64,000 nt of DNA from Candidatus Hydrogenedentota bacterium. GTDB lineage: Bacteria > Hydrogenedentota > Hydrogenedentia > Hydrogenedentales > SLHB01. Positions within the stretch are counted from its first letter, which is position 1. Every line of letters begins with the position of its first letter. The stretch is from contig BTVY01000016.1 of the NCBI GenBank assembly GCA_045863335.1, positions 66,024 to 130,023 on the forward strand, written 5' to 3'. A program made the position numbers and the translations under genes. Positions 1 through 64,000 of the stretch are shown piece after piece. The notes under the pieces were generated by a model that saw only the letters and a list, made by a program, of their open reading frames with translations, was not told where the DNA came from and made no database searches.

Positions 1-423
1 ACCGGCAGCGCCATAGCCAACTACGGGTTGCAGATTATCGACGAGATCATGCCGTCCGAAGCCGGGATCTGGATCAACCCGGCCATTACAAAGAAACCGG
101 CGAAGTACGACCTGGCCCGCATGTTCGTGCTGAACCTGTATGGGTCCATCTTCGCGGAGAACAAGGTGCTGCTCGTGTTCAACGGCCGGAAGAATGACGT
201 GCCCAAGCTCATGGATTATCTGCGCGACAACCGCTTGTTCGGGGACGAGCCGACCATCAAGGAAGGCACAAACTTCACCGAATTCACCATCAAACTCGAT
301 ACGATGAACAAGACCTTGCCGCTGGCCAAGGCGCGCTACGATCTCGCCGCCCTCGGCGCCACGCATATCGAAACCATCCCCCTGGATTCGTCGATCCCGG
401 GATTGGACGTGCTCGACTTTTAG
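1..423 (+). CDS. hisG: ATP phosphoribosyltransferase, long form (C-terminal part, truncated by window edge)
   Basis: Frame 1 is open from base 1. TGSAIANYGLQIIDEIMPSEA resembles the HisG TGxTLxxNGLxxxxxIxxS motif, and it is followed by a HisG C-terminal regulatory-domain-like region (VLLVFN..EPTI..LAALGATHIETIPL). Confidence 0.75.
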   Translation, partial: TGSAIANYGLQIIDEIMPSEAGIWINPAITKKPAKYDLARMFVLNLYGSIFAENKVLLVFNGRKNDVPKLMDYLRDNRLFGDEPTIKEGTNFTEFTIKLDTMNKTLPLAKARYDLAALGATHIETIPLDSSIPGLDVLDF

Positions 424-424
424 C

Positions 425-1153
425 CTACTTGATGATCATGCAGCCCGCGATGATGTCGTGCAACGCTTGCTTGCGTTGGGTGAAGAACGGGAAGAGATAG
501 CCGATCCCGCAAATTGCCGCTGAGATGATCTTGGAAAAATGCCGGGCGGTCGCGCGCCAGAAGGTGATCCCGTCGCCATTGAGATCCGTTACGGCGATCC
601 CTAACGCGCGCTTTCCGAAGGTAGCGCCATGGCCGCCGCTCTCCTGCAAGGCATAGTAGAGCCAGACTACAATTACGACGCCGACTTGAATGACAAGCTG
701 GAACTGCAGGAGCCCTTCCTCGGTTTGCGGCACTCCGCCCATCATTGCTCCCATGATGCCGCCCAGGATGGCTCCGATTATGGCCTGAATGGGAATGAGA
801 ATGATGGCGTCAATAATGAACGCCGCGGCGCGCGCGAAGAACCCGCCATTCTCAAACGAATCGTCCACCGCGACTCGCCCCGTCGCGACCGGTTGCGCCA
901 TGGGCAGCGGATCCACCGGACTCGCGTAGCGCGACGGAGCGGCAGATGGAGGTGGAGGAGGTGGTGGCGCGTTCATGAATTCGTCTTTGACCAGCCCGGC
1001 TTTCTGCCAGTTCTGCATGTGAGGCGCCCAGACGAGGTCGCTGTCTTGGAGTTCTCCCTGTGCGTACATCTGAGCCAGGACTTGGGCGGTAACGGGCCCG
1101 AACCGTTGACGAGACTGCGCGTAGTACCACTGCTTGTCGGAGCTTGGCGACAC
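425..1153 (-). CDS. RDD-family membrane protein with N-terminal GYF_2 (DUF4339) domain and Pro-rich linker
   Basis: WYY..QRFGPV..LVWAPHMQNWQKA (GYF_2); GGFFARAAAFIID, GATFGKRALGI, KQALHDIIAG (RDD). Start moved to GTG at 1153, which has GGAGG upstream. Confidence 0.85.
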   Translation of the reverse strand: MSPSSDKQWYYAQSRQRFGPVTAQVLAQMYAQGELQDSDLVWAPHMQNWQKAGLVKDEFMNAPPPPPPPSAAPSRYASPVDPLPMAQPVATGRVAVDDSFENGGFFARAAAFIIDAIILIPIQAIIGAILGGIMGAMMGGVPQTEEGLLQFQLVIQVGVVIVVWLYYALQESGGHGATFGKRALGIAVTDLNGDGITFWRATARHFSKIISAAICGIGYLFPFFTQRKQALHDIIAGCMIIK

Positions 1154-1518
1154 GTGTAATCCCTCCGTGCAGGTTTGACATGGCCGGATTTCCGGCGATT
1201 TCCCACGACTACCCCGGAGGCATCTTATACCAGAACTCCCTGAGCCGCAATAGGTAGCGCGAGTCCTGACCGTTCGCCGCGCACCACAATCGACGCAAGT
1301 GCTTTGCATTTCGGGCGAATCATTTGCTATGCTCTTTCGGTTTGGGTTAGGCAGCCTCGTTATTTCCGCCGCGCCGCAACACGTTTCCGACCACTTCTCC
1401 GGTCCCGCGCCGAATGTGGGAATCGCGCGAAGTGTGCTGTTGGACAGCCATTCGCGCACAGGAGAAGAGCCTGCCCGTCAGTTAGTTACGCGTTTTGACC
1501 GGTAAGAAGGATCGACCC

Positions 1519-1971
1519 GTGGTTGAACGGACCTTTGTGATGATAAAGCCCGACGCGTTCGGGCGGCGCTTGTGCGGCGAGATCATTCGCCGGTACGAAG
1601 CGAAAGGGCTGAAACTGGTCGGCATGAAGTTGCAGATCGTGTCCCGCGCACTCGCGGAGAAGCATTACGCGGAGCACGCGGGCAAAGGGTTTTACGAAAG
1701 CCTGCTTGAATTTATCATGTCCGGCCCGACCGTGCAGATGGTGTGGGAAGGCGAGAACGCGGTGGCCGTGGGGCGCAAGCTGAACGGCGCGACGAACAGC
1801 CAGGAAGCCGACCTGGGCACGATTCGCGGCGACTTCGGAATGACCGTGCAGAACAATCTCGTACATGCGTCCGACTCCGTGGAGACAGCGAAGCGTGAGA
1901 TTGGAATCTACTTCGACGAGAGCGAACTTTGGGACTACTCCATGCCCGATGGGCATTGGTTGGTGAATTGA
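1519..1971 (+). CDS. ndk: Nucleoside diphosphate kinase
   Basis: ERTFVMIKPDA, GTIRGDFG and NLVHASDS (catalytic His). GTG start at 1519 behind AAGGA. Confidence 0.97.
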   Translation: MVERTFVMIKPDAFGRRLCGEIIRRYEAKGLKLVGMKLQIVSRALAEKHYAEHAGKGFYESLLEFIMSGPTVQMVWEGENAVAVGRKLNGATNSQEADLGTIRGDFGMTVQNNLVHASDSVETAKREIGIYFDESELWDYSMPDGHWLVN

Positions 1972-2001
1972 CGAACCGTTAACCAGTAAGGAGGCCGGTG
2001 C

Positions 2002-2091
2002 ATGGCTGGTGGAAGAAAGGTGCGGCGCGCGAAGATCGCGAAGCACAAGCGCAAAAAGAAGCGCCGCGCGAATCGCCACAAGAACAAGTAA
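2002..2091 (+). CDS. Small basic ribosomal protein bS22/mS38-like (AURKAIP1/COX24 domain), 29 aa
   Basis: Translated by hand: MAGGRKVRRAKIAKHKRKKKRRANRHKNK*. Strong AAGGAGG RBS; the HKRKKxxRxNRHK pattern matches bS22-type proteins. Below the ORF-track size cutoff. Confidence 0.85.
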   Translation: MAGGRKVRRAKIAKHKRKKKRRANRHKNK

Positions 2092-2165
2092 CGCGATCCG
2101 TTTCCGGAATAGCGGAAACTGGATAGAGCTACCGTGGCCGCAACAGTTCGATATCTGCAACGCGC

Positions 2166-2212
2166 CCCGGGTTCGGGCAGCATTCCGGACCCGGGAGCCG
2201 CTTTCTATTTTT
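2166..2212 (+). terminator. Probable intrinsic terminator after ndk-bS22
   Basis: CCCGGGTTCGG...CCGGACCCGGG hairpin followed by a T-rich run (TTTCTATTTTT). Confidence 0.5.
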
Positions 2213-2261
2213 GGCGGCGTTGCGCGGCCAAATCGCGGCTGCGGTATAGGAGATCGTGACG

Positions 2262-2702
2262 ATGGCAGACGAACAGCCCAGGATCATCATTGACGAAGAC
2301 TGGAAGGCCCAGGTTCAGCGTGAGAAGGAACAGGCCCAGGTCAAGCAACCCGAAGAGCCTACTGAAGCCGCCGAGGATTCCGAAGCGGCGGACGACGAGG
2401 CGCCGTCCACCTTCGGTGCGCTGATCCAGAGCCTCGCCGCACAATGCGCCTTTGCCCTCGGGTTGATCGCGCCGCCCGACACGAAGCAGGTCATGGTTAA
2501 CCTGGAAGAAGCGCGGTATTGCGTCGACACCCTCATCATGCTTCGGGAGAAGACCAAGGGCAACCTCACGCCGCAAGAGCAGGGCATCCTGACGCAGACG
2601 CTCGCGGAGCTGCAGCAAGTCTACGCCGTGCGCGCGCAGCAGATTCAAGAGGCCCAGTTGCGCCAGGCCGGGATCGATCTGAAGAATCCGCCCAAGGCGT
2701 GA
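2262..2702 (+). CDS. DUF1844-family protein
   Basis: IIIDEDWKAQVQREK N-terminus; ALGLI..VNLEEARYCVDTLIMLREKTKGNLTPQE is the characteristic DUF1844 core. Confidence 0.85.
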   Translation: MADEQPRIIIDEDWKAQVQREKEQAQVKQPEEPTEAAEDSEAADDEAPSTFGALIQSLAAQCAFALGLIAPPDTKQVMVNLEEARYCVDTLIMLREKTKGNLTPQEQGILTQTLAELQQVYAVRAQQIQEAQLRQAGIDLKNPPKA

Positions 2703-2711
2703 GACAGAAGT

Positions 2712-2790
2712 ATGAATGATGAGTGATGAATGATGAGTGATGGACTGCGAACAGTTGATCTCTAATCCGAAATCTGAAATCTGAAATCCT
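2712..2790. repeat. Two short heptamer tandem-repeat tracts
   Basis: (ATGARTG)x4 at 2712-2739, and AATCYGA x3 plus a partial unit at 2764-2790. Confidence 0.8.
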
Positions 2791-2901
2791 TATTTCGGGG
2801 CTGGGGGCACATTCGACTGTGCATAGAAGTGAGTATGGCGTGGGGTTGACGGCTTTGGCGGCCAACAGACAGTCCCATTGGTGCCGCGTTGGGGAGAGTA
2901 A

Positions 2902-4194
<1,293 letters not shown>

Positions 4195-4460
4195 CCGAGC
4201 ACTGGATTTGTGAAACCATCCACGCCCGATTGCTGTCCAATATGTTGAGGTGAAGTGTGAGTTGAGGCCTGCCCTTTGTGGGGGTGTCCCTCTACTTTCG
4301 TCTGTTGAATCGATACAGGCGTTGACGTACACTTGCCTTGAATTGGCGGGAACGGGATGGAGTAGGGTGCAGGAAATCCATACCCGAAAACACCTTACAT
4401 GCGAGTTCTCCGCCTTGCGCTGACCGGAAGACCCTTGATACTACTTGTTGGGAGGAGACT

Positions 4461-6749
4461 ATGCATCGCTCGCGCCGGATTTGTTGGGCGCTACTCGCTG
4501 TACTCGCCGTGGGCGCGCTTCTGCCCGGTGTCTCAGGAGCCCAGGCGGCCAACCCCATCTCAATCAAGGATTGGAAAGACGAGAATTCATCAAACGGTTC
4601 CGAATCGCCGGAGCCTTCGAATGAAGATCCGGGACTGCCCGCCGAATCGTCCGCCATTCCCGCCGAAGCGCTCATGCCCGCGCTTGAGGAAGGCGATGCC
4701 GTAGAGCCGGTCGTCGAGCAGGTTTCCCTACCCCCCCTCGAAGATTCTTCGGCCGTGTCATCTGGCGGCGTGGGTAGCAAGATCGCGGCGGAGGTCCCGC
4801 AAGATTCATCGACAAGTGGCATGGAAGGGGAAGAAAGGCCGCAAACCGTTCACGCATGGGTGGACGCGCCGGCGGAACGCGAGGCCGCGAGTGTGCCCGA
4901 TGCCGCGCAGAATGGCAACGGCTCGGATCAGGAGATCAAGGCTGGGACCATCCGCACGCGCGGCGGAGTCATCAATCTGCAATCCATTTCACTCGATCGC
5001 CTCCATGAAGAACTCCGGGACCGCCGGGATGGCGAAGAGATGCCCATCACCTTGCAGGATTGCGTGGCGCTGGCGCTGGATGAGAACGAAGACATCAAGG
5101 TGTCGGCCTATGAACCACTAAAGGCCGACGGGGACATCATGGCGGCGCGCGGCGAGTTCGACCCCGTGCTTCGCTCGATCTACTCGCGATCCCATTCTGA
5201 GAATACGGCATCGTCTCAAACCAACGCGTTCACCGGCGGAGCACTCGGCGGGGGCGGCAATAGTCTGCTGGGCGGAGGACTCGGCGGTGGCCTCGGAGGC
5301 GGGGGCAGCCTTTTGGGCTCCCTCGGTGGCTATGGCGGCGGTGGCGGATTGTTCGGAGGGGGCGGCGGCGATGGCGACGGTGGTCCGAACGTCGGAAGAA
5401 TCCTCTTGTCTCTGGCGATAAACCTGGCAAGTTCGGCTCAGGGTCTTTTTCAGCGGTTCCTGCCACAGCAAGAAACGTCGTATGTGATCGAGAGTGACAA
5501 CTGGCGATCGGAAACATCTTTGTCCGGCAAGATTCCCTGGGGCACGCAATACGAACTCAAGATGGAAGTATCGGATGAAGAGTCGACCTTCAACAATTTC
5601 GTTTCCGAGTACAGCGGCGGGTTGACCCTGACCTTGACGCAACCCCTGTTGCGCGGACGCGGTCCTCGCGCCAATCTCGCGCGGATCCGGATTGCGAAAA
5701 ACAACCGGTTGGCGGCCGAAAACCAGTTGATGACCCAGGTGATGAATACCCTTTCAGAGGTTGTGAAATCGTACTGGGATCTTGTCGGCGCCCACCAGCA
5801 GCTGGAGGTGCGGGAGAAATCGCTGGCAAATGCGGAGCGCCTTCTCGAAATCAACGAAAGGCGGCTTGAGATCGGAACCGGCGCCGCCCTTGAGGTGGTC
5901 CAGGCGAAGGCCAGCGTCGCGCAGCGCCAAGGCGACGTGATTTCGGCCCGGTCTCAGGTCCGTGCTGCTGAAGACCGGCTCAAACTGTTGTTGAATATGC
6001 GGGACGAAGAGAACTTCTCGCCGGCCCAATTGGTGCCCACCGACCTTCCGTTCGCCACCGAACTCGACGTCGATGAAACCGAGAGTATCAATCGCGCGCT
6101 TGAACACCGTCCGGAAATGGACTCGGCTGAACTGGAGATCGACAGCGCGGAAATCGAGCGTTTGCGCGCGGCCAACGAGATGCTCCCGCAGTTGGATGTG
6201 TCGGGCAGCGTCTTCCAAGGAGCGCGCGGCGGAAAGTCCAGCGACGTCTTCGAAGGCGTTACGGAGCGAGACGACAATTCCTGGTCGCTTTCCCTGAACG
6301 GCTCCGTCCCAATCCCGAATCGTGCGGGCCGTGGCACCTATTCCAAGGCCCATCTTTCTCAGCGGCAGGCCGAGGAGCGTCTGCGCAAGACGATTTCCGA
6401 CCTGACGCTCAACGTTCGCACGGCCATCCGCAGCGTGGGCACGTCCCGCATCCTGGTGGAGAGCAGCAAACAGGCGCGAGCCCTGCAGGAAACCAACGTA
6501 GCCGCCGAAGAGAAACGGTTGAAACTGGGTGTGACGACCAGTTTCGAAGTACTCCGCATCCAAGAGGACCTGGCCAATGCGGAGGCGCAGGAGGTCCAGT
6601 CGCTCATCGACTTTGAGAAAGCGAAAGTGGACCTTGAACTCGCGGAAGGGGTTCTGTTGGAAAGTCTTGGCGTGGAGTACGAAGTTCCGGAGCCCGAGAA
6701 GACTGTCGGGTTCTGGAGAAGCGTCGTGCCCCCGGCGCCCGCATATTGA
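4461..6749 (+). CDS. TolC-family outer-membrane efflux protein with acidic N-terminal extension and Gly-rich insertion
   Basis: ATG at 4461 behind GGAGGAG, then a signal peptide. OEP repeats: ITLQDCVALALDEN, LTLTQPLLRG, ALEHRPE, LKLGVTTSFEVL. Confidence 0.88.
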   Translation: MHRSRRICWALLAVLAVGALLPGVSGAQAANPISIKDWKDENSSNGSESPEPSNEDPGLPAESSAIPAEALMPALEEGDAVEPVVEQVSLPPLEDSSAVSSGGVGSKIAAEVPQDSSTSGMEGEERPQTVHAWVDAPAEREAASVPDAAQNGNGSDQEIKAGTIRTRGGVINLQSISLDRLHEELRDRRDGEEMPITLQDCVALALDENEDIKVSAYEPLKADGDIMAARGEFDPVLRSIYSRSHSENTASSQTNAFTGGALGGGGNSLLGGGLGGGLGGGGSLLGSLGGYGGGGGLFGGGGGDGDGGPNVGRILLSLAINLASSAQGLFQRFLPQQETSYVIESDNWRSETSLSGKIPWGTQYELKMEVSDEESTFNNFVSEYSGGLTLTLTQPLLRGRGPRANLARIRIAKNNRLAAENQLMTQVMNTLSEVVKSYWDLVGAHQQLEVREKSLANAERLLEINERRLEIGTGAALEVVQAKASVAQRQGDVISARSQVRAAEDRLKLLLNMRDEENFSPAQLVPTDLPFATELDVDETESINRALEHRPEMDSAELEIDSAEIERLRAANEMLPQLDVSGSVFQGARGGKSSDVFEGVTERDDNSWSLSLNGSVPIPNRAGRGTYSKAHLSQRQAEERLRKTISDLTLNVRTAIRSVGTSRILVESSKQARALQETNVAAEEKRLKLGVTTSFEVLRIQEDLANAEAQEVQSLIDFEKAKVDLELAEGVLLESLGVEYEVPEPEKTVGFWRSVVPPAPAY

Positions 6750-7045
6750 TTGACCGCGGAGCGTAGGCGCGATTCGAGCCCCGGTGTTCGGGGCATCAAG
6801 CCCCGCAAAACCGGTTCGAGCAGGCGTGAGTCTAAGTTTAGAGGCGCGCTTGATGGATTTCGGTCCGGGCACTCCTCGATTCCGGATACCCTTGTTTGTA
6901 AGGTGTTGTAGCGTTAGGAGCTTGTGATGCAGTCCCGCCATTCGGTGGTCGCCATCGGGCGCCGAATCGACCGATTCCTCCGCCGTCTGGCTGCCGTGAC
7001 GCCGGCCCGGCATTTACCGGTGTAAATGTGCTAGAATCCCCGCCT

Positions 7046-7783
7046 ATGCCTGCCGAGACGAAAACCAAAGATATTATCGTTGTAGAAGACTTGACGAAGC
7101 ACTACGTGATGGGCGAAACCGTCGTACAAGCCCTTCGTGGCGTCTCATTTACAATTCTTCGCGGTTCCTTTGTGGCCATTATGGGGCCTTCGGGATCGGG
7201 CAAGACCACGCTGATGGACATCTTGGGCTGCCTGTCCCGGCCTACCTCAGGGGTGTACAAACTGGACGGGACCTCCGTGGCCGAATTAACGGAGTCTCGG
7301 CTGGCCCAATTGCGGAACCACGAGATTGGATTCGTATTTCAGAATTTCAATCTCCTCTCCAGGACAACCGCCTTGGCGAACGTGGAACTCCCCCTGCTCT
7401 ACGACGGCATCCCGAAGAAGGATCGCACGCGGCGCGCGCGGGAGACGCTTGAATCCGTGGAGTTGGGCGACCGAGTCCATCACAAGCCAAACGAGTTGTC
7501 GGGCGGTCAACGGCAACGCGTCGCCATTGCGCGGGCGCTGGTGAACAAACCGTCGATTCTGTTTGCCGACGAGCCGACCGGCAACCTGGATTCGAAGAGC
7601 GGCGAGAGCATTCTGGCCTTGTTTGCGGACCTCCACGCGCAAGGCAATACGATAGTGATGGTGACGCACGAGCGTGAAGTCGCCGAACATGCGGAACGGA
7701 TCATGAGTTTCCGCGATGGAAAGTTGGTGAAGGACGAATGGCGAGACAACGACGTTTGGGACCTCAGATACTCGGCTGGTTGA
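7046..7783 (+). CDS. ABC transporter ATP-binding protein (MacB/LolD family)
   Basis: Walker A GPSGSGKTT, LSGGQRQRVAIARAL, DEPTGNLD, VTH. Confidence 0.95.
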   Translation: MPAETKTKDIIVVEDLTKHYVMGETVVQALRGVSFTILRGSFVAIMGPSGSGKTTLMDILGCLSRPTSGVYKLDGTSVAELTESRLAQLRNHEIGFVFQNFNLLSRTTALANVELPLLYDGIPKKDRTRRARETLESVELGDRVHHKPNELSGGQRQRVAIARALVNKPSILFADEPTGNLDSKSGESILALFADLHAQGNTIVMVTHEREVAEHAERIMSFRDGKLVKDEWRDNDVWDLRYSAG

Positions 7784-8979
7784 TCTTCCTGGCGATTCTG
7801 GCGGCGCCTGTCGCTTATATGCTGGCCAAGGAAGACACTGTCGACGTAACGGCAACGATTGTGGAGCGCGGCCGCGTCGAAGAGACGGTCACGGCCATCG
7901 CTTCGGGTACCGTCAAACCGTCACTGGACTCCATGGTAGCTACCGGGTCGCTGGGCACCGTTGTGCAGGTTCACTACGAGGAAGGCGACCATGTGAACGA
8001 AGGCGACGTCATTGTCGAACTCGATCACGACGAACTGGACGCGCAGGTGCGTTTGGCCGAAGCGAACCTGAAAGTTGGTCAGTCCCGCCTGGAGCAGGCC
8101 AAGATGGGCGCGAGTATCGGGTCTGAGGTTGCGGCGACTCGCGTGGCGCAGACGCAGGCCCAGTTCGAACAGGCGAAAAAAGACTTCGAAAGCATGAAGC
8201 CTCTCGCCGGAAAGGCCATTCGCCAAAACGATTTCGAGAAGGCGGCACTGGCGCTGAAGGTTGCCGAAGAGAGCCTCGCCGCGGCCAAAGCCGGCCAGCG
8301 GGAAAACCAGGTTCGCGAAGAAGAAATCCGTATGGCCGAAGCCAACATTGAACAACTGGAGGCGGCGGTTGCCGTAGCCACAGCTGCGCGGGGCAATGCC
8401 TCCGTGAAGGCGCCTTTCGGTGGCGTCATCGCGAAGATATTCAGCGATGAAGGCGAAGCGGTCTCCATGGGAATGCCGCTGATGCAATTGGTCGATCCCT
8501 CGAAATGCTACGTGGAAGCGCCATTCGACGAAGCCAACGCCGCAGAGATCCGGCTGGGGCAGAAGGCGCGCATCAATCTCGACGCCTACCGGGGCGAGGA
8601 TTTTACCGGCGTTGTGGAGTTCATTTCGCCCGTGGTGTCCATCAATCCCGACCTGAGCCGTACGCTGAATGTACGGATTCGCGTTGAAGAGGGAGCCGAC
8701 AAGTTCCTGGCGGGCATGTCCGCGGACGTGATCCTGCTGGTGGAAGAGAAAGACGATGTCGTCTTCGCGCCGACCGAAGCATTGATCCGCGAAGAGTACG
8801 CGTACGTAATCGAAAACGGTCGCGCGGTTCGACGGGACGTGACACTCGGCATCGGGAACTGGGATACGACGGAGATCGTCAGCGGCCTTGAACAAGGCGA
8901 CCAAATCATCACGTCGATTTCTTTGACTGCCCTTGAAGAAGGCGTCCCTGTAAACGTGGTGGAGAGCCTGGAGGAGTAA
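7738..8979 (+). CDS. Periplasmic adaptor / membrane fusion protein (MacA/HlyD family)
   Basis: N-terminal TM segment, lipoyl halves (EGDHVNEGD; VKAPFGGV), long coiled coil. Lies between the ABC ATPase and permease. Confidence 0.92.
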   Translation: MARQRRLGPQILGWLIFLAILAAPVAYMLAKEDTVDVTATIVERGRVEETVTAIASGTVKPSLDSMVATGSLGTVVQVHYEEGDHVNEGDVIVELDHDELDAQVRLAEANLKVGQSRLEQAKMGASIGSEVAATRVAQTQAQFEQAKKDFESMKPLAGKAIRQNDFEKAALALKVAEESLAAAKAGQRENQVREEEIRMAEANIEQLEAAVAVATAARGNASVKAPFGGVIAKIFSDEGEAVSMGMPLMQLVDPSKCYVEAPFDEANAAEIRLGQKARINLDAYRGEDFTGVVEFISPVVSINPDLSRTLNVRIRVEEGADKFLAGMSADVILLVEEKDDVVFAPTEALIREEYAYVIENGRAVRRDVTLGIGNWDTTEIVSGLEQGDQIITSISLTALEEGVPVNVVESLEE

Positions 8980-10190
8980 TGGGCCCCCTCGAATACCTGC
9001 GGATAGCGCTGGATTCGCTGGCCCAGAGCAAGGTGCGCTCGCTGCTCACCATGCTCGGGGTGATCATCGGGGTCATGTCCGTCATCCTTCTGATCTCGCT
9101 GGGGGAAGGCGCTCAGGCGTTCGTGGCGAAAGAGTTCGCCGGCATGGGCAGCAACATCCTCATCATTACGCCCGGCAAACAGGAAACGTCGGGAATGATG
9201 CCTCTCGTCGCCGGCAGCTTCCGGAACCTCACCTACAAAGACGCGAAAGAAATCGACCGGAAAGCCCGGGGCGTCAAAGCCGTCTCGCCGGTGGTCTTGG
9301 GTGCGGGCGCGGTGAAATATGGCGAGCGGCGCCGGAACACCATGGTCTTGTCCGTCACACCCGCCTTTGAGACTGTGCGGAACCTGCATGCGGAGATCGG
9401 ACGGTTCATCACTGAGCAGGACATCGAGAAAAACACGAAGGTCTGCGTCATCGGAACACAGGTGAAGGATGAGTTGTTCGGCACCGAGAACCCGCTGGAC
9501 CAGAGCGTTTCCATCAACCGGACCAAGCACACCGTGGTGGGTATCCTGGAGCACAAAGGGGTCACCCTCGGCATCAACGTGGATGATCTCGTGGTTGTGC
9601 CGCTACCGAGCGGCCAGCAGATGTTCTACGGCGGTGAGGATAAGTTATTCCAGATCGTCGTTCGCGCCAATAGTCCGGAGGACGTGGGCCTTGCGGCGGA
9701 TTCTATCCGGGAGATCCTGAAGGCCGCCCACGACTACACGGAAGACTTCACGATTACTGACCAAACTTCGATCCTTTCCACACTGGACAATATCTTCACC
9801 GCCATGAAGGTCATGCTGGCAGGCATCGCGGGGATATCTCTTCTGGTCGGCGGAATCGGGATCATGAACATCATGCTTGTGACCGTGCGCGAACGCACGC
9901 GCGAGGTGGGAATCCGGAAAGCGGTGGGCGCCACCCGGCATGATATCGGCATGCAGTTTGCCATCGAATCCGTCACGCTCAGCAGCATCGGGGGCAGCAT
10001 CGGCATCGCGCTGGGTTACCTCGGCACCTTCACGATTCGCCAGATCTATCCGCCCCTCCCCGTCTTTACATCCGGCTGGGCCATCATTCTGGCATTCTTT
10101 TTCAGCATGGCGGTCGGGGTGTTTTTCGGGGCCTATCCCGCGATTAAAGCGTCCAGCGTCGACCCCGTCGAGGCCCTGCGCTACGAGTAA
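8979..10190 (+). CDS. ABC transporter permease (MacB/FtsX-like)
   Basis: RSLLTMLGVIIGV, GGIGIMNIMLVTVRERTREVGIRKAVGA, DPVEALRYE. Confidence 0.95.
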   Translation: MGPLEYLRIALDSLAQSKVRSLLTMLGVIIGVMSVILLISLGEGAQAFVAKEFAGMGSNILIITPGKQETSGMMPLVAGSFRNLTYKDAKEIDRKARGVKAVSPVVLGAGAVKYGERRRNTMVLSVTPAFETVRNLHAEIGRFITEQDIEKNTKVCVIGTQVKDELFGTENPLDQSVSINRTKHTVVGILEHKGVTLGINVDDLVVVPLPSGQQMFYGGEDKLFQIVVRANSPEDVGLAADSIREILKAAHDYTEDFTITDQTSILSTLDNIFTAMKVMLAGIAGISLLVGGIGIMNIMLVTVRERTREVGIRKAVGATRHDIGMQFAIESVTLSSIGGSIGIALGYLGTFTIRQIYPPLPVFTSGWAIILAFFFSMAVGVFFGAYPAIKASSVDPVEALRYE

Positions 10191-10313
10191 CCGGAGGCCC
10201 TTCACGCCTCCAGTTGACAATACCCGCCCGTCCAGGTATCCATGGTATGCTATCTGGCGGAGCACCTGGGCTCATCTTAGCTGCAACACTAGTCGAAGAG
10301 GGAGTGCTGTTCC

Positions 10314-11885
10314 ATGTTCAATCTTGCAGTGATCCTCGAGAATAGCGCGCGCGCCTATCCGGACAAAGAGGCGGTGACGTTCAACCACTTCCGCCTGACT
10401 TTTAAGATGATCGACGACCTGGCGAATCAGGTTGCGAACGGGTTGCGTGCCGCCGGGATACGCAAGGGCGACAAGGTCGCGTTCTCCTGCCCGAACATCC
10501 CCTACTTCCCAATCGTGTACTTCGGGATATTGAAAGCCGGGGCGGTGTTCGTGCCGTTGAACGTGTTGCTGCGCGAGCGCGAAGTGGCGTACCACCTCTC
10601 CGACTCCGACAGCGTCGCGTTCATCTGTTTTGAGGGTCGGGAAGAGCTTCCGATCGGCAAGATTGGATACGCCGGATTCCAGGAAGCCCAGTCCTGCGAT
10701 CACTTCTGGATCATTCCGACGATTCCCGGCGGCGACTCCCCCATCGAGGGAGTGCCGACGCTTGCGGATCTCATGCACGACCAGCCCACAACCTGCGACA
10801 CGGTCCAGTGCAGGGCCGACGACACGTGCATCATCATCTACACCTCCGGCACGACAGGCCGTCCCAAGGGGGCGGAACTGACGCACTCCAACATCCTGAT
10901 GAACTGCATGTCCACGCGGCGGCTCATTAAGGGCGGGCCGGACGACGTCGCGCTGGCGGTGCTGCCCCTGTTTCATTCCTTCGGTTTGACAGGATTGCTG
11001 AATTCGGCGGTGTTGAACGGGAGTCGTCTCGTGCTCGTGCCACGCTTCGAACCGGCGGAGGTTCTTCGCGCGTTTCAGGAGGAGAACGTCACCTTGTTCG
11101 CAGGCGTGCCGACCATGTATTGGGAACTGCTGCATTTCGCCGATCTCGACAAGTATGACCTGAAGAAGATCGCCGAGAACTGGCGCCTCGGCGTTTCCGG
11201 CGGCGCCGCCATGCCCGTCGATTTGATGAGGCAGTTCCAGGAGAAGTTCCAAATCCGAATTCTCGAAGGGTACGGATTGTCCGAGACGTCGCCGACGGCG
11301 TCGTTCAGCCGCGAGGACATGCCCCAAAAGGTTGGTTCCATCGGAGTGCCCATCTGGGGCGTGGAAATGATGGTGGTCGATCCCGACATGAACGAGGTGC
11401 CGCGTGGCGAGACCGGTGAGATCGTCATTCGTGGTCACAACGTGATGAAGGGGTACTATAAGCACGACGAGGCGAACGAGGAAGCTTTTCGCGGCGGATG
11501 GTTCCACACTGGCGACATTGGATATCAGGATGAAGACGGCTACTTCTTCATCGTAGACCGCATCAAGGATATGATCATTCGCGGCGGATTCAATGTGTAT
11601 CCGCGCGAGATCGAAGAAGTGCTCATGATGCACCCCGACATTACGCTGGCAGCCGTGATCGGTGTGCCGAATGAAGAACACGGCGAAGAGATCAAAGCCT
11701 TCGTGATTCCCAGGAAAGGATCATCCCTGACGGCCGAGGAGGTCATCGCTTTCAGCAAGAAAGAGATGGCTGGGTATAAGTATCCGCGCATGGTGGAACT
11801 GTGCGAAAACCTTCCCATAGGGCCGACCGGGAAAGTGCTGAAAACGGAGTTGCGGAAGAAACAGAATACGGTCGCGAACGTGTGA
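10314..11885 (+). CDS. Long-chain fatty-acid--CoA ligase (AMP-binding), copy 1
   Basis: YTSGTTGRPKG, EGYGLSET, GWFHTGD, PTGKVLK. Confidence 0.93.
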   Translation: MFNLAVILENSARAYPDKEAVTFNHFRLTFKMIDDLANQVANGLRAAGIRKGDKVAFSCPNIPYFPIVYFGILKAGAVFVPLNVLLREREVAYHLSDSDSVAFICFEGREELPIGKIGYAGFQEAQSCDHFWIIPTIPGGDSPIEGVPTLADLMHDQPTTCDTVQCRADDTCIIIYTSGTTGRPKGAELTHSNILMNCMSTRRLIKGGPDDVALAVLPLFHSFGLTGLLNSAVLNGSRLVLVPRFEPAEVLRAFQEENVTLFAGVPTMYWELLHFADLDKYDLKKIAENWRLGVSGGAAMPVDLMRQFQEKFQIRILEGYGLSETSPTASFSREDMPQKVGSIGVPIWGVEMMVVDPDMNEVPRGETGEIVIRGHNVMKGYYKHDEANEEAFRGGWFHTGDIGYQDEDGYFFIVDRIKDMIIRGGFNVYPREIEEVLMMHPDITLAAVIGVPNEEHGEEIKAFVIPRKGSSLTAEEVIAFSKKEMAGYKYPRMVELCENLPIGPTGKVLKTELRKKQNTVANV

Positions 11886-11921
11886 TGACCGGCGATACAC
11901 GGCAAGGAGCGTAAGAAACAC

Positions 11922-13496
11922 ATGCTGAACGTGGCTACTCTCTTGGAAAACAGCGCCCGGGAACATCCCGACAAGCTGGCGATCGTGTTCGGCGGGCACA
12001 TCCGTTTGACCTATCGTCAAGTGGACGAAATGGCGAATCAGGTCGCGAACGGTTTGAAGGCATCTGGGGTCCGCAAGGGCGACAAGATCGCGGTGACCTG
12101 TCCGAACATTCCCTACTTTCCGATTCTCTCATACGGGATCATGAAAGCGGGCGCGGTTCTGGTTCCGTTGAACGTGCTGCTGAAACGGCGGGAGAGCGCC
12201 TACCATCTCTCCGACTCGGAAGCCGTGGGGTACATCTGTTTCCAGGGCACGGACCAGTTGCCCATCGCGGAAGAAGGCTACGCGGGGTTTCAGGACGCCA
12301 AAACCTGCGACCATTTCTGGATCATTCCGACGATTCCGGGCGCCGACTCGCCCATCCAAGGCGTACCTACGCTCATGGATCTCATGCACAATCAGCCCCA
12401 CACCTGCGACCCGGCCGCGACGCGTCCCGACGACACCTGCGTCATCATCTATACTTCGGGCACCACTGGTCGTCCGAAAGGGGCGGAGTTAACCCATTCG
12501 AATATCACCATAAACGCGATGGTCACCCGCGAAATGTGCGGGAGCACGCCGGATGAAGTGATGCTGGTCGTGCTGCCCCTGTTCCACTCGTTCGGCTTTA
12601 CGTGCCTGATGCAGACCGGCATCCTTGCCGCGGCGACGCTCGTGCTGTTGCCTCGATTCGAGCCCGCCGCCGTCTTCGCCGCGCTCCAGGATGAAAACGT
12701 GACGCTGTTCGCCGGTGTTCCCACCATGTATTGGGATCTCCTGAACTATCCCGACGCCAGCCGTTACGATTTGGACAAGATTGCAAAGACCCTTCGGCTT
12801 TGCACGTCGGGCGGCGCGGCCATGCCGGTGGAAGTCATGAAGAAGTTCGAGGAGAAGTTTCACGTGCCCATCCTGGAGGGATACGGGCTGTCCGAAACAT
12901 CACCGGTGGCGAGCTTCAATCAATTGCCCAAACCACGCAAACCCGGTTCCATCGGATTTCCCGTGTGGGGCGTGGAGATGATGGTGGTCGATCACGATAT
13001 GAATGAGTTGCCCGTGGGCGAAACGGGGGAGATTGTCATCCGCGGTCACAACATCATGAAAGGGTACTACAAGCGGGACGAGGCGAATGACGAGGCGTTC
13101 CGGGGCGGATGGTTCCATTCCGGCGATCTCGGGTACAAAGACGAAGACGGGTACTTCTATATTGTCGATCGATCCAAAGACATGATTATCCGCGGCGGAT
13201 TCAACGTGTATCCGCGTGAAGTTGAAGAAGTGCTGATGACGCATCCCGACATCTCCCTCGCGGCCGTCATCGGAGTTCCTCACGACGAGTATGGGGAAGA
13301 GGTCATGGCCTACGTGATCCCCGAACTTGGATCGACCATCTCGCCGGAAGATATTATTGCGTGGAGCAAAAAGGAGATGGCGGGGTACAAGTACCCGCGC
13401 ACGGTGCAGATTGTGAAGACGCTGCCCATGGGGCCGACGGGGAAGATTCTCAAAACCGAACTCCGGAAGATGGCTACGGAGCCCGCCGCAAAGTAA
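11922..13496 (+). CDS. Long-chain fatty-acid--CoA ligase (AMP-binding), copy 2
   Basis: Same motifs as copy 1; close tandem paralog. Confidence 0.93.
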   Translation: MLNVATLLENSAREHPDKLAIVFGGHIRLTYRQVDEMANQVANGLKASGVRKGDKIAVTCPNIPYFPILSYGIMKAGAVLVPLNVLLKRRESAYHLSDSEAVGYICFQGTDQLPIAEEGYAGFQDAKTCDHFWIIPTIPGADSPIQGVPTLMDLMHNQPHTCDPAATRPDDTCVIIYTSGTTGRPKGAELTHSNITINAMVTREMCGSTPDEVMLVVLPLFHSFGFTCLMQTGILAAATLVLLPRFEPAAVFAALQDENVTLFAGVPTMYWDLLNYPDASRYDLDKIAKTLRLCTSGGAAMPVEVMKKFEEKFHVPILEGYGLSETSPVASFNQLPKPRKPGSIGFPVWGVEMMVVDHDMNELPVGETGEIVIRGHNIMKGYYKRDEANDEAFRGGWFHSGDLGYKDEDGYFYIVDRSKDMIIRGGFNVYPREVEEVLMTHPDISLAAVIGVPHDEYGEEVMAYVIPELGSTISPEDIIAWSKKEMAGYKYPRTVQIVKTLPMGPTGKILKTELRKMATEPAAK

Positions 13497-13520
13497 CACG
13501 CCATCCTGGGGGGAAAGAGC

Positions 13521-14768
13521 ATGGCTGGCATACCTTCGTATCGCGAGCGGATGGCGTGGTTTCACGAAGCCCGATTCGGGATGTTTATCCATTGGGGGCT
13601 CTATTCGCTGTTGGGACGTGGCGAGTGGGTCATGCTCGAAGAGCGCATCCCTACAGTGGAGTACGCCAAGCTTGCGGGGGAGTTCGCGCCGAAGAAGTTC
13701 GACGCCCACGCATGGGCGGACCTGGCAGTACAGGCGGGCGCGAAGTACGCCGTGCTGACGACACGTCATCACGATGGGTTCTGCCTGTATGACAGCGAGG
13801 TGTCCGACTTTACCTCGGTGAAGACCGCAGCGAAGCGCGATTTCGTGGCGGAGTACGTGGATGCCTTTCGGCGTGCCGGCCTGAAGATAGGTTTCTACTA
13901 TTCCCTGTTGGACTGGCGCTTTCCCGGTTATTGGAATCCGCGCAAGCATAAGGAATGCGCGGACGCCATGGTCGAGCAATACCATGCCCAGGTGCGCGAA
14001 CTCATGTCGAACTACGGGCGAATCGACGTCTTGTGGTACGACGGCCACTGGATCGACGGCGTGAAAAATCTGGGACGGTTCTGGCGCGCGCGTGAAATCA
14101 ACGCGTGGGTGTGCGAAAAGCAGCCCCACATCCTCATCAACAACCGCTCCGGGGTGGACGAAGATCTCGACACGCCGGAACAGCACGTCACTGCGTCGAA
14201 ACCGGGCCGCGGGTGGGAATCGTGCATGACCATAGGTGATTCCTGCGGCTGGGGCTACATCCGCAACAACCCGAACATGAAAAGCGAGACGCAGCTCCTG
14301 CAGCATCTGGTCACCGCCGCCGCGGGCGAAGGGAACTTTCTCGTGAACGTGGGCCCGAAGCCGGACGGCACCATTCGCAAGTCGGAGCGCCGCCGGATGC
14401 GGGCCATTGGAAAATGGCTGCGCGGCAACGGCGAGGCGATCTATGGATCGCAACGGTGCGCGCTTAAGAACGGCATGCTCGGTCTATGGACCGCGAAGGG
14501 CAAGACGGCCTACCTCTGCGTGTTTCGCTGGCCGGGGCGTGAAGCGGTCGTACCCTTGGTCGGTACAAAAGTGCGGTCTGCGACCCTGCTGAACACCGGT
14601 GAACCGGTGGAGCACCGCATCGAAGAAAACGGCCGGCTTGTATTGAGCGGACTTCCCAAAAAACCACCACACCTCTCCGTCTCCGTGATTAAGGTCGAGT
14701 TCGCATCCAAACCCAAATGCCTGGAAGAAACTGACCGCGCCGCGTGGCTCGAGGGAAAGGCGACGTAG
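13521..14768 (+). CDS. Alpha-L-fucosidase (GH29), no signal peptide
   Basis: WFHEARFGMFIHWG, TTRHHDGF, YYSLLDW, LWYDG, NVGP. Confidence 0.92.
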   Translation: MAGIPSYRERMAWFHEARFGMFIHWGLYSLLGRGEWVMLEERIPTVEYAKLAGEFAPKKFDAHAWADLAVQAGAKYAVLTTRHHDGFCLYDSEVSDFTSVKTAAKRDFVAEYVDAFRRAGLKIGFYYSLLDWRFPGYWNPRKHKECADAMVEQYHAQVRELMSNYGRIDVLWYDGHWIDGVKNLGRFWRAREINAWVCEKQPHILINNRSGVDEDLDTPEQHVTASKPGRGWESCMTIGDSCGWGYIRNNPNMKSETQLLQHLVTAAAGEGNFLVNVGPKPDGTIRKSERRRMRAIGKWLRGNGEAIYGSQRCALKNGMLGLWTAKGKTAYLCVFRWPGREAVVPLVGTKVRSATLLNTGEPVEHRIEENGRLVLSGLPKKPPHLSVSVIKVEFASKPKCLEETDRAAWLEGKAT

Positions 14769-14769
14769 T

Positions 14770-15849
14770 CTACAGCAGGTCAAGGAACTTGTGGTTGGCC
14801 TTGGGGAAGGCGTAATCGGCGAATCGGGATCGGGCTACCCACTTCGTCGAGGTGTGTTCGGCGGGTGTGGGAGTTCCCGAAATCCAATCGCAGCGGTAAA
14901 CGTTCATCGTCACTTTGAAATGTGAGTATGCGTGATTCACTACCGCGATGAGTCCGCCCGGTTTAACGGTCACACCGAACCCTTCACGCAAGATTCGTTT
15001 CAATGCCACTTGATGCGTTTCGCCAGGCAGTACTGGTCCGCCCGGGAATTCCCACATACCTCCGAGCAGGCCGTTGTCGGGACGCTTAGCCAATAGGTAC
15101 CGGCCATTCTTCGGTATGACGCCAACGACGTATTCGTGATGGGGCGTGGCCGCCTTCTTCTTGCGCACCGGCCGTTGTTCTTGAACTCCCTTCGCCAACG
15201 CGTCGCATTGGCGACGAACTGGACAGTCCGCGCATCGCGGAGCGCGCGGAGTGCAGACGCGGGCGCCGAGTTCCATCATGGCCTGATTGAAGTCACCGGG
15301 GGATTTCTGTGGAACGAGCGTCTCCGCGATTTCCCAGAGCCGATCCCGCGTTCGCGTATCATCGGTCGACTCCGTAATGTCGAAGATTCGCGACAACACG
15401 CGGATGACGTTGCCGTCCAGCACCGCCACGGGTTCATCAAAAGCGATGCTTGCAATGGCGCCTGCCGTGTAGCGGCCGACCCCCGGCAGGGCCTGCCAGG
15501 CTTCGGCGGTTGCGGGAAAGGCCCCGTCCATTTCGTGGGCAACGATCTTTGCCGCGCGATGCAGGTTTCGGGCACGGCTGTAGTACCCGAGACCTTCCCA
15601 CAGTTTCAAGACCTGCGCGTCTCTGGCGGCGGCAAGCGCCTGTACGGTCGGGAATGCGGCAATGAAGCGTTCAAAGTAGGGCGTGCCCTGGTCGACCCGC
15701 GTTTGTTGCAGCATGATCTCCGACAACCAAACGGCGTAGGGGTCCTTGGTGCGGCGCCACGGCAAATCGCGCGCTTCCCGCCGATACCATGCAAGCAGGC
15801 CGCGCCGGATGGCGGCCCGTTTCTTCTTTGCCGATTCGATGGGCGTCAA
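14770..15849 (-). CDS. mutY: A/G-specific adenine glycosylase with NUDIX-like C-terminal domain
   Basis: RDLPWR, SEIMLQQT, WEGLGYYSRARNL, LPGVGRYTA, and the 4Fe-4S motif C-x6-C-x2-C-x5-C. Confidence 0.97.
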   Translation of the reverse strand: MTPIESAKKKRAAIRRGLLAWYRREARDLPWRRTKDPYAVWLSEIMLQQTRVDQGTPYFERFIAAFPTVQALAAARDAQVLKLWEGLGYYSRARNLHRAAKIVAHEMDGAFPATAEAWQALPGVGRYTAGAIASIAFDEPVAVLDGNVIRVLSRIFDITESTDDTRTRDRLWEIAETLVPQKSPGDFNQAMMELGARVCTPRAPRCADCPVRRQCDALAKGVQEQRPVRKKKAATPHHEYVVGVIPKNGRYLLAKRPDNGLLGGMWEFPGGPVLPGETHQVALKRILREGFGVTVKPGGLIAVVNHAYSHFKVTMNVYRCDWISGTPTPAEHTSTKWVARSRFADYAFPKANHKFLDLL

Positions 15850-15861
15850 TTCGGTCCGGCT

Positions 15862-16839
15862 CTACTCGTTCAGGTACTGGGCGACTTCCCGCAGCACATC
15901 CGCGCGACCGGCCCAAGGTTTATAGATTGCGCGCATGGTAAGCGAATACGTCTCTCCGACTTTCCAATCCGGAATCACCAGTTGAAAGTCCCAGGCGGGA
16001 TTCGTGTCGTCGCCGGCCTCCGTCTGCGTGCCGCCGCTGGGTGAGTGGGCGAATCGAAGATAGGGGTTTGGTTTGAACACGTAGATCAACACCATGTCGC
16101 GAACCCGCCCATAGTAGAAGGGGACGGAATACCGCAACGGCGACAGGGAATTGAAGAGCGTGTCCGCTTTAGGCGGGTAGCTCAAATCCGTCTGATCCGT
16201 ACTGGGAAGGACGGTGCTGTTGAGTCCGTGGACTTGTGTGCAGAACTGGACCCAGAACGGTTCATCCAGCGTGGATTCCCCCTGCAGGAAGTAGATGCTC
16301 TTGTCCAGGGGCTCGTTGATATACGAGGCCCAGAATACCCCCATGAATCCGCCCTCAAACGCTGGCTCGTGCGGAATGCAGCGAAACGCCATGTCGATGT
16401 AGTAGGGGTCCTTGACCTCGAACGTGGTCCAACTCTCTACCCCGTAGTGAGGCGTCGGTGGTTGATAGAGTTCCGCCGTCCGCTCGTCGATCCGACGGAA
16501 CTCCATGGGCACGCGCCGCGGCTCGAAGAAGACATTCATGTCTTCACTGCGGGGGCGCGCGTCGAAATAGTGTTCGAGGTTCAGCCCCGCATAGCGCACA
16601 ACATACGGCGACACCGGCTCATTCGGCGATCGCATGCGGAACACGCCGTTGTACCCTTCGCGATGCTCGCCGACCGCCGCGTTGTTGCCAATCGTGCAGA
16701 CCAGCTTCGATGCGCGGAACTCGGCAAAGTCCATGGACGGGCTCGCTTCCTTGGTCGTTGCGCATCCCACGACAACCACGACGGCACCTACCGCCACGGC
16801 AACGCGGGCTAGGGAGGCAGGTGTCGATCGCGTTACCAT
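15862..16839 (-). CDS. Hypothetical lipoprotein
   Basis: ATG at 16839 overlaps the upstream stop codon. Hydrophobic signal ending in VVG-C (lipobox-like); body rich in aromatic residues and likely beta strands. Confidence 0.7.
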   Translation of the reverse strand: MVTRSTPASLARVAVAVGAVVVVVGCATTKEASPSMDFAEFRASKLVCTIGNNAAVGEHREGYNGVFRMRSPNEPVSPYVVRYAGLNLEHYFDARPRSEDMNVFFEPRRVPMEFRRIDERTAELYQPPTPHYGVESWTTFEVKDPYYIDMAFRCIPHEPAFEGGFMGVFWASYINEPLDKSIYFLQGESTLDEPFWVQFCTQVHGLNSTVLPSTDQTDLSYPPKADTLFNSLSPLRYSVPFYYGRVRDMVLIYVFKPNPYLRFAHSPSGGTQTEAGDDTNPAWDFQLVIPDWKVGETYSLTMRAIYKPWAGRADVLREVAQYLNE

Positions 16840-18155
16840 TGCGCGGGGACAGCCATCTGCTCGTCCGGCGTGGGCAGGGGTTTGATTCGGATGTTGCGGT
16901 ACATTACGGAATCGTTGTGTTCCGTCAACACGATGAACCCGCGGGGCAGCCGGACTTTCAACTCGTCGTGCTCGTACAGGTTTCGATCCTGCACCACCGT
17001 GCCGTTGAGCACATACCTTAACTGAGAGCCGTTCAGCGTCACTTCCGAAACGTTCCATTCGCCTAGTGGCTTGACCGCATTGACCGATGGCGCCTCCACA
17101 TCATAGATGGAGCCGGTGCTGTTCTTGTCCGGTTCATTCCCATAGTCGCCAAGCATCTGGTATTCCATGCCGATTCGCGACGCGCGAGCGGAACGCGGGG
17201 CGCGCAAATGCACACCGTTGTTGCCGCCTTTGGGCAGCGTCCATTCCCAGCGCAGGACAAAATTGCCGTACCGATCGATCGTGCGAAGCCCGCGCGATCC
17301 GCCGGAGACGCGCTCGAGTATACCGTCGTGGACCTGCCAGGCTGCCTGGCTGTCTCCGAGGACGGTCCAGCCGTTAAGGGTTTTCCCGTCGAACAGCGCG
17401 ATCCAGCCTTCTGCCGCTTCGGCGGGCGTCAGAACGGAATTGTCGGGCGTCCAGGAATAGTTCTCCGCGGGAAGCACGTTTGCGAGGTCGAGCAGTTCGT
17501 AATACTCGTCGTATTGGGGAAGAATGAAGTGGGCTTGCTCAACAAGCGCGGGCGGCAGTGCGCCGAGCAGCAGCGCCGGCCTATCCGCGGCGGCCTCAGG
17601 ATCGGATACGATCTGAACGTCGCCGCCTTCCGGAGACACGAGCATGAGCCCCGGCGCCCTCCGATGAATTTCCCGAGCGAGTCGCGCGGAGTCGGGTCCT
17701 TCGAGTAGATAGACCAGATCCTGGTCTTTGCGGAACTCCTTGGCGATCGTCTTTGCGGCCTGGATTCGCGCTTTTTCCGTTTTGGGGGCATAGGGACCGA
17801 ACACGCGAACCACGCCGACCATGCCTCGGCCCGAACCGATATCGCGAATCTGGCGCACAGCGTCGGCCGCTTCCTTCGAAATACTCCTTCCATCTTCGCT
17901 GACTCCGTAGAGGTCGAAGCAGGGCGCCGGGGCCCCCACGTCGGCGGCCCGGTTCATGCCCCGGTAAACGTCTGCGATCGGAGCGCCCGGTTTGGCGAGA
18001 TCGGGAACGTAAATCGACCGAATCGTATACTCGCTGGAGCCTCGCTTTACGACGCCATTGTCAACGCGAAATTCGTTATCCGCTGATGCGGTCGCCGCCA
18101 GTACGATGAACGCCGCCATCGTACGCGAAATCTGTAGAATGCTTCCGGAATTCAC
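16833..18155 (-). CDS. Secreted DUF1080 (3-keto-glycoside hydrolase-like) domain protein
   Basis: GWIALFDGKTLNGW, GNNGV, EYQMLG, TGSIYD, GEWN, YRNIRIK. GTG start at 18155 behind GAGGAG. Confidence 0.85.
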   Translation of the reverse strand: MNSGSILQISRTMAAFIVLAATASADNEFRVDNGVVKRGSSEYTIRSIYVPDLAKPGAPIADVYRGMNRAADVGAPAPCFDLYGVSEDGRSISKEAADAVRQIRDIGSGRGMVGVVRVFGPYAPKTEKARIQAAKTIAKEFRKDQDLVYLLEGPDSARLAREIHRRAPGLMLVSPEGGDVQIVSDPEAAADRPALLLGALPPALVEQAHFILPQYDEYYELLDLANVLPAENYSWTPDNSVLTPAEAAEGWIALFDGKTLNGWTVLGDSQAAWQVHDGILERVSGGSRGLRTIDRYGNFVLRWEWTLPKGGNNGVHLRAPRSARASRIGMEYQMLGDYGNEPDKNSTGSIYDVEAPSVNAVKPLGEWNVSEVTLNGSQLRYVLNGTVVQDRNLYEHDELKVRLPRGFIVLTEHNDSVMYRNIRIKPLPTPDEQMAVPAQW

Positions 18156-18312
18156 TGTCTCACTCCTCGCGGTTGGTTCGGTCAAGAATAATGCGAGAAG
18201 CACTGTAGCAAATTCACTTCGCAAGCCGCTAACCGCTCCGGATCGTTGAACGTATGCGTCCGCTGGCGTATCATTCGGAGGTCTGGGCTACGAACTACGG
18301 ATCGAGGTTAAT

Positions 18313-19941
18313 ATGAAATGGATGATTCCCGTGCTGGCGCTGATTGCGTCCGCCGCCGTTATGGGTCAGGAGAGCCCCTCCGAGGCTTCCCCGGAGAATG
18401 AGGCTTCGGATACGGATGAGGTCTATACCCGGGATACGCTGCTGGAGGGATCGAATGCGATCCTGGACTCCATGGAAGCCGTCGAAAACTTCCTGGCAAC
18501 GCAGACCGATTCCGCGGAAGAGCTGTCGGGCGACCCCGTGACGCTCACCGCGCGGCGATGCGTGGAGCTGGCGTTGTCGCAAAACGCGCAAGTCGCGGTT
18601 GCCCAGGACGATGTGGTGGCGGCACAATCGAAGATTGGCCAGGCCCAGTCGCAGATGAAACCGCAACTGAAGGCCTCCATGACGTTCACCCACACGGAAC
18701 TGAATACCAAAGATTTCTCGTCCGGGTCGGGTGGGCTTGGCGGGGGGCTCGGCGGGGGCCTTGGCGGCGGTCTTCTTGGCGGAAGCTTGCTCGGTGGCGG
18801 CCTCCTGGGAGGTAGTCTACTCAGCGGTGGCGGGGGTGGAATTACCGATAGCCTCGGCCTCGAACCCGAAGACGATTTCCGGATGGACAAGGTCGAGTTA
18901 AATCAGGTCCTCTATGCGGGCGGTCAGATTCGCGCGGCCATCAACGCGGCGAAGTACCTGGCGGAATCGCAGGAGTGGCAGAAGGCCGCGACCCTGGCGC
19001 AGCTCGAGTATCAGGCCAAACAGGCGTTTTACGACGCCGCCGCCAGCGAGGCGCTGGTGAGCGTGGCCGAGGCGAGTGTGAAGTCCTTCGAGCGCAACCT
19101 GTCTGACGCGCAGGAGATGTTCGACGTTGGCATGGTCAGCAGCTTTGAGGTGTTGCGCTCGCAAACGGAATTGGGAAGCCGCCAGGCAAGTCTGGTCGAG
19201 GCGCGAAACATTCAGCGCCTGGCCCATGCGAATCTGCGCCGGATCATCGCGGTGCCTCAGAACACGCCGCTTGTGCTGGAGCCCAAGCTGGACTATCTGC
19301 CCTATACGCCGGATATCGACGAATTGGTCACCCACGCCGAAGAACACCGCCCTGAGATTCAATCGCTGAAGAAAGGTATCGAGGCCGCAAAGGCGGACGT
19401 TGAACGGGTCCGCGGCCAGTACAAGCCCCAGGCTGGCGCGAATATCCAGTGGCAGAACGTCGACAACGGCGGATTCTCGCAGCCGGACGGCTGGACCTTC
19501 AGCGTCGCGGGTCAGTGGGACATCTACCAGGGCGGCAAGCGTAAGCACGAACTCGTGGAATCCAAGGCGCGGTTGCAGAGCCTCGAAGATCAGTTGCGCG
19601 ACCTCGAGGCGCTGATTGAGCTGGACATCACACAGGCCTACATTCAGATCAAAGACTCCATGGCGCGCATTGTGAGTGAGAATGGCACCCGCGAACTCGC
19701 CCAGGAAGGCTTGCGCCTTTCCGAGTTACGGTTCCAGGAGGGCGTCGGAACCCAATCCGAAACCCTCGATGCGGAGCTGGCGCTGACGAATGCGGAGCGT
19801 TCACTTGTGCAAGCGCTGCGCGACCTCGCCGTCGCCAACGCCGCGTTGGAGCGCGCTATCGGCAAGAGCTGGGAACATATCGCGCCGGAGACCGCCGAGC
19901 CTGCGGAGCCGGAAGAGAGCAGCGCCGAGCCCGGTCAGTGA
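18313..19941 (+). CDS. TolC-family outer-membrane protein with Gly/Leu-rich insertion
   Basis: Signal peptide; CVELALSQN, LNQVLYAGG, EHRPE, RFQEGVGTQSETLDAE. Confidence 0.9.
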   Translation: MKWMIPVLALIASAAVMGQESPSEASPENEASDTDEVYTRDTLLEGSNAILDSMEAVENFLATQTDSAEELSGDPVTLTARRCVELALSQNAQVAVAQDDVVAAQSKIGQAQSQMKPQLKASMTFTHTELNTKDFSSGSGGLGGGLGGGLGGGLLGGSLLGGGLLGGSLLSGGGGGITDSLGLEPEDDFRMDKVELNQVLYAGGQIRAAINAAKYLAESQEWQKAATLAQLEYQAKQAFYDAAASEALVSVAEASVKSFERNLSDAQEMFDVGMVSSFEVLRSQTELGSRQASLVEARNIQRLAHANLRRIIAVPQNTPLVLEPKLDYLPYTPDIDELVTHAEEHRPEIQSLKKGIEAAKADVERVRGQYKPQAGANIQWQNVDNGGFSQPDGWTFSVAGQWDIYQGGKRKHELVESKARLQSLEDQLRDLEALIELDITQAYIQIKDSMARIVSENGTRELAQEGLRLSELRFQEGVGTQSETLDAELALTNAERSLVQALRDLAVANAALERAIGKSWEHIAPETAEPAEPEESSAEPGQ

Positions 19942-20216
19942 GTCTTCCCGCAGGTAACCTTGCGAGATTCGTCGATTAGTAGGGCGGGGCGGCTGCTCAG
20001 CCCCGTCACAAGGTACGCCCGTCACATCCCCCACAGATGAAATATCGAAGAGTGTACGTTTTTCGTGCTTTTCGACTTCCGTGTTTTTTTGGTTCTGTTC
20101 AGACGCCAGCTCCCCTTTCGATCAATCCTTCCTTAAATAGCTGATATTTCTGTATTTATGCAATGTGATTCACGCGCGAAAACCGGCCTGATGCAGATTC
20201 GAGGCTTGGCGACGGC

Positions 20217-20245
20217 TTGACAAGGGGCCGATAACGGGCTAGAAT
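20217..20245 (+). promoter_or_regulatory. Sigma70 promoter of the tetR-rnk cluster
   Basis: TTGACA (20217-20222), 17-nt spacer, TAGAAT (20240-20245). Confidence 0.85.
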
Positions 20246-20258
20246 GAGTGTGGATTCA

Positions 20259-20280
20259 AAAATGAATTTCAATTCATTTT
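20259..20280. promoter_or_regulatory. Palindromic operator, likely TetR autoregulatory site
   Basis: AAAATGAATT-tc-AATTCATTTT, a perfect 10-bp inverted repeat between the -10 box and the RBS. Confidence 0.75.
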
Positions 20281-20294
20281 CGTGAGGAACTCCC

Positions 20295-21368
20295 ATGACG
20301 ATATTCAGCAAAGAGGGGAAAGTGCATACCACGAAACGACGTCAACGCGTCGATGCGGCGATCCTGGATGCGGCTGAGCTGGTGTTCACACAAAAGGGAT
20401 ATCAGCAGGCGACGATGGACGCCGTCGCGCGCGAGGCCGGCATCTCCGTGGGGACGCTGTACAACCTGTTCAAGAGCAAGGAGGACATCTACGGGCAGGT
20501 CGCGCTGCGCGTCGGGGAAGTCGTGCTTCGGCGTCTCGATCCACTGGCGCGCGCGAGCGACCCGGAAGCGGCCGTACTCGACCTCATCCGGCTTCGTTTG
20601 CACAACTACACGAACGACCGTCTGTTCTTTCAGCCTTTCTGCTTCCCGGCCTATCTGGGAGTGCAACCGGAACCGTCGCGTCTTGGCCCTGAAGTGAACC
20701 GGCTTCACGAGCACTACGTGGATCTTGTTGAGCGAATATTCCGCCGGTGCCTCGCGAAAGTGGGACAACCGGGCACCCCGGATATCAAGATGGCGGTCTG
20801 CCTGGAAGGGATGTTGAATGTATTCATGGGGTACTGGTCCGAGCCGTTGCAGTCCGACAATCTGGCCAAAGTAGCGCGTCACATGAAGACCGTGCTGCTT
20901 CGCGGGGTAGCCCCGGCGATCGACACTTCCGAAAGTGACGCGGAAGTGGCTACCTCCCGGGCGCTCTACATCAGCCGCTATGACTTGGAACGGCTGACGG
21001 AACTAATCGAGGTCGTGCGTGACTTCGGGAAGAGGGAGAACCAGAAGTACGCCGACAATCTCGACGACGTATTGAAGCATGCGCGCGTGACCAGTCCGCG
21101 AGAAGTGCCGCCGGACGTCGTCACGATGAATTCCAAAGTACGCGTGGTCAATCGGAATACGGGCACGGAGCATGTGTACGCGCTGGTCTTTCCGCGCAGC
21201 GCCGAATCGGCGCCGGAGAACATTTCCATTCTGAATCCGCTTGGGACCGCATTGCTGGGGCGGCGGCTGGGGGATGTGTTCACGGTCGGGGCCGACGAGA
21301 CGGCCCCCGTCTATGAGATCACACAGATGCTGTATCAGCCGGAGGCGTCAGGTGATTACCACTTGTAG
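20295..21368 (+). CDS. TetR-family regulator fused to a C-terminal Rnk (GreA/GreB C-domain) module
   Basis: N-terminal TetR HTH: ILDAAELVFTQKGYQQATMDAVAREAGISVGTLYNLFKSKEDI. C-terminal Rnk signature: YISRYDLERL..PPDVVTMNS..LVFP..ISILNPLGTALLG..YQPEASGDYHL. Confidence 0.9.
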   Translation: MTIFSKEGKVHTTKRRQRVDAAILDAAELVFTQKGYQQATMDAVAREAGISVGTLYNLFKSKEDIYGQVALRVGEVVLRRLDPLARASDPEAAVLDLIRLRLHNYTNDRLFFQPFCFPAYLGVQPEPSRLGPEVNRLHEHYVDLVERIFRRCLAKVGQPGTPDIKMAVCLEGMLNVFMGYWSEPLQSDNLAKVARHMKTVLLRGVAPAIDTSESDAEVATSRALYISRYDLERLTELIEVVRDFGKRENQKYADNLDDVLKHARVTSPREVPPDVVTMNSKVRVVNRNTGTEHVYALVFPRSAESAPENISILNPLGTALLGRRLGDVFTVGADETAPVYEITQMLYQPEASGDYHL

Positions 21369-21411
21369 ATTACGTTCGCACAGGCAGCGCGACGCGAAAA
21401 GGAGTGGCGTG

Positions 21412-21831
21412 ATGGAGAAGCAAATCGTGATTACAGCGCTTGACAGGCACCGTATTCTGGACTGCCTGTATGTTCTAAACGAGTTTCCAGAGAAGCGGAG
21501 TTTGCCGCACATTCAACGCCTCGAGGACGAGGTCAAGCATGCTACGGTGATCTTGGATCCCATTTACATGCCGGCGGACGTCATTACGATGCGTTCCCGG
21601 GCGAAGTTGAGAAGCCCCGCAACCCAGGAGGCAGTGGAATGGACGCTGGTGTATCCGGCGGAAGGCGATATGGCATGCGGCAGAGTCTCCATACTTTCCC
21701 CGATTGGCTCGGCCATGATCGGCTGCAAGGTGGGGGATTCCTTCGAAGCGGATGTGGCCGGCGGGCGAAACGAGTTTGTTGTTGAAGCGATAACATATCA
21801 GCCCGAAGCGACGGGTGAGCAGTATGTATAG
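21412..21831 (+). CDS. rnk: Rnk-family protein (paralog 2)
   Basis: IVITALDRHRI, PADVITMRS, LVYP, VSILSPIGSAMIG, YQPEATG. GGAG RBS. Confidence 0.88.
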   Translation: MEKQIVITALDRHRILDCLYVLNEFPEKRSLPHIQRLEDEVKHATVILDPIYMPADVITMRSRAKLRSPATQEAVEWTLVYPAEGDMACGRVSILSPIGSAMIGCKVGDSFEADVAGGRNEFVVEAITYQPEATGEQYV

Positions 21832-22092
21832 TTGCGCATATTCGCGAGTACTTCTGCTATCCCAATAGTCGCGGACGTATTCCGGGGATAGAGCGAACGA
21901 AGAAATGGCACCCGGCGGCCGGTAACGCGCGGAGCGTGTTGCGGAGCGCCGGGGTTTGCAGCGAAACCGATCGCGGCGTGGTTGCAGATCTTGGAGAATG
22001 AGACTCCCTGACCACAATCCGCGTCCGACAAGCCAGTAGAATGGCGCGGCTCGCGCACGCGAAGCCGTCGCCGCGTCAAATGGAGAAATCCC

Positions 22093-22515
22093 ATGAGCAA
22101 AAAGAACGCCGTGATAAGTGAATTTGACAAGGCCCGCCTGCAGGAGGTGATCGACTCGATTCGGGCGCAAAGCAGCGACAACCGCCCGTGGTCGATGGGC
22201 GATAAACTCCAGGAGAGGCTGACCACGTCCGAGGCGCTGGACCCTAAAGACATCCCCGCGGATACCGTAACGATGAACTCCATCGTGCGGGTACGAGATC
22301 TCGATACGGACAAGGTCGGGGTGTACAACCTGGTATTCCCTTCGGACAGCAAGCCTCTCGAGGGGCGGATCTCCGTGCTTTCCTCCCTTGGCATCGCGCT
22401 GTTCGGTTCTCGCATCGGCGCCGTGGTCGAATGGGAGACACCGAAGGCGCACAAGAATCTGGAGATTGTGGGAATCATCTACCAGCCGGAAGCGGCGCAG
22501 CATTGGACGCTCTGA
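22093..22515 (+). CDS. rnk: Rnk-family protein (paralog 3)
   Basis: VISEFDKARL, PADTVTMNS, LVFP, ISVLSSLGIALFG, YQPEAA. GGAG RBS. Confidence 0.88.
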   Translation: MSKKNAVISEFDKARLQEVIDSIRAQSSDNRPWSMGDKLQERLTTSEALDPKDIPADTVTMNSIVRVRDLDTDKVGVYNLVFPSDSKPLEGRISVLSSLGIALFGSRIGAVVEWETPKAHKNLEIVGIIYQPEAAQHWTL

Positions 22516-22641
22516 GAATCGCGCGTGGACCGTGCAATGAGAGGCGCGGCATTCGCGCGTTCAATGCCAGGTTTGCGGTTCTCGATGGGCATAGGAATTG
22601 GATTGGTATTGGCTGCGCGATTCGCGGCATGAGAGGTTGTA

Positions 22642-23193
22642 ATGACTACGGGACTGTTGTTGACGGGCGTACTTGTCTTCCTGGCGCGAATCGTCGATGT
22701 CGCCTTGGGCACGCTTCGGACCTTGATGACCGTGCAGGGCCGCATTCTCATGGCAGCCAGTCTGGGCATCGTGGAGGTCATCGTCTGGATTCTCGTGGTC
22801 AGCGCGGTCGTAAGTCAGATCAGAGAGACGCCCGCGTTGATTCTGTTCTACGCTTTTGGTTTCGCCAGTGGCAATGTGATTGGCATCCTGGTCGAATCGA
22901 AACTCGCGTTGGGAAATGTCGCGCTCAAGGTCATTTCGACTCAAGCAGGGCCGTCCCTGGCCGAACGGCTTCGGTCGATTGGCCAGCCGGTGACGGTGTT
23001 CACGGGAATGGGCATGAGTGGTCCCGTCCATCAGCTGTTCATGATATGCCGGCGGAAAGATCTGGGCCGGCTGCTCGACGTTGTCAAGGGCGTGGACGCT
23101 AACGCGTTCGTTGTTACGGAGATGATCAAGGACGTCAACAAGTTGCTGAACCCGATCCAGGTTCCGGTCGCGAAGTCGCAGATAACCCCGTAA
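22642..23193 (+). CDS. UPF0316 / DUF2179-DUF5698 membrane protein
   Basis: FLARIVDVALGTLR, GIVEVIVW, YAFGFASGNVIG, C-terminal G.G..G and DANAFV. Confidence 0.85.
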   Translation: MTTGLLLTGVLVFLARIVDVALGTLRTLMTVQGRILMAASLGIVEVIVWILVVSAVVSQIRETPALILFYAFGFASGNVIGILVESKLALGNVALKVISTQAGPSLAERLRSIGQPVTVFTGMGMSGPVHQLFMICRRKDLGRLLDVVKGVDANAFVVTEMIKDVNKLLNPIQVPVAKSQITP

Positions 23194-23347
23194 CTCGCGC
23201 GTCAACGTGCGCGAACGCATCCTCGCGACGCTTAAGCGTTCCGGGCGGTGGAGAAGGATGTTCGCGAGAAGGAATCCACGTCCACCGGAGCGCGTTTACG
23301 GATCACTTCTCGCCGCGGTACGATGAAACGAGGGGAACGATCTGCGG

Positions 23348-24235
23348 CTACCGTGTGTGGTGTGGAGGATCGCACGTCAAGCAGGCCGATCCGTCAGGGA
23401 ATACGGTCTTGAACGCGAACCGGCCGGACGCGGGATCGAGTTCAATGAGCTTGGCGCCTTTGGGGAGCCGGTCGGCGCCGTAGCCGCCGTGGCCGGTGGC
23501 GCGGCCGTAGGTCAGGATGATCCCTTCCTCTTCAAACCAGAAGTCGTTCACGTGGCTGTGGCCGACGAAGCAGGCGCGGATCGTGCCGGTATCGCGGATC
23601 GCGTCGAACCGGTCGGCGCTGTTTCCCCAGTACAACACCTCTTCCTGGGCGATGCCGTGCACGGTCCCCGCGAGCCGGGCGCGCTCGTATTGCTCAAGAG
23701 GAATATGAAAGAACGCAATGGCCGGGGTGCGTTCGCCGCGCTCCAGCACGATGCGTTCGGACTCCGTGCGTAGCCAACGCAGGTCCTGGGGCCAAAGCCC
23801 TTCGCGGTGGGAGTTCAGGAAGTAGAGGTCCCACGCGGGACGCCCTTCACATTTGATACCGACACGAAAATTGCCCCGCCCGTCTCCTTTCGGCATACAG
23901 GCGTTCTGCGACGCGGCAATGCGCGCCGCGTCAAACTCAAGTTGGTTCACGTAGTCGTGATTGCCCCACGTGAAGGCCCAGGGCGCGCCGAGGGTGCCGA
24001 GGAAACTCAGATCCCGGTCCATCAAATCCCGTCCCCGATCGGGCTTATCGTCACCACACCAGATGTCGCCCGTTACCGCGAGGAAGCCGGGTTGCCAGTG
24101 CTGAACGAGGGCGCGGATATCCGCATAGGTGCGCGCCGCCGCATCGTCGCCCGTGTCGTTGTGGAAGTCCGTCAGTTGGAGTATGCGGAAGTCCCGGTCC
24201 GTGCGGGCTTGGATGCTCCCGTTCGTTTCGCTCAT
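23348..24235 (-). CDS. Calcineurin-like metallophosphoesterase
   Basis: LQLTDFH, VTGD, WGNHD, FFHIP, GHSHVND. Confidence 0.9.
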   Translation of the reverse strand: MSETNGSIQARTDRDFRILQLTDFHNDTGDDAAARTYADIRALVQHWQPGFLAVTGDIWCGDDKPDRGRDLMDRDLSFLGTLGAPWAFTWGNHDYVNQLEFDAARIAASQNACMPKGDGRGNFRVGIKCEGRPAWDLYFLNSHREGLWPQDLRWLRTESERIVLERGERTPAIAFFHIPLEQYERARLAGTVHGIAQEEVLYWGNSADRFDAIRDTGTIRACFVGHSHVNDFWFEEEGIILTYGRATGHGGYGADRLPKGAKLIELDPASGRFAFKTVFPDGSACLTCDPPHHTR

Positions 24236-27200
24236 CGTATCTCGCCTCGCTCGCGGTGTGCGCGTTGCAGATTCGCGAGCGCGTTTAGATAAGCCGTGTT
24301 GTGGGGCAACCAGACTTCGTTGGGCTCAAAGTCGGGTATGTCCAGACCGCGCATGTCGAAGTGTGGGCGGTCGTCGCCGGGCGCGCGCCAGGTGATGCCG
24401 TTCACCACGCTACCCGGCACCGCGCCGCGGGGCACGCCCGCCATGGTATAGCGATGGTGGTATGTCGGCGGATGGCGGCTGCCGACGCCTTCCATGAGAC
24501 ACAGGTCGTAGGGGTTGTTGCCAAGTATCCAGTTGAGCTGATCGTACACAAAGGCGAGATAGCGCGGGTCGCCCGTATAGCGGAATGCAATCGCAACGGT
24601 GCTCGCCGCTTCGAGCACATGACTGCTGTTCCCCACATGCCAACCGCCGGTTTCGGGCGGCGTACCGAAAAAGGTCGGGTTGTCGGGAGCCCCATACATG
24701 TACACGCCAAAGGGGTTGTTCGCAAGCGCGAGAATCGCGTCCGCGCGCGCCACGTATGCATCGCGTACCTGAGCAGAATGGTCTTCGTTGAAGATCTCAT
24801 CGTATCGCTCGACGATCGCGGCGTCACCATATCCAACCTCCGGCAACAGCGCGCGCGCCGCGTCCGCGTAGGCGGCCTCGCCGGTCAACGTGTAGAGATC
24901 GAGCGCGGCACTCAACTGGCGGGCATCGCGGGAGCCGCGTTCCGCGCGCCACGCGAAGGCCTGTTTAGCCGCCTCGACGTAGGCGTCGTTCGGTTCGACG
25001 AATCGGGCAATCTTCGCGGCGGCGGCCAGATGGTTGGCGGGATCGTTTCCCGACTCCGCGCCGCGGATGCGTCGCTCGTCTCCCGTGTTGGGTATGTTGT
25101 CGGTCTCCAGTTCCGGCGGACCCCAAAAGCCGTAGCCGGAGGAGATGTCGCCGCGCGACGAACCGTCCGGCGCAATCATGCGGCGCATGAGATCCGCGCC
25201 CCACGAGATCTCATCGAGAAAATCGCTCTGTCCGTTGCCGTCGCGATCGATGGCATTGAATGCGTCGGTGCGCGCTTCGTATGCGCGTAAGAGACCATAT
25301 ACGTATGGCGCGTTGTTGTAGGTGTTGTAGTCGCCCGCATCGTGCCAGCCTCCGGACAAGCTGTACTGCCGCTCGCCGTCCGGACTAACCGCGTCGTCGA
25401 GATGGCAGGCGCCGTGGAAGCCCGGGACCTCCATGCCGCATCGCTGGTAGTAGAAGAATTGATACGCAGGCTCCGCCGTCTTCGCCCAGATGCGATCCTC
25501 ACTGATGGCGAACGGCCATGATTCACCGGATGCCTCGTCGATGGTAACCCGGACCCGATACGTTCCCGGTTCGTCGAAGGCGGAGAAGTCGCCGCGCCAG
25601 TATTCATTGCCCCAGTCGTTCCCGTAGGCGCCGGTAATACGGCCCTCGTGTATCAGTTCGCCTTCAAATGCGACGGTTCCGGATTCATTCACAAGCGCGA
25701 ACGTCGCCGGCGACTCGCCCACGAAGTTGCTCCACGCGGTGAACCGCTTCGGCGCGCCGATGTCGTACCCCACCTGATTCACGGCCGGTTTGATCAAGGG
25801 GCGTTCATCGTAGTGCGCCATAATGGTTGCGTCGTCCCAGCGAATCTCCGTGTCGCTCGCAGGCGTCGTGCAGACCAACTGGACCCACTCCGCGTTCTCC
25901 GGTGGTTGAATGTCGGCGCCTGCGAGAGCTTGCCACCCTTCCGGCCCGGCGGCGGATTGCAGCGCGTCGACCCGCAGCTCGCCCCGGTCGCCCATCCAGC
26001 GAAGACACGCCGAAACGGCTTCGGGATTGTTTCCCGTCACAAATACTCTCGCGTCCACACGCACCAGACCGGCGTCAATCGGGATGGGCCTGGATGCGAA
26101 AACCGTATCCGTAGCGTCTGGCAGGACGATAGCGCAAGGCGAATTGTCGCGTCCGCCCGACGCAGTCCAACGCAGCTTTGCGTTCAGTGATTCTTCACGC
26201 CAACCGACGGGCACGCGCACTTCAGTCGGCGGTTCGTTGTTACCGTCGTGTGACCTGGGTTCAGCGCGGCGGAAATCGCCGTTGTCGATGAGTTCGCGTG
26301 TGGTGGACACCAGCCGCGTCGTGGCCGTATCGCGATTCAACGTGGATCCCGTTTGAGCGATGTTGGCACGGTTGGTTGGCCACGGTATCAGGACGGGATC
26401 GTACCGGCCGCCGAGGGTGAGGCACCGCAGCGTGCGGTCGCTTCCGCCGAAAAGAATATCGGTCCTGCCGTCGCCGTCGATATCCGTAATCGTAGCGGGA
26501 CGAATCAAGCGTAGCCCGGTTTGATACTTCCACTCAAGGCGGCCATGGGCGTCGACGCAGTAGAGATTGTGATCGCCGCTCGCGACGAGGATTTCGATCT
26601 CGCCGTCACCGTCCACGTCGCCCATGGAGGCGGCGCTATGCGTAGCCTTGTCCGTCGTGAAAACCCACCGCAGTGTGCCCGTGCGATCGATGCAGTGGAC
26701 GTGCCCGAAATTGTCTGGAGCGATAATCTCCATGGAGCCGTCCCCATCGATATCGCCTACCGCGAGTCCCCCTGCGGCGTAGGCATCGGGCGAGCCGAGA
26801 ATCCCACGCTTCCAGAGCGATTTGCCGTTCAACGCGTCGAAGCAGTAGACAAAATCGCCGTTACCCGATAGCGCGAGAATAGCGGCGGGCCCGTCACTAA
26901 CCAGTTGCGCGATAACCGGTGCCCCTTGAAACTGGTCGCCAACGGTCTGAATCCAGCGCATCTCGCCGTTGTAGCCGATGCAGAAGGGTCCATACTGGTC
27001 GAGCGCGACGATTTCCGCGCGGCCGTCGCCGTCCAAATCCGCCGCAGCGATCGGACCGCTGATGTTCACGGGCCTCTCTTCGAAAGCGTCGCGCGTCCAG
27101 AGCGGGTTTCCGGCCGCGGTCAGCGCCACTATGGCGTTCTGCGTACCCGCGACAGCCTCATCAATGCTGTCGCCGTCGAGGTCAGCCCATATGGCCGTAC

Positions 27201-27618
27201 CCCATTCGATCGGCCCGACGCTACGCGTCCACAGCTCCTGACCGGTCGCCGCGTCAACGCAGCAGAGCTTCCCATCCGAGTTGCCAATCAGGAGTGTGCC
27301 TGCATCGTTGCGCGCGGTGAAGCTCAGCGAAGCGCCGGAGGTCAGTCGCCGGGTCCATCCCCCTGCGTATCGCCAGAGCAATTCCCCTTTCGTGTCGACG
27401 CACAGCACTTCGCGGACCTCGCTGTCGCTGATGATGGTCTCGAGGCCCGGACTGGGGTGAACATCCGCGACCAATGGCGAAGGATACAGGTTTGATTGGG
27501 CTTCGTAAGACCAGAGGAGTTCGGGCTCGGAAGCAGACGCACACCAAATCGATACGCCCGCGATCGCGGCAAGTACGGCCGCTCGTGAACAGAGCGGTCC
27601 CTTGCTTGACGTGTACAT
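24232..27618 (-). CDS. Secreted FG-GAP/PQQ-like beta-propeller + CBM-like + Ig + GH9 glycoside hydrolase
   Basis: Repeated DxDGDGxxEI motifs; NQVGY (GH9 Ig module); FYYQRCG, GGWHDAGD, LGNNP..MEGVG..HHR, NEVWLPHN. Confidence 0.82.
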   Translation of the reverse strand: MYTSSKGPLCSRAAVLAAIAGVSIWCASASEPELLWSYEAQSNLYPSPLVADVHPSPGLETIISDSEVREVLCVDTKGELLWRYAGGWTRRLTSGASLSFTARNDAGTLLIGNSDGKLCCVDAATGQELWTRSVGPIEWGTAIWADLDGDSIDEAVAGTQNAIVALTAAGNPLWTRDAFEERPVNISGPIAAADLDGDGRAEIVALDQYGPFCIGYNGEMRWIQTVGDQFQGAPVIAQLVSDGPAAILALSGNGDFVYCFDALNGKSLWKRGILGSPDAYAAGGLAVGDIDGDGSMEIIAPDNFGHVHCIDRTGTLRWVFTTDKATHSAASMGDVDGDGEIEILVASGDHNLYCVDAHGRLEWKYQTGLRLIRPATITDIDGDGRTDILFGGSDRTLRCLTLGGRYDPVLIPWPTNRANIAQTGSTLNRDTATTRLVSTTRELIDNGDFRRAEPRSHDGNNEPPTEVRVPVGWREESLNAKLRWTASGGRDNSPCAIVLPDATDTVFASRPIPIDAGLVRVDARVFVTGNNPEAVSACLRWMGDRGELRVDALQSAAGPEGWQALAGADIQPPENAEWVQLVCTTPASDTEIRWDDATIMAHYDERPLIKPAVNQVGYDIGAPKRFTAWSNFVGESPATFALVNESGTVAFEGELIHEGRITGAYGNDWGNEYWRGDFSAFDEPGTYRVRVTIDEASGESWPFAISEDRIWAKTAEPAYQFFYYQRCGMEVPGFHGACHLDDAVSPDGERQYSLSGGWHDAGDYNTYNNAPYVYGLLRAYEARTDAFNAIDRDGNGQSDFLDEISWGADLMRRMIAPDGSSRGDISSGYGFWGPPELETDNIPNTGDERRIRGAESGNDPANHLAAAAKIARFVEPNDAYVEAAKQAFAWRAERGSRDARQLSAALDLYTLTGEAAYADAARALLPEVGYGDAAIVERYDEIFNEDHSAQVRDAYVARADAILALANNPFGVYMYGAPDNPTFFGTPPETGGWHVGNSSHVLEAASTVAIAFRYTGDPRYLAFVYDQLNWILGNNPYDLCLMEGVGSRHPPTYHHRYTMAGVPRGAVPGSVVNGITWRAPGDDRPHFDMRGLDIPDFEPNEVWLPHNTAYLNALANLQRAHRERGEIR

Positions 27619-27629
27619 GCAGAATCCCC

Positions 27630-29693
27630 CTATTCGACCACGGCGTAAAGCGTGCGCGAAGTCGTCTGCTTCAGTTTGTCTGTAACCGTCAATGTAATCG
27701 GGTAGCGTCCCGGTTCCGTATAGGCGCGCTCCACGAAGAATTCCTTGGATTGCTTGCCGTCGCCGAAGTCCCACTCCACCTTCTTGAGCGAGAAGGTGGG
27801 GTCATAGGGGACGGAAAGGCCTGCCACGAACGGCGACTCGATGGTCACGGGCAGCATCCCCGACGGAGACCGCAGGATGTCGAGCACACTGAAAGATACT
27901 GGTTCGCCCACTTTCGCGTGGATGTCGCGAACCACGGGCAACAGGCCCAATGGCCCCTGGCCGACAAGCACATCGGCCACGGCCCGCATGCTTTGATCGA
28001 TCGCATCCGGACTGCTGTAACTCAACACAATCGCTTCAGCATCCACCAAATCCGGCAAGGTGCTTGGATAACCCACGAGAACCACCACGACCCGAACGCC
28101 CTTGCTGCGCAGCGCGGCAATCAGTTCGAGCTGCGTGCTCATCCGGATATCCGGCGTGACGATCACGACGACCGTTTTGATGCCGCGAATGTGGGACGTG
28201 AGCCGCGCAATCTCAAAGTCGTAAATCTCGCCGCCGTACTTCGCGGAGCCGATTCGCTGGCGGGATACCGGCTTGATGTATTCCTCCAACGCGTCCGCAA
28301 GGGTCTCTACGCCCGCGACGCCCGTCACGCCCACGGGGACAGACTCGGCCTTGTTCAGGGGCAGCACGTTGCCGCGATTCTGGACGAGCGTGATGGAGCG
28401 GCGCTCGATTTCGTACGATTCGTCGGGATAGGCCTTCTTCTTCGCCAGCGCAGATGCATCCTTCGTAGTCGGCAACTCCCGCTTCCGCAGTTCGTACTTG
28501 TCCTTCAGTGCGATAATCCGCGCAAGCGACGTGTCCACGGCATCCTGACTCATCTGGCCGTTGCCGATGGCAGTGACGACGTCGTCGACCGTCTTCATCA
28601 CCCGGCGGCCGGCCTCATTCCAGTAGATCATGTCCGCGCCGGCCTGCAGGGCCATGATGGCGGCCTTGGTTGGGTCATGTTTGACGGCGATGTCGTTGGT
28701 ATCCATGGGTCCCGCGATAATAACGCCTTGAAAGCCCAGTTGCTGACGCAAGATATCCCGCATGACGACGGACGACAGGCTCGCGGGTTCGTTTGCGGGA
28801 TCGAGTGTTGGAACTAGCGTGTTCCCCACGTGGATTACTTCCACACCGGCTTCAATGGCTTTCTTGAAGGGCAAGAGATCGACGTCCGCGACCGTTGCCG
28901 ACGGCGTAAGCAAAATGGCGGGCATTCGCGGCGCGCGGTTGGCGCCGCCTCCCGGGAATCCCATGGGCACCGCGATGACCTTGTGTTCAGTCATGGCGGA
29001 AACGATGGCCGCAGCCGTGTCGCCAACGAAAGCCGGATCGGAACCGAGACATTCGATGCTGCCGGTCGCGTCGGGCAAGGTGGGAGCCAGGGACAGCGAA
29101 GGCCCCAGATGGAAGTTGAAGCCCATGAGCGCGAGATGGTCGGCGGTCAGCCCGGCCAGCCGTTTGGTGACGTCCGCATCGTTGGCCGCGGCAATCGCCA
29201 GCAACGAGGGAAGCGCGATGAAACTGTCGTCCAACTGCGCGTTGCCCCGTCGCGGCAGCGCGTACAGGTTCGTGCCAATGAAGAGCGGAATGCCGGTCGC
29301 CATCTCCATGGGCATCTGCCGGATCGCGGCGACGTAGCTGGCCGCGGTTGTGGGCCGCGATACCGGCGGTAGGACGACGCCGCCCGGCGAGTACTTGGCA
29401 AGGAGTTCCTGATCGGAAGCGTCCGGCCGCGGCGTGCCGGTCAGGGTGACCAGCATCAGTTGCGACACCCGTTGGCGCAGGTTGAGAGATTGGACCAGTT
29501 TTCCAGGATCGTCAACTGGAGACTCGTCGGTATCGGGTTTCGTTTCGGGCGTGGATTCTGGCTCGGGTTTTGGTGGCGCGTCGACCACGTCGCGCGTGGA
29601 CGCGCCGAAACCGGTCTGGTTCCGCTGCGCGAAGGCCGGCATTGCCAAGACGAGCAGTACGGCCATTAAAGAGAGTATCTGCAAATTGCGCAT
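27630..29693 (-). CDS. Secreted GH3-like (NagZ fold) protein with PKD domain; catalytic motifs degenerate
   Basis: Overall GH3 layout (LRQQLGFQGVII, ALQAGADMI, RSITLVQN, G.LPVTI) and a PKD domain (WDFGDG, Y..PG.Y...LTVTD). KHFPGHG and the nucleophile Asp are absent. Confidence 0.8.
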   Translation of the reverse strand: MRNLQILSLMAVLLVLAMPAFAQRNQTGFGASTRDVVDAPPKPEPESTPETKPDTDESPVDDPGKLVQSLNLRQRVSQLMLVTLTGTPRPDASDQELLAKYSPGGVVLPPVSRPTTAASYVAAIRQMPMEMATGIPLFIGTNLYALPRRGNAQLDDSFIALPSLLAIAAANDADVTKRLAGLTADHLALMGFNFHLGPSLSLAPTLPDATGSIECLGSDPAFVGDTAAAIVSAMTEHKVIAVPMGFPGGGANRAPRMPAILLTPSATVADVDLLPFKKAIEAGVEVIHVGNTLVPTLDPANEPASLSSVVMRDILRQQLGFQGVIIAGPMDTNDIAVKHDPTKAAIMALQAGADMIYWNEAGRRVMKTVDDVVTAIGNGQMSQDAVDTSLARIIALKDKYELRKRELPTTKDASALAKKKAYPDESYEIERRSITLVQNRGNVLPLNKAESVPVGVTGVAGVETLADALEEYIKPVSRQRIGSAKYGGEIYDFEIARLTSHIRGIKTVVVIVTPDIRMSTQLELIAALRSKGVRVVVVLVGYPSTLPDLVDAEAIVLSYSSPDAIDQSMRAVADVLVGQGPLGLLPVVRDIHAKVGEPVSFSVLDILRSPSGMLPVTIESPFVAGLSVPYDPTFSLKKVEWDFGDGKQSKEFFVERAYTEPGRYPITLTVTDKLKQTTSRTLYAVVE

Positions 29694-29854
29694 GGGGGTT
29701 CCTCGCTGTATCGCGCAATTGTACCAATTGGCAGGCGAGGAGCAAACCGGGAGGCTACAACCGGCTCTGCGTCTTGGATGCAAGTCTCGACGGGATCTCG
29801 TTCGTCCGGTAATGAATCGAATATCCACCCAAAAATCCCATTACATCCATAAAC

Positions 29855-29885
29855 TGGCCACAAAAGAACGCAGAGAACGCAAAAG
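29855..29885. repeat. Outer inverted repeat, left arm
   Basis: TGGCCACAAAAGAACGCAGAGAACGCAAAAG matches the reverse complement of 31797-31827 at 29 of 31 positions. Confidence 0.85.
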
Positions 29886-29973
29886 GAACTCATTCTCTCT
29901 TCGAGGCTATCGAACTTAATTTGGCCGTGTTTTCAATTGTCGGGGTAAAACTCCCGCCGTCACCCTCGCGAAG

Positions 29974-31670
29974 GGGGATTTCCAAAAACTCATACACGCG
30001 GAGCGCATCTCGTCTTTGCCGTTGGTTTTTGTTTGGTTCGCGGCAGTTTTGGCCTTCCGGTGTCCCCGCTGGGCATCATCGGTTGGCTTTGCGGTAGCGA
30101 GTTGGCTCCTGGTTGTTGGTTCTATCGCGTTTCATGCTATGGCCGGCGGCGCCATGGGTTGCCAGATTCCAGTCAGCAGGCACAGGTTATGGGCAAGTTG
30201 ATGCCATTTCAGTTCGGCTTGGACGGCTTGGAGTCCCCGGGTTCGGCATCGGGTCCAGCCGAGCAGTCCTTTGATGCGGGCGAATACTCCTTCAACGGTG
30301 GTCCAGCGAGCTATCTTCATTTGTCGGCCTTCGGGAGTCTCCAACCGTTGCGCCAACTCCGCCAGAAGTTCGGCCTCGACGGGACGGTTTACGCTGCGCC
30401 CGTGTTTGGTTTTGGGACAGCATTGCGATTTAAAGGGACACGCGTGGCAAACCGCTTTGGGCGCTTGGTACACCACCGAGGTCTTGTCGTTGTTCAGCTT
30501 GCGCCGCCGCAAGGTTTGCCCGGCCGGACAGCGCATCGTATCCGTGCCGGCATCGTATTCAAAGGCATCTGCAAGAAAGTCGTCACTGATGTCTTTGGGC
30601 TTGCGGTTCTTGGTCCGGTCTTCTGGAACAAAGCAGCGCACATGGGCCTCTTCCAGATCGGCCAATTGCTTGCGGTTGTGGTAGCCCGAGTCCGCCACCG
30701 CGGATTGAATCGGACCGGCGTCCTCACCTGCGGCTGCGTCCAAGGCTTCTTGGGCCTTGCTCAATTGCGGCGCCAACTGACCCTCGTCGTTGCCTTGTTG
30801 AATGATCTCCGCATGGACGAGCACACCCGTTTCCAGGTCCGACACAATCTGCACGTTGTAGGCTGGCGCAAAACCTCCGGTCTTCAATTTTCGGCGATCC
30901 GCCTCGGGCTCGCTGACCGTGATGGTATCTTCAGGCCCCGTGCGTCCCAAGGCATCCATTTCCTGAATCGCCCGCTCCAACCGATTCAACTTTTGTTCCA
31001 GAGATTTGGCCTTTTTCTCCTCCACGGCGTCCGATTCCTCGAGCTTGTGCGCCACCACCTCCCTCAACCGATTCAGTTGCTTCTCCATTTGTTTGCGGCT
31101 GCGCACTGCCCGGCACGACGCCGCTGCTTGGACGATGGACCCATCGACCCCCATGGACTTGCCCGGCATCAGGCCGGCTCGGCTCACCCCTGCCAATACT
31201 TGAGCCGCCAAGTCGATCAACGCCTCCAAGTGAGCGGTACGAAACGCGCAAAGGGTACTCTTCTTCACGGGCGCATCGCCCAACAACCAACGAAACTCCA
31301 GATCCTTGGAGCATTGCAGCTCCAACTCCAACGACGGCATGCCCCCTCGCAGCAACGCCAGAATCCACACCGCTACCAGACACCGCGGCTCTATCGCTGG
31401 CCGTCCGGTTTCATCATTCTTGTACAAGACATCAAACGCCCCGAAGTCCAACTGCTCCAGCGCCGCCCAGAGCACTCTCGCCACCGAATTCTCAGGAAGC
31501 AAGTCGTCCAACGAACCATTCACAAAAAACGTCTGCGCTCGATTGTCGCTCAAAAAACGGGGCATCGCCGCCTCTCCTTATCAGTCCCTGTGCAATCGCC
31601 GCGCCTATGTAGCAAACAAATGCGCCCGTGTAAAGAAGAGAATCGTGGGTGGACCTTTTTGGAAATCCCC
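29974..31670 (-). mobile_element. IS1182-family insertion sequence, apparently intact
   Basis: Perfect 15-bp terminal inverted repeats GGGGATTTCCAAAAA (29974-29988 and 31656-31670) and a 4-bp target duplication GAAG (29970-29973 and 31671-31674). Confidence 0.92.
30132..31565 (-). CDS. IS1182-family DDE transposase
   Basis: GRPAIEPR, FRWLLG, VDGS, YNVQI, VADSGY, CPAGQ, CHACPFKSQC, VEGVFARIK. Confidence 0.92.
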   Translation of the reverse strand: MPRFLSDNRAQTFFVNGSLDDLLPENSVARVLWAALEQLDFGAFDVLYKNDETGRPAIEPRCLVAVWILALLRGGMPSLELELQCSKDLEFRWLLGDAPVKKSTLCAFRTAHLEALIDLAAQVLAGVSRAGLMPGKSMGVDGSIVQAAASCRAVRSRKQMEKQLNRLREVVAHKLEESDAVEEKKAKSLEQKLNRLERAIQEMDALGRTGPEDTITVSEPEADRRKLKTGGFAPAYNVQIVSDLETGVLVHAEIIQQGNDEGQLAPQLSKAQEALDAAAGEDAGPIQSAVADSGYHNRKQLADLEEAHVRCFVPEDRTKNRKPKDISDDFLADAFEYDAGTDTMRCPAGQTLRRRKLNNDKTSVVYQAPKAVCHACPFKSQCCPKTKHGRSVNRPVEAELLAELAQRLETPEGRQMKIARWTTVEGVFARIKGLLGWTRCRTRGLQAVQAELKWHQLAHNLCLLTGIWQPMAPPAIA

Positions 31671-31721
31671 GAAGGCGGGGGTCCATCCTCCCAGTTCGCT
31701 ATCATTTGCTCCCGAAGATGG

Positions 31722-31746
31722 ATTCCCGCCTGCGCGGGAATGACGG
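31722..31746. repeat. REP/dRS3-like palindromic unit
   Basis: ATTCCC-gcctgcgc-GGGAAT followed by GACGG. Its inverted partner (CGTCACCCTCGCGAAG|GCGGGGGTCCATC) is split by the IS. Confidence 0.8.
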
Positions 31747-31796
31747 ATAGCGTAATTTCGCAGGAGATTTTAGTGCGATTGCCCTGTTTCTCTCTT

Positions 31797-31827
31797 CTTT
31801 TGAGTTCTTTGCGTTCTTTTGTGGCCA
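31797..31827. repeat. Outer inverted repeat, right arm
   Basis: Reverse complement of 29855-29885 with 2 mismatches. Confidence 0.85.
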
Positions 31828-31931
31828 ATACATCTCTTCCACGATCTTCAGAGGTGGAACGCCATGGCCGACGACATGGTTTTCGATGCCGGCACCGTCA
31901 GATTTGGTCCCATTTTCCAGACGCAGGCCGA

Positions 31932-34001
31932 CTACAGCCCCTCTTCGATTTGCCGGCGTTCCAACGCGAGAATCCGGTCCCGGTACTCAGCGGCCTTCTC
32001 GAATTCCATCTTGCCCGCCGCTTCTTTCATCTTCTTCTTCAGGTCTCGGATGGTCTTCGCAAGGTTGAAGGTGGGCACGTAGAGATCCTGTTCTTCCGCC
32101 GCCTTGGCGACGGTCACATAGTCGCGCTCGTGTATGCTGTTCAACACGTCGGCGATGGCCTTCTGAATCGAGCGCGGCGTGATCTTGTGCTTCTTGTTGT
32201 AGGCCAACTGCTTTTCGCGGCGGCGCTCCATCTCTTCCAGTGCGCGCTGCATCGATCCCGTAACCGTGTCCGCATACATGATGACCCGGCCGTTCACGTT
32301 GCGCGCCGCGCGGCCGCAGGTCTGCACGAGGCTGGTCTCGGATCGGAGGTACCCTTCCTTGTCCGCGTCGAGAATCGCGACGAGGGCGACTTCCGGAAGG
32401 TCCAGCCCTTCCCGGAGAAGGTTGATGCCGACCATGACGTCGTACTCGCCCGCGCGCAAGGCGCGCACGAGTTCGATGCGCTCCAGGGTCTCCACGTCGG
32501 AGTGCATGTAGCGCACACGGATGTTCAGATCGCGAAGGTACTCCGTGAGGTCTTCCGCCATGCGCTTGGTCAGGGTCGTGACCAGCACGCGTTGATTCGT
32601 CGCGACGACCTTGCGGATCTCGTCTAGGAGATCGTCCACCTGCGACGACGCGGGACGCACCTCGACTTCCGGGTCGATTAATCCTGTCGGACGCACGACC
32701 TGCTCCACAATGAGGCCTTCGCTGGCTTTCAACTCGTAGGGGCCCGGCGTCGCGCTGACGTAAATGCGTTGGCCTGCCAGCTTCTCGAACTCCGCAAACT
32801 TGAGCGGCCGGTTATCCCGTGCGCAGGGCAGACGGAATCCGTACTCGACCAGCTTGTCCTTGCGCGACCGGTCGCCTTTGTACATGGCCTCCAGTTGCGG
32901 CACCGTGATGTGGCTTTCGTCCAGCACGATGATCCCGTCATCGGGGAAGTAGTTGATGAGCGTGTACGGCGGTTCGCCCGGCATGCGGCCGTCCAGGTGC
33001 CGCGAATAGTTCTCGATGCCGTTGCAATACCCGATTTCGCTGAGCATTTCGATGTCGAACCGCGTGCGTTGCGAAAGACGTTGCGATTCGAGGATACGGT
33101 TCTCGTCTTCCAGGTCCTTCACGCGCTCTTCCAGCTCGAACTCGATGCCCTGGATCGCCGTGCGCAACACGTCCGCCGTGGTGGCGTAATGGGAACCGGG
33201 ATAGATGGCCGTCCGGCGCAATTTCCGGTTCACCGTGCCGCGCAGGGGATCGATTTCGTAGAGTCCGTCGATCTCGTCGCCGAAGAGTTCGACGCGCACG
33301 GCGATCTCCGCTTCGTACGCCGGGAAGATATCGACGGTGTCGCCGCGCACGCGAAAGGTGCCGCGGTAGAAGTCCACGTCGTTCCGGCTGTATTGCATCG
33401 CGACGAGGCCCGCAATTAAATCCTCGCGATCGATCGTTTGTCCCGGCTCCAACTCCACGCGCAACGCGTTGTACGTTTCCGGCGATCCGATACCGTAAAT
33501 GCAGGACACGCTGGCTACGATAATCACGTCGCGCCGCGTGAGCAGCGCCCGCGTGGCCGAGTGGCGCATCTTGTCAATCTCGTCGTTGATGGACGACTCT
33601 TTTTCGATGTACGTGTCCGTCGTCGGGACGTACGCCTCCGGCTGGTAATAGTCGTAATAGCTGACGAAATACTCGACCGCGTTCTCTGGGAAGAGCCCCT
33701 TGAACTCCGAGTACAACTGCGCCGCGAGAATCTTGTTCGGCGCGATAACCAGCGCCGGACGGTTCACCTCAGCGACAACATTGGCCACCGTGAAAGTCTT
33801 GCCAGACCCCGTGACGCCCAGCAGCACCTGGTGCTTCAGCCCCTCACGCAGCCCCCGCGTTAACTCGCGGATAGCCTTCGGCTGATCGCCCTCCGGCTTG
33901 AACTCACTCGCAATCTGAAAGGGGATAGATTCGAGAGTACTTTTGTTGAGGTGATTGTTCACGATTCGATGGTACCGTTTGTGTGTTGGAAAGTTGCCCA
34001 T
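31932..34001 (-). CDS. uvrB: Excinuclease ABC subunit B (exact start uncertain)
   Basis: [33 protein letters not shown]-terminal UVR domain [10 protein letters not shown]. Confidence 0.99.
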
Positions 34002-34134
34002 ATCTTAACACGCTGCCTCGAATGGTCGCGCGTAGATAACGACGGGAGAAAATGCGGTCGAGGAGGTGTGTGCAGAGGATCATCGTCTGCCGCAGTATAA
34101 CGCGCAAATTTCAGATTTCGCCGGCAAGCCAGAC

Positions 34135-34175
34135 TTGACGGCGCAGAGATTTTCTGGTACTGTACATATGTACAG
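34135..34175 (+). promoter_or_regulatory. TA-module promoter with overlapping palindromic operator
   Basis: TTGACG (34135-34140), 17-nt spacer, TACTGT (34158-34163). Perfect palindrome CTGTACATATGTACAG at 34160-34175. Confidence 0.8.
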
Positions 34176-34189
34176 GAAGGGGGCGTCAG

Positions 34190-34588
34190 ATGCAAATTGT
34201 CATTGACCCCTCCGCGATACTCGCGGTCCTCTTGCATGAGCCGGAGCGGGACTCCATCGTCGCTGCAACGGAAGGGGCGATTCTTGTTGCGCCCGCTTCC
34301 TTGCCGTGGGAGATTGGGAATGCGCTTGTCGCGGGCCTGCGCCGCAATCGCTTGCGTCTCAACGACGTAGAGATGGCTTGGGCGTCGTACGATCGAATAC
34401 TGGTGCGTTTGGTCGAGATTGACATGGCTATTGCGCTACGGGTAGCGGCGGAGCATCATCTTTACGCGTACGATGCCTACATCCTCGAGACTGCCAAGAG
34501 CCGACGATTGCCCTTGCTTACGTTGGACAACGCGCTCGCGGAAGCGGCAACAGACGCGGGTGTGTCGCTACTGGAGATCAAATCATGA
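34190..34588 (+). CDS. vapC: PIN-domain toxin (VapC-like)
   Basis: IVIDPSA, EIGNAL, YAYDAYIL, LLTLD carry the PIN acidic residues. Confidence 0.9.
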   Translation: MQIVIDPSAILAVLLHEPERDSIVAATEGAILVAPASLPWEIGNALVAGLRRNRLRLNDVEMAWASYDRILVRLVEIDMAIALRVAAEHHLYAYDAYILETAKSRRLPLLTLDNALAEAATDAGVSLLEIKS

Positions 34589-34893
34589 AAACCTACACCT
34601 ACACTGAAGCCCGGCAGCAACTTGCCGCCCTGCTTGACACGGCTCGCCGTGAGGGCCGTGTTCAGATTCGCCGTCGCGACGGCCAGATCTTCGTTCTTCA
34701 ACCAGCAAGCCCCGAGGGCTCCCCGCTGAATGTTCCCGGCGTGCAGGTCAACCTGAAGAGAGGTGAAACACGGGATTGGCTTGCTGAATCGCGAGCGCGA
34801 TCCGCGGATCGTCTCCTACCGGAGAGCCTGTCTGACGACCAGACGCCTCGGACGAAAACTCGCAGAAAAGCCTCTGGTAAGAAGAAGCGGTAG
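34585..34893 (+). CDS. Phd/YefM-family antitoxin
   Basis: MKTYTYTEARQQLAALLD..V.I.RRDG; ATGA overlap with the toxin stop. Confidence 0.85.
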   Translation: MKTYTYTEARQQLAALLDTARREGRVQIRRRDGQIFVLQPASPEGSPLNVPGVQVNLKRGETRDWLAESRARSADRLLPESLSDDQTPRTKTRRKASGKKKR

Positions 34894-35194
34894 TCAAACG
34901 TGCACCCTCGCGGCTGATCCGCGAGAGCCGCCAAAGTCACACGCGTGTGATGTCATGATGACGAGATCTTCGAGGAAATCCGACGATGTCGGCACACTGA
35001 CGCCGAGTCGTTCGGCTATGGCTTGAAGCAGATTACTCAGGATCTGTAACTACAGGAGCAGGAGGCCGGCATTCCCGTGGTGGAGCGCCCACCCGGCAAG
35101 CCACCGGTGATATCCAAAGTGGTCATCGGACTAACACGCGGCTGCGGCGGAAAGTTTTTGGGCCGTGGCTGCGCGGGGAGCACATTCGTAGCGC

Positions 35195-35500
35195 ATGGGC
35201 GCGACAATTGGTTGGACGCTATTGGGGTTCGGAGCGTTGCTATGTCTCACCAATTTTTACATTTCGTTCTTGAGGTATTTAATTCACCGCCTGCGGGGTT
35301 TGGCCAAGGAGTCGTATCCTTGGGTGTCAGGCTTCCCACTATTTGGCTCGCTCTTCGTCGCATTTTCGCTATTCGAATTGTCCGGGATTTCCGGGATCAT
35401 TTATGTAGCGCTAGTTCTTATCATCATTGATACTGGCGGCATCCATTGGTTAATCGGTTCACTGGTTTATCGGTTCGCTTTCGAAAAGAGATGCAGGTAA
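35195..35500 (+). CDS. Small hypothetical membrane protein, visibly lower GC
   Basis: 101 aa with about three hydrophobic segments; T-rich codon usage unlike its neighbours. Confidence 0.6.
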   Translation: MGATIGWTLLGFGALLCLTNFYISFLRYLIHRLRGLAKESYPWVSGFPLFGSLFVAFSLFELSGISGIIYVALVLIIIDTGGIHWLIGSLVYRFAFEKRCR

Positions 35501-35864
35501 CCGGGGCGTTGCAGCGAGCCGCCACCGAGTCAATAGGCTACTGGCTGAGAGAAAGTCCTTCCCGAACGTGGTGCCATGATTTGTAAGAGGTTATAGCCAC
35601 GAAAAAAGTTGCGATCATGCCTCGACTGCACAGGGCGAACTTGCCTACCGTGCCGTAGCGGGGGAGAAGCATGCCCAGGGCATGTCGCGGGCATTCGGGA
35701 TTGCGAAAGAAAGGTCACGTTATGCCGCGTTTTGGGTAATGGCACGTGGTGAATCCAAACCAGCAGGTCGATTCGAAAAGGCTTGGCAATTCGATCTTGC
35801 TCAAGACGTGATGTCAATCGGCTGAAAGCAACTTGCCGACGACAATCCCTGGCACCGCCACCCT

Positions 35865-37868
35865 TTATTTCTTCCCCGCCATGTGTTCGCTGGGGACGTG
35901 ATTGACTTCGACGACGCCGGGGACGGTGCGGATGGTGGCGGCGACGCGGGCGACGCTGTCGCGGTCGGGCGCTTCGAAGATGAACTCGAAGAGGCATTTG
36001 CCGTTGTCGCCGGGGGTGAACTGGGCCTGGGTGATGCTGATATTCATGGGGCGGATGGCGTTGGTGATGTCGGCGAGCATGTTCGGGCGCTGGCCGGTGG
36101 TGACGCGCATCCCGGTTTCCACATGCTCCTCGCCGTCCCACGACGCCTCGATGATGCGCGACGGGTCGCGCTGCGTGTTCGCAAAGTTCCGGCAATCGGC
36201 GCGATGGATGGTGATGCCGGGGCTCTTCGTAGCATATCCGATGACCGCATGACCGGGCATAGGCCGGCAGCATTTGGCGAAATTGACGGCGATACCCTTC
36301 GATCCTTCGATACGGATGAGCTTGTCCCGCGTGGCGTCGTCGACCTGCCGGATCTTCGGTTTCGTTTCCGGCAGGACCTTGACGGTATCGCGCCGGAGTT
36401 GACCTTCCAACGGCTCCAGTTCGCCCAGTTCGCGCAAACGCTGCCGAATGCGGGTGCGCGCCTTTCCGGTGATAACGATTTCCAGCCAGTCCAGGTGCGG
36501 CTTTTGCGCGCGCGACGTAAGGATTTCCACTGCGTCGCCGGTTTGCAGGTTGTAGCGAAGCGGTACCAGCCGTCCATTCACCTTGGCGCCGATGCAATGG
36601 TGGCCGATATCCGAGTGCACGCCGTAGGCAAAATCCAGCGGCGTGGCCCCTTCCGGCAATTCCTTTACCTCGCCCTTCGGTGTGAACACGTAGATGTCTG
36701 ACCGCGATACGTCGCGTCGCAGGCTGTCGAGGAGTTCATCAGGGGCATGGGTGTCCTGCAGCCACTCGTACATCTGGCGCAACCAGCGCAATTGCGTGTC
36801 GAGTTTGTTGTCGCTGCCACCTTCCTTGTAGGCCCAGTGCGCGGCAATGCCTTCCCGAGCCGTGCGGTCCATGTCTTCCGTGCGGATTTGGATCTCCAGG
36901 GGATATCCGTTCTCCCGCATGACGACGGTGTGAATGGATTGGTACATGTTCACTTTCGGCATGGCCACGTAGTCTTTGAAGCGGCCCGGCACCGGGGTCC
37001 AAATCTGGTGAACGACGCCGAGGGCGTTATAACAGCCTGAGACGGTTTGCGTGATGATGCGCACGGCGAGGATGTCCATGACCTCGTCGAAGGCCTTCCC
37101 CTGTTGCACCATCTTCTGGTAGATGCTGTACAGGTGCTTCGGCCGGCCAATCACGCGCGCGTTGACTTCGGCTTCGGCGAGACGGTTTTCCAGATACTCG
37201 ATGGTCTCGTTGAGCCAGGCCTCGCGCTCCCGCCGCTTCATAGCCACGTGGGTCGCGATGTTCCGGTATTCGTCCGGGTTCAGGTGGTGAAAGGCGTGGT
37301 CTTCCAGTTCCCACTTCCAGCGGGCGATACCAAGGCGATGCGCGAGCGGCGCGTAAATGTCGAGCGTCTCCCGGCAAATCCGCTCGACGCGTTTCGGGTC
37401 GCGCAGAAACTCGATGGTCCGGATGTTGTGCAGCCGGTCAGCCAACTTGATGAGGATGACCCGCACGTCGCGCGCCGTGGCCACCAGCATCTTGCGGAGA
37501 TTCTCCGCCTGCTTCTCCTGGTGGGTGGGATTCGGCGTGGACCACTTCATGGATTTGATCTTGCTCACGCCATCCACGAGGGCCGTGATCTCCGGGCCAA
37601 ACGTCTTCTCGAATTCATCGTGGGTGACCCGAGTATCTTCGAGTACGTCGTGCAGGAGTCCGGCCGCGACCGTCGTCGGGTCCAAATTCGACTGGGCGAG
37701 GATGCGCGCCACCTCGATGCAGTGCGAAATGTACGGGTCGCCCGATTCCCGCTCCACGCCGTGGTGGGCCTCATTGGCAAAACGGTACGCCTTGCGCACG
37801 ACGGTCAGATCCGCGCCGGGCGCATTCTTGCGGAGTTGTTTGAGGAGTTTTGCGAATTCTTCTCTCAT
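35865..37868 (-). CDS. rel: Bifunctional (p)ppGpp synthetase/hydrolase (long RSH, Rel/SpoT type)
   Basis: HD hydrolase motif LLHDVLED intact, IKLADRLHN, RFKDY, YQSIHT, EIQIRT, TGS domain (TPLDFAY..H), CC.P.PG, C-terminal ACT domain. Confidence 0.96.
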   Translation of the reverse strand: MREEFAKLLKQLRKNAPGADLTVVRKAYRFANEAHHGVERESGDPYISHCIEVARILAQSNLDPTTVAAGLLHDVLEDTRVTHDEFEKTFGPEITALVDGVSKIKSMKWSTPNPTHQEKQAENLRKMLVATARDVRVILIKLADRLHNIRTIEFLRDPKRVERICRETLDIYAPLAHRLGIARWKWELEDHAFHHLNPDEYRNIATHVAMKRREREAWLNETIEYLENRLAEAEVNARVIGRPKHLYSIYQKMVQQGKAFDEVMDILAVRIITQTVSGCYNALGVVHQIWTPVPGRFKDYVAMPKVNMYQSIHTVVMRENGYPLEIQIRTEDMDRTAREGIAAHWAYKEGGSDNKLDTQLRWLRQMYEWLQDTHAPDELLDSLRRDVSRSDIYVFTPKGEVKELPEGATPLDFAYGVHSDIGHHCIGAKVNGRLVPLRYNLQTGDAVEILTSRAQKPHLDWLEIVITGKARTRIRQRLRELGELEPLEGQLRRDTVKVLPETKPKIRQVDDATRDKLIRIEGSKGIAVNFAKCCRPMPGHAVIGYATKSPGITIHRADCRNFANTQRDPSRIIEASWDGEEHVETGMRVTTGQRPNMLADITNAIRPMNISITQAQFTPGDNGKCLFEFIFEAPDRDSVARVAATIRTVPGVVEVNHVPSEHMAGKK

Positions 37869-38041
37869 GGGAGTCCGAACGCCTGTGTAATCCTTAATCA
37901 AACACCGGTACCGGCGTTCTTCATCCCCCATTTTACCATTTAACGGACGCAGGAATCATGGCGCTTGCCGCGATCTCGCCACGCGCGAACAGTTATAGTA
38001 GCGCCCTTGCGGTTTGATGGCAGAAAGGGGACAAAACGTAT

Positions 38042-39337
38042 ATGCCGTACTATCCCGATGTGGCGGAACTGGCCGAGCAGCTCAGCCTTTGGGCGGACCT
38101 GCGCCATGAGCAGGGGGCGAATCCCGAACGGGTCCTACAGCGCGTGAGGACCCAACTTTCGCAGGCAATCCGCGAGTTGGAGCGAATGCCCGCACCAGTC
38201 GAGACGGCGCGCCAGGAACCGGACGCACTTCCGGCAATCCGGCGTTTGCGCCCCCACGGGCCCCGCAGGCTGTGGGAGCGGCTCCCGTCACGCGGCGTCC
38301 GCGACAAGCTGCTTGGCGCATGGCTGGGCCGGGCCGCCGGGTGTACCCTCGGCGCACCCGTGGAGTCCTGGCCGGTCGAAGACATGGCCAGTTTGGCCCG
38401 ACTTGGAGGGCAACCGTTCCCGCCTGAGGATTACTGGGCCGCTCATCCGCAGCGCCACCGACGGCACTACGGCACCTGCACTCTCGACGACTACCTGCAA
38501 GGCCGAATTCGCGCCGTGCCGGTAGACGACGACTTGGGGTATACCCAATTGGGACTTTTAATTCTAGAGAAGTATGGGCCGGAGTTTACTACGGCCGACG
38601 TGGGCCAAGCCTGGGTCCGGCACCTGCCCATCGCGTGTACCGCCGAAGACGTGGCGCTGCGGAATTTGAAGGCCGGCGTCCCGGCAGGCTCCGCCGGAGC
38701 GCGCGGAAACCCCTACGTGGAATGGATTGGCGCGGACATTCGCAGCGACCCCTGGGGCTACGCCGCCATGGGATGGCCGGAGAAGGCCGCTGAGTTTGCA
38801 TACCGCGACGCCTACCTCTCGCATCGCAAGAATGGCATCTACGGGGCCATGTTCTTCGCGGCGGCTATCGCGGCGGCCTTTGCGGTGGACGACCCCGTGG
38901 AAGCCCTGCGCATCGGCTTGACCGAAATCCCGCGCGATTGCCGCCTCGCCCAGGATCTCCGTTGGGCTCTACAACGCGCGCCCCATCTGGACGGATGGGA
39001 ACACGGCCGGCGGCTCGTGGAAAGGCGCTTCGCCGGTATGCATCACGTGCACACGAACAACAACGCCTGCCTTACCGTTTTCGGTCTGGCGCTCGGACAG
39101 AAAGACTTCACGAAGACTATCGGCTACACCGTCGCCATGGGGTTCGACAACGACTGTACCGCGGCAACCGCGGGCTCGATCCTCGGCGCCATTCTGGGAA
39201 CGCGCGGAATCCCAGAACATTGGTGGAAGCCGTTCCGCAACCGCGCGCTCACCTATCTGAAGCGAGTCTCGCCGATGAAGAACACGGATATCGCGCGACG
39301 GTTTCACGCGCAGGCGATTCGCGTCTGGGGTGAATGA
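38042..39337 (+). CDS. ADP-ribosylglycohydrolase family protein
   Basis: GAWLGRAAGCTLG, DDDLGY, GADIRSD, SH..NGIYG, DNDCTAATAGS. Confidence 0.88.
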   Translation: MPYYPDVAELAEQLSLWADLRHEQGANPERVLQRVRTQLSQAIRELERMPAPVETARQEPDALPAIRRLRPHGPRRLWERLPSRGVRDKLLGAWLGRAAGCTLGAPVESWPVEDMASLARLGGQPFPPEDYWAAHPQRHRRHYGTCTLDDYLQGRIRAVPVDDDLGYTQLGLLILEKYGPEFTTADVGQAWVRHLPIACTAEDVALRNLKAGVPAGSAGARGNPYVEWIGADIRSDPWGYAAMGWPEKAAEFAYRDAYLSHRKNGIYGAMFFAAAIAAAFAVDDPVEALRIGLTEIPRDCRLAQDLRWALQRAPHLDGWEHGRRLVERRFAGMHHVHTNNNACLTVFGLALGQKDFTKTIGYTVAMGFDNDCTAATAGSILGAILGTRGIPEHWWKPFRNRALTYLKRVSPMKNTDIARRFHAQAIRVWGE

Positions 39338-39341
39338 GCTT

Positions 39342-40076
39342 TTAGAAGGCGTCCGAGGGGTGGCTCATGGGTTCCCACGTGAGGATCGTGGCGGGGCTTT
39401 CGTGTTTCGCCAGTATGAGACGATCACCCTCCTCCAAATCGACATACTCGGGGCAGTTGTCATGGGCCAGAACCGCAGGGCCGCGGGTGATGAGCACCCG
39501 GATGGTGACATCGTCGGGCACGACGAGGTGACTGGTCAGTTCCGTCGTATTCTTGAAGGCGATGCCGAGTCCGGCATGAAAGACCCCGCGGGTAATCTGA
39601 TTGAAATAGGCCGTGCTCCCAAACGGCGTACTGACGACGACACCATCACCGATTATCTCCGCCTCGTCGGCGAAGGCTTCGTCGTTGATCCAGACCTTTA
39701 ATCGCACGGCGGAGTTAATGTTGCCCATGTGCACGTTGAATTCGTTCATGGCCGTGAGTGTACGCTTCGGCATCGGCGTACTGTCGCGAAACACGCGGCA
39801 CCCGATCTTGATGAAGGCGTTTCGCGTAAGCCGGTTTTTTGCCAGCCGTTCAATCACCTGATCCGGGGGATGGGGTATGCAACGAATACCCCTGCGGCTG
39901 TTGCGGATCGGCAGTTTGGTCACGCCCGGCCATTCCTGCTCCGCGGAGAGCAAGGTTCCATCGCCGCCGTAACAGACCACCAACTCCGGGTCGCTGTCTA
40001 CGACTTGATACTGGGGATATTTGGACAGGATGGGCCGTAAGGTGTCGACTTCGGCGCCAAATAATAACGTTCGCAT
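39342..40076 (-). CDS. nadK: NAD(+) kinase-like protein
   Basis: GGDGT, MNE, GDGVVVSTPFGSTAY. Confidence 0.8.
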   Translation of the reverse strand: MRTLLFGAEVDTLRPILSKYPQYQVVDSDPELVVCYGGDGTLLSAEQEWPGVTKLPIRNSRRGIRCIPHPPDQVIERLAKNRLTRNAFIKIGCRVFRDSTPMPKRTLTAMNEFNVHMGNINSAVRLKVWINDEAFADEAEIIGDGVVVSTPFGSTAYFNQITRGVFHAGLGIAFKNTTELTSHLVVPDDVTIRVLITRGPAVLAHDNCPEYVDLEEGDRLILAKHESPATILTWEPMSHPSDAF

Positions 40077-40114
40077 GGGGTTATTCCGCTTACCTGACCG
40101 CACGAGGATCGCAC

Positions 40115-41746
40115 TTATAACACGCGGGATGCAAATCGGCGGGAGACGAGGTAGGTCATCGCCACGAGGAGCATGAGGAAGACGCTATAGGCAAAGGCGG
40201 TGCCAATACCCGAACCGCGCCATGCACTGTTGATCTGGACCGAGATGGGGACATTCGCAGGAATCCACAGCAAGATGGACGCGACGAATTCCCCCAGGCT
40301 CGTGGCAAAGACGAGCGCCGCGCCCGCGCCAAGCGCCGGCGCTACGAGCGGCACGACGATATGCCGAAAACAGTAGCCGCGCGATGCGCCGAGCGTGCGT
40401 CCCGCTTCGATAAGTGTCGCGTCGAACGGCTCGATGGAAGAAGCTGCCATCCGCGTGAGCAACGGCACGTTGCGGACGAAGTAGGCGAGGGGCAACAACC
40501 AGACCGTGCCAACCAACGGCAGCCAGCGGTCGTTGAACGCCACGATGAGGTTGACGGCAATCACGGTCCCCGGCAGGGCCCAGGGGATCATGACCAACAC
40601 GTTCAGCCAGCGTCCGCCGCGACGTTTCCGCGCGATAAGGTAGGCGGCCGGCATTGCAATGGCCAGCGTCGCGACCGCAGCCAGCGCGCTCATCCAGAGG
40701 CTGTTTCGGATAGGGCGGAACGCCGTCGGATCGCGCAGGATCGTCAGGTAATTTTCAAACGTGTAGAACGTCGGAAACACCTCCGCGTACCATTCGCGAT
40801 GTTGAACGAACGACAAGAGGATGATCGTCGCATGGGGCAATAGAAGCAAGGCCAGTGCGAGTCCCGAGAGGATCCCCGCCAGCGTTCTTCCTCGCCGCGA
40901 CCGGATGCGCACGCGCGTGCCTTTGGACGCGGTTCCACCAGCCCTGCGTCGCGCCCGGAATATGAGAACGCCCAACAGCGACACCGCGGCCAGCACGACG
41001 GTCAAGGTCATGGCGGCGGCGTCGTTGTGCTGCGTCTGCTCCTCGTAGATGCGCACGCTCAGCATGGGGTAGTCATTGCCGAAAATGAGGGGCGCGCTGA
41101 AGGAAGCGCCCGACGACATGAACGTAAGCAATGCCGCGCCGCGCAAGGCGGGCATAAGTTGCGGCAACGTGACCTGCGCGAACACGCGCATCCGCCCCGC
41201 CCCGAGCGTGCGCGCCGCTTCAATCTGCGCCACGTCCAGGCTTTCGAGGGCGGCCGAAACCATGGCGTAGAAGAATACGTAGAACGAGTATACGTGGATC
41301 AGCAGAATAGCCGACGGCCCTTGCAGAAACGCGTTCTCCAGACCGAAAGCCTCTTCCAGAAGCCGCGGAACGAAGCCGTCGCGCCCAATGAGATAGTAGA
41401 AACTGACGGTGCCCACCAAAGGTGGGAGCGTGAACGGCAGGTACGCCAGCGCGGCCATGAGGTTTCGGCCGGGGAAGGCGTACCGCGTCACGTAGAATGC
41501 CATCGCTGTACCAATCGTACCCGCGCCGGCGACCGACAGGAACGAAATGACCACGGTGTTGCGAATTGCCGCGAGGCCTGACTTGGCCGTGATTGCTTCG
41601 GGTTGCCACGACGAAAAGGACTCGGCCAAAAGCCGCAATGCAGGGTAGGCGATGGCGATGCCCAGCACCGCTACGCAAACAGCGAGCAGCATGCGATCGA
41701 GGGAACGCTGGTCGGTGTGGCGCGTCGCATTGGACACGCGGCTCAA
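40115..41746 (-). CDS. Fe3+/thiamine-type ABC transporter permease (two repeats)
   Basis: Two EAA loops (EAARTLGA; EAGRTLGA) and about 12 TM segments. Confidence 0.9.
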   Translation of the reverse strand: MSRVSNATRHTDQRSLDRMLLAVCVAVLGIAIAYPALRLLAESFSSWQPEAITAKSGLAAIRNTVVISFLSVAGAGTIGTAMAFYVTRYAFPGRNLMAALAYLPFTLPPLVGTVSFYYLIGRDGFVPRLLEEAFGLENAFLQGPSAILLIHVYSFYVFFYAMVSAALESLDVAQIEAARTLGAGRMRVFAQVTLPQLMPALRGAALLTFMSSGASFSAPLIFGNDYPMLSVRIYEEQTQHNDAAAMTLTVVLAAVSLLGVLIFRARRRAGGTASKGTRVRIRSRRGRTLAGILSGLALALLLLPHATIILLSFVQHREWYAEVFPTFYTFENYLTILRDPTAFRPIRNSLWMSALAAVATLAIAMPAAYLIARKRRGGRWLNVLVMIPWALPGTVIAVNLIVAFNDRWLPLVGTVWLLPLAYFVRNVPLLTRMAASSIEPFDATLIEAGRTLGASRGYCFRHIVVPLVAPALGAGAALVFATSLGEFVASILLWIPANVPISVQINSAWRGSGIGTAFAYSVFLMLLVAMTYLVSRRFASRVL

Positions 41747-42108
41747 CTCTCGGCGGACGCCTCAGCGGTGAGATCGTGTTGCACGAAGTCGGAAATGGCG
41801 TCGCGATCGTCTTCCGAAATCTTGGTATACAGGATGGCCACCTTGAAATGGTCGTCGCCCATTTCATGAGGGTCGCAACGCACCACAATGCCCTCGCATT
41901 CAATGCGGCGGTCAGCGGGCTTCGGCAGTTCCAGCGCGATGCTCATACGCGTCATCAGAGGCACCGGTTTCACCGTGTGACACAACACGCCGTTGGCGCT
42001 GATGTTGTCGATATGGTTGAGAACGCCGGGGCCGCCGTCGTCCACGATGGCCGGGAATCCCCGCCGGCTCCGCGCGTACCGCCGCCGTTCATCGCCCGAA
42101 TACCGCAT
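41743..42108 (-). CDS. PilZ-domain protein
   Basis: ERRRYAR (RxxxR) and NISANG (D/NxSxxG); ATG at 42108 behind GGAGGG. Confidence 0.85.
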   Translation of the reverse strand: MRYSGDERRRYARSRRGFPAIVDDGGPGVLNHIDNISANGVLCHTVKPVPLMTRMSIALELPKPADRRIECEGIVVRCDPHEMGDDHFKVAILYTKISEDDRDAISDFVQHDLTAEASAES

Positions 42109-42272
42109 GTCACTCCCTCCAAGCCATCGCATCGCCAAGATACGGTTACCGTCACCTCCTGTCATCCTAGCGCAGAACGGGCGAGATTGCAATGATTTAG
42201 CCGCGCGCTGCGTTCTCAGTCACATTCCGCACGGGCTCCGCATCTATATACTGTAGAAAGGAGGAGGCAACC

Positions 42273-45200
42273 ATGACGTGGGGCCGTTTGGAACGCGACG
42301 AATCCATCGTAGCCCGAGTGTTGGCGGGGCATCACGAACAATTTGGAACGCTCGTTCAGCGTTATTTGCCTGTGGTGCAGGCGATTGCTCGCGCTCGAAC
42401 GTCGAATCCCTCGGATGTCGACGATGTTACTCAAGAGACCTTCGTTCTGGCCTTCCAGCGGCTGGATCAGTTGCGAGAGCGGAAGAAGTTCGGCGCGTGG
42501 CTTGGAACGATTGCGCGGAACGTCGCCCACAGCGCCCAGCGCCGCATACAAAAGGACGCGGCGCTGGCTGCGTCCTTGTCCGATGAAGAACCAGTTGAAC
42601 CCGACGTAGTCTCCCGGGAAGCACGCCGCGCGGTTCGCGAACAAATCGACGCGCTCGCGTCCGAAGATCGCGAGGTGCTCTTGCTCAAGTACTTCGCGGG
42701 CAAACGGAGCCGGGAGATCGCGTCGATACTCGGACTGTCCGACGCGGCGGTGCGGAAGCGGCTGCAGCGGGCGCGCGAGGCCTTGGGCGAGCGCGTGCTG
42801 CATACATTCCGCGAGGAATCCGATCCGCCGGCCGAACGCCAACGCAACGCGCAACGCATTCTCGTCACGGTGCTGGCCGCCGGGGCCACATGGAAAGCAA
42901 CGAGTGCCGTGGCCGCTACGACCGGCATGGGTGCTTTGCTGGCCGCCGGCATCGGCGTGGGAAAGACGTTGGCGCTCGGCGCAGTATTTTGTGTTGGCGT
43001 CGGACTGATTGTCATCGCGTATCGACCGTCCGTCGCGAACGAAGAAGACGAGGTCTTCGACGCGCAATCGCAAGGCAATACTCTGTCGCCGGAGATAGAT
43101 GCCTCCGGGGAAGCCGTAGTGGATCGCGGATACAACCGTGCTGCAACGTCCTCAACCCCACCCGTCGGCTCTGGCGGCATCCTCGTATCGGGACGTATTG
43201 TCCACACGGACGGCACGCCCATCGCGGGTGCAACCGTTCGCGGCCGTTACGGCCGCCATGCACCGCCGCTTCCCGATCTGGAAACGGTTTCCAGCGACGA
43301 TGGCGCATTCACGCTGCACGCGACCATGCCGTGGGAGCGGTTTGTCATCCGCGCGGAAAAAGAGGGATACGTCGAACGCTCGGCTACGCTGTTCGCGCTA
43401 ACGGCGGAAGGCGCGACTGGCGTGGATCATGTCTTGTACCGCGAGGCGACCGTCGAAGGAGTGGTTGCCAATCCAGGGGGCTCGGGCGTTCCCGGTATGC
43501 CTGTGACGACCGCGAATCGCGACATGTCGCCGATCCGATGGACGGCGTCAACGGAAGCCGATGCTTCGGGCGTGTTCCGATTAGAGGGGCTGTTGCCCGG
43601 CACACATAGCCTTGCTGTCATCAAGGAGGAGGACTTCAGTCCAGCCGTGGCGGTTCTGGAGGTCCAACTGCAGGAGGGCGAACACCGCACCGGGATTCGC
43701 GTTCCTTACGACGGCGAAGGACTTGTCGTCGCCGGCCGCGTGACCGATGAAGAGGGAAATCCGTTGGAAGCGGCTTTCGTTCAGGCCATCAACGGTTTGC
43801 ACCCACGCGATACACGAACCGATGCGGACGGCAACTTCCGGCTCGTGCAAATGCCGCCGGGGACCTTCCCGCTCTATGCGTCGCTTACCGGCTACTACGA
43901 CCGGAACACCCTGGACGACGCCCGCTTGGTCGAAAGCGGTTCGGAGGATGTTGAGATTGTGCTGCGCCGCAGCGGAAGCGTTTCGGGCCGGGTTGTCGAC
44001 GGAGAGACAGGCGATCCGGTAACTGCATTCGGCATCATGCAGTTTGGCGGTGTAGCCTCCGCTCTCGACAGCAACAGCGAAAACAGCTTGCGCGCAGTGG
44101 AAGATCCGGACGGGCGGTTTCATTTGGATAACGTCGTGCTCGACGAAGCGACCATTGCAGTCAAGGCGGATGGATACATGCCCGCCTTCGAGGTTATTCA
44201 TCTTGCTTCCGGGGAACGCCTGGAAGAAATCACATTTCAACTTCATCCCGGGCACGTATTGGACGGATTTGTTGTGGATGCACGTGGAAACCCCGTCGCA
44301 GGAGCGGGGGTATATGTCGGCGATATTCCACGGAATGGCGAGGAAAATGCTCCGCCGAGCGATGCCCGTGCGGTTACAGGCGAAAACGGCGCCTTCGCAC
44401 TTACCGGCCTGCCACAAGGACCGCTGACGATCACTTGTGCGCACGGCGATTACGCCCCCGGGCAAACGGAAGCGGACATCCCGCAGCCCAAGGGTAGCGC
44501 GCCGGTTCGGGTCGTATTGAAAGACGCAGGACGTATTGATGGGACCGTGCGCGTTGGCGGCGTTCCCCAAGACGGCGCGAGCGTTGTGGCGGAATCGCAA
44601 TCGGTTCAAACGGATCACGAGGGCAGGTTCAGCATCTCCCGCCTGCCCGCGGGCGACGTTCAGATCACAGCGGCCTTAGATCCGGCAGGTACGCCGGGGC
44701 AGTTCGGACGGCGCTGGAAGAAATGGGTGAATATCGAGCCCGGTAATGCGACGCAAGTCAATTTCGAGTTCACCACCGAGACGGGCATTGTCGATGGTGT
44801 GATCGTGCCGCACGGCGACTTCGAGTTTCACGCGCAGGTCTGGTGCAACCTCCCCGTAACCGGCGGATTCGAGCAGCGGATTCTTATCCTGGAAGACCGG
44901 AAATTCACGCTGAGCGATCTGCCGGCCGGTGTCGTGGAGGGACGGGTCGCCATAGTCCCCAAAGTCGATGATCCGGTTGCCGGTCCGAGTACGGACTACA
45001 GCCGGCCGTTTCAGGCAACGGTCATCCCCGGAGAAACCGTGCCGGTTACGATCACCTTTACCGGGAACGCAGCGATAGGTGGTCAAGTCGCGGGCATCTC
45101 CGGCGATGGCAGAGTACGCATATCGGTGTTTGAAGGTTCTCAACCAATCCCCGACGATCCCGAGCAAGCGATAATACGGCAGCGAGGCGGAACAAGTCTT

Positions 45201-45359
45201 GATGCCGATGGCGCCTATCAAGTCGATTGCCTGGAAGCAGGCACCTACACCATCGTCGCCAAGCGCTACATTGGGCACTCCACGGTCGCGCACACGGCCT
45301 CCGGCGTAGTCCGCATCGGCGAAGGCGAGACAGCCACCCTCAACTTCGACTTTCATTGA
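42273..45359 (+). CDS. ECF sigma-70 factor fused via a TM helix to carboxypeptidase-regulatory-like beta-sandwich repeats
   Basis: Sigma2 (DDVTQETFVLAF..FGAWLGTIARN), sigma4 (EIASILGLSDAAVRKRLQRARE), TM LALGAVFCVGVGLIVI, then repeated G.V.D..G.P..GA.V modules. Confidence 0.88.
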   Translation: MTWGRLERDESIVARVLAGHHEQFGTLVQRYLPVVQAIARARTSNPSDVDDVTQETFVLAFQRLDQLRERKKFGAWLGTIARNVAHSAQRRIQKDAALAASLSDEEPVEPDVVSREARRAVREQIDALASEDREVLLLKYFAGKRSREIASILGLSDAAVRKRLQRAREALGERVLHTFREESDPPAERQRNAQRILVTVLAAGATWKATSAVAATTGMGALLAAGIGVGKTLALGAVFCVGVGLIVIAYRPSVANEEDEVFDAQSQGNTLSPEIDASGEAVVDRGYNRAATSSTPPVGSGGILVSGRIVHTDGTPIAGATVRGRYGRHAPPLPDLETVSSDDGAFTLHATMPWERFVIRAEKEGYVERSATLFALTAEGATGVDHVLYREATVEGVVANPGGSGVPGMPVTTANRDMSPIRWTASTEADASGVFRLEGLLPGTHSLAVIKEEDFSPAVAVLEVQLQEGEHRTGIRVPYDGEGLVVAGRVTDEEGNPLEAAFVQAINGLHPRDTRTDADGNFRLVQMPPGTFPLYASLTGYYDRNTLDDARLVESGSEDVEIVLRRSGSVSGRVVDGETGDPVTAFGIMQFGGVASALDSNSENSLRAVEDPDGRFHLDNVVLDEATIAVKADGYMPAFEVIHLASGERLEEITFQLHPGHVLDGFVVDARGNPVAGAGVYVGDIPRNGEENAPPSDARAVTGENGAFALTGLPQGPLTITCAHGDYAPGQTEADIPQPKGSAPVRVVLKDAGRIDGTVRVGGVPQDGASVVAESQSVQTDHEGRFSISRLPAGDVQITAALDPAGTPGQFGRRWKKWVNIEPGNATQVNFEFTTETGIVDGVIVPHGDFEFHAQVWCNLPVTGGFEQRILILEDRKFTLSDLPAGVVEGRVAIVPKVDDPVAGPSTDYSRPFQATVIPGETVPVTITFTGNAAIGGQVAGISGDGRVRISVFEGSQPIPDDPEQAIIRQRGGTSLDADGAYQVDCLEAGTYTIVAKRYIGHSTVAHTASGVVRIGEGETATLNFDFH

Positions 45360-45441
45360 CGCGTCAATCCCGCATCTGCACAATGCCCCCAAGGGCATCA
45401 CGCGTTTCGCGTGACCCGTGTAAGGCCGGGAGCGTCGACGG

Positions 45442-46347
45442 ATGTGTATCAACGTATGTGCCTCAGAGGTACTCAGGTTTTCACGACCAAGCATTTGTCC
45501 GGTACTGTTGTGTGCGCTTTTCCACTTCTCAACCAACGCAATTGGGCAACCGCCCACCCCCGTCATCGACCAGTTCACCGCACATTCGATCCCGCTGCCC
45601 GAAGGCGGCCAACTCGCCTATTACATCCGCGAGGGCGACGGCCCTAATCTCGTGCTCATCCCCGGTAGTTGGGGCGATTACCGGACCTTTAATCATCTCG
45701 TCGAACATCTCGACCGCGATCTCAAGCTCATCATTGTTGAGCTGCGCGGGCACAACGGCAGCCAGCCGCCATCTACCGATTGCTCCATGGAACTGTTCGC
45801 CGAAGACGTGCTTCGCGTGATCGATACCATCGGGTTGAAACGTTACTACGTGGGCGGCCATAGCATCGGTGGCATGCTGCCCATCGAGATCGCGGGTCGC
45901 AGGCCCGAACAGGTGGCCGGCGCCATCGCCATGGAAGGCTGGACCCACTGGAAAGTGCAGGAAGAGGCTTTCGGAACGGGGCCCGACGAAACGATCACCC
46001 CCGAACAACTCGCCGAACGCCAAGCCAACCGCGCACGGGTCTACGACAAGCTGACGCAGGAACAGCGCGATTCCTTCTCCTCGGTGTGGAAACGCTGGGA
46101 CGGCTACCCCATCCTGGAGACCACCGAGGTTCCTATCCTGGAAATCTGGGGCGACCGCGGCAAACCCAAACCCAGCCGCGAACTCCTACGGCTCCCTGAC
46201 CGGCCCAACATTGAACTCGTCTGGATCGAAGGCGCGTCCCACGCCATGCAAGTGCAACGTCCCGACGCCATCGCAACGGCGATCAACTCGTTCATACGCC
46301 AGACGCAGGAAGCGCGGGACTCCGCGGGTCAGCCCGTTACGGGTTGA
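45442..46347 (+). CDS. Alpha/beta hydrolase, probably exported (start uncertain)
   Basis: LRGHN, GHSIGG nucleophile elbow, GASH. Confidence 0.85.
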   Translation: MCINVCASEVLRFSRPSICPVLLCALFHFSTNAIGQPPTPVIDQFTAHSIPLPEGGQLAYYIREGDGPNLVLIPGSWGDYRTFNHLVEHLDRDLKLIIVELRGHNGSQPPSTDCSMELFAEDVLRVIDTIGLKRYYVGGHSIGGMLPIEIAGRRPEQVAGAIAMEGWTHWKVQEEAFGTGPDETITPEQLAERQANRARVYDKLTQEQRDSFSSVWKRWDGYPILETTEVPILEIWGDRGKPKPSRELLRLPDRPNIELVWIEGASHAMQVQRPDAIATAINSFIRQTQEARDSAGQPVTG

Positions 46348-48340
46348 GCGTTATCACCATTAGACCGTCCCCTTCTTCCACCTGAGCGGCATCAACGGGC
46401 GTGCCATTGCATACGATCTTCCAGCCACTGACGCCGGCCACGCCAACGCGTTGGGCGCTGCCTCGGATAGTAATGCTCAGCGTTTGAGTATCGCGGTCAA
46501 ACGCGAACCGCAGATACGGCACCCGGCAATTCAGCCGAAGTTCGGTTCGATCGTAATCGGTTCGCACATAGCTGCAATCCGCAACGATCATCTCGCGCAC
46601 GTTGCCTTCGGCATCGATCTTCCGTTGCAGGAAGCGGGCGTTCGTCTCCAGCGCGATTGGTTCGTCGGGGTTCTGACATTCCATGCCGAGCCATAGCGAC
46701 TGGGGAAACGACGTGTACGAAAGCACATCAATCAACGTAAGCGTGGTGGAATCCTCACCGGATTCAATCATGTTGGCCCCACACCACCCCACGAAGCGGT
46801 CATCGTTGACGGTGAGCCGTGGTCCCCTGTGTTGCACCCAGTAATTCTCGTGGTACCGTCTCGGTTCCGGGAGGGTCCTCGCCAGAGGATCTTCGAAAGG
46901 TTTCCCAGCGCGGGCCAGGCGGCCGAGAAGCACTTCATCCTGGGGCACGTCCCACCGCATCAATTCCGTCCGCCAGAAGAGTGGAATCGATTCGTTACGC
47001 ACCGGATCGGCCGCCAGCTCATAAACGACACTGTTGGTCGTGCGCATCGTCTCGGAAAGCACCGCGTAGGGGCGCCGATCGTTGTCGACTACTCCGAAAT
47101 TGCAGTCCTCTGCGTACCCCTCCCAAGGTTTCTCGATATCGTCATCGTGGTAGGTGTACCACGCGACCCCGATATGGCTCGGGATGGACGCCGCTGCGGA
47201 CACGTAGGAAAGATAACCGATGGCGCGTTGCGCCTGGGTATCGACGGCAGGCAGGGCGCCCATCGTCCCCGGATGCAAGGTGTCCGCCGCGCGGAACGAA
47301 AACTCGGTGGTCATCGTGGGGCGGCCGGTGATGGCGTGTATCGCGGGAACCAGCGTGAACATCTGCACGGGCAAGCGGTCCGGGAACATGCTGTACAGAT
47401 TCATGCTGATCACGTCGCAATACTTCCCCATGGCCGCGAGAATTCCCGGTTCCGGGAGCGGCGCGTTGAATAAACGTGTGCCCAGATTCAGGTGATTGGG
47501 GGCAACGGCCCGGGCGGCATTCGAGGCCACACTAAACGCGCGTTCTGCAAGGGCTTCCACCCACACCGCTTTCAAACCGGGAACCGAGGGCGGATCACCC
47601 TGCACCGCTTTGAGATCGTCTACGGTTGTGACCTGATAGTCTTTCCAGTCCTCGGCTAATGCACCCGGTTTATCCGCATAATACGTTCGCGCTACCTCCA
47701 CGAAGGCCGCGCGCGCGGGCGCGTCCAGATCGGTGTGCGTGGCAGCTTCGTACCACCCGTCCAGGCAAATCTCGTTGACGAGGAAGTACCCGATCAACAG
47801 GGGGTCGTCCTTGATTGGTCCGAGGACTTCTTCGGCGCGCCGCGCGCACTGTTCCGGCCATTCCGGATCGAACACGTCTGGAAGGGATACCCAGGGCGGA
47901 AATCCTGGCCGTTGCGCGACCGGATACGGACGTGAAGCCAGCCGGAGCAGATCGAGGTGGACGTCATAGGGCAGCCCCGAGTCGCGTTCGCCCGTGTTGA
48001 ATCCCCATGATTTCAAACGCGGCACCGCCTTTTCTTTCGCATTGATTACCTTGAGCATGAAGAACGCGTTGCCTTCCGGGGTGATGAACCACCAGCGATC
48101 GCCAATCTTTTCCACGTGGAAGAATCCTGTGCGCTCTCCCTGGATTCCGGTCCAACCGCCGTAGGCATCACAGTCGGCGGGACGCGCGTCGGCGAACGGC
48201 AGATCCGGAGCAATGACCGCCGGGTTCATGATTCGCGCGTACGCGGGCTCTTCCGCATCTTGCGCGAGAGCGCGGAAACCTGCTGCGCAAAACGCAAACA
48301 GGACACACAGTACGATGCGACGTTTACGTGGAACTTCCAT
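46337..48340 (-). CDS. Secreted beta-agarase-like (GH50-related) glycoside hydrolase
   Basis: D.YGG, TGFFHVEK..RWWFITPEG, RLKSWGFNT, PDVFDPEW, DPLLIGYFLVNE, PNHLNLG.R, TEFSF. Confidence 0.75.
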   Translation of the reverse strand: MEVPRKRRIVLCVLFAFCAAGFRALAQDAEEPAYARIMNPAVIAPDLPFADARPADCDAYGGWTGIQGERTGFFHVEKIGDRWWFITPEGNAFFMLKVINAKEKAVPRLKSWGFNTGERDSGLPYDVHLDLLRLASRPYPVAQRPGFPPWVSLPDVFDPEWPEQCARRAEEVLGPIKDDPLLIGYFLVNEICLDGWYEAATHTDLDAPARAAFVEVARTYYADKPGALAEDWKDYQVTTVDDLKAVQGDPPSVPGLKAVWVEALAERAFSVASNAARAVAPNHLNLGTRLFNAPLPEPGILAAMGKYCDVISMNLYSMFPDRLPVQMFTLVPAIHAITGRPTMTTEFSFRAADTLHPGTMGALPAVDTQAQRAIGYLSYVSAAASIPSHIGVAWYTYHDDDIEKPWEGYAEDCNFGVVDNDRRPYAVLSETMRTTNSVVYELAADPVRNESIPLFWRTELMRWDVPQDEVLLGRLARAGKPFEDPLARTLPEPRRYHENYWVQHRGPRLTVNDDRFVGWCGANMIESGEDSTTLTLIDVLSYTSFPQSLWLGMECQNPDEPIALETNARFLQRKIDAEGNVREMIVADCSYVRTDYDRTELRLNCRVPYLRFAFDRDTQTLSITIRGSAQRVGVAGVSGWKIVCNGTPVDAAQVEEGDGLMVITLNP

Positions 48341-48624
48341 GACTGAACCCCCATCGAAGACCTGTAGCGGTTGGCAGGTAGACTGACGATACGGCCGCGA
48401 GCCTCGCAACCTCCCGTTCAGGCTTCGCAAAACGAATTCCCCCCTTGGCGCGCGGCGCGGCGCACGCTCAACTATCGTAGGCCCCTGCGGTGTGGCGTTC
48501 AAGGCAATTGCCCGTTGCGATGCGGACAGCCCGCATTGTCGTACAATCGATGCGATACAAACGGGCGGCCGTGGCGTCAAATAGGTGAGAATTTCAACCG
48601 ACACCACCGGCGAGGTAACCTTCA

Positions 48625-51600
48625 ATGAGCGCTTCTGAACAACACCTCCTGCGGCAATGGATTGAACGGCGGGATCCCGATGCGTTCGCCGAGATCGTCC
48701 GACGGCACGCAACCATGGTGTATTCCACATGTTGCCGCGTGCTTGGAAACGCATCCGACGCGGAAGATATCGCGCAGGAGTGTTTCCTTAAGCTCGCGCA
48801 AGAGCGGAGACCCATCCAATCGCCCGGCGGCTGGCTTCACCGTTTGGCGACCCACCGGTCCATCGATCGCATTCGATCGGTCTCCAGAAGGACGAAGCGC
48901 GAGCAACAGTTCGCGGAAGATCATCCCGAATCCGTTGAACCAGCCTGGGACGACATTCGCGAGATGGTGGACGAGGCCATCGCCGCACTTCCGGAGAAGT
49001 TTCAGGGACCCCTCGTGGCCCATTACTTCGAAGGCCGGACCTATGACGCCATCGCCGTGGAACTTGGAATTCCCCGTGCGACGGCCGCAGGTCGTGTGCG
49101 CCGGGGCGTGGAGAAGATACGCAAGACGCTGCAGAAGCGCGGCGTCCCCATTTCTGCAGTCGGCCTGGCCGCGGCGTTGGCCCAAGCGCCCGCGGAAGCC
49201 TTGCCCGCGTCCCTATCCGCCGCGCTCGTGAAGATCGCGGTCGCGGGCACTGCCGGCGGCGCAGGTGCGGGAACCGTAGTTGCCGCAGGCACAGGCGCGA
49301 TGACGCTTGGGAAGATTGCGGCTGGCGTCCTCGTCGCCGCGATCGCGCTAACGGGAATCGTGGTCTGGTCCGGAAGCAAGCCTGAACCTTCTCCTGCGCA
49401 ATCATCCCGCGTTGAACAGGTTGCCCGTGCTCAAGAGCCCTCTCCAAGTTCTGGAAATGACGAGGGGCTCGCTGCCATGTTGGTGAACGCGTTCAATGCC
49501 AATTCCTCTCCGACGGCAGGCCGAACCGCTGTAATGGGCGAAGGGGCCGTTACCGGAATCGTTGTTGACGAGTCCGGCGAACCGGTCGAGGGCGCGTCGG
49601 TCTCCGCGCGCAGCACGCCCATGAGCCACGAACAGGTGACGTCGGACGCGGATGGCCAGTTTGCCATCGAAGGGTTGGAAACGAGCAATCACCTCTACGT
49701 CCAGGCGGCTCTGCGTCGTACGGGCAGGACCAGGGAATCCCGTGAGCAATACTCGCAGATCAGTGCGCCGGCCGGACCGCTCACGCTAACCCGAGAGGGA
49801 ATCCGCGATTTGGAGTTGGTACTCCATACCAGTGGGAGCATCCAGGGGCAACTGGTCGACGAAGCTGGAAAGCCGGTGCCGGAAATCAACGTCAGCGCCT
49901 CCCCCAAGTCGTGCGACCTGAATCACCCTTCGTGGTCCCGCACCGACGCAAATGGGCAGTTCACGATACGGGATTGCGCCGAGTTCACGTACTTGATACT
50001 CGCGTTCCCTCCCGGTACGGACATGATTTCACACGACACTGCGCTCGCAGAAATCACTTTGGAACCAGGCGAACAACGAACGGGATTGAAGCTGACATAT
50101 CAACCCTACGTCGATCTCAAGGGCCGCGTGGTCGACGCTGCGGGCAATCCGGTTGCAGGTGCGCGGGTGCACGAAGTCTACCAGGGCCAGATGGCCGAAA
50201 CCGGCAGCGATGGCGTTTTTGAACTGACCGTCTTTGCTGGCAAAGGAACATCCCCCACGCTGGGTGTACAACATGCCGACTACGACCACATTCGCCATCT
50301 TGTTCCCGAAGGCGGCCTGGAGAACATCGAGATCGTCCTGCTGCCGCGCCTCACGCTCGCAGGAAGAGTCATTGACGCACAAACCCAGGAACCCATCCGC
50401 GAGTTCGAGATCATGCACCTCGGCGGTCGCGTGAGCGCTCTCGAATTTACTCGCTTCTTTGACCGCCTCGAACCCGTGCGCGACGCGAGCGGGCGCTTCT
50501 CCATGAAGATGGAGAGTCCCGAGTACGCAACCATAGGAGTCCGAGCCGACGGATATGCGCCGCTGGTCCAGGGCGTTGACCTGCTCTCGCATACCGGCGA
50601 GTTAATCCTCGAACTGTCGCCCGGCAATCACCTGGAAGGCACGGTACGAAACGCCAATGGCGATCGCGTGCGCGGCGCGAAGATCTACATCGGCCAGTTT
50701 CCCTATGGTTACGAGTTGGCCGACGACGAAAAGGTTCTGGTCGCGAAAACGAACTGGATGGGATCCTTCTCCCTCGACGATGCACCGGCCGGCGAGCACC
50801 TCATCTACGCCTGGCATCCCGACTATCCGCCTGCCTGGCAGCGTTTCAACGCTCCGCAATCCGAACCCATTGACATCGTCTTCTCCCAAGGCGGGACCCT
50901 CAAGGGCACCGTCACCATTGGCGGTCAACCGGCGCAAAGCATCATTAACTTGTTCCGCGGCGTGCCGGATATGGTTGGGTTCGACGAACGAAGCCGTCCG
51001 GACGGCACCTACGAGATGGCCAACCTCTCGCCAGGAGTCATCACGGTCTCGGTCGGGGTGTCCAGCCCGGATACCGGAGAGCGCATGTCCTTCGACAAAC
51101 CCGCCACGATTCGCGATGGCGAAGTGACGGTTGTCGATTTCGATTTCCCCACGCCGGGCGCCGCGTCCGTAGAAGGCCAGATTCAAATCGACGGCCAACC
51201 CGTCACCGGTGGATACATCTCGGCCGCACTTCCAGGAGGCAGCACGAAGGACACCCGTGTAGACGCAGAAGGCTACTACCGCCTCGAACAATTGCCTCAG
51301 GGCGCAATCATGCTCGACATCCGGGCAAGCCTTGGCGAAGGTTCCTGTCAGCGGCGCGACGAGGTGTTAGTCGAAGGGACCGGTGATGTCGTGCATGACG
51401 TTGCACTGCAATCGGGGCACGCGCTCTCCGTAGCCGTGCATGGCGCGAGACCGAATGAGCAAGTATTGGTGAAGATATACGCTGGAGCATTGAACGCGGC
51501 ACCGCAACCCGCCTACCCCGTCGACCGCGCGTTCTGGCCCATCGGATTCGCTCGGTTTGATGGCGTCACCTATACCTTCGACTCGGTCGAGCCCGGCACC

Positions 51601-51732
51601 TACACCGTCGTGGCCGAAGCCACCAGCGGCGCGCCCACGAGCCAAGACGAGCGCCTCGCGAATACGCGGGCCGCGATCCAGGTCATCAATATGGACGCCG
51701 TCGATACGGAGATCGAACTGGCCCTGCGGTGA
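48625..51732 (+). CDS. Second ECF sigma factor-TM-carboxypeptidase-regulatory-like repeat fusion
   Basis: DAEDIAQECFLKL, GWLHRLA, IAVELGIPRATAAGRVRRG, TM IAAGVLVAAIALTGIVVW, then repeated beta-sandwich modules. Confidence 0.88.
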   Translation: MSASEQHLLRQWIERRDPDAFAEIVRRHATMVYSTCCRVLGNASDAEDIAQECFLKLAQERRPIQSPGGWLHRLATHRSIDRIRSVSRRTKREQQFAEDHPESVEPAWDDIREMVDEAIAALPEKFQGPLVAHYFEGRTYDAIAVELGIPRATAAGRVRRGVEKIRKTLQKRGVPISAVGLAAALAQAPAEALPASLSAALVKIAVAGTAGGAGAGTVVAAGTGAMTLGKIAAGVLVAAIALTGIVVWSGSKPEPSPAQSSRVEQVARAQEPSPSSGNDEGLAAMLVNAFNANSSPTAGRTAVMGEGAVTGIVVDESGEPVEGASVSARSTPMSHEQVTSDADGQFAIEGLETSNHLYVQAALRRTGRTRESREQYSQISAPAGPLTLTREGIRDLELVLHTSGSIQGQLVDEAGKPVPEINVSASPKSCDLNHPSWSRTDANGQFTIRDCAEFTYLILAFPPGTDMISHDTALAEITLEPGEQRTGLKLTYQPYVDLKGRVVDAAGNPVAGARVHEVYQGQMAETGSDGVFELTVFAGKGTSPTLGVQHADYDHIRHLVPEGGLENIEIVLLPRLTLAGRVIDAQTQEPIREFEIMHLGGRVSALEFTRFFDRLEPVRDASGRFSMKMESPEYATIGVRADGYAPLVQGVDLLSHTGELILELSPGNHLEGTVRNANGDRVRGAKIYIGQFPYGYELADDEKVLVAKTNWMGSFSLDDAPAGEHLIYAWHPDYPPAWQRFNAPQSEPIDIVFSQGGTLKGTVTIGGQPAQSIINLFRGVPDMVGFDERSRPDGTYEMANLSPGVITVSVGVSSPDTGERMSFDKPATIRDGEVTVVDFDFPTPGAASVEGQIQIDGQPVTGGYISAALPGGSTKDTRVDAEGYYRLEQLPQGAIMLDIRASLGEGSCQRRDEVLVEGTGDVVHDVALQSGHALSVAVHGARPNEQVLVKIYAGALNAAPQPAYPVDRAFWPIGFARFDGVTYTFDSVEPGTYTVVAEATSGAPTSQDERLANTRAAIQVINMDAVDTEIELALR

Positions 51733-51807
51733 TCGCAGCCAGCGCATGTTGCCGAGATATCGTACGCGGGAACCGGGACCCGCGCGTGGTCGAACCTGAA
51801 CCGCAGT

Positions 51808-53658
51808 TTATAAATTCTCGGCAGCCTCGGAATCGTAATACGGTTGCACCTCCACGAAATTGATCATCAGTTCCTGCCCGGCGGGCCCACCCGGCTCGTC
51901 GGGCATGGCCCAGTCGGAAATGCGGAGCGTGGCCGAGTCGCCGGTGGCGCGGAACACGATGCGGTGGAGGTTGAACCAGGCGGGATTCTGGCCGTCGAAG
52001 GGCAGGTCAGACGGCGCGGCGTTGCGGCTGCTTACCTGGCCGACAAACGACTTCTCCGGGACTATGGCTGCGCCGTCGACGACGACCGACATGGGCAGTA
52101 GTTTTTCCTTCGATGCCCCGAGAGTGATGTCCTCGTAGTCCGCAGCCATCACCTTCACCGAGTACAATGCACCGGCCTTCAACCCGCGGATCGTCTGGCT
52201 CACGACATTCGCCCGGTCCGCCTGGCTGCGCATCCAGAGGAAGGTATTACCCGCCGGTTCGTCGGGAAACTCCGCGCGGTGCCAGTACCGCCCTTGCAAC
52301 CGGCCATACCGTTCCATGTAATCCGCGCGCATCGAATCAGGCGCGGCGGCAGAGACTTCCCAAGCCGAGAGACCATCTGCAAAGTCCGCATTCTCGATCA
52401 AACCCGGGATGTAGGAATAGCCCAGAGTTTCAGCAAGCAGTTCCGTCTTTCCTTCGATGGCATAGTGACGGAACAGCCGCGCCATCCAGCGCAGCGTCTC
52501 CTCGTCGGCGAAGCTCGAGTTCCACCAGTGCAATCCGAAGAGTCCTTCAAACTCCGGATGCGTCGCGAGGTACTGCATCTGCAGGTCCATCCAGACCTTG
52601 TAGTCCACTTCCGGTTGCACGTTCAGGCTCAGGCCATGGGTAAACAAACCGGACACGAGCACCATCTGCTTCTGACACTCGGGAAACGCGGCGCGCCACC
52701 TCGCCATCTCCTCACCGAGGTGCGAGTCGAGCAGCGTCCGGGCCTCCTCCAGCGTCGGCACCTCGTGGAGGTAACGCTCCCATGCCATGTAGTAACCCGC
52801 GTCGAATACCGTGCGCACAAGTTCCCGGGTCTGGGGCCGTGTGTACATTCCGGGTCCGCCGCAATAGCCGTAGAACGCCTTGCCCTCGAGCGCCGGGTCC
52901 TCGCCCAAGCGACGCATGGCCTCGGTCCACGCGGGGTACCACTTGTTCTGTCTTCCCTGGAATTCGTCGGCGATCAACCCCGACAGCCGCGGGTCTGTGA
53001 AGCCGGGATTCTTGCGCCAGTAGTCGAAGGATTGGTCCGCCGTCAGATTCTCCATATGCGGAAGGCTTCCGTAGGCGATCCACTTGCCTCCCGATTCCAC
53101 CCACGGCGCGATATGCGCATCCGACTCCTCCGTAGGCAGCCCCACGATGGTGTTCACCTGAGGCAAGACGTGGGCGCTTAAATACTCCCAATCGTAACGG
53201 CCGAATTGCTCCACGATCGGTTCCGCCGGAAACCGGCAATAGTGCAACTCCGGTATTGCGCGGACAACAATCGACCTTGGCCGCACGCCGCTTTCCGGCT
53301 CAACCTCCAGTTCGTAGTCGCCTGCGTGGAGATACACCATCACTTCCGGCAGGCTGCCGCGCGGGTGGTACCACCGCGACGCGCTTTCCCCCGTGAGAAA
53401 GCGAAACCCGTACTGGCCCTCCCCCGCGCTGAGGGATACGTAAACCCATCCGTTCCGGGGGGTCGAAAAGTCGAGCCGAATCGGTCGCTCGGACGGGCCA
53501 GGCTCCAGCACCTTCAATTGCTTGACCAGGTTGTTGCCGTGCGCCGGGGATTCCGCGTCGGCCGGAATCCCGGCCACTGCAAAAAGTAGCGTCAAAGCAC
53601 CGGCCCGGCAGCACGTTCTTTGCCACCCCTTTCCCGCCGATCTTCGTAGTTCTTGCAC
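51808..53658 (-). CDS. Hypothetical secreted protein (possible glycosidase-like barrel plus CBM-like C-terminus)
   Basis: Signal peptide; long ORF with host-like codon usage; ENADFADGLSAW resembles the start of a CBM4/9-like module. No family recognised. Confidence 0.65.
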   Translation of the reverse strand: MQELRRSAGKGWQRTCCRAGALTLLFAVAGIPADAESPAHGNNLVKQLKVLEPGPSERPIRLDFSTPRNGWVYVSLSAGEGQYGFRFLTGESASRWYHPRGSLPEVMVYLHAGDYELEVEPESGVRPRSIVVRAIPELHYCRFPAEPIVEQFGRYDWEYLSAHVLPQVNTIVGLPTEESDAHIAPWVESGGKWIAYGSLPHMENLTADQSFDYWRKNPGFTDPRLSGLIADEFQGRQNKWYPAWTEAMRRLGEDPALEGKAFYGYCGGPGMYTRPQTRELVRTVFDAGYYMAWERYLHEVPTLEEARTLLDSHLGEEMARWRAAFPECQKQMVLVSGLFTHGLSLNVQPEVDYKVWMDLQMQYLATHPEFEGLFGLHWWNSSFADEETLRWMARLFRHYAIEGKTELLAETLGYSYIPGLIENADFADGLSAWEVSAAAPDSMRADYMERYGRLQGRYWHRAEFPDEPAGNTFLWMRSQADRANVVSQTIRGLKAGALYSVKVMAADYEDITLGASKEKLLPMSVVVDGAAIVPEKSFVGQVSSRNAAPSDLPFDGQNPAWFNLHRIVFRATGDSATLRISDWAMPDEPGGPAGQELMINFVEVQPYYDSEAAENL

Positions 53659-53949
53659 CTTACTCCCCCTAAATTGATCGCCTAGAAGCGTCCCGCTTCA
53701 GGAAACGTGCTCGGGCAAACATACCGGGACAACACACGACGAGGCAAATTTCGGGCCGCGTACTCCGCAGGGATCTGCAACGGCCAAGCACTAAGTGTAG
53801 AGGGGTGAGAGCCTTAACGGTTGCACATGAAATGCGATTTTCATGAAAAATTGGTCAATAGGCAATATATTGTATCTGATATTTGAAATTCCCCTCCATC
53901 TGGTATAGGAGAATTCCTGACACCATTTGCCGGAGCGGGCGACAAATGT

Positions 53950-53965
53950 CGTGATCTTATTCACA
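53950..53965. promoter_or_regulatory. CRP/FNR-family-like binding site in an AT-rich divergent intergenic region
   Basis: CGTGA-TCTTAT-TCACA matches TGTGA-N6-TCACA at 9 of 10 positions. Confidence 0.45.
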
Positions 53966-54239
53966 AAACTGTTCGCAAGTGACAATTTTTGACGCAGTGA
54001 TTTTCGTGATTTACCGGGTGTTCCCTCCTCATTTCTGACCGGAATCCATGCGAGTTAGTGCGCGGCGTAGACAAGACCAAGGGTTACGTATACCCCGCTC
54101 ACGCCGAATACCCATAACAAAATATTGGCATGAGGGTTTCATATGCTCTTCTCGGCTGGCGACATTTAGAGGGGTCGCCACCCTGCGAAAGCGAACACGC
54201 AACGCAGAACGAGTTGAAAACGAGATGGGATGAGAGAAA

Positions 54240-57200
54240 ATGAACTATCGCAAAGCACACCAATATCTTATCGCCGCGCTGGTGCTTGCGGTAACAACCC
54301 CGGTTGGCCTTGCCGAGGCCTCGGGCGATGCTACCGATCCAGGTGCAGTTGGCGGCCAGAATGCTGTCGATTCGACCAATTTCGGATCGTCAACCTCCCG
54401 GAGTACGGCAGCAACAACAGTCCGGGTGTCTGACGAAATTCTCCAAGCCACGACCAAACGTCTGGGGGTCAACGTCGGCGGACCGGAGTCGTGGGGCGCG
54501 TCCCAGTACATGAAGAACATCCTGCCGAACCCCGGTTTTGAATCCGGCGAGTACGGCGTTATGTTCCACGTGGGACCCAATTCCACCGGTGGCCGGGTCG
54601 AGCAGGACTTCTGGTACACGGAATGGAACAACGATACCTATGGTATTGGACAACCGACCGGGTTCTGGACTGGCGCCGAGTTCGAAGTGGTCTTCGGACC
54701 CAGCAAAGGGCACAAAGGCACCGTTACGGGATTCACCCACGAAAACAACCGGTACACCTGGTACCTGTTCCCCGAAGTACCGACGCTGAATCAGTGGGAC
54801 GTCATCATTGCGCGGAAGAAGTTCGCCCACAGTTTCGGCACACCCAATCCCTCGCAGCAAGCCGATGTCAGCACGAAACGCCCCGGAAGCACCGGCGAGC
54901 AGTCGTTTCACGGCGTATTTCCGGTAGGCGCGGGTTGGGCGCCTCCCATCTACGCGGCCCATTTCGACTCCTACTGGCGCGATGGCGACACGTCGTCGGG
55001 AAAACTTCTGAAGGTTTCCGGGACGTGGAAGCTTAAGTTCTGGGCAAAGGGCAAGAAGAATGGGGACCAGATACGCGCCCGGTTCTATCGTGAAGGCGAG
55101 ATCGATTTCCTCAACCATACAATCCTGCTGTCCAATACGTGGCAGGAATACGAAGTCTTTGCAACCATTCCGGATTCGGCAGACAAGCTTGGCCCCTATG
55201 AAGATGGTGCGTATCACCCCATACTCAGCCTCACCTTCAGCATTCTCAATGAGGGTGGAGAGGTCTGGCTGGATGATTGCCAGTTGTACAAGGACGGTCA
55301 GACGAATCCGACGGCGTTCACCGATACCTTCGTGAACCGGCTCAAAGAGCTTCGCCCCGGCGTGCTGCGCGATTGGCGCATCCAATGCGGCGCTTCGCTC
55401 GACAACGAGTTGGCCGATCCCTTCGCGCGTAAGCTCACCGGGTTCCGCCCCAGTTCGCGCGCTTCCGATACCTATGGGTACTCCCTGCACGAATTCCTGG
55501 AACTCTGCAAGGAAGTCGGCGGCGAACCCTGGTACGTCATCGCACCGACCTTCTCCGAGGAGGACATGTCCAACCTCGCCGCGTATCTGGCGGCGCCCGT
55601 CAGTTCGGGTCACCCGTACGCGTTGCGCCGGCAGGCGCTTGGCCAGTCCGAACCCTGGACGACGGTTTTCCAGAAGATCCACCTGGAATACGGAAACGAG
55701 ATGTGGGGCACCGCCTCGGGCGGCGATCCCTTCTTTGGCGCATCGGCGCTCGGCGGCGTGCGGCTTGGTTCGATTTCTCACTTCCGGTTTGGATTTATCA
55801 CGAGCAGCCCCTACTTCGATGATGCGAAATTCGACCTGATTATCGGCGGCCAGTCCGCGTTTCCCGGTCGGCAAGGCGAAATCGAGGCCAACAGTTCCAA
55901 TCACGACAGCGTTGCGGTTGCCCCGTACTTCGGCATCCTCGATGAATGGCCGGACGACGCGGGCAAGTACTACCCCATGTTCCAACTGGCCCTGAACGGG
56001 TACAACGGCGTCGTTTCCCAGTCGCAGTCCTATCTGGACGCGGCCGGCCAGGGCACGGAACTGTCCATCTACGAGATCAACCTGCACACGACCCACGGCC
56101 CCGCGCCGAACGATATCCGTAATGAGTTCGTGGCGAGCCTGGGCGCGGGCCTTTCCCTGCCCCTGACCATGCTCTCGTACCAACGCGAATTGGGGATCAA
56201 CAACCAGTGCGCGTTTACCGCAGTCGGCTACTCCTTCAAGTTCGGGTACGGGTTGAACGACTATGTCCGCCTGTGGGGCATGATGCGCGACCTGGAAGCC
56301 ACCGGCCGCAAACGCCCGACCTGGCTTGGCGTCGAAGTGGCGAACAAGGCGATTCAGGGCAGCATGGTGACGACGGTTCACGAAGGCGAAACGCCTTCGG
56401 TTCCGCTTCCGGCTATCAACGGCGTCGCTACGGCGAGCACCCTTCCCGTGCTTCATTCCTTCGCGTACAAAGATGGCACGAACTACGGCCTGGTCCTGTT
56501 CAATCTCGACCTGGTGCAAAGCCACGACGTTACCTTGAGCCTTCCGAGTGAACCCGAAGGGGGCGCTACGGTGACGACCCTCACGGCCGCTGATATCGAC
56601 GCGACGAACGAAACGGCGTTGAACGTGACCACCACGGAATCGTTCATTGCGGACTTCGCCAGCTCGTACACGTTGACCCTGCCCAAGCACTCGATGACGA
56701 CCCTGACCTGGTCGGGCACCACCGGCATCAGCGTCACGCCGGACCCGGTTGAGTTCGATGACACCACCGTGCGCGGCAAGAGCAAAAAAGACCTGAACGT
56801 CAAAAACAACGGCAAGAAGAAGAGCGGCGTCATGTTGCTCGGCATCGTGCCGGTGTCAGGCGACGTCAACGACTTCCGCCTCTCGTCGGTACTGCCGGCC
56901 CAGCCGCTGGTATCCGGGCAGACCCTGGAACTCGAAGTCGAATTCACGCCGACCTCGTCAGGAAACAAGAAGGCCGTATTCGAAGTCATGTGTGACGACT
57001 CCGAAGTGCCCTGCATCTCAGTCGAACTCATGGGCCGCGCCCTCCCCGATGCGGACGGCGACGGCGAACCGGACTCCAGCGACGCGTTCCCGCACAATCC
57101 GAACGAGACGCAGGACGTGGACGGCGACGGTCTCGGCGACAACTTCGAGAACGCGATCATCCAGCACGCCCAGAATGACGGCAATCCGTTGAACGACTGG

Positions 57201-57401
57201 ATCATGACCCTGGCCGATGTGAACCCGAACGACGACTTCGACGGTGACGGCAGCACCAACCTGACCGAGTTCTTGTACAACGGCGATGCGACGGACCCGA
57301 GCAAGAGCGTTCCGCTCGGCGGCGCCTGGTTCCTAGTGTTGCTGCTGACGGTCATGGGCGTCCTCATGCGCCGCACCTATCAACACGTCTATGTGAAGTA
57401 A
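54240..57401 (+). CDS. Surface-anchored GH51/GH-A-like glycoside hydrolase with Ig-like domain, TSP3-like Ca-binding repeats and C-terminal sorting tail
   Basis: Signal peptide; LHEFLELCKEVGGEPW, LEYGNEMW, IYEINLH; DADGDGEPD..DAFP.NP.E..D.DGDG.GDN; tail VPLGG + TM + RR. Confidence 0.72.
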   Translation: MNYRKAHQYLIAALVLAVTTPVGLAEASGDATDPGAVGGQNAVDSTNFGSSTSRSTAATTVRVSDEILQATTKRLGVNVGGPESWGASQYMKNILPNPGFESGEYGVMFHVGPNSTGGRVEQDFWYTEWNNDTYGIGQPTGFWTGAEFEVVFGPSKGHKGTVTGFTHENNRYTWYLFPEVPTLNQWDVIIARKKFAHSFGTPNPSQQADVSTKRPGSTGEQSFHGVFPVGAGWAPPIYAAHFDSYWRDGDTSSGKLLKVSGTWKLKFWAKGKKNGDQIRARFYREGEIDFLNHTILLSNTWQEYEVFATIPDSADKLGPYEDGAYHPILSLTFSILNEGGEVWLDDCQLYKDGQTNPTAFTDTFVNRLKELRPGVLRDWRIQCGASLDNELADPFARKLTGFRPSSRASDTYGYSLHEFLELCKEVGGEPWYVIAPTFSEEDMSNLAAYLAAPVSSGHPYALRRQALGQSEPWTTVFQKIHLEYGNEMWGTASGGDPFFGASALGGVRLGSISHFRFGFITSSPYFDDAKFDLIIGGQSAFPGRQGEIEANSSNHDSVAVAPYFGILDEWPDDAGKYYPMFQLALNGYNGVVSQSQSYLDAAGQGTELSIYEINLHTTHGPAPNDIRNEFVASLGAGLSLPLTMLSYQRELGINNQCAFTAVGYSFKFGYGLNDYVRLWGMMRDLEATGRKRPTWLGVEVANKAIQGSMVTTVHEGETPSVPLPAINGVATASTLPVLHSFAYKDGTNYGLVLFNLDLVQSHDVTLSLPSEPEGGATVTTLTAADIDATNETALNVTTTESFIADFASSYTLTLPKHSMTTLTWSGTTGISVTPDPVEFDDTTVRGKSKKDLNVKNNGKKKSGVMLLGIVPVSGDVNDFRLSSVLPAQPLVSGQTLELEVEFTPTSSGNKKAVFEVMCDDSEVPCISVELMGRALPDADGDGEPDSSDAFPHNPNETQDVDGDGLGDNFENAIIQHAQNDGNPLNDWIMTLADVNPNDDFDGDGSTNLTEFLYNGDATDPSKSVPLGGAWFLVLLLTVMGVLMRRTYQHVYVK

Positions 57402-57424
57402 ACCCTTTTCTTGCACCAGCCTGA

Positions 57425-57468
57425 CCGGGGCGCGCGGCGCTATTCGCCGCGCGCCCCGGCTTGTTTTT
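57425..57468 (+). terminator. Rho-independent terminator
   Basis: 15-bp perfect stem CCGGGGCGCGCGGCG-ctatt-CGCCGCGCGCCCCGG followed by CTTGTTTTT. Confidence 0.88.
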
Positions 57469-57641
57469 GAGCCGCCTAGCATCGTCCCGAACCGAATCCC
57501 AACTCTGGTGTCAAACTCAATCAGGGCGTAAGCTGTTTCTAGAGGTCGATCAGGCCCGGTTCAGTTTTGTGGCTGAAACCTTTCGCCGTTTGGACGGATT
57601 AGCTTCTCAGGAATTGCCGACCTGGAAGGAAGACCTGCTGC

Positions 57642-58325
57642 ATGGGAAGACACGCGCTCCTCGGATTGTCATCGCTAGTTGTCGCGTTGGCCGGGTTGGC
57701 CAGCTACGCGCCGCCACCGCCCGGGCCTATCGGATGGGAAACCCGCATCACACCGGGATTTGACCCGCCCATCGAGTACGTGCTCGTCTACGAGATGTGG
57801 GGGCCGTCTCCCGTTGGAACGCTGGACGAACGGGTTGCGGGCTGGGGGGATGAGGCTGCCCCCGCGCTGATCGCACTGTACGAGGTCCCGGAATGGAAAG
57901 ACTGGCGCGGCCAGATCCTCACGATCCTGGACCGTTTCGAGAGCGCGGCCGTAATCACCTTCCTGCGGGACGAAGCTGCAAAGCACGCCGAACTTCCTGC
58001 GGACAAGGACCACCGCAACCACCTGTTGCCCCAGTTGCTCCGGCTACTCGGGAAGCGCGACGCCGCCGCGGCCGATGCCATCGTAAACGGCTTCCTCGGC
58101 GATCCCGACTCGCCCCGCATGGACACCGCAATCTCGTACCTCCTGGGCCGCGCAGGCCAACCCAGCGGCGAACCCTACCGGGCGAAGCTAGAGACGATCG
58201 CCGAGACCACCCCCACGCCGCGGATTGCGGAGTGGATTCATAAGGCCCTTACCCAGGACGCTTCGCAGATGCGCGCCAACGAACCCATGCGCCTCGTGCT
58301 GGAGCGGGAGGGCCAGGGACCATGA
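57642..58325 (+). CDS. Hypothetical exported alpha-helical (HEAT-like) protein
   Basis: Signal/TM segment, AAPALIALY-type helices, ATGA overlap with the next gene. Confidence 0.65.
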   Translation: MGRHALLGLSSLVVALAGLASYAPPPPGPIGWETRITPGFDPPIEYVLVYEMWGPSPVGTLDERVAGWGDEAAPALIALYEVPEWKDWRGQILTILDRFESAAVITFLRDEAAKHAELPADKDHRNHLLPQLLRLLGKRDAAAADAIVNGFLGDPDSPRMDTAISYLLGRAGQPSGEPYRAKLETIAETTPTPRIAEWIHKALTQDASQMRANEPMRLVLEREGQGP

Positions 58326-61300
58326 AGACGACCCTGACAAATGTGCATTTCCTCACCATCTTCGCTGTGGTCGCGGGTCTCGCTTCCGCCCAGCAGCTTG
58401 GTCCCATCACGTTGGTCGTCCAGGACGCCGAAGGCAATTCCGTCTCCGGCGCCGAAGTCCATTGCGTGAACTGGGACGGCGAAGTCCTTCGCGAAACGCC
58501 ACTGCAAGACGGTGAAAAGGGCGTGACCAGTCCGGACGGCAAGGTGACGTTTCAGGACAAAACCATCGGCCAGGTCTTCGTCCGCGTCATCGCCGGCGAA
58601 CTGGGCGGTTGGTACCGCGTCCACGATCGCGGCGAGCCAGCGGGGGTTATGTTGACCGTGGATACCGGCCACACCCTGCGTGGCACGGTCCGCGGCGTCG
58701 ACGGAGAACCCTTGGCAGACGTGCGGATTCTTGCCGACAGCTCATTGCCCGCGGGCAAGACGGACGAGGCGGGCCGCTTCGCAGTACCCAACGCCGGCGT
58801 CACCTATTCGCCGGAACTTGTGTTCGCCAAGGAAGGATATTCGCCCGAAGGGACTCACGTTCACTTCGATGCCAACGAAGTGACCATCATCCTGAAGCGC
58901 GCCGTGGACATACCGGTCCGGGTTGTCTATCCCGACGGCACGCCTGCCGAGAAGGCGCACGTGGGCGGGGGGGTACGATGGAGCCGAGCTTTGCATACTG
59001 ACTCGGACGGCCGAGCCACGATTACCGACGCGCCTGTGGGCGACAATATCGGCATCAGCGCGACTATCCGCCGCGACGACACGACGTACCGAGGATACCA
59101 GCGACGTTTCGTCGTTCCGCCGGAGGTACCGGAACTAATAACCTTGATCCTCGAGCCCGTCCGTTTCGGCACCATCAAGGGGCATGTCCTGAGCATGGAC
59201 TCCGGCGAGCCCGTTGTAGGGCGGGTATTCCTCGATACCTCCAACGAATTCTATTCGCCGCGTGAGAAAACGCACACCGACGAAGAGGGCCGGTTTACCT
59301 TCGAGAACATCTGGCCGGGTTCGTATTACCTCTTCGCGGCGCCCACAAGCCCCACGCTCTACCAAATCGGCGGTCCGCAACAGGTCCGGATTGAAGAAAA
59401 AGGCGGCGAAGTGCCCGTCGAAGTGCTCATTGACGAGGGCTGCGCGATCCGGGGCACTGTCCTGACCGCCGACGGCGAACCTGCGAAGCAGGCTCAAGTG
59501 ATGTGGCAGCCCATGCCTCATTACCGCGCCATTTGGACGGATGAGGTAGGACACTTCGCAATACCGCATTTGGACGGCGTTGGGCTGACGTACACGGTCG
59601 AGGTGACCGACCAATATCAGCGTGTCGCGAAGGCAGCCGTGGGGCCGATGGCGAAGGGACAAATCGTCAGCGACGTGGAACTGCGTCTACCCGCGGCGAT
59701 GAAGCCCGCCGTGCTGCGCGGGACCGTCGTCGATCCCTCGGGAGAACCCCTACCGAATATCCGCCTCCACTTCCTTTACGACGAGGGCGTCGAGCCGCGC
59801 AGCGTGTCCGCCACCACCAACGAAGACGGGCAATTCGAGATGGACGTCGTCAATTCCGGCGCCGTCAAGGTCAGCGCAAGCCGCGGCGTGCAAATAGAAC
59901 GTGACACCCATTACGACAACATTTCCGTTGCATGCGAGATCGTAGGGGCGGATACCGTCCAACTCAATGCGGAACGCGACGAGACATTGCAGTTCGTCGT
60001 CAAACCCCAGACGCTACGCATGTTCACAGGAAAAGTCGTCGACGCTGCCGGTCGCCCGATTCAAGCTCAGGTGCAACTACTCCATGGCGAATGGGATTCG
60101 GAAAGCGGAAACTTCGGAGGCGGCGAGGGCGAATTCACGTTTCGCAGGTTGCCGGAGGATGCGTACGTGTTGGAAGTCACAGCCCAAGGATACAAAGCGC
60201 GCGTGCTCAAGGCCGAGGAGTTGACGTACTCGCCGTCCCAGCCGTTAATCGTAACCCTCGACCCGGGCCCCTTCGCCGTTGGGGAGTCCGTGTGGGCCAC
60301 CGTGACGGGCACGCCGCCCACACCGGAGTCCGTCGCGCAATTTCCGCTGGCCGAGCGCATCCGCAAGAACGAATGGCACTACTACCGGAATGCGGAACCG
60401 CCGAAACCGCGGGATCCTTCCGCGGCTGCGTCTGCACATTCCTATCAAAAACAGCTTCGCGTACTCGACGCGGATGGCAATCCGGCAAAACGAGTCTACC
60501 TCGAATCGCTGCACTCGCTTCCGGTTCCCGAACAGCGGTTGTACGCCACGGATTCGAGCAGCCAAGCTCAGTCTATGGTCAGTGCGGATGGCACCTACGA
60601 ACTGCCGTTAGGGACCTATGGCGCGATTGTGTACACGCCGGTCTCGGGGCGCGTACTCGTGATGCCTGAGTGGTCCAATCAACCGGGTGAGACCACCGAT
60701 GTCGTGTTGCGGGAAGCCGCCTCGCTCGAACTACAGATCGCCTATCCAGGGAAGCAAGCCGCCGCTGGCGTCCCAGTCTACATCGGCAAAATGGCTTGGG
60801 ACCACGAGGCGAATGCGCAGGCCTTTCAGATTGGTGAAACGGGGCCGGACGGCGTGTTCCGGCTGGACCAGCTTGCGCCGGGATTCCATGGATTCGCCGT
60901 GGGCGCGATGGGCAGCACGATGCGAACGATCTTGGTCGACCTCGAACCGGCCGAGGCGCGTGTTGAAGCGTTCGCGTTGTCGCACGACGCCCACGCCGAT
61001 CCGCAGGTTCAACTGCAACGATGGCGGGAAAGCCTGCGCGACCAGGTTCGCCGAGATGGGTTGGCGGAGATTCTAAAGGAACAGGTGGGTTCCTTGAGCG
61101 CGAAGGAACGGCGCCAACTGGAACGCGCCGTGCTTGACGGGATCGCCGTGTTGCCCGGCACGATCGGGTGGCGCGGTTGGGAAGCGAACGAAATGCGGCT
61201 GTACGCGGCCCTCGTCTCGGGGTTGCAGGACCGGGATGCCGTTCCCCTGCTGAAGGAGCGTTTGGCGAACCTCCAATCGGGAGAAGACCGCGGAACGTTC

Positions 61301-61774
61301 TGGGGGCGCCCAGAGACCGCGGGCGCCGTCGCAAGCGCGATCGTTGCATTGGAAGGCGAGGACTCCACTGACTTTTTTGCCGCGCTCTCCGGCGACTCGT
61401 CAGCGGACCGGGCCGTCCGGCTCGCGGCGTTGTTGTCCCTTGGCGCGATCGGTACCAAAGAGAGCGCAGAGGCCTTCGCCCGCTTGCGGGACGCAGCCTA
61501 CGGTGCGCCCAACGCGCCGCCCCGCAAAGAATCCTATACCCATGCCGAACGAATGGCCGAGGCGGCGCACATGGTGTTGTGGGTGTTGTCCGGAGATGCC
61601 GGCCCTGCGCCGCGTCCGTTCGATGCAGATTCATACAGCGGAGCGACGGTCTCCGAAGACTACGCATCGGGTATCCTCAACACGACCACGCTGGGTGGGT
61701 GGACCGATCTGCATTTTCGCCGCGTGGGCGATGAATGGCTTCTGACACGAATCGGCGGAACGGTGGTAGTGTAA
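58322..61774 (+). CDS. Secreted carboxypeptidase-regulatory-like repeat protein with HEAT-like C-terminus
   Basis: Multiple G.V.D..G.P / TD..G.F modules; AVRLAALLSLGAIG (HEAT-like). Confidence 0.75.
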   Translation: MKTTLTNVHFLTIFAVVAGLASAQQLGPITLVVQDAEGNSVSGAEVHCVNWDGEVLRETPLQDGEKGVTSPDGKVTFQDKTIGQVFVRVIAGELGGWYRVHDRGEPAGVMLTVDTGHTLRGTVRGVDGEPLADVRILADSSLPAGKTDEAGRFAVPNAGVTYSPELVFAKEGYSPEGTHVHFDANEVTIILKRAVDIPVRVVYPDGTPAEKAHVGGGVRWSRALHTDSDGRATITDAPVGDNIGISATIRRDDTTYRGYQRRFVVPPEVPELITLILEPVRFGTIKGHVLSMDSGEPVVGRVFLDTSNEFYSPREKTHTDEEGRFTFENIWPGSYYLFAAPTSPTLYQIGGPQQVRIEEKGGEVPVEVLIDEGCAIRGTVLTADGEPAKQAQVMWQPMPHYRAIWTDEVGHFAIPHLDGVGLTYTVEVTDQYQRVAKAAVGPMAKGQIVSDVELRLPAAMKPAVLRGTVVDPSGEPLPNIRLHFLYDEGVEPRSVSATTNEDGQFEMDVVNSGAVKVSASRGVQIERDTHYDNISVACEIVGADTVQLNAERDETLQFVVKPQTLRMFTGKVVDAAGRPIQAQVQLLHGEWDSESGNFGGGEGEFTFRRLPEDAYVLEVTAQGYKARVLKAEELTYSPSQPLIVTLDPGPFAVGESVWATVTGTPPTPESVAQFPLAERIRKNEWHYYRNAEPPKPRDPSAAASAHSYQKQLRVLDADGNPAKRVYLESLHSLPVPEQRLYATDSSSQAQSMVSADGTYELPLGTYGAIVYTPVSGRVLVMPEWSNQPGETTDVVLREAASLELQIAYPGKQAAAGVPVYIGKMAWDHEANAQAFQIGETGPDGVFRLDQLAPGFHGFAVGAMGSTMRTILVDLEPAEARVEAFALSHDAHADPQVQLQRWRESLRDQVRRDGLAEILKEQVGSLSAKERRQLERAVLDGIAVLPGTIGWRGWEANEMRLYAALVSGLQDRDAVPLLKERLANLQSGEDRGTFWGRPETAGAVASAIVALEGEDSTDFFAALSGDSSADRAVRLAALLSLGAIGTKESAEAFARLRDAAYGAPNAPPRKESYTHAERMAEAAHMVLWVLSGDAGPAPRPFDADSYSGATVSEDYASGILNTTTLGGWTDLHFRRVGDEWLLTRIGGTVVV

Positions 61775-61965
61775 GCGGGGGCAACGATATTCGGCGCGGG
61801 AACGGCAACCGGGCATTCCGAAGCACGTTCCCACGGGGGGAGAGAAACTTCCGCCACCTTCGACCGAAAAACTCCGTTCTGCGCGGCAGTATGTCACACC
61901 GCGGAAAGACGGATGTGGTTCACTGAGGCGAAGGGCATGCCCGCGCCTCCGAAGGAGGAAGTACC

Positions 61966-62112
61966 ATGAAGCATACAATGGCGATTACCCGGGTCCCGGC
62001 GATGGCTTGCTGTGGCGAGAATCATCCTGCCTGGAAGGAAGCGATTACGGCATTCCTGGAGGACCCCGTGGGTGTCATCCGGCTGCACCTGTCCAAAGAA
62101 GATGACGCGTAA
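61966..62112 (+). CDS. Unannotated 48-aa small protein
   Basis: AAGGAGG RBS 7 nt before ATG; MKHTMAITRVPAMACCGENHPAWKEAITAFLEDPVGVIRLHLSKEDDA*. Sits in an otherwise empty intergenic gap. Confidence 0.6.
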   Translation: MKHTMAITRVPAMACCGENHPAWKEAITAFLEDPVGVIRLHLSKEDDA

Positions 62113-62178
62113 GCGCGCGAGAATCCAGCGCTAAACGCGAGAAGAGTGCTAGTTTAGCCGGGGCTGACGGCCGTCCCG

Positions 62179-63378
62179 TTAAGGGGCGGCCGTCCCGTAT
62201 TTCGGCCGCCAATGGGGCCACATGGCGCCGGAGCCTTCGGGGGCTTGCGTGACCGTCTGCGGTGTTCCGCCGTCCGCCGGCATGGCGTAGAGTTGCCGGG
62301 TGCCCGTTTGATTTGAGCCGAAGACGAGCCAGCGACCGTCCGGCGAAGGCGTCGGGTGATAAACCTTCGCGCCCGGTGGTGACTGCGTGAGCTGCTCTGT
62401 CGCGCCATCAAGCGAGACCCGCATCAGTTCGACGCGATCTTCAACGGCCGCCGTGTAATAGATCCAGTGTCCGTCTTTGCTCCACACCGGCACGTCGCTG
62501 CTCCCGCCGTGAAAGTCCTCCACGTCGAGGAACGCGATGACGCCTTCGTACGCATTCCGATCCGCGAGTTTGCGCAGATCGGACCCGTCGGGCCGGGCGA
62601 TGTATGGATGGCAGTTGTAGTGTTCGCCCGATACGAAGAGCAGCCAATCCCCATCGGGCGACCACTGCGGCACGAAGTTGAACGGATTGCCGGTCTCAAT
62701 GTGGATCGGATTGGCGCCGTCCGCGCCGGCCACGTAGATTTGATAGTCCTTGTGGTACGTGATCCGTGCGCCGTCCGGCGAGGCGCTGTAGCCATAGGCG
62801 AACCCTTCCGGCCCGGAACTGACGTCGCGTTTGTTGGAGCCGTCGCGGTCCATGACAAAAGGATGAGATACGCCGTCGACGAGCGCCTGAAACCCAAGCT
62901 TTCCGTCGTCGCCCGGAAAGAAGAATAGCCCCGAGTTGTATTCGCTGACGCGATCCACTTCGGTGAGGTTCTCGATGACGCCGGTCTCGGGTTCTACGAG
63001 ACACATGTCGTAACGCCAGCCTTCCGTCATGCGGAAGGTCTTATGCTCTTCTTCCCAAGCGGCATTCTCGGGGCTCTCCCAACCGGACCCGACGATGGCG
63101 TACTGCCCATCCGGAGACCAGCCCGCGAATTGAGTCCAGGTGTTAGCTTTCTGCGCGAGGGATTCGGCAACGATTCGCCGGTCGGTGCCATTCGCACGAA
63201 CAAGGTGCGCACGCATGGTGGTCACGTTGGCGTGACGGCCGCCCGGGAGGTTGGCGCGGAACTCCGTATAGCCGATCTCGTAGTCCGCGAGGGACGCCGC
63301 TGTGTCCTCGGCGCGCAGGTTCCATGAGAGTAACGCGACCAGGACCATTGCGTGGAGCGCATTCGTACGAGTACTCAC
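62179..63378 (-). CDS. TolB-like (PD40/WD40) beta-propeller protein
   Basis: Repeated WSPDG/SPDG motifs; GTG start at 63378 overlaps the upstream stop; signal peptide. Confidence 0.82.
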   Translation of the reverse strand: MSTRTNALHAMVLVALLSWNLRAEDTAASLADYEIGYTEFRANLPGGRHANVTTMRAHLVRANGTDRRIVAESLAQKANTWTQFAGWSPDGQYAIVGSGWESPENAAWEEEHKTFRMTEGWRYDMCLVEPETGVIENLTEVDRVSEYNSGLFFFPGDDGKLGFQALVDGVSHPFVMDRDGSNKRDVSSGPEGFAYGYSASPDGARITYHKDYQIYVAGADGANPIHIETGNPFNFVPQWSPDGDWLLFVSGEHYNCHPYIARPDGSDLRKLADRNAYEGVIAFLDVEDFHGGSSDVPVWSKDGHWIYYTAAVEDRVELMRVSLDGATEQLTQSPPGAKVYHPTPSPDGRWLVFGSNQTGTRQLYAMPADGGTPQTVTQAPEGSGAMWPHWRPKYGTAAP

Positions 63379-64000
63379 TTCACGACGGCGCCTTGCGTGA
63401 ATGCCGAATCCACGACGCCGAGGATCTTCCCGTCCAGTCCTTCGTTGGGCTCGACTCCCATGAGCGTAAGGACCGTCGGCGGAAGGTCCAGCAGTTGCGC
63501 ATCGACGAGCGTTTCCCCCGAAGCGACACCAGGTCCCGCCATGACCGCGAACCCACGGGGATGGTGGCGTCCGGATCGGCGTTCGGGATCCTCTCCGAGC
63601 ACCGTGCCAATGCGCGGCGAGCGCAATCCCGTCTTCGGCGCATCGCCGGCCCACATGACGATGATGTCCGGTAGATCGTCGGCGTTTTTGGTATTCAGTT
63701 CGCGGCGCGTGCGGATGATCGATTCCACGGCGGGCGTGCCAGTGGCCACGTTCTCAAGCGCGGCCAGCTCCTGTTCGAGCATGGCGCAGATTGAGTCGTA
63801 TTCGGACGGGTCCACAACGCCGTTGGGTTCGCGGCCTTTCAGGTTGATACGGATGGTGCCGTTGCAGTCATTCGGCACCACGAACGCGCGGCTCTTCGCC
63901 CATTGTCCGCTCGGGTACACCAATCGGCGCGTCCACTTGTCCCAGGGGGTGCAGATCTGGGAATACCGCGAATTCTGTAATAAATAAATAGTTGTGGACT
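63375..64000 (-). CDS. Alkaline phosphatase / nucleotide pyrophosphatase superfamily protein (C-terminal part, truncated by window edge)
   Basis: IRINLKGREPNG.V, PDIIV.W, SGRHHPRG, LLDLPPTVL.LMG, LDGK. Frame stays open to the window end. Confidence 0.8.
   Translation of the reverse strand, partial: STTIYLLQNSRYSQICTPWDKWTRRLVYPSGQWAKSRAFVVPNDCNGTIRINLKGREPNGVVDPSEYDSICAMLEQELAALENVATGTPAVESIIRTRRELNTKNADDLPDIIVMWAGDAPKTGLRSPRIGTVLGEDPERRSGRHHPRGFAVMAGPGVASGETLVDAQLLDLPPTVLTLMGVEPNEGLDGKILGVVDSAFTQGAVVK

What the first reader, a model, noticed from the sequence alone, without database searches (positions are those of the whole stretch)
20217..23193. TetR-Rnk fusion heading a three-Rnk cluster: candidate DNA-tethered RNA-polymerase secondary-channel regulator
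Seen: a full TetR (HTH plus ligand domain) joined by a short acidic linker (APAIDTSESDAEVA) to a complete Rnk domain in one uninterrupted ORF. Two more divergent free-standing Rnk genes and a DUF2179-type membrane protein follow on the same strand. Known: E. coli Rnk is a Gre-family protein with a short coiled coil that binds the RNAP secondary-channel rim and competes with GreA/GreB/DksA, and it usually occurs as a single stand-alone gene. Inference: fusion to a sequence-specific, ligand-sensing DNA-binding dimer could confine anti-Gre or RNAP-modulating activity to chosen promoters, with the free paralogs acting as partners or competitors. I do not know of a described TetR-Rnk fusion.
Basis: partly seen in the sequence, partly recalled or inferred. 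Interest (0 to 1): 0.88.

Follow-up and report, generated by a model that had tools for sequence, protein, structure and literature searches.

The report
Self-repressing TetR–Rnk fusion operon
A DNA-binding repressor is permanently fused to a small protein of the kind that docks on RNA polymerase, it appears to switch off only its own operon of similar proteins, and this conserved but unstudied arrangement offers a handle on what such polymerase-docking proteins do.

Summary
Window 20295-21368 (+) is one open frame of 357 aa with a full TetR regulator, a 17-residue disordered linker and a complete Rnk domain. Two free Rnk genes and a DUF5698/DUF2179 membrane gene follow behind a single strong promoter.

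The fusion is no artefact. Contigs from three other studies bridge the junction. About 100 protein clusters share the architecture, mostly Hydrogenedentota with some PVC-labelled MAGs. Both domains show dN/dS of 0.05-0.15, and the fused Rnk domains form one clade.

New here: in 21 of 25 loci two tandem palindromes (ATGAAT-N4-ATTCAT) start inside the -10 box of the fusion's own promoter. In this genome the paired site occurs only at the two paralogous fusion operons, which hold all six Rnk-type domains. Other single-site matches are no more frequent than chance.

The TetR part therefore looks like an autorepressor that sets Rnk dosage, not a tether to many promoters. RNA polymerase binding by the Rnk domain is inferred from homology only (38% identity to E. 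coli Rnk, with all family-wide conserved positions kept). My paper searches found no description of this architecture.

Verdict: a new variant of known kinds, of moderate to high interest.

The parts
20217..20245 (+). Sigma-70-type promoter: -35 TTGACA (20217-20222), 17-bp spacer, -10 TAGAAT (20240-20245).
   Evidence: 11 of 12 consensus matches. It is the only strong promoter-like site in 19800-23500 (sequence). The same -35/-10 layout precedes the fusion gene in the related loci.
20244..20259 (.). Operator O1: a 16-bp palindrome of type ATGAAT-N4-ATTCAT that overlaps the last two bases of the -10 box and the predicted transcription start.
   Evidence: 19.1 bits on the family PWM. The position is conserved in the related loci.
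20262..20277 (.). Operator O2: a second 16-bp palindrome starting 18 bp after O1. In the window it is the core of a 22-bp palindrome at 20259-20280.
   Evidence: 25.4 bits, the best site in the whole genome. Pairs of sites 18-19 bp apart occur only at the two fusion promoters of this genome.
20284..20289 (+). Ribosome-binding site GAGGAA, 5 nt before the ATG at 20295.
   Evidence: Read from the sequence.
20295..20909 (+). TetR-family part of the fusion (residues 1-205): HTH at residues 23-67, then an all-helical ligand-binding and dimerisation domain.
   Evidence: Pfam TetR_N 57 bits. The model has helices 9-203 at pLDDT above 85. Foldseek matches DarR, FadR, PfmR and KstR2 at TM about 0.66-0.74 normalised to the target. 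dN/dS is 0.06-0.15.
20910..20960 (+). Flexible acidic linker (residues 206-222).
   Evidence: pLDDT below 50. Across 97 homologs it shows 21% mean identity and a length of 14-28 residues.
20961..21368 (+). Rnk domain of the fusion (residues 223-357, plus the stop codon): a short two-helix coiled coil (228-244, 247-261) and a Gre-type C-terminal globular domain.
   Evidence: PDB 3bmb (E. coli Rnk) matches at E 1e-17 by sequence and TM 0.84 with 38% identity by fold. Pfam GreA_GreB C scores 56 bits. All 19 universal Rnk positions are kept. dN/dS is 0.05-0.11.
21412..21831 (+). Rnk2, a free-standing Rnk paralog of 139 aa. It groups with the ordinary Rnk of Hydrogenedentota genomes that lack the fusion.
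   Evidence: It is 29% identical to the fused Rnk domain.
22093..22515 (+). Rnk3, a free-standing Rnk paralog of 140 aa that belongs to a divergent clade.
   Evidence: It is 37% identical to the fused Rnk domain.
22642..23193 (+). DUF5698 + DUF2179 membrane protein (183 aa), the last gene of the probable operon.
   Evidence: Pfam and NCBIfam PRK04164. No terminator-like site lies between the four genes. The gene recurs downstream of the fusion in L021, L023, L024, L034, L035 and L041.

Best explanation
This is a self-repressing TetR-family regulator with an ordinary Rnk module built into it. It heads an operon of further Rnk paralogs.

Shown here:
- The architecture is conserved and of single origin.
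- Both halves are under purifying selection.
- A conserved pair of palindromic operators starts inside the -10 box of its own sigma-70-type promoter and reaches about +25.
- In this genome that paired site exists only at the two paralogous fusion operons, which together hold all six Rnk-type domains of the organism.

Inferred:
- TetR dimers, probably a pair of dimers, occupy O1 and O2 and shut off the promoter, so the DNA-binding half sets the dose of the whole Rnk set rather than aiming Rnk at other promoters.
- Repression is lifted when the TetR half binds a ligand (unknown; its nearest structural relatives bind acyl-CoA or cyclic nucleotides), when the Rnk half is captured by RNA polymerase, or both.
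- The released fusion and the co-transcribed free Rnks then occupy the rim of the polymerase secondary channel. There they compete with the single GreA and the single DksA-like protein, as E. coli Rnk does in vitro.
For: Architecture and conservation:
- 98 of the first 102 rows carry both PF00440 and PF01272, down to 34% identity.
- The full-length fusion is in 13 of 41 related genomes, and in one more it is split at contig ends.
- It also occurs in MAGs labelled Planctomycetota, Lentisphaerota and Omnitrophota.
- dN/dS is 0.05-0.15 for both domains. The linker is variable, at 14-28 aa.
- The fused Rnk domains form one clade (UFBoot 99, aLRT 98, 100% of 200 bootstrap trees).

Operators:
- The pair score exceeds the null maximum of 15 (284 random windows) in 13 of 14 loci and 8 of 11 further loci. 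The pair always lies directly after the -10 box.
- A genome-wide PWM scan gives paired sites only at C16 (the window) and C52 (the paralog).
- Single sites are not enriched over Markov simulations.

Operon structure: one strong promoter and no terminator-like site between the genes.

Rnk identity:
- 3bmb matches at E 1e-17 by sequence and TM 0.84 by fold.
- The coiled coil is short, with helices of 17 and 15 residues.
- 19 universal Rnk positions are kept in fused, adjacent and generic Rnks alike.

Inventory: 7 GreA_GreB C-terminal domains in the genome. One is GreA; the other six lie in the two fusion operons. There is one DksA/TraR-type protein.

[quoted passage not shown] Gre globular domains bind the beta-prime rim helices (passages of PMC7527559).
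Against: - No binding was measured. DNA binding is inferred from conserved palindromes, and polymerase binding from homology only.
- The operator scan uses a motif learned from the same promoters, so weaker or different sites at other promoters would be missed.
- 4 of 25 loci score at or below the null maximum.
- 6 of 25 loci have no adjacent free Rnk, so the operon content is not fixed.
- 0 of 74 free-standing rnk loci have a TetR gene directly upstream. There is therefore no unfused precedent for TetR control of rnk.
- RNA-library contigs cover the operon but also the intergenic DNA upstream, so transcription from this promoter is not shown.
- The window protein is below the curated cut-offs of Pfam Rnk_N and of the NCBIfam Rnk equivalog.
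Confidence: 0.5

Rival explanations
1. Cis-acting tether, the first reader's idea narrowed to the sites actually found. The operator-bound fusion reaches RNA polymerase at its own promoter through the 14-28-residue linker and plugs the secondary-channel rim. It thereby traps or poises the enzyme, or denies Gre-assisted escape past the repressor bound at +10 to +25.
For: - O2 lies just downstream of the start site, where a bound protein acts as a roadblock.
- Linker length is kept within 14-28 residues although its sequence is free to vary.
- A second DNA-binding family, an OmpR-type response regulator, is also found fused to Rnk (P0103).
- The model's pTM of 0.79 is high for two domains joined by a disordered linker.
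Against: - O1 overlaps the -10 box, so an occupied operator should exclude polymerase rather than hold it.
- Only self-promoters carry the site.
- Rnk is also fused to non-DNA-binding partners such as GNAT acetyltransferases, so DNA tethering is not a general theme for this domain.
Confidence: 0.2
2. The Rnk module does not act on RNA polymerase in this family. It is a partner-binding or sensor domain, for example for the co-encoded free Rnks or another protein, and it modulates the TetR half.
For: - The function of Rnk is unknown even in E. coli, and its deletion has no phenotype (PMC4598747).
- A free Rnk is adjacent in 19 of 25 loci, which would fit a protein pair.
- The window protein falls below the curated Rnk equivalog cut-off.
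Against: - The fused domain keeps all 19 positions that are universal among ordinary Rnks, and only one position (V240) is specific to the fusion clade. Nothing points to a changed surface.
- The adjacent free Rnks come from at least three different Rnk lineages, which fits a shared common target better than a co-evolved pair.
Confidence: 0.15
3. The fusion is an assembly or gene-calling artefact, or a decaying gene.
For: None found.
Against: - Independent contigs of three other studies bridge the junction.
- About 100 clusters from many assemblies share the architecture.
- dN/dS is 0.05-0.15.
- A second copy at 81% identity lies in the same genome.
Confidence: 0.01

Closest known systems
E. 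coli Rnk (PDB 3bmb) and the Rnk-like protein of Nitrosomonas europaea (PDB 2pn0)
   Same: The fused domain has a short N-terminal coiled coil plus a Gre-type C-terminal globular domain. It is 38% identical to 3bmb with TM 0.84. It shares the family-wide conserved positions.
   Different: Here the domain is covalently joined to a TetR regulator and sits in an operon with two further Rnk paralogs. E. coli Rnk is a stand-alone protein. The window protein scores 97 bits against the 109-bit NCBIfam equivalog cut-off.
Autoregulated TetR-family repressors that bind DNA as pairs of dimers. DarR is the solved example among the fold hits (PDB 8svd, whose title reads 'dimer-of-dimers DNA binding'). QacR is recalled from memory, not from a call.
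   Same: It has a TetR_N HTH and a nine-helix ligand domain, and palindromic operators overlap its own promoter. The two operators lie 18-19 bp apart.
   Different: It carries an extra folded C-terminal domain from a polymerase-binding family. No adjacent efflux or catabolic target gene is conserved. The ligand is unknown.
Gre-family anti-cleavage factors Gfh1 and Rv3788
   Same: They share the Gre-type C-terminal domain and the proposed competition for the secondary channel (PDB hits 2etn, 2f23 and 3aoi; review PMC4598747).
   Different: Gfh1 has a full-length coiled coil that reaches the active site. Here the helices are only 17 and 15 residues long, and no GreA_GreB_N match is found outside the true GreA.
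Other Rnk fusions present in sequence databases: GNAT acetyltransferase-Rnk, OmpR-type response regulator-Rnk, and an unknown 235-aa domain joined to Rnk
   Same: Rnk serves as a C-terminal module attached to another function.
   Different: The N-terminal partners differ. These proteins were seen only as protein records, and their genomic context was not examined.

Membership tests
TetR family of regulators (TFR) | N-terminal TetR-type helix-turn-helix | tested here: met
   Pfam TetR_N at residues 23-67, 57 bits against a cut-off of 24. HTH residues are nearly invariant in 97 homologs.
TetR family of regulators (TFR) | All-helical C-terminal ligand-binding and dimerisation domain | tested here: met
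   The model has helices 9-203. Foldseek matches DarR, FadR, PfmR and KstR2 with probability 1.00 and TM 0.66-0.74 normalised to the target.
TetR family of regulators (TFR) | Palindromic operator, typically at its own or a neighbouring promoter | tested here: met
   Paired ATGAAT-N4-ATTCAT palindromes lie directly after the -10 box in 21 of 25 loci, above the null. Binding itself was not measured.
TetR family of regulators (TFR) | Small-molecule ligand releases the protein from DNA | not testable with these tools
   The only hint is conserved pocket-region residues R101, R109, L110, F111, F115, P125, Y141 and G172.
Rnk (regulator of nucleoside diphosphate kinase; Gre-family secondary-channel binder) | Gre-type C-terminal globular domain | tested here: met
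   Pfam GreA_GreB at residues 272-344, 56 bits against a cut-off of 26.9.
Rnk (regulator of nucleoside diphosphate kinase; Gre-family secondary-channel binder) | Short N-terminal coiled coil (Rnk_N), about half the Gre length | tested here: met
   The model has helices 228-244 and 247-261. The fold match to 3bmb has TM 0.84 over 136 columns. The Pfam Rnk_N score of 19.7 bits is below the 23.7 cut-off for the window protein, but many homologs carry a precomputed PF14760 hit.
Rnk (regulator of nucleoside diphosphate kinase; Gre-family secondary-channel binder) | Passes the curated equivalog model (NCBIfam NF004396) | tested here: not met
   The fusion scores 97 bits and Rnk2 and Rnk3 score 92 bits each, against a cut-off of 109. 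All three are Rnk-like, not certified equivalogs.
Rnk (regulator of nucleoside diphosphate kinase; Gre-family secondary-channel binder) | Binds RNA polymerase at the beta-prime rim helices and competes with GreA, GreB and DksA | not testable with these tools
   Known for E. coli Rnk (passages of PMC4598747).
GreA/GreB transcript cleavage factors | Long N-terminal coiled coil (GreA_GreB_N) with acidic tip residues | tested here: not met
   The only GreA_GreB_N match in the genome is at C31, the true GreA. The fusion's coiled coil has helices of 17 and 15 residues.

The most novel reading that the evidence does not exclude
The fusion is a titration sensor for free secondary-channel sites on RNA polymerase. 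It would work like ribosomal proteins that repress their own mRNA only once the rRNA sites are filled.

The Rnk half binds polymerase by preference. While unoccupied polymerase is available the fusion is held away from its operators, and the operon runs. Once the fusion and the co-transcribed free Rnks, which compete for the same site, have filled the polymerase pool, surplus fusion binds O1 and O2 and shuts the operon off.

This would explain four observations:
- The only DNA target is its own promoter.
- Free Rnk genes ride in the same transcript.
- Those free Rnks may come from different Rnk lineages.
- Sensor and repressor must be one polypeptide.
Probability: 0.2. Interest if true: 0.8.

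Novelty: new variant of a known kind. Interest (0 to 1): 0.62.

Why it matters
According to the 2015 review I read in passages (PMC4598747), Rnk is known to bind RNA polymerase but has no known function, and my later search turned up nothing newer by title.

This lineage gives a natural experiment. Every Rnk-type gene of the organism sits behind a promoter that a TetR-Rnk fusion appears to repress. The arrangement has been kept under selection across Hydrogenedentota and some PVC-group genomes.

It gives the field three things:
- A defined operator, promoter and protein set that can be rebuilt in E. coli or in vitro.
- A testable link between occupancy of the polymerase secondary channel and gene control.
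- If the titration or tether reading holds, a new way for a repressor to read the state of RNA polymerase itself.

Tried and rejected
Complex prediction. I sent the Rnk domain (A1 residues 216-357) with the organism's own beta-prime rim-helix fragment (residues 600-760 of the C34 open frame, alignment A2 of 30 rows). One search returned 'no answer' (score 0.00, controls not run). This is evidence neither for nor against binding.

Wider regulon. An exact-motif scan found 16 sites against about 5 expected from base composition alone. The PWM scan gave some high single sites (C21:70431, C70:3050, C4:69424, C52:19839). Most lie inside long ORFs. Counts at every threshold fall within five 3rd-order Markov simulations. 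I rejected these as evidence for more targets.

Trans control of unlinked rnk genes. Four free rnk genes in fusion-bearing genomes and one in a genome without the fusion gave pair scores of 11-13, within the null.

Unfused tetR-rnk precursor. None of 74 free rnk loci has a TetR gene directly upstream. Two have one elsewhere within 3 kb. Six of these loci had flanks of only 1.5 kb.

Conserved neighbourhood. Apart from the free Rnk and, in 7 loci, the DUF2179 gene, no neighbouring gene family is shared beyond close relatives. The longest-ORF filter in that call kept some antisense ORFs.

The 261-bp spacer between Rnk2 and Rnk3 shows no trace of the NTP_transferase gene present at that place in the paralogous operon. 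No Rfam family was found in 19800-23400; the one chance-level hit has E 0.1.

RNA evidence. Contigs of RNA libraries X4 and X10 cover most of the operon. They also cover DNA upstream of the promoter (X4), and contigs cannot show starts, so expression is not claimed. Parts without cover are not interpreted.

Literature. Searches (TetR + Rnk, 11 papers; 6 papers listed) returned nothing on a fusion, judged from titles and abstract starts only. One search returned 0 papers. One search was useless because 'grea' matched 'great'. One search found no new Rnk function by title. One search (DUF2179, 6 papers) gave nothing functional by title. Lamour et al. 2008 is not held and is cited only through the review. 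Supplementary files were not consulted.

Full report
What is there. On the + strand of the window lie an outer-membrane efflux protein gene (18313-19941) and a 353-bp intergenic region. After these come four close-set genes: a 357-aa ORF (20295-21368), two small ORFs (21412-21831 and 22093-22515) and a 183-aa ORF (22642-23193).

Pfam finds three domains in the first ORF: TetR_N (residues 23-67, 57 bits), GreA_GreB C-terminal (272-344, 56 bits) and a sub-threshold Rnk_N (222-258). The two small ORFs each have GreA_GreB C-terminal, and the last ORF has DUF5698 plus DUF2179. The NCBIfam Rnk model is the best hit for all three Rnk-type sequences, at 97, 92 and 92 bits. All are below its equivalog cut-off of 109.

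Against solved structures, the C-terminal part matches E. coli Rnk (3bmb, E 1e-17) and the Nitrosomonas Rnk-like protein 2pn0. The N-terminal part matches many TetR regulators.

An AlphaFold model built on 97 homologs has mean pLDDT 89 and pTM 0.79. It shows a nine-helix TetR domain (9-203), a disordered stretch (pLDDT below 50 at 206-214 and 217-219), two short helices (228-244, 247-261) and a small beta-rich domain. Foldseek places the Rnk part on 3bmb (TM 0.84, 38% identity). It places the TetR part nearest to DarR, several FadR proteins, PfmR and KstR2. The only corrections are that 20217 is the promoter's -35 box and that Rnk2 starts at 21412.

It is not an artefact. Contigs from runs of three studies other than the possible source bridge the TetR-Rnk junction (X2 20452-21005, X3 20755-21866, X4 20619-21169). 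A protein search returned 153 hits. Of the first 102 rows, 98 carry both PF00440 and PF01272 at lengths of about 340-380 aa, down to 34% identity. Where a source names them, the names are Candidatus Hydrogenedentes, 'TetR family transcriptional regulator', 'GreA/GreB family elongation factor' or 'regulator of nucleoside diphosphate kinase'.

Among 41 genomes of the same order, including the window's own, 13 hold a full-length copy and one more has it split at contig ends. The window's genome has a second copy at 81% identity on contig C52. A scan of one genome per species also found it in MAGs labelled Planctomycetota, Lentisphaerota and Omnitrophota at 35-39% identity. One contig labelled Bathyarchaeia carries it at 65% identity, and I take that to be a mis-binned bacterial contig.

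Between the window and six orthologs, dN/dS is 0.06-0.15 for the TetR part and 0.05-0.11 for the Rnk part wherever dS is not saturated. Across 97 homologs the two domains keep 49-57% identity to the window protein. The linker keeps 21% identity but stays 14-28 residues long. In a maximum-likelihood tree of 70 Rnk domains, the 22 fused ones lie on one side of a branch (UFBoot 99, aLRT 98, 100% of 200 bootstrap trees). This fits a single origin (the quick version is).

The new element is a conserved double operator on its own promoter. The only strong sigma-70-like promoter in 19800-23500 is TTGACA-17-TAGAAT at 20217-20245 (11 of 12 matches). No terminator-like site lies between the four genes. 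Directly after the -10 box, and overlapping its last two bases, come two 16-bp palindromes of type ATGAAT-N4-ATTCAT at 20244-20259 and 20262-20277. The ribosome-binding site and the ATG follow.

The same layout of -35, -10, palindrome 1 and palindrome 2 (18-19 bp later) stands before the fusion gene in the related loci. I scored matches to the 12 specified consensus letters of both sites, out of 24. By that score, 13 of 14 loci and 8 of 11 further loci exceed 15, the maximum seen in 284 random 370-nt windows of the same loci. I left out L038 because it is the same contig as L029. With a start site about 7 nt after the -10 box, the two sites cover roughly -9 to +7 and +10 to +25. That is the position of a classical autorepressor.

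Only its own promoters carry this site. I built a weight matrix from the 12 sites of the six closest loci and scanned all 6.75 Mb of the window's genome. Two sites 17-20 bp apart occur only at C16 (the window) and at C52 (the paralogous operon). For every other site in the top 45, the best partner scores 1.0 bit or less. The best single sites elsewhere lie mostly inside long ORFs. Their number at each threshold (for example 13 at 17 bits or more, four of which are the training sites) is within the range of five 3rd-order Markov simulations (11-25).

Four free rnk genes that lie elsewhere in other fusion-bearing genomes have no such pair upstream. The detectable DNA target is the fusion's own promoter.

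What travels with it. A free Rnk gene follows the fusion directly in 19 of 25 distinct loci. These adjacent Rnks are not recent copies of the fused domain, and they fall in at least three other clades. The window's Rnk2 groups with the ordinary Rnk of Hydrogenedentota genomes that lack the fusion. Rnk3 belongs to a divergent clade.

The DUF5698/DUF2179 gene follows in 7 loci, including one distant locus, L041. Nothing else is conserved around the fusion beyond close relatives. None of 74 free-standing rnk loci has a TetR gene directly upstream.

In the window's genome there are seven GreA_GreB C-terminal domains. One belongs to the true GreA, which is the only GreA_GreB_N match. The other six all lie in the two fusion-headed operons. 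There is one DksA/TraR-type zinc-finger protein.

State of the Rnk domain. In an alignment of 22 fused, 19 adjacent and 29 generic Rnk domains, 19 positions are conserved in all three groups. Examples are D230, R233, L256, P272, T277, M278, S280, P300, G317, G322, Q348 and P349 of the window protein. Only one position (V240) is conserved in the fused clade alone. The fused domain thus looks like a standard Rnk with its ancestral surface intact.

According to the review PMC4598747 (passages read):
- Its coiled coil is too short to reach the active site.
- Its deletion has no phenotype.
- Its function is unknown.

Gre globular domains bind the beta-prime rim helices (PMC7527559, passages). Polymerase binding by the proteins of this window is inferred from these facts and was not shown here.

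How it most likely works. I commit to this reading at about 0.5. The TetR half is an autorepressor that sits on O1 and O2, probably as two dimers, and sets the dose of the whole Rnk set. When it comes off, the fusion and the free Rnks are made together and occupy the secondary-channel rim of RNA polymerase in competition with GreA and the DksA-like protein.

What takes it off the DNA is open. One candidate is a small ligand. The pocket region is conserved, and the nearest folds bind acyl-CoA or cyclic nucleotides; both are leads only. The bolder candidate is capture of the Rnk half by polymerase itself. That would make the fusion a titration sensor of free secondary-channel sites. It would explain why the only target is the fusion's own promoter and why competing free Rnks share the transcript.

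The rivals are:
- A cis tether at its own promoter (0.2).
- A non-polymerase role for the Rnk half (0.15).
- An artefact (0.01, refuted).

Comparison with what is known, and novelty. Both halves belong to well-known families, and the sequences sit in public databases under automatic names. My searches found no paper that describes a TetR-Rnk fusion. One search returned 11 papers and one search listed 6, none relevant by title or abstract start. One search returned none. These searches cover only the held library.

Rnk also occurs fused to an OmpR-type response regulator, to GNAT acetyltransferases and to an unknown 235-aa domain. It therefore behaves as a portable module. I rate the finding a new variant of known kinds. 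The conserved self-operator, the restriction of all Rnk genes to such operons, and the possible feedback through polymerase make it more than a curiosity. The mechanism remains inferred.

Limits:
- The operator motif was learned from the promoters it is then found at.
- The loci are related to one another, so the counts are not independent.
- The complex prediction gave no verdict (see Tried and rejected).
- Contigs cannot show transcript ends.
- Lamour et al. 2008 could not be read.
- No supplementary files were seen.

Noticed in passing
Own genome, contig C52:27144-31700 (locus L021:7145-11652): A second, paralogous operon has the same double operator, a fusion at 81% identity, Rnk2-type and Rnk3-type genes and a DUF2179 gene. 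An extra NTP_transferase (nucleotidyl transferase) gene sits between the two free Rnks. The same insertion is present in L023.
   Followed up: partly
Proteins P0103, P0106-P0111, P0114 and P0121-P0138: Other Rnk fusions exist in public data: an OmpR-type response regulator (REC + Trans_reg_C) + Rnk, an unknown N-terminal domain of about 235 aa + Rnk, AlaDh_PNT_N + a Gre-type C domain, and 18 clusters of GNAT acetyltransferase + Rnk. Rnk may be a general module that brings other functions to RNA polymerase.
   Followed up: partly
L041:5140-5937 and L053:1683-2324: A DUF5698/DUF2179 membrane protein gene also lies near Rnk genes in distant lineages: downstream of a fusion at 38% identity, and upstream of a free Rnk in a Desulfobacterales MAG. 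This hints at a link between Rnk and this uncharacterised membrane family.
   Followed up: no
window 18313-19941 (+): An orphan TolC-like outer-membrane efflux protein (Pfam OEP) has a long Gly/Leu-rich low-complexity insert and no adjacent pump genes. It lies upstream of the fusion only in same-genus loci (L022, L033).
   Followed up: no
L036 (record labelled Candidatus Bathyarchaeia archaeon): A contig in an archaeal-labelled MAG carries a fusion 65% identical to the window's, with the bacterial-type promoter and operators. It is probably a mis-binned Hydrogenedentota contig.
   Followed up: no
window 11010-14768 and 16833-18224: Two AMP-binding (acyl-CoA-synthetase-like) genes, an alpha-L-fucosidase and a 3-keto-disaccharide hydrolase domain protein lie upstream. 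The acyl-activating enzymes are of passing interest because the nearest folds of the TetR half bind acyl-CoA, but they are 7 kb away and are shared with only two other loci (L022 and L028).
   Followed up: no
Model mb8771e04b369: The pTM of 0.79 is high for two domains joined by a disordered linker, which may mean that the Rnk domain is predicted to pack against the TetR domain. The predicted aligned error was not available to check this.
   Followed up: no
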